Below are positions 1 to 14,406 of a stretch of DNA of 14,406 bases, one piece after another (position 1 is the first letter of the stretch; every line of letters starts with the position of its first letter). Position numbers and translations under genes: made by a program. The DNA comes from Candidatus Helarchaeota ASGARD archaeon Hel_GB_B (GTDB lineage Archaea; Asgardarchaeota; Lokiarchaeia; Helarchaeales; HEL-GB-B), in NCBI GenBank assembly GCA_005191425.1, contig SUPR01000087.1, forward strand, positions 1-14,406. The letters run 5' to 3'. Below the pieces are notes generated by a model that searched no databases, had not been told where the DNA came from, and worked only from the letters and a program-made list of their open reading frames with translations.

Positions 1-1502
1 AGCTTATTATAAATCCCCAGCCAACAAATGCTGTAGTCCCTTTAATTCCTGGTATAACTGTGTCAGGGATGCCTTTAATTTATGTATTAATTGCAATAGC
101 TGTAATTGCAGTGTCACACGAATTTGCACACGGAGTTGCGGCAAGATTAGAGTCAGTTAAATTAAAATCTGTAGGGGTAATGATCTTACTTTTTTTATTT
201 GCTACATTTGTAGAAGTAGACGAACATGAAATAGCAAAAAGAAAAAAATTAGGGCGTCTAAGTATTTATGCGGCTGGTTCATATTCAAACTTCGTGGTTG
301 GTTTTTTTGTATTTTTGATAATATCTAATATGTATTCTGTAGCGCCTGTTGGAATCGAAATTAAAAGAGTCGTCCCTTATGGGCCTTCATTTGGAATTTT
401 AAAGCCCAAAGATGTTATAATTAAAGTCAATGGTACTTCCATTACCAATAACGCTGGTTTTGACAATCAAATCAGTAAAATTAAGCCTTTACAAATTGCA
501 AATTTTTCTATATTTAATATACTTTCAAATACTTACCGTAATGAGTTAATAAAAACAGGCTTTAACCCTTCATACCTATCGACAGGGCTATCAAGGTGTC
601 GATTTCAACCTGAGCCCAAGATATCTATAGTTACAGGCGTTAATTTAACGCAATTAAATGTAAATATGTTAAAAGAAATTGATAATTCAAAATTAAATTT
701 TGAGTCTAGTTCCAACCAGTTAAACATTACTTTATACTTGAATATTAGTAAATATCCGACTATTTATAAAAATGAAATTACAAAAATAATGGTAAATATT
801 ACTGGTATTTTTAATAATTCAAATAATAACATCTCAATTTATTTGAAAAATCGAAGTAGTCCCTCTAATGATTATTTATTAGGTCAATTTGATAATACAC
901 AATTGATTAATTTTGAATATATAAATATATCATCATCATCTGTAAATTTAAGCCAATTTATTGGCACAAATTTTTTAATAGAATGCAGGATAATTGTTAA
1001 TAATACAAGTGCATTTCGTATGTCTTTGGATGAGTTTAGTTTTTACATTATCACAAACAAAACTATTGGGTGGTATGGTATTTATTCTTATGACTATTAT
1101 CCACCTGTAGGACTTGGTAAATATATATATGGTGCACTTGACCCTCATGAGAACCCATTATTTGAATCGTTTTTCTATATTTGGTTACTATCGTGGGGTA
1201 TTGCATTTATGAATTTACTTCCGATACCATTTTTTGATGGTGATCGATTAATCGTGGACTTAATTTCTAAACCTGGTGAAATATATCCTATTCCTCCTAA
1301 AAAAGAGGATACAGAAACTGAAACAAATGGTTCTAGCAATAAAAAAGATAAGGTTAAAAAAGAAAAACTTCCATGGACCTATAAAAAGACGATAATATGG
1401 GTTATTCGAGGGATCGCGATATTTCTTTTGATATCGAATATTGCGTTATCAATTTATTGGATGGTCATGACTGGAAATTACAATATTTTTGAATTTCTTT
1501 AA
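1..1502 (+). CDS. Site-2 protease (peptidase M50, MBTPS2/S2P-like) with PDZ domain; 5'-truncated at window edge
   Basis: HEFAH zinc motif (117-131), AAGSYSNF segment, PDZ-like GILKPKDVIIKVNG and NLLPIPFFDG third-ligand motif (1212-1241), plus several hydrophobic helices. The frame is open back to base 3 (LIINPQPTNAVVPLIPGITVSG), so the track's GTG at 60 is not the real start. Confidence 0.92.
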   Translation, partial: LIINPQPTNAVVPLIPGITVSGMPLIYVLIAIAVIAVSHEFAHGVAARLESVKLKSVGVMILLFLFATFVEVDEHEIAKRKKLGRLSIYAAGSYSNFVVGFFVFLIISNMYSVAPVGIEIKRVVPYGPSFGILKPKDVIIKVNGTSITNNAGFDNQISKIKPLQIANFSIFNILSNTYRNELIKTGFNPSYLSTGLSRCRFQPEPKISIVTGVNLTQLNVNMLKEIDNSKLNFESSSNQLNITLYLNISKYPTIYKNEITKIMVNITGIFNNSNNNISIYLKNRSSPSNDYLLGQFDNTQLINFEYINISSSSVNLSQFIGTNFLIECRIIVNNTSAFRMSLDEFSFYIITNKTIGWYGIYSYDYYPPVGLGKYIYGALDPHENPLFESFFYIWLLSWGIAFMNLLPIPFFDGDRLIVDLISKPGEIYPIPPKKEDTETETNGSSNKKDKVKKEKLPWTYKKTIIWVIRGIAIFLLISNIALSIYWMVMTGNYNIFEFL

Positions 1503-1513
1503 TTTATTTTTTA

Positions 1514-2470
1514 ATGGTGCAGCAGAAAACGACAAAATGTTCAATCTGTAAAGTAAAAAATGCTGTATATTTTCAAAAACACTCCGGGTTATATTTCTGT
1601 AAAAAAGATTTTATTTTAAGTTTTGAACGGAGAATAAGAAGGAACATCAATAAATATAAATTACTTAAAGAAGATGACATAATTGCGATAGGTGTATCGG
1701 GGGGTAAAGATAGTCTATCGTTATTATACGCACTAAATAAAATTGAAAGTAAATTTACTAAATCAAAATTAATAGCTATTATGATCGATGAAGGAATAAA
1801 AGGGTATCGAAAAGAAGGTATTAAACTAGCCGTTCAAATGACAAAAGAATTAGGAGTTTCTCTTAAAGTATTTTCCTTTAAAGATCTTTTTGGTTATACC
1901 CTAGATGAAATAGTAGAAATTGCTCGTAAGAAATTACCCAACGGTCCAGCTCCTTGTTCATATTGTGGCACTCTTAGAAGAAGAGCTCTAAATTACGGCG
2001 CTAAATCGGTAAACGCAACAAAATTAGCTACAGCTCATAACTTAGATGATGAAGCACAAACTTTTTTAATGAATATTTTGAGAAGTGACATAGACCGGAT
2101 CGGGAGGACTGGGCCCTTAACTCAGAAACTTGATGATTTTTTTGTACCTCGAATAAAACCAATGCGTAATATTCCAGAAAAAGAAATAGTCCTATATGCA
2201 CATTATAATAATATCCCATTTCATGGAGTCGAATGTCCATATGCCCCCATCTCATTTAGAAGCGATATTCGTGATTTTATCAATAAAATGGAACAAATCA
2301 GACCTGGAATAAAATATGCTTTATTAAATTCAGGTGATAAAATTAGAAGTTTTATAACGGTATCTAGACCAATATATACTTGTATTAGGTGTAATCAACC
2401 TTCTACTACAAAAATTTGTAAAGTATGTTCATTATTTGATAAAATTGGACTTACATTAAAAGATTTCTAA
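1514..2470 (+). CDS. ncsA: tRNA 2-thiolation protein, NcsA/Ncs6/Ctu1/TtuA family (TIGR00269-like PP-loop ATPase)
   Basis: N-terminal CxxC...Cxx(D), PP-loop SGGKDS, central CSYC, TAHNLDDEAQT, EKEIVLYA, ECPY, and C-terminal CIRC...CKVC zinc finger. This terminal zinc-finger architecture is that of Ncs6/TtuA rather than TtcA. Confidence 0.88.
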   Translation: MVQQKTTKCSICKVKNAVYFQKHSGLYFCKKDFILSFERRIRRNINKYKLLKEDDIIAIGVSGGKDSLSLLYALNKIESKFTKSKLIAIMIDEGIKGYRKEGIKLAVQMTKELGVSLKVFSFKDLFGYTLDEIVEIARKKLPNGPAPCSYCGTLRRRALNYGAKSVNATKLATAHNLDDEAQTFLMNILRSDIDRIGRTGPLTQKLDDFFVPRIKPMRNIPEKEIVLYAHYNNIPFHGVECPYAPISFRSDIRDFINKMEQIRPGIKYALLNSGDKIRSFITVSRPIYTCIRCNQPSTTKICKVCSLFDKIGLTLKDF

Positions 2471-2503
2471 ATTTAAAATTGATTTTAATTAATGTGAAAA
2501 TAT

Positions 2504-4264
2504 ATGAATATTAAATCTGGCGGGATTATTAATCAAATTCTCGATTTAATCGATAATAATAAAAAGCTTGTTGAAATAAATCAAGATTTCAGAATTAGAA
2601 CTGGGATCTTAAATTTTTTTAAATCTCGCGCTGATATTATGGAATTCAGAAATTTTTTAAATTCATTCAAAAAAATTTATGATAAAAAGAGTGATATGGG
2701 TGATTTTCAAACACCAATGGAGCTGACAGATAAAATTTGCGAATATATTTCAAAAACGGGTTTTAAACCGTCTATACTACTAGAACCAACTTGTGGTAGT
2801 GGAAATTTCATTTTTTCAGCACTAAAATATTTTCCTACTTTAAAATATATTTATTGTGTCGAATTACAAAAAGAATACGATTGGATTTTTAAAGTAAATT
2901 TATTATTGAAATCATTTTCGACCAAAATTAATGTAGAAATCGAATTTTACAAGGATAATATTTTTTCTCATAATTTTTCTGACAAATTTTTTAAATTTTT
3001 AAATTCTCCTTTTAATAAACTTTTAATTTTGGGTAATCCACCTTGGATAACCAATACCCGGCTTTCAAAATTAAACTCTAATAATATCCCTATTAAATCT
3101 AATATAAAAGGTCATAGAGGTATTGAAGCTATCACCGGTAAAGGAAATTTTGATATCGCTGAATATATTATCATTAGCTTACTTGATCAATTTTCTATTT
3201 ATAGCGGAAAAATAGCTATTTTATGTAAAACTTCTGTAGTAAAAAATTTAATCAAAAATATTAACATATTGGACCTAAAAATTTCAAATATTAAGTCATT
3301 ACTGATTGATACGAAAAAAGAATTTAATATAAAAGCTGATGCATCTTTATTTATAGCAGATTTAGGTAGCGAAAAAGAAAAAACATGTAAATTATTATCT
3401 TTTTACAATCCTGACCATATTTATTCCGTTTTTGGATGGGCTGACGATAAATTTGTTTCTAATATGCAATTATATATAAAATTCAAATATATTGATGGAA
3501 AATCACAAATGACATGGAGACAGGGCGTAAAACACGATGCATCAAAAATTATGGTATTAAAAAAGCTGGAAACTGATTTATACATTAACGGCTTAAATGA
3601 GACTATACAATTAGAGGAAGATAGATTATATCCATTTCTAAAAAGTTCAGACCTAAAAAATAGAGTTATTAAAAATTCCGATAAAAAAATAATTGTAACT
3701 CAAACCACCCTAAATGATGATACCACATTACTTGCCAACAAATATCCTAAATTATGGGCATATCTTAATAGCCACTTCAAATATTTAGACAATCGAAAGT
3801 CTGTTGTTTATAAAAATAGGCCAAGATTTTCAATTTTTGGAATTGGTGATTATGCTTTTAAACCTTTTAAAGTAGCAATTTCGGGGTTTTACAAGGAACC
3901 AAATTTCTCTTTAATATTTCCCCACGAAAATAAACCTGTCATGCTCGATGATACTTGTTATTATCTATCTTTTAATAATCTTGAAAATGCATTTTTCACA
4001 TGGTTATTGTTGAGTTTAGATGAGATAAAAATGTTCTTAAAATCAATTGCCTTTTTAGACTCTAAACGCCCCTACACCAAAGATAAACTGATGCGAATAA
4101 GTCTAAATAATATTATTGACAATATTTCATTTGATACATTATTTGACCATTATAAGAAAAATTGCGAGCAGTTCATTTTTTATGATTTTAATGAAAATGA
4201 TTTTAATAAATTTATAAAGTGGAAAAAATCCCCAACTAAAAATGAAGTTTCTAACAATAATTAA
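2504..4264 (+). CDS. Solitary N6-adenine DNA methyltransferase, gamma class (type II-like)
   Basis: GDFQTP (motif X), LEPTCGSGNF (motif I, SAM binding) and GNPPW (motif IV), followed by a long C-terminal target-recognition region. No recognisable nuclease domain; only about 65 aa precede motif X. Confidence 0.85.
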   Translation: MNIKSGGIINQILDLIDNNKKLVEINQDFRIRTGILNFFKSRADIMEFRNFLNSFKKIYDKKSDMGDFQTPMELTDKICEYISKTGFKPSILLEPTCGSGNFIFSALKYFPTLKYIYCVELQKEYDWIFKVNLLLKSFSTKINVEIEFYKDNIFSHNFSDKFFKFLNSPFNKLLILGNPPWITNTRLSKLNSNNIPIKSNIKGHRGIEAITGKGNFDIAEYIIISLLDQFSIYSGKIAILCKTSVVKNLIKNINILDLKISNIKSLLIDTKKEFNIKADASLFIADLGSEKEKTCKLLSFYNPDHIYSVFGWADDKFVSNMQLYIKFKYIDGKSQMTWRQGVKHDASKIMVLKKLETDLYINGLNETIQLEEDRLYPFLKSSDLKNRVIKNSDKKIIVTQTTLNDDTTLLANKYPKLWAYLNSHFKYLDNRKSVVYKNRPRFSIFGIGDYAFKPFKVAISGFYKEPNFSLIFPHENKPVMLDDTCYYLSFNNLENAFFTWLLLSLDEIKMFLKSIAFLDSKRPYTKDKLMRISLNNIIDNISFDTLFDHYKKNCEQFIFYDFNENDFNKFIKWKKSPTKNEVSNNN

Positions 4265-4270
4265 CTATTC

Positions 4271-4277
4271 TTTTTTT
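4271..4277 (+). terminator. Oligo-T tract, probable terminator of the + strand protease/thiolase/methylase unit
   Basis: T7 run 6 nt after the stop codon at 4264. Archaeal terminators are oligo-U tracts, but such runs are common in this AT-rich DNA. Confidence 0.35.
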
Positions 4278-4320
4278 AATTAGGGGTCTGTATTATTGTA
4301 GCCAAGATATTTTCAAATCG

Positions 4321-4349
4321 AAAAAAATAATAAAAAAGGGAGAGAAAAA
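4321..4349 (-). terminator. Oligo-T terminator region of SRP RNA
   Basis: The minus strand reads TTTTTCTCTCCCTTTTTTATTATTTTTTT (T5, T6, T7 runs), starting about 12 nt past the SRP RNA 3' end. Confidence 0.55.
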
Positions 4350-4361
4350 TATTAACCCAAG

Positions 4362-4687
4362 GGTAATGAACACCCAAATTCGAAAGTTCCACTTCTCACC
4401 AGCACCAGGGTCCCTATCTCTGACCCGTATCCTTAAAGCCTCAATCGTTAGGACTTAAGTTGCTACATCCCTGTCCTGGCTCGGTTCGTCCATTAAAGAG
4501 AGTGGTAAGCATCTTCCTTACGGAAGAGACCCTCTCACCGCTGAGCAATAAGGGCGAGCCTTCATTGTCGGAACGGTGGTTGTATGAGAAGCTTCAACAT
4601 CCTCAGTTTGGGCTGTTAGCCCGCCGTATAGAGTTGCGGTCGGAATAATCCTCAAGGCACCTCTACTGCCTCGCCTAGTTCATTACC
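4362..4687 (-). ncRNA. ffs: Archaeal SRP RNA (7S RNA), about 326 nt
   Basis: GC-rich island. The ends pair as helix 1 (GGUAAUGAAC 4687-4678 with GUUCAUUACC 4371-4362). Helix 8 reads CCAGG-ACA-GGGA-UGU-AGCAAC (4479-4459), matching the SRP54-binding consensus CCAGG-nnn-GNRA-nnn-AGCA. Helix 6 is UCUUCC-GUAA-GGAAGA (4527-4512). Alu helices 3 and 4 have complementary loops GUAGAG/CUCUAU, and helix 5 has GCCCAAA/UUUGGGU. Confidence 0.95.
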
Positions 4688-4708
4688 ATTAATTAATATT
4701 AATACAAG

Positions 4709-4726
4709 ATTTAAAAATGTTCTTTA
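4709..4726 (-). promoter_or_regulatory. Putative BRE/TATA promoter of SRP RNA
   Basis: The minus strand has an A-rich AAAGAACA followed by TTTTTAAAT, 22-30 nt upstream of the inferred 5' end at 4687, which is the expected archaeal spacing. Confidence 0.55.
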
Positions 4727-4981
4727 TCTATGATAAATTATTCATAAGAATTTTAATATTATTTTCATTATAGTAAAAATCGGTCTTTATTTAAAAGGAA
4801 TCTTGGATTAAAGAAATTTATTTGGTGTTATTCCATCAAAACTATTTCTATAAAAGCTTTAAATACTGTGTATATATCTTAAATATTCTTATTTTTATTC
4901 CTTATTTAATCTTCATAAAAATAATTTTATTCTAGTATGGAATTTTTTATCATTTTTAAATATCTATCCAGAATTTCTTAT

Positions 4982-4998
4982 AGAAAAAACTTTTTAAA
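4982..4998 (+). promoter_or_regulatory. Putative BRE/TATA promoter of tRNA-Ser
   Basis: AGAAAAAAC-TTTTTAAA about 40 nt upstream of the mature tRNA 5' end, which implies a leader of about 15-18 nt. Confidence 0.4.
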
Positions 4999-5037
4999 GA
5001 TTGATAAATGATTATACTAAATGAAATAAATAAAAAT

Positions 5038-5119
5038 GCCGAGATATCCAAGCCTGGTATGGAGCGGGCCTGCTAAGTCCGTGCAGTAATGCTCGAGGGT
5101 TCGAATCCCTCTCTCGGCG
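5038..5119 (+). tRNA. tRNA-Ser (anticodon GCT), intronless, CCA not encoded
   Basis: Acceptor GCCGAGA/TCTCGGC; D stem TCCA/TGGA with GG; anticodon arm CGGGC-CTGCTAA-GTCCG; variable arm GCA-GTAA-TGC; T arm GAGGG-TTCGAAT-CCCTC; discriminator G (5119) followed by TCCA. Confidence 0.97.
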
Positions 5120-5162
5120 TCCATTTTTGAATATTTGGTTTCTTTTATGGCGTGAATTTTTA

Positions 5163-6125
5163 ATGTTTAGCGTTCTCGACTTATTCTGTGGAGCTGGCGG
5201 CTTTTCTCTTGGCTTTCAAAATGCTGGATACGAAATTATTTGTGGAATTGATATTGATCCTATTGCTTTAGAAACTTATAAAACTAACATTAATTGTAAA
5301 TTCACACTAAATACTGACATATCCGAACTCCATTCGATAGATTTGATAAGAAATTTAAATAATTCTAATCTACCAGAGATCATTATTGCTTCTCCACCTT
5401 GTGAACCCTTTACTATTGCTAATTATAAACGGGAAAAAAACCAACTTTCAAGATTATATAATGACCCTACTGGTAGATTGGTATTAGATGCAATTAGATT
5501 AATTGGAGATTTACAGCCAAAAATTTTTGTAATGGAAAACGTCAAAAATCTTATTGATGGAGACCTTAGGGACGCTATAATTACTGAATTTAAACGAATT
5601 GGTTTTAAAAGCATTTATTTTAATATTATTTCCGCAGAAAAATATGGATGCCCTAGCTCTAGAAGACGCGTTTTCATTTCCAATAAAAGAATAAGGTTAA
5701 AATCAAATAAAATCACCTCTGAACAACATGTAATTAATTTTCTACCAAAAGAATCGTTATATGCACAGCTCCCAAATCATAAAGAAATCTCGATCCCCCA
5801 AAGGTATCATAACAAACTTTATAAATTGAAATGGAAACAGGCATTGGTTTATTTTCAAAGTGCTGCAGGAAAACGGAAAGCTTTTAAAAATTGGGAAAAA
5901 TTAAATCCAAATGATATAGCACCCACAGTAATGGGCAATAGTCAATTTATACATCCATATGAAGATAGAGCCCTGACAGTAAGAGAACATGCCAAATTAA
6001 TGACATTTCCAGATAATTTTATTTTTAAAGGCGGTATTAAAGCACAATATACTCAAGTAGGTGAAGCTGTACCTCCTTTAATCTCATTTAAGATTGCCCA
6101 ATATTTATTAAATCAATACTTATAA
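5163..6125 (+). CDS. C5-cytosine methyltransferase (Dcm fold), solitary, divergent archaeal type
   Basis: Motif I DLFCGAGG, motif IV SPPCEPFT (catalytic PC), motif VI MENV, motif VIII PSSRRRVF, motif IX LTVREHAKLMTFPD, motif X QVGEAVPP. The ATG at 5163 is preferred over the track's TTG at 5127, which lies in the tRNA trailer T-run. Confidence 0.88.
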   Translation: MFSVLDLFCGAGGFSLGFQNAGYEIICGIDIDPIALETYKTNINCKFTLNTDISELHSIDLIRNLNNSNLPEIIIASPPCEPFTIANYKREKNQLSRLYNDPTGRLVLDAIRLIGDLQPKIFVMENVKNLIDGDLRDAIITEFKRIGFKSIYFNIISAEKYGCPSSRRRVFISNKRIRLKSNKITSEQHVINFLPKESLYAQLPNHKEISIPQRYHNKLYKLKWKQALVYFQSAAGKRKAFKNWEKLNPNDIAPTVMGNSQFIHPYEDRALTVREHAKLMTFPDNFIFKGGIKAQYTQVGEAVPPLISFKIAQYLLNQYL

Positions 6126-6339
6126 TAATTATTTATTAAGTTGAATAATAAAAAATATTAGATATTCTTTGTTTTTAATATATTTTATATTTTTCTTTCA
6201 TATTAACTATTTTACAATGTTATTCTAGTCCAGTAAGGTATTCTAAATGAATCTTTCAAAATGAAGTTTAGAAAATTCTTATTCACTATATTGTCAAATG
6301 ATTTAAAAATATCTTTAACAATTTAGTTAAAGAAAAATT

Positions 6340-6738
6340 ATGAAAACAAATGGCAATAAAATTATTAAAATTAACGACAAAGAATATCAAATTCTATGTT
6401 CAATATGTGAAAAAGTTTCGGTTATTTTTAAAGTGGGAGAATTTTTTGGAAAAAAAGGGTTAATTTACTCGGGAATTGTACACAAAACGGTACTTGACTT
6501 AGATTATGCTGATATAATTTTTAGATTATTGGACCAAGGCAAAATTAGCGAAATTCATTCAATACTTAAAAAAACAGCTCTACCTAATATAGAAGATGGG
6601 ATAGATGCGTATTGTCCAGTTTGTGATAAAATATATTGTAAAGAACATTATCAGACTATTGAACATTGGGATAATGGTTTTTTCGATTATATGGAAGGGG
6701 TCTGTCCTGAAGGTCATAAAAGAATAATTGATGATTAA
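6340..6738 (+). CDS. Small hypothetical Cys/His-rich protein, probable zinc binding
   Basis: 132-aa ORF in its own intergenic space with CSIC, CPVC-x4-CKEH-x5-H and a C-terminal CPEGH. No family assignable with confidence. Confidence 0.7.
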   Translation: MKTNGNKIIKINDKEYQILCSICEKVSVIFKVGEFFGKKGLIYSGIVHKTVLDLDYADIIFRLLDQGKISEIHSILKKTALPNIEDGIDAYCPVCDKIYCKEHYQTIEHWDNGFFDYMEGVCPEGHKRIIDD

Positions 6739-6792
6739 TGTCAAAAAGAAATGGTTTGATAATTTTGTAGATTAATTACCAATTTACTAAGT

Positions 6793-7530
6793 TTATAATC
6801 TTTTTAATATTGTATGTCTATGGAGAAAATAACCTAAAACAAATAGAACAATTCCCCAAATACTTAATATAATGAGGTCGTTAAAAATTCCCAGCAGTCC
6901 CACACCACAAGCGCTTTGTAAAAGGTCTACAAAATAAGTTATTGGAGAACAAAGAGCTATATAAAAGAATGTTGGCGATAACTGAGAAAGGGGAATAAAA
7001 ATACCACTTATAAAGATTAAGGGGAATTTAATTAAAGAACTAATTGTCATTATATTTGCAGTTATATCAGTTGGAATAGCTGAAATTAAAGAACCTATTG
7101 ATGAGCTTATCCAAGCCAAAAGAAAATCTCCTAATATAAACCAAATGGTTATCCAGCCAGAAATGGGAAGTAATAATATCAGAAATACATAAATAATGGA
7201 AGTTATAACTACAGCATAAATCATAGAGGAAAGTGTTACACTAAGGATCAAGTCCAATAAAGTAATAGGACATGATATCGTCATTTCAAGGTTTTTCTCC
7301 CTTGTTTCCCATGGAAATATTACCGGACTTATAGCTGTTCCTAAAAAGAATACCGCCATTCCCAAAATTCCACTAAATAATTGTATTGGACTTATTGTCC
7401 TTCCTATTATCCACGCAAAAATCATAAATACTGGTAAAAGGACTCCAAAAACGAGCACTGGACCTTTTTTAAAATAAAGTTCTAAATTTTTTCTAATTAA
7501 TACCCATATCTGTCTCATTCGAACAATCAT
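6793..7530 (-). CDS. ABC-2 type exporter permease
   Basis: Six hydrophobic segments, PWETREKNLE loop, PLIFISGIFIP and SPITYFVD motifs. ATGA overlap with the upstream ATPase stop codon. Confidence 0.85.
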   Translation of the reverse strand: MIVRMRQIWVLIRKNLELYFKKGPVLVFGVLLPVFMIFAWIIGRTISPIQLFSGILGMAVFFLGTAISPVIFPWETREKNLEMTISCPITLLDLILSVTLSSMIYAVVITSIIYVFLILLLPISGWITIWFILGDFLLAWISSSIGSLISAIPTDITANIMTISSLIKFPLIFISGIFIPLSQLSPTFFYIALCSPITYFVDLLQSACGVGLLGIFNDLIILSIWGIVLFVLGYFLHRHTILKRL

Positions 7531-8450
7531 TTAATATCTTCCTCCAATATCTTTAGAAATATTTCTTCAAGTGATGATGGTTTTATCTCACAGGTTATAG
7601 GTTCTATTTTTAATTCTTTGATCAATTCTACAATTTTCGGAAAGTCATCAATTGTATTAGTAGTATAAAAATAAATCTTATTTTTCGTTGACGTTACTTC
7701 ATAAGAAATGCCAAGTTTTTCAAATAATCCGAAATTATCAAAAGGTTTTTCAAATTCTAGCAAAATTTTGGATGCCGGAGCAAATTTTTCACGTAATTCA
7801 TTTGGCGTACCTTTCGCTATGATTCGCCCTTTATTCAAAATTAAGACTTCATCACAGAGAAGATTGGCTTCGATTAAGTTATGTGTCGTTAATAATATAG
7901 TTTTCCCAGTATTTTTCAATTCGAGGATCTTGTTCCTTATAAATTGCAATGAATGAATATCTAGACCTGTAGTTGGTTCATCTAAAAAATAGAAATCTGG
8001 GTCATGCACCATAGCCATACTGATATTAAGTCTTTGTTTCTGACCTTTAGACAACCTTTTAGTGCGGTTATTTATCTTTTCTATAAGTCCAAAATCTTCT
8101 AAAAGTTTTAAACTTCTTGCTTTGCTAATCTTTTTAGGCATGCCATAAACTCCACCTATAAAAAGTAAATTTTTAATTGGGGAATAGTCCAAAAAAGCAT
8201 TGGATATTTCTGGAACAATACCTAATTTTGTTTTCCATTCCTTAGAACGAGGATTGAATGGCTTTCCATCTAATTTAATTTCTCCTGAAGTATATGGTAG
8301 GACTCCCGTTAGTATTCTAATAGTCGTAGTTTTTCCAGCGCCATTTGGCCCAAGTAACCCTGTTATCCTTCCTTCTACAAGGTCGAACGATATAGAATCT
8401 AAAACTTTATTTTGCCCAAAATATTTCACAAGATTATTAATAGACAGCAT
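7527..8450 (-). CDS. ABC-2 type exporter ATP-binding protein
   Basis: Walker A GPNGAGKT, signature LSKGQ, Walker B FYFLDEP, H-loop LTTH, and a C-terminal SLEEIFL segment typical of DrrA/CcmA-like ATPases. Confidence 0.95.
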   Translation of the reverse strand: MLSINNLVKYFGQNKVLDSISFDLVEGRITGLLGPNGAGKTTTIRILTGVLPYTSGEIKLDGKPFNPRSKEWKTKLGIVPEISNAFLDYSPIKNLLFIGGVYGMPKKISKARSLKLLEDFGLIEKINNRTKRLSKGQKQRLNISMAMVHDPDFYFLDEPTTGLDIHSLQFIRNKILELKNTGKTILLTTHNLIEANLLCDEVLILNKGRIIAKGTPNELREKFAPASKILLEFEKPFDNFGLFEKLGISYEVTSTKNKIYFYTTNTIDDFPKIVELIKELKIEPITCEIKPSSLEEIFLKILEEDIK

Positions 8451-8788
8451 TTCAAATTTGCATCCTATATCCTTAAATATTCTGTTTGAATTTTTTTTAT
8501 TTTAATATTAGTGAAACTTATGTATATTTTATTGAATTTTATATAATAAATGGAATAATTTTATCATTTATTATGATCATTTCATTTTTTTACTTAAATA
8601 TTATAAATCTTATTAATTTCTATAATTAGTATATTTATCAATTTCTACAATCTTTTTATGCACATGAAAATATCTTTCAATAGGGTATCAATATTTACGT
8701 ATTTAATTATTTCGAACTCTATCAATATGTTTAAATATTATCGAAAAGCAAAATAGTATTAAAAAGATATTTTAAATGAATATATTCT

Positions 8789-8803
8789 GAAATCATTTAT
8801 ATA
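8789..8803 (+). promoter_or_regulatory. Putative BRE/TATA promoter of the ArsR-family gene
   Basis: TTTATATA at 8796-8803, preceded by GAAA and ending 24 nt before the ATG at 8828. This fits a short-leader or leaderless archaeal transcript. Confidence 0.55.
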
Positions 8804-8827
8804 AGTGAGACAATAAGGAAAATTGTT

Positions 8828-9220
8828 ATGACAATACCAAATAAAAAAGATTTAGAACGGTTAGAGCGATATATTAGGGATTTTAAAAATTTACATGCGA
8901 TAAGTGCATCTAACTATATTTCAAATCTAAGAAATATAATTGAATCCTATCCTCTTAAACAAGTTAAAAAACAATTAGAAGTATTTAAAGCTGTTGAAAA
9001 ATTTAACAGGTTTAAAATTCTTATTTTACTTAACGAAAAAGATAAGATGTGCACTTGTGAAATAATTGGAATTTTAAATCTTTCACAATCTAATGTTTCT
9101 CACCATTTACAAATATTAGAAAGAGCTGAATTGATCACTAATTTCACACAAGGAAAATGGAAATTCTATAAAATTACAGAAAAAGGGAAAAAAATTATCC
9201 AATTTATATTAGATTTATAG
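8828..9220 (+). CDS. ArsR/SmtB family metalloregulator (winged HTH)
   Basis: RFKILILL...MCTCEI...LSQSNVSHHLQIL...QGKWKFYKIT. The CxC matches the alpha3 ELCVCD-type metal(loid) site. Confidence 0.88.
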   Translation: MTIPNKKDLERLERYIRDFKNLHAISASNYISNLRNIIESYPLKQVKKQLEVFKAVEKFNRFKILILLNEKDKMCTCEIIGILNLSQSNVSHHLQILERAELITNFTQGKWKFYKITEKGKKIIQFILDL

Positions 9221-9440
9221 TTATACTTATTTATATTTTTTATTTTACAAATGAAGATATATTGTTTAGTTTTTCTTTATATTCTTTTTTATGCTATTTT
9301 TTACTAATTGTAAATAAAAGATTTCTATTGGAAATGAATTTTTCCTAAAAATTTGTTATGTGTTTATTTTTTTAATTTATCATTGGTTTAGTTTAAGTAA
9401 TAAAAAGATACTTATTACTTATTTTGGTGATATAGTGTCA

Positions 9441-10103
9441 TTAAAACTGCTTTCGTCTAAATATTAAAATTATTAATGTCCAAATCAAGCAAGTTGCTAC
9501 AACACCCACGATTATTGAAAAAACCAAGGGGTCTAATTCAGGAAAAAAAATAGATGGCATTATTGAGATTAAAGAGAGTTGATTACCTATATATATTGAT
9601 AAAATAGCTGCTAAAGCAATTGATGACGATAAAGTACCAATAAGAATTCCTATAGAACATGATATCGACATTGCTGCAATGCTAATAGCAACTGATTTTA
9701 ATGTATCTTTTATCATGACACTAAGGGCAATATTTGATGTGATAACGTCTATTACGAATCCAAAAATAAGTGCAACTACTGTTGCAACAATAAGACACGA
9801 ATAAACTGCAAAAAATTTTGATAATAGAATATTTCTTCTTTTAACAGGCCTAATTAAGAATAATTCATAAACATGCTCTTTCTTCTCCCCTACAATTGAG
9901 GTACTTAAAATAACTGTAGCTAATGTACCCCCAAGACTGGCTATAATTAAACCTACAAGTGCAAAAACTGGCATTTCTTCTGATCCCACTTGAAAATAAT
10001 GTAGCAAAATTGAGATAACAGGAAACCCTATCCATAAAACTATCATTACTTTAGATTTATAAAAACTCTTCATTTCATTTATAAATAATAACCATAAACT
10101 CAT
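9441..10103 (-). CDS. ABC-2 type exporter permease
   Basis: Six hydrophobic segments and the SIVGEKKEHVYELFLIRPVKRRNILLSKF loop typical of ABC-2 permeases. ATGA overlap with the ATPase. Confidence 0.85.
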   Translation of the reverse strand: MSLWLLFINEMKSFYKSKVMIVLWIGFPVISILLHYFQVGSEEMPVFALVGLIIASLGGTLATVILSTSIVGEKKEHVYELFLIRPVKRRNILLSKFFAVYSCLIVATVVALIFGFVIDVITSNIALSVMIKDTLKSVAISIAAMSISCSIGILIGTLSSSIALAAILSIYIGNQLSLISIMPSIFFPELDPLVFSIIVGVVATCLIWTLIILIFRRKQF

Positions 10104-11059
10104 TTTATATTTCCTCCCACATATTTTAAATATACTTCTTCAAGACTTGGTTCTAATAAATTAAAATTACGAATATAACATTTTTGTTCAAGAATTTTAG
10201 CAAGAATTGTATTAATACATTCATCAATATTAGAATTTGGTGATAAATGTGCTATTAATTTATTTGTGTTAATTATTTCAATTGATTCAACACCTGGAAC
10301 CTTATCCAAATCATTACATTGTTTTGACCCTTCTGAAAAAATAATTTCAAGGTCATTTCCTACCTTAAAATCTCTTTGAAGGTCCTTTGGTCTTCCTACC
10401 TTCATAATTTTTCCATGATTTAAAATACCAATTCTTGTTGCGATATTTTGGACATCACTTAATATATGGGATGAAAGAAATATAGTTTTACCTTCATCTG
10501 CCAGTTCTTTAATTATCTTTTTTACTTGATATCTACTTGTTGGGTCAAGTCCCGATAGTGGTTCGTCCAATATTAATAACTCGGGTTTATGTAATAGGGC
10601 TTGAGCTAGCCTAAGTTTTTGTACCATTCCTCCTGAGAGATGCGTGATCTTTTTATTTTTTACATCTTCAAGTCCTACTAATTCTAATATATCTTGAATT
10701 CTTTTTTTTAAAGTATTTCTAGGCAATCCAGATAACATTCCAAAAGTATTAAGAATTCCTGATACAGTCCGCCACCTCTGAAACCCTGCTTCTTGTGGTA
10801 AATATCCTAAAATTTTATGAATGTCTTTTCTTATTTTACGAACTCTTTTTGACCTTATTAATACTTCCCCTTCAAAATCTTGGATCAGTCCAACTATAAT
10901 TTTTATGGTTGTTGTTTTTCCAGAACCATTTGGTCCTATATAACCAAAAATATCTCCTTTTTCAACCATAAAAGAAATGTTTTCTAATGCTCTAATATTT
11001 TTATAATTTTTTGATACATTTTTGAATTCAATAAATGCGCCATCAGAGTTCTCCGTCAT
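10100..11059 (-). CDS. ABC-2 type exporter ATP-binding protein
   Basis: Walker A GPNGSGKT, signature LSGGM, Walker B LLILDEP, H-loop LSSH and C-terminal SLEEVYL. The ATG at 11059 is preferred over the TTG at 11065 because a GGTGGA Shine-Dalgarno-like motif (11071-11066) lies 6 nt upstream. Confidence 0.95.
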   Translation of the reverse strand: MTENSDGAFIEFKNVSKNYKNIRALENISFMVEKGDIFGYIGPNGSGKTTTIKIIVGLIQDFEGEVLIRSKRVRKIRKDIHKILGYLPQEAGFQRWRTVSGILNTFGMLSGLPRNTLKKRIQDILELVGLEDVKNKKITHLSGGMVQKLRLAQALLHKPELLILDEPLSGLDPTSRYQVKKIIKELADEGKTIFLSSHILSDVQNIATRIGILNHGKIMKVGRPKDLQRDFKVGNDLEIIFSEGSKQCNDLDKVPGVESIEIINTNKLIAHLSPNSNIDECINTILAKILEQKCYIRNFNLLEPSLEEVYLKYVGGNIK

Positions 11060-11326
11060 CACCAATCCACCAAATTCAATTTAAATTGTTTATTTTCTTT
11101 TTTATTTTCTAGTAACTGCTAAAAATAAATGTATTCATTAAAAATTTCATTAAAAACCCTTATTATTAACCTTTTTCATATGGTTCAAATTGAAAATTTT
11201 TTAAATTAAACTTCCTTAAAAAATAAAATTTTGGTAGGTTGGGCAATAATTTAAGAAAAACTTGTGTTAATTATATTATATTAATGTTTACATTAAACTA
11301 GTTTAAACAAAAATAGAGTAAAAAAA

Positions 11327-14300
11327 TTAATCAATTGCTTCAATATATAGTTTTATTACTAAATCTTGAATTTTCCAATTTTTAGATTTATCCTGCTTAT
11401 CTTGTGGAATATTCAAAATGAAATCAATTCCATATGTTTGTTGTAGAACGTTACTTTTTATATTTTTAAGGTATATTTCAAATTTTTCCTTCGGAGTAGC
11501 TTCATAATATATTTTTATTTTTTCTCTTCGAGGTTTTAAACCCCTATCTTTTCTCATTTGTTGTATTCTTCGTATTAATTCGCGTTCAAATCCTTCCATC
11601 AATAATTCATCCGTCATTTGGCAATCAAGAACTATTATATAACTATATGTGGCATCAATTGCATATCTTTCCTTATCTATTGGTTCTATTTGAAAAGTTA
11701 TGTTTTTTGGATTTAAATGGAAGTCTTTTTTAAATTCGTTTAGTAAAAATGGTTTGTTTTCTGTAGCAAAATATTTGTATATGTCAAAAAGATCTCTTTT
11801 ATTAATAGATTCTTTTAATTTGGGTATATCTACATCTTCAATTTCAGGGTTGATTTTGTAGTCTATTGTTATCTTACTTCGGAGGTACTTGTCCTCAAAG
11901 GTGTCTAAAATATTTATTTTTTTAATATTTACCTCATTACTTATAATTTTTGTATATTTTTTAAGCGCTGGAGCGATCTTTGGTTTGGTGTAAATATTTG
12001 CTTGTGCTAAAGGTTGTCTAATTCGGATATTTTGTTTATTTCTAAGATTTCTTAATGCTTGAACAATATTCTGAACAATTTGAACCTCATTTTCTATACC
12101 TACATCTATCTGTTTCTCGTCATAATCTGGGTATGGACATAAATTGATGCTCTCTTCTTTATGATTTTTAAATAATTTTTCAGAATCAAGATATATTCGC
12201 TCAGACAAGAATGGTATAAATGGAGCAACTAAACGTATTAAATTGTCAAATATGTAGATTAATATTGCAACAATTAAATTTTTTTCTTCTCCATCAATTC
12301 TTTTACGAATTATTCTTATGTACCAATTTGAAAAATCATTTATCACAAATTTTTCTATTGTAGTAGCTGCAGGATAAATAAGATAATTGTTTAGATATTC
12401 AATAACTCCTTTTATTGTAGAATGTATTCGAGAAATAATCCATTTATCAATTGAAGATTCTATTTTAAAATTTTTGAGTTTAAATTTATCAATATTTTTC
12501 AAATCCTCTTTTGATAAGTTGAGTTTTAAATAGCGATAACTATTCCATAAAGTAACTATAAATTGATTGAACTTAGTTTTAATAGCTTTTAAAGATAATG
12601 CTTTATTTTTATATAATTCGCCACTTGAATAATAGTACCACCTAAATGCATCTGCTCCGTATGTCTTAAATATAGTCCATGGATCAATAATGTTTCCTTT
12701 ACTTTTACTCATTTTTTCGCCAAATTCATCAGTTACAAGTCCCGCACAAATAACATTTTTATACGCATTTGTATCAAATATAATCGTAGAAATTGCGTGT
12801 AATGTATAAAACCATCCTCTTGTTTGGTCTAAAGCTTCGGAAATAAAGTCATATGGGAACGATTTTTTAAATAATTCTTGATTTTCGAAAGGATAATGAA
12901 ATTGAGCAAAAGTCGCAGCCCCAGAATCATACCAGCAATCAATTACCTGGGGGACTCTTGTCATCTCGGAATTACATTTCGGACATTTTAAAACTATTTT
13001 GTCAATATAAGGTCTATGTAAATCTTGAATCGTATATTCTTTGTTTATTTGTTTTTCCTGTAGTTCTTTAATAGAACCTATACACTCTTTATAATTACAT
13101 TCATTATTTGTACATTTCCAAATAGGTAATGGAGTACCCCAATACCTATCTCTTGATAATGCCCAATCTTTTATTTCTACTAAAAAATTACCAAACCGGC
13201 CATGTTTAATATGTAATGGTATCCAATTAATTTTTTCGTTAAATTCAATTAGTTCATCCCGTTTTTCAGACATTTTTATAAACCATGATTTTTTAGCATA
13301 ATATAAAAGAGCTGTACTACACCGCCAACAAAATGGATAATCGTGTTCTATTTTCCCTTGACTAAACAATATTTTTCTTTTTTTCAAATCCTCTAAAATT
13401 GTTTTATCAGCCTTCTTGAAATATTTTCCAGCAACAAAAGAGATTTTATCATTAAAAGTCCCATCTTCATTAATTGGATTAAATACTGGTAGGCTATAGA
13501 TCTTACCAATATAAAAGTCATCTTCACCAAACCCTGGAGCTATATGTACAATCCCTGTCCCTCTATCAGTTGTCACAAAATCTCCATTAATTGTCCTATA
13601 AATATATTCGTGATATTTTGGTTCTATTTTATCTGATATATCGTATAGCGGTATATACTTCTGGTCAATCAAATCCGTTCCAAAATATTCTTTTAATATT
13701 TCATATTTGTCTTCAGATGAAAATACTAGTTCTAAACATTCCTTTGCCAATATATAATTTACTTCTTTATTTAATTCTTTATCAAAATATTTTATTTTAA
13801 CATATCTTGTGTCTGGATTTAATGCTAATGCAAGATTTGAAACTAAGGTCCAAGGCGTTGTTGTCCAAACTAAATAATAGGTATTTTCAATATTAGCCGA
13901 TTTAAACCTCAACACAATTGATGGATCTTCAACTTTTTTGTACCCTAATGATACTTCATGGCTTGATAAAGGTGTTTGACAACGAGGGCAATAAGCTATA
14001 ATTTTATAATCTTCTGTTAATAGTCCTTTATTCCAAATTTCCTTTAAAGACCACCATATTGACTCCATATAATTATTTTCTAATGTCATATATGGATTAG
14101 TCATATCCAGCCAAAATCCCATTCTATTTGTAAGTTCTTCCCAATCTGATTTATACTTAAAAATATTTTCCTTGCAGTATTTATTAAATTTCTCTATACC
14201 CACTTTAAGAATATCTTTTTTGGTTTTCAAATTTAGTTCTTTTTCTACTTCTATTTCTACAGGGAGGCCATGACAGTCCCAACCAGCTTTCCTAGGAACG

Positions 14301-14406
14301 TTATATCCTGACATAAATTTAAAACGATTAATTAAATCTTTTATAGACCTAGTTAATACATGATGAGCCCCAGGTCTACCGTTTGCTGTAGGTGGGCCTT
14401 CTATAA
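11327..14406 (-). CDS. ileS: Isoleucine--tRNA ligase, type 2 (IleRS2); 5'-truncated at window edge
   Basis: The frame is open from 14404 (IEGPPTANGRPGAHHVLTRSIKD) and continues through GWDCHGLP, CPRC, CP1 editing motifs WTTTPWTL and GTGIVHIAPGFGEDD, DWALSRDRYWGTPLPIW, DQTRGWFY and KMSKS. The type-2 C-terminus EGFERELIRRIQQMRK has no C-terminal zinc finger. Confidence 0.97.
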   Translation of the reverse strand, partial: IEGPPTANGRPGAHHVLTRSIKDLINRFKFMSGYNVPRKAGWDCHGLPVEIEVEKELNLKTKKDILKVGIEKFNKYCKENIFKYKSDWEELTNRMGFWLDMTNPYMTLENNYMESIWWSLKEIWNKGLLTEDYKIIAYCPRCQTPLSSHEVSLGYKKVEDPSIVLRFKSANIENTYYLVWTTTPWTLVSNLALALNPDTRYVKIKYFDKELNKEVNYILAKECLELVFSSEDKYEILKEYFGTDLIDQKYIPLYDISDKIEPKYHEYIYRTINGDFVTTDRGTGIVHIAPGFGEDDFYIGKIYSLPVFNPINEDGTFNDKISFVAGKYFKKADKTILEDLKKRKILFSQGKIEHDYPFCWRCSTALLYYAKKSWFIKMSEKRDELIEFNEKINWIPLHIKHGRFGNFLVEIKDWALSRDRYWGTPLPIWKCTNNECNYKECIGSIKELQEKQINKEYTIQDLHRPYIDKIVLKCPKCNSEMTRVPQVIDCWYDSGAATFAQFHYPFENQELFKKSFPYDFISEALDQTRGWFYTLHAISTIIFDTNAYKNVICAGLVTDEFGEKMSKSKGNIIDPWTIFKTYGADAFRWYYYSSGELYKNKALSLKAIKTKFNQFIVTLWNSYRYLKLNLSKEDLKNIDKFKLKNFKIESSIDKWIISRIHSTIKGVIEYLNNYLIYPAATTIEKFVINDFSNWYIRIIRKRIDGEEKNLIVAILIYIFDNLIRLVAPFIPFLSERIYLDSEKLFKNHKEESINLCPYPDYDEKQIDVGIENEVQIVQNIVQALRNLRNKQNIRIRQPLAQANIYTKPKIAPALKKYTKIISNEVNIKKINILDTFEDKYLRSKITIDYKINPEIEDVDIPKLKESINKRDLFDIYKYFATENKPFLLNEFKKDFHLNPKNITFQIEPIDKERYAIDATYSYIIVLDCQMTDELLMEGFERELIRRIQQMRKDRGLKPRREKIKIYYEATPKEKFEIYLKNIKSNVLQQTYGIDFILNIPQDKQDKSKNWKIQDLVIKLYIEAID

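Follow-up and report, generated by a model that had tools for sequence, protein, structure and literature searches.

On the minus strand, at the very end of the window (the whole stretch of 14,406 nucleotides that was analysed), a gene encodes an isoleucyl-tRNA synthetase in which the class I signature HxGH reads GAHH. The best joint explanation, to which we give a probability of roughly 0.85, is that this gene, ileS2, codes for the housekeeping and apparently sole type-2 enzyme (IleRS2) of its host, that GAHH is natural, that the exchange of positions 1 and 3 was inherited within archaea and that the host has lost the archaeal-type enzyme, IleRS-A. Judged from gene content, a natural GAHH enzyme would evidently be sufficient for growth as the only IleRS. 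The swapped motif as such is already described and is common in bacterial IleRS2. The present case suggests a new aspect of this known swap, namely a GxHH enzyme that is archaeal and probably independently derived. That the two most conserved HIGH positions can be exchanged with function retained is a surprising feature of class I synthetases, described not long ago in bacteria; it would now be extended to those archaea that are closest to eukaryotes.

The ileS2 gene and its GAHH signature

By its sequence, ileS2 is an intact type-2 IleRS with a HUP-2 catalytic domain (Table 1). The encoded protein matches the NCBIfam profile TIGR00392 (ileS) with 866 bits for a cut-off of 621, over profile positions 42-852 of 861. 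The Pfam matches are tRNA-synt_1, Anticodon_1 and DUF5915. DUF5915 corresponds to the ARD3 domain of a 2026 paper in which the type-2 architecture is described and three clades, archaeal IleRS-A, IleRS1 and IleRS2, are defined (PMC13752280). No other Pfam family was reported over the DUF5915 region of the protein, and the IleRS1-type zinc-binding domain is absent. The protein contains three CxxC motifs (CPRC, CWRC and CPKC) as well as the GTGxVHxAPxxGxxD editing pattern. The closest solved structures are those of P. megaterium IleRS2 (777-788 bits) and T. thermophilus IleRS (766 bits), the match to solved IleRS2 structures having E = 1e-236; IleRS1 structures score about 300 bits. In trees rooted either on ValRS or on IleRS-A, the protein groups with the IleRS2 clade (support 99-100), apart from the Asgard IleRS-A proteins. 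These carry HLGT, form a separate clade of their own (99-100) and are 37-41% identical to the window protein, which does not belong with them.

Table 1 Position of ileS2 and of its motifs and domains in the window
Feature	Coordinates	Strand	Remarks
Type-2 isoleucyl-tRNA synthetase gene ileS2	11327..14404	(-)	TIGR00392, Pfam and solved-structure matches
GPPTANGRP lead-in	14372..14398	(-)	characteristic of the 'GPPTANG' IleRS2 branch
Swapped class I signature G-A-H-H	14360..14371	(-)	GGG GCT CAT CAT, replacing H-x-G-H
TTTPWT	13847..13864	(-)	threonine-rich editing-domain motif, conserved across all aligned IleRS types
GTGIVHIAPGFGEDD	13517..13561	(-)	editing-domain motif with conserved His and Asp
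KMSKS loop	12701..12715	(-)	second class I signature
Type-2 C-terminal domain, Pfam DUF5915 (PF19302)	11339..11950	(-)	residues 819-1022, E = 4.5e-18

The window is an entire contig of a 3.54-Mb metagenome-assembled genome (MAG) that is 93.7% complete. Because the gene is cut at the contig end, its 5' end is missing. The frame is open on the minus strand from 14404 to the stop codon at 11327-11329, encodes 1025 residues in the window and starts with IEGPPTANGRP-GAHH-VLTRSIKD. The ATG-started ORF listing for ileS2 begins only at 14314, so that the motif falls upstream of the ORF track, as a first, sequence-only reading of this DNA had pointed out. The full N-terminus was retrieved from other contigs. 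A protein of 1060 residues in the public collection (P0002), 100% identical over the whole query, is located on three other contigs; two of these, longer and from other assemblies, match the window with 99.8% DNA identity. The window's ileS2 therefore lacks 35 N-terminal residues.

The GAHH codons are indeed found where that reading had placed them, between GPPTANGRP and VLTRSIKD. In HMMER alignments without gaps, each residue of GAHH falls on its counterpart in HVGH of two enzymes, Thermus thermophilus IleRS (1ILE) and Priestia megaterium IleRS2 (8C8U), and in GVHH of the swap mutant of the latter (8C8W). A MAFFT alignment of 73 rows gives the same motif columns. Glycine at position 1 and the histidines at positions 3 and 4 line up with HxGH, and the motif corresponds to the published G/AXHH swap of IleRS2 (PMC10485003), which agrees with its first identification.

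That GAHH results from an assembly or sequencing artefact, or marks a decaying gene, has a negligible probability, even though ileS2 runs off the contig end and the MAG is fragmented into 182 contigs. Converting GGG..CAT into CAY..GGN, thus into any HxGH coding, requires at least five substitutions. Region 14198-14406 is covered by contigs of four runs from four studies, with zero differing motif letters; the runs are hydrothermal-vent and marine-sediment metagenomes, one of which may be the assembly's own source. The codons are in this way confirmed in assembled contigs, raw reads being the level at which the sequence-only reading would have sought them. GAHH is also present in relatives at 77%, 66% and 47-48% identity. 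The number of substitutions, the agreement of the contigs, the identical full-length protein and the GAHH of the relatives together indicate that the motif is not a sequencing error. Decay is at odds with the full-length open frame on the other contigs, with the remaining catalytic and editing motifs, which are all intact, and with the search of the genome, in which ileS2 was the sole IleRS recovered. The view that the gene is not decayed, also expressed from the letters alone, is consistent with the presence of KMSKS, TTTPWT and GTGIVHIAPGFGEDD and with the TIGR00392 score above cut-off.

IleRS content and gene order in the host and its class

The nearest named relatives of the window protein come from Candidatus Helarchaeota (77%, 66% and 47% identity), then from Promethearchaeota, Asgardarchaeia and Odinarchaeota. 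The early suspicion that the host might be an Asgard archaeon was therefore well founded; the host is best described as Helarchaeales-like. Among the best 119 database relatives, the window's own protein excluded, 62 have GxHH and 57 have HxGH. The GxHH relatives are named Helarchaeota, Promethearchaeota, 'Hodarchaeota', Theionarchaea and Actinomycetota; the HxGH relatives are named Thermoplasmata, Odinarchaeota, Asgardarchaeia and Syntropharchaeia. Given how common it is, GxHH should be accepted by annotation pipelines as a normal IleRS2 motif.

We surveyed 400 Asgard genomes with the exact DNA pattern GPPTANG-xx-xxxH, which would miss variants of the lead-in, and found it in 105 of them. All 17 pattern carriers of the host's class (161 genomes) have GxHH, and all 88 carriers outside this class have HxGH. 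The GxHH motif is invariant across the clade, in relatives as distant as about 45% identity. Most genomes of the host's class use IleRS-A, with the motif HLGT, as seen in a protein search with an IleRS-A query. IleRS-A accompanies the GxHH IleRS2 in two of the 17 carriers (G001 and G178). In the other 15, some of which are 91-98% complete, the class-wide protein search did not find IleRS-A, and the GxHH enzyme is therefore usually a housekeeping enzyme rather than an accessory one. No other IleRS was found in the host genome or in 14 further carriers, some of them 96-98% complete.

A second IleRS was not found in the 93.7%-complete host genome with the window protein, Asgard IleRS-A proteins and the third type described below as queries; only ileS2, ValRS (contig C126) and LeuRS (contig C128) were matched. 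ileS2 is apparently the only IleRS of the host species, bearing in mind that the MAG is 6% incomplete and that a second gene could be located on an unbinned contig.

Gene order around ileS2 gives an indication of how this situation arose. In the sister species (L160, identical to G001:C311), whose IleRS2 is 77% identical to the window protein, the order is HTH - Trm56 - DUF2110 - DUF2122 - IleRS-A - IleRS2-GAHH - flavodoxin - ABC exporter. There, IleRS-A (1057 residues, HLGT, minus strand) stands head to head with IleRS2-GAHH. In the host species, the 99.8%-identical contigs give HTH - Trm56 - DUF2110 - DUF2122 - 860-bp gap - IleRS2-GAHH - ABC exporter. No remnant of IleRS-A was found in the 860-bp gap upstream of ileS2 (best E = 4.5) nor elsewhere in the genome. 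Thus, the genus ancestor would have had IleRS-A and IleRS2 as divergent neighbours, and the host species would have deleted IleRS-A and now rely on its GAHH enzyme.

Priestia megaterium also possesses two enzymes, a fast and sensitive IleRS1 and a slow and resistant IleRS2. The sister species (G001/L160) and G178 likewise carry a HUP-1-type enzyme together with a HUP-2 GxHH IleRS2. Their HUP-1-type partner, however, is an archaeal IleRS-A and not an IleRS1; in the sister species it is adjacent and divergent, and the host species has apparently lost it. A sister species with an adjacent pair and a host species without the sensitive-type partner offer natural material for the trade-off idea that was developed for bacterial IleRS1/IleRS2.

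The genes downstream of ileS2 in the host species include two pairs of ABC-2 exporter genes together with an ArsR-type regulator. The sister species shares only one of these pairs, separated from its IleRS2 gene by an extra gene. The exporter pair is absent beside ileS2 in the next Helarchaeota relative, where the only transporter near ileS2 is of the MFS type and is encoded upstream on the other strand, and in the two Lokiarchaeales-type genomes examined. A resistance island around ileS2 was thus rejected, the exporter linkage not being conserved beyond the genus.

Thirty-nine genomes, from two genera of the host's class, encode a third type of IleRS. This type has the lead-in GPPFATGLP, about 955 residues and the motif HYGH, resembles the eukaryote-like bacterial type and is the sole IleRS in at least three genomes. 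HYGH IleRS2 of that bacterial type are distant from the window protein, with 35-41% identity. In seven genomes, the motif of the third type is QHGN instead of HYGH. Six of these also have IleRS-A and the seventh carries a truncated gene. The QHGN type therefore looks like a relaxed paralogue, probably non-catalytic.

Phylogeny and origin of the swap

Three trees were calculated. The first two, obtained with FastTree (81 rows) and with IQ-TREE under LG+C20 PMSF (73 rows, motif columns excluded), were rooted on the genome's own ValRS; the third has 39 rows. AU tests were run under LG+G4 on the 39 rows, with groups that were named after a first tree had been seen. IleRS-A is basal in the FastTree and IQ-TREE trees. 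All GxHH proteins of the Loki class are monophyletic (SH-aLRT 99-100). The interior of this clade broadly tracks families: two Helarchaeales families split off successively at its base, not together, and the Lokiarchaeales-type families form a single subclade. Bacterial GxHH proteins, including those from Actinomycetota and Bacteroidota, are placed elsewhere. In two of the three trees (FastTree and 39-row), the GxHH clade lies inside an archaeal IleRS2 group supported at 99, the backbone of the mixture-model tree being unresolved. In the 39-row tree, the archaeal group is composed of the GxHH clade, Thermoplasmata, Theionarchaea/Syntropharchaeia and the other Asgard HxGH proteins, in an unresolved branching order. 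A joint clade of the Loki-class and sampled bacterial GxHH proteins is rejected (62 log-likelihood units, AU p=0.015). Holding together all Asgard IleRS2 of the GPPTANG type costs 7 log-likelihood units and is not rejected (AU p=0.33).

The class-wide, monophyletic GxHH clade within archaeal IleRS2 argues against a bacterial transfer. Since this clade is separate, the swap most likely arose independently of bacteria; the tree suggests an independent archaeal origin. The simplest reading of the trees would be vertical descent of IleRS2 in Asgard archaea, with a single change from HxGH to GxHH. On this reading, the swap would be an archaeal innovation of IleRS2, placed most simply on the branch leading to the Loki-class (Promethearchaeia) lineage, and would have been inherited ever since. 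A transfer from another archaeal GxHH lineage, either Theionarchaea or the P0060/P0108 group, may also be envisaged.

The sequence-only reading had proposed that the gene was acquired from bacteria exposed to inhibitors. In its strongest form, ileS2 would be a recent horizontal gain from bacteria, a resistance determinant that was added to the native enzyme or replaced it under inhibitor exposure, in the manner of MupA/MupB or of the second ileS in mupirocin producers. Several observations may seem to favour this idea: GxHH IleRS2 is common in bacteria, the 47%-identical matches include GVHH proteins of Actinomycetota, carriers are patchy within the class (17 of 161 genomes) and ileS2 is closely followed by two ABC-2-type exporter pairs in the host species. 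We nevertheless consider such a gain very improbable. The clade is class-wide, branches broadly by family and is found in the archaeal group in most of the trees, and the AU test speaks against a joint clade with the bacterial GxHH proteins. The nearest proteins outside the clade are only 45-48% identical. The exporter neighbourhood is, moreover, specific to the genus.

Plasmid-borne MupA and MupB of Staphylococcus are type-2 IleRS homologues conferring mupirocin resistance. The window protein aligns full-length to their models (NF000257 and NF000258), with 795 and 742 bits, respectively, but these scores are far below the 1900-bit cut-offs, which also weighs against a bacterial gain. Membership of the MupA/MupB family was thus rejected. 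Unlike these genes, the window's ileS2 is chromosomal, apparently vertically inherited and without mobile context. Altogether, the placement of the clade is in favour of GAHH as an old, inherited archaeal trait; a resistance gene recently acquired from bacteria is not supported.

Mechanism, mupirocin and the cause of the swap

In a representative bacterial set, G/AXHH was found in 86 of 163 IleRS2, and all 41 archaeal sequences considered in the same study have HXG(H/T) (Brkic et al. 2023, PMC10485003). For the natural ALHH IleRS2 of D. radiodurans, the mupirocin Ki is 6.6 mM and drops 823-fold upon reversion, and the catalytic efficiency of this enzyme equals that of canonical IleRS2 (PMC10485003). 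Introducing the swap into two canonical IleRS2 increased Ki about 200-fold or more; taken together, three IleRS2 backgrounds show a mupirocin Ki that is 200- to 800-fold higher with G/AXHH (PMC10485003). The swap inactivates IleRS1 (PMC10485003) and IleRS-A (PMC13752280), and 'GIHH' is restricted to the IleRS2 (HUP-2) catalytic domain (PMC13752280). Hyper-resistance, which means a mupirocin Ki in the millimolar range, has been measured for two natural GxHH enzymes, from D. radiodurans and S. griseus, both bacterial, and for two engineered bacterial enzymes (PMC10485003, PMC13752280). The texts of these two papers make no mention of a natural archaeal GxHH or of Asgard archaea, although such leaves may be displayed in Fig. 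1D of the 2026 paper.

With the bacterial G/AXHH enzymes of D. radiodurans (ALHH) and Streptomyces griseus (PMC10485003), the window enzyme shares the exchange of positions 1 and 3, KMSKS, the editing domain and a presumed housekeeping role. It differs from them in being archaeal (Asgard, Loki class), in belonging to a separate clade and in having alanine at position 2. A closer archaeal comparison is the HUP-2 enzyme of Candidatus Diapherotrites, DaIleRS2, which tolerates the swap with only a 2-fold loss and resists 1 uM mupirocin (PMC13752280). An IleRS-A from Micrarchaeota also proved, unexpectedly, to be resistant (PMC13752280). DaIleRS2 is naturally canonical, however, and its swap was introduced in the laboratory, whereas that of the window enzyme is natural.

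A structural rationale is given by the P. megaterium GVHH mutant (8C8W), the best-scoring structure (788 bits), to which the motif region aligns without gaps. This mutant was engineered from a canonical bacterial enzyme, with up to 10-fold loss in kcat and KM; the GAHH of the window enzyme is natural. In IleRS2, helix alpha-1 is shifted, the position-3 histidine fits beside the adenine, its nitrogen replaces the position-1 histidine and the residue is modelled as clashing with mupirocin (PMC10485003). By analogy, the 1.7-angstrom shift of the tip of helix alpha-1 would allow the position-3 histidine of GAHH to be accommodated in the same place, and its side-chain nitrogen would take over from the catalytic position-1 histidine, so that isoleucine activation would be kept. 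The same side chain would clash with the nonanoic-acid tail and the ring of mupirocin, and the affinity for mupirocin-class Ile-AMP mimics should therefore be very low. Hyper-resistance of the window enzyme to mupirocin is a reasonable prediction because of the three bacterial backgrounds and the one archaeal tolerance test.

From the predicted resistance, the sequence-only reading went on to suggest exposure to IleRS-targeting natural products. This step is not supported. The swap is old, fixed in the class-wide clade and reported to be almost catalytically neutral in IleRS2; therefore, it can be explained without selection by antibiotics. The motif gives no basis for inferring exposure to them, and the neighbouring exporters are also unconserved.

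What caused the swap is a matter distinct from the identity of the gene. One view is that GxHH is a near-neutral variant, tolerated by HUP-2, that drifted to fixation, mupirocin insensitivity being a by-product. We give this view a little less than an even chance. It is in line with the full efficiency of the D. radiodurans ALHH enzyme and with the small cost of the introduced swap in the archaeal IleRS2. In the 73-row IQ-TREE tree, the swap state changes at least 5-6 times. The GxHH clade is also deep, with members only about 45% identical, and the HUP-1/HUP-2 split has been argued to be older than mupirocin (PMC13752280). On the other hand, GxHH stays invariant clade-wide once gained, which shows constraint but not its cause. 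Moreover, IleRS types have repeatedly replaced one another in the class, IleRS-A, GxHH IleRS2 and the third HYGH type each being the sole enzyme of some genomes, which hints at recurrent selection on this target.

The turnover of IleRS types in the class is compatible with selection on the target, and equally with the rate-tuning explanations proposed for bacteria. A bolder proposal would be that the Loki-class swap is independent of bacteria and that the three types are interchangeable, with occasional genomes carrying two enzymes (IleRS-A and GxHH IleRS2 head to head) and with repeated losses. The force behind this turnover would be natural products that target IleRS in anoxic sediments, both marine and hydrothermal. 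We regard this proposal as speculative and rather unlikely. If it were true, IleRS would be an antibiotic battleground in archaea, and the adjacent IleRS-A and IleRS2-GAHH of the sister species (G001) would be an archaeal counterpart of the fast/sensitive and slow/resistant pair of Priestia.

Isoleucyl-tRNA synthetase types in the Loki class

Three genomes of the Loki class, G197, G199 and G248 (92-99% complete), contain as the sole IleRS found a short enzyme of 953-963 amino acids with an HYGH motif, scoring 818-832 bits to TIGR00392. This enzyme resembles the eukaryote-like bacterial type, and in the trees it clusters with bacterial sequences. Across genomes of the class, three IleRS types thus occur as the sole enzyme.

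By tree distance, the IleRS of a 6.8-kb contig named Promethearchaeota archaeon (L011 / L153) is near-identical to L012, which comes from the single-cell genome of a member of the Patescibacteria; their branches measure 0.11 and 0.13, with a support of 100. The contig is probably a mis-binned bacterial one, or else the gene was transferred very recently. G181, a Loki-class genome, has two distinct GxHH IleRS2 genes, GVHH and GIHH, on contigs C220 and C228, which fall in separate sub-branches of the GxHH clade. Because its contamination amounts to 9%, this genome may be a mixed bin.

Altered class I signatures

The third IleRS type of the class, of about 955 amino acids, has the lead-in GPPFATGLP. 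In seven genomes (G207, G209, G011, G219, G227, G234 and G027), QHGN stands in place of the HYGH of close relatives, which leaves the HIGH motif without either of its histidines. KMSKS and the editing motifs are retained. Six of the seven genomes also encode the archaeal-type enzyme, IleRS-A, and in G207 the QHGN gene is truncated past about 470 residues. The QHGN protein may be a non-catalytic paralogue.

A second signature is altered in IleRS-A of the order Helarchaeales. PMSKS replaces KMSKS and is conserved in three genomes (L160, the sister species, L156 and L157), so that the first lysine of this class I signature is substituted.

Surroundings of ileS2 in the window

Immediately downstream of ileS2, the type-2 IleRS gene with the GAHH motif, an ArsR-type HTH gene lies between two ABC-2-type exporter gene pairs (6793-11065). 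The sister species retains one of these pairs; none is retained beside ileS2 in the more distant relatives examined.

Coordinates of the features discussed
Feature	Location	Strand	Remark
Exporter pair 1, ATPase	window 10100-11065		
Exporter pair 1, permease	window 9441-10103		
ArsR-type HTH gene	window 8828-9220		
Exporter pair 2, ATPase	window 7527-8450		
Exporter pair 2, permease	window 6793-7530		
586-aa ORF	window 2504-4264	+	no Pfam family on record
IleRS-A, PMSKS	L160:2753-5926	-	also L156, L157
Third-type IleRS, QHGN	G027:C94:37500-40800		L159
Third-type IleRS, QHGN	G011:C41		L093
IleRS of doubtful bin	G179:C163		L011 / L153; GPPFANGLPHYGH

The 586-aa ORF is flanked by a TtuA-like gene on one side and a DNA cytosine methylase gene on the other.

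Alignment of the window with L118, a 99.8%-identical contig of the same species, breaks at 9228-9379, in the spacer from the HTH gene to the ABC permease. The alignment falls into two pieces that share 24 bases and are shifted relative to each other by about 65-90 bases; in addition, 125 bases find a second match, at 84%. This pattern suggests a difference in repeat copy number between strains.
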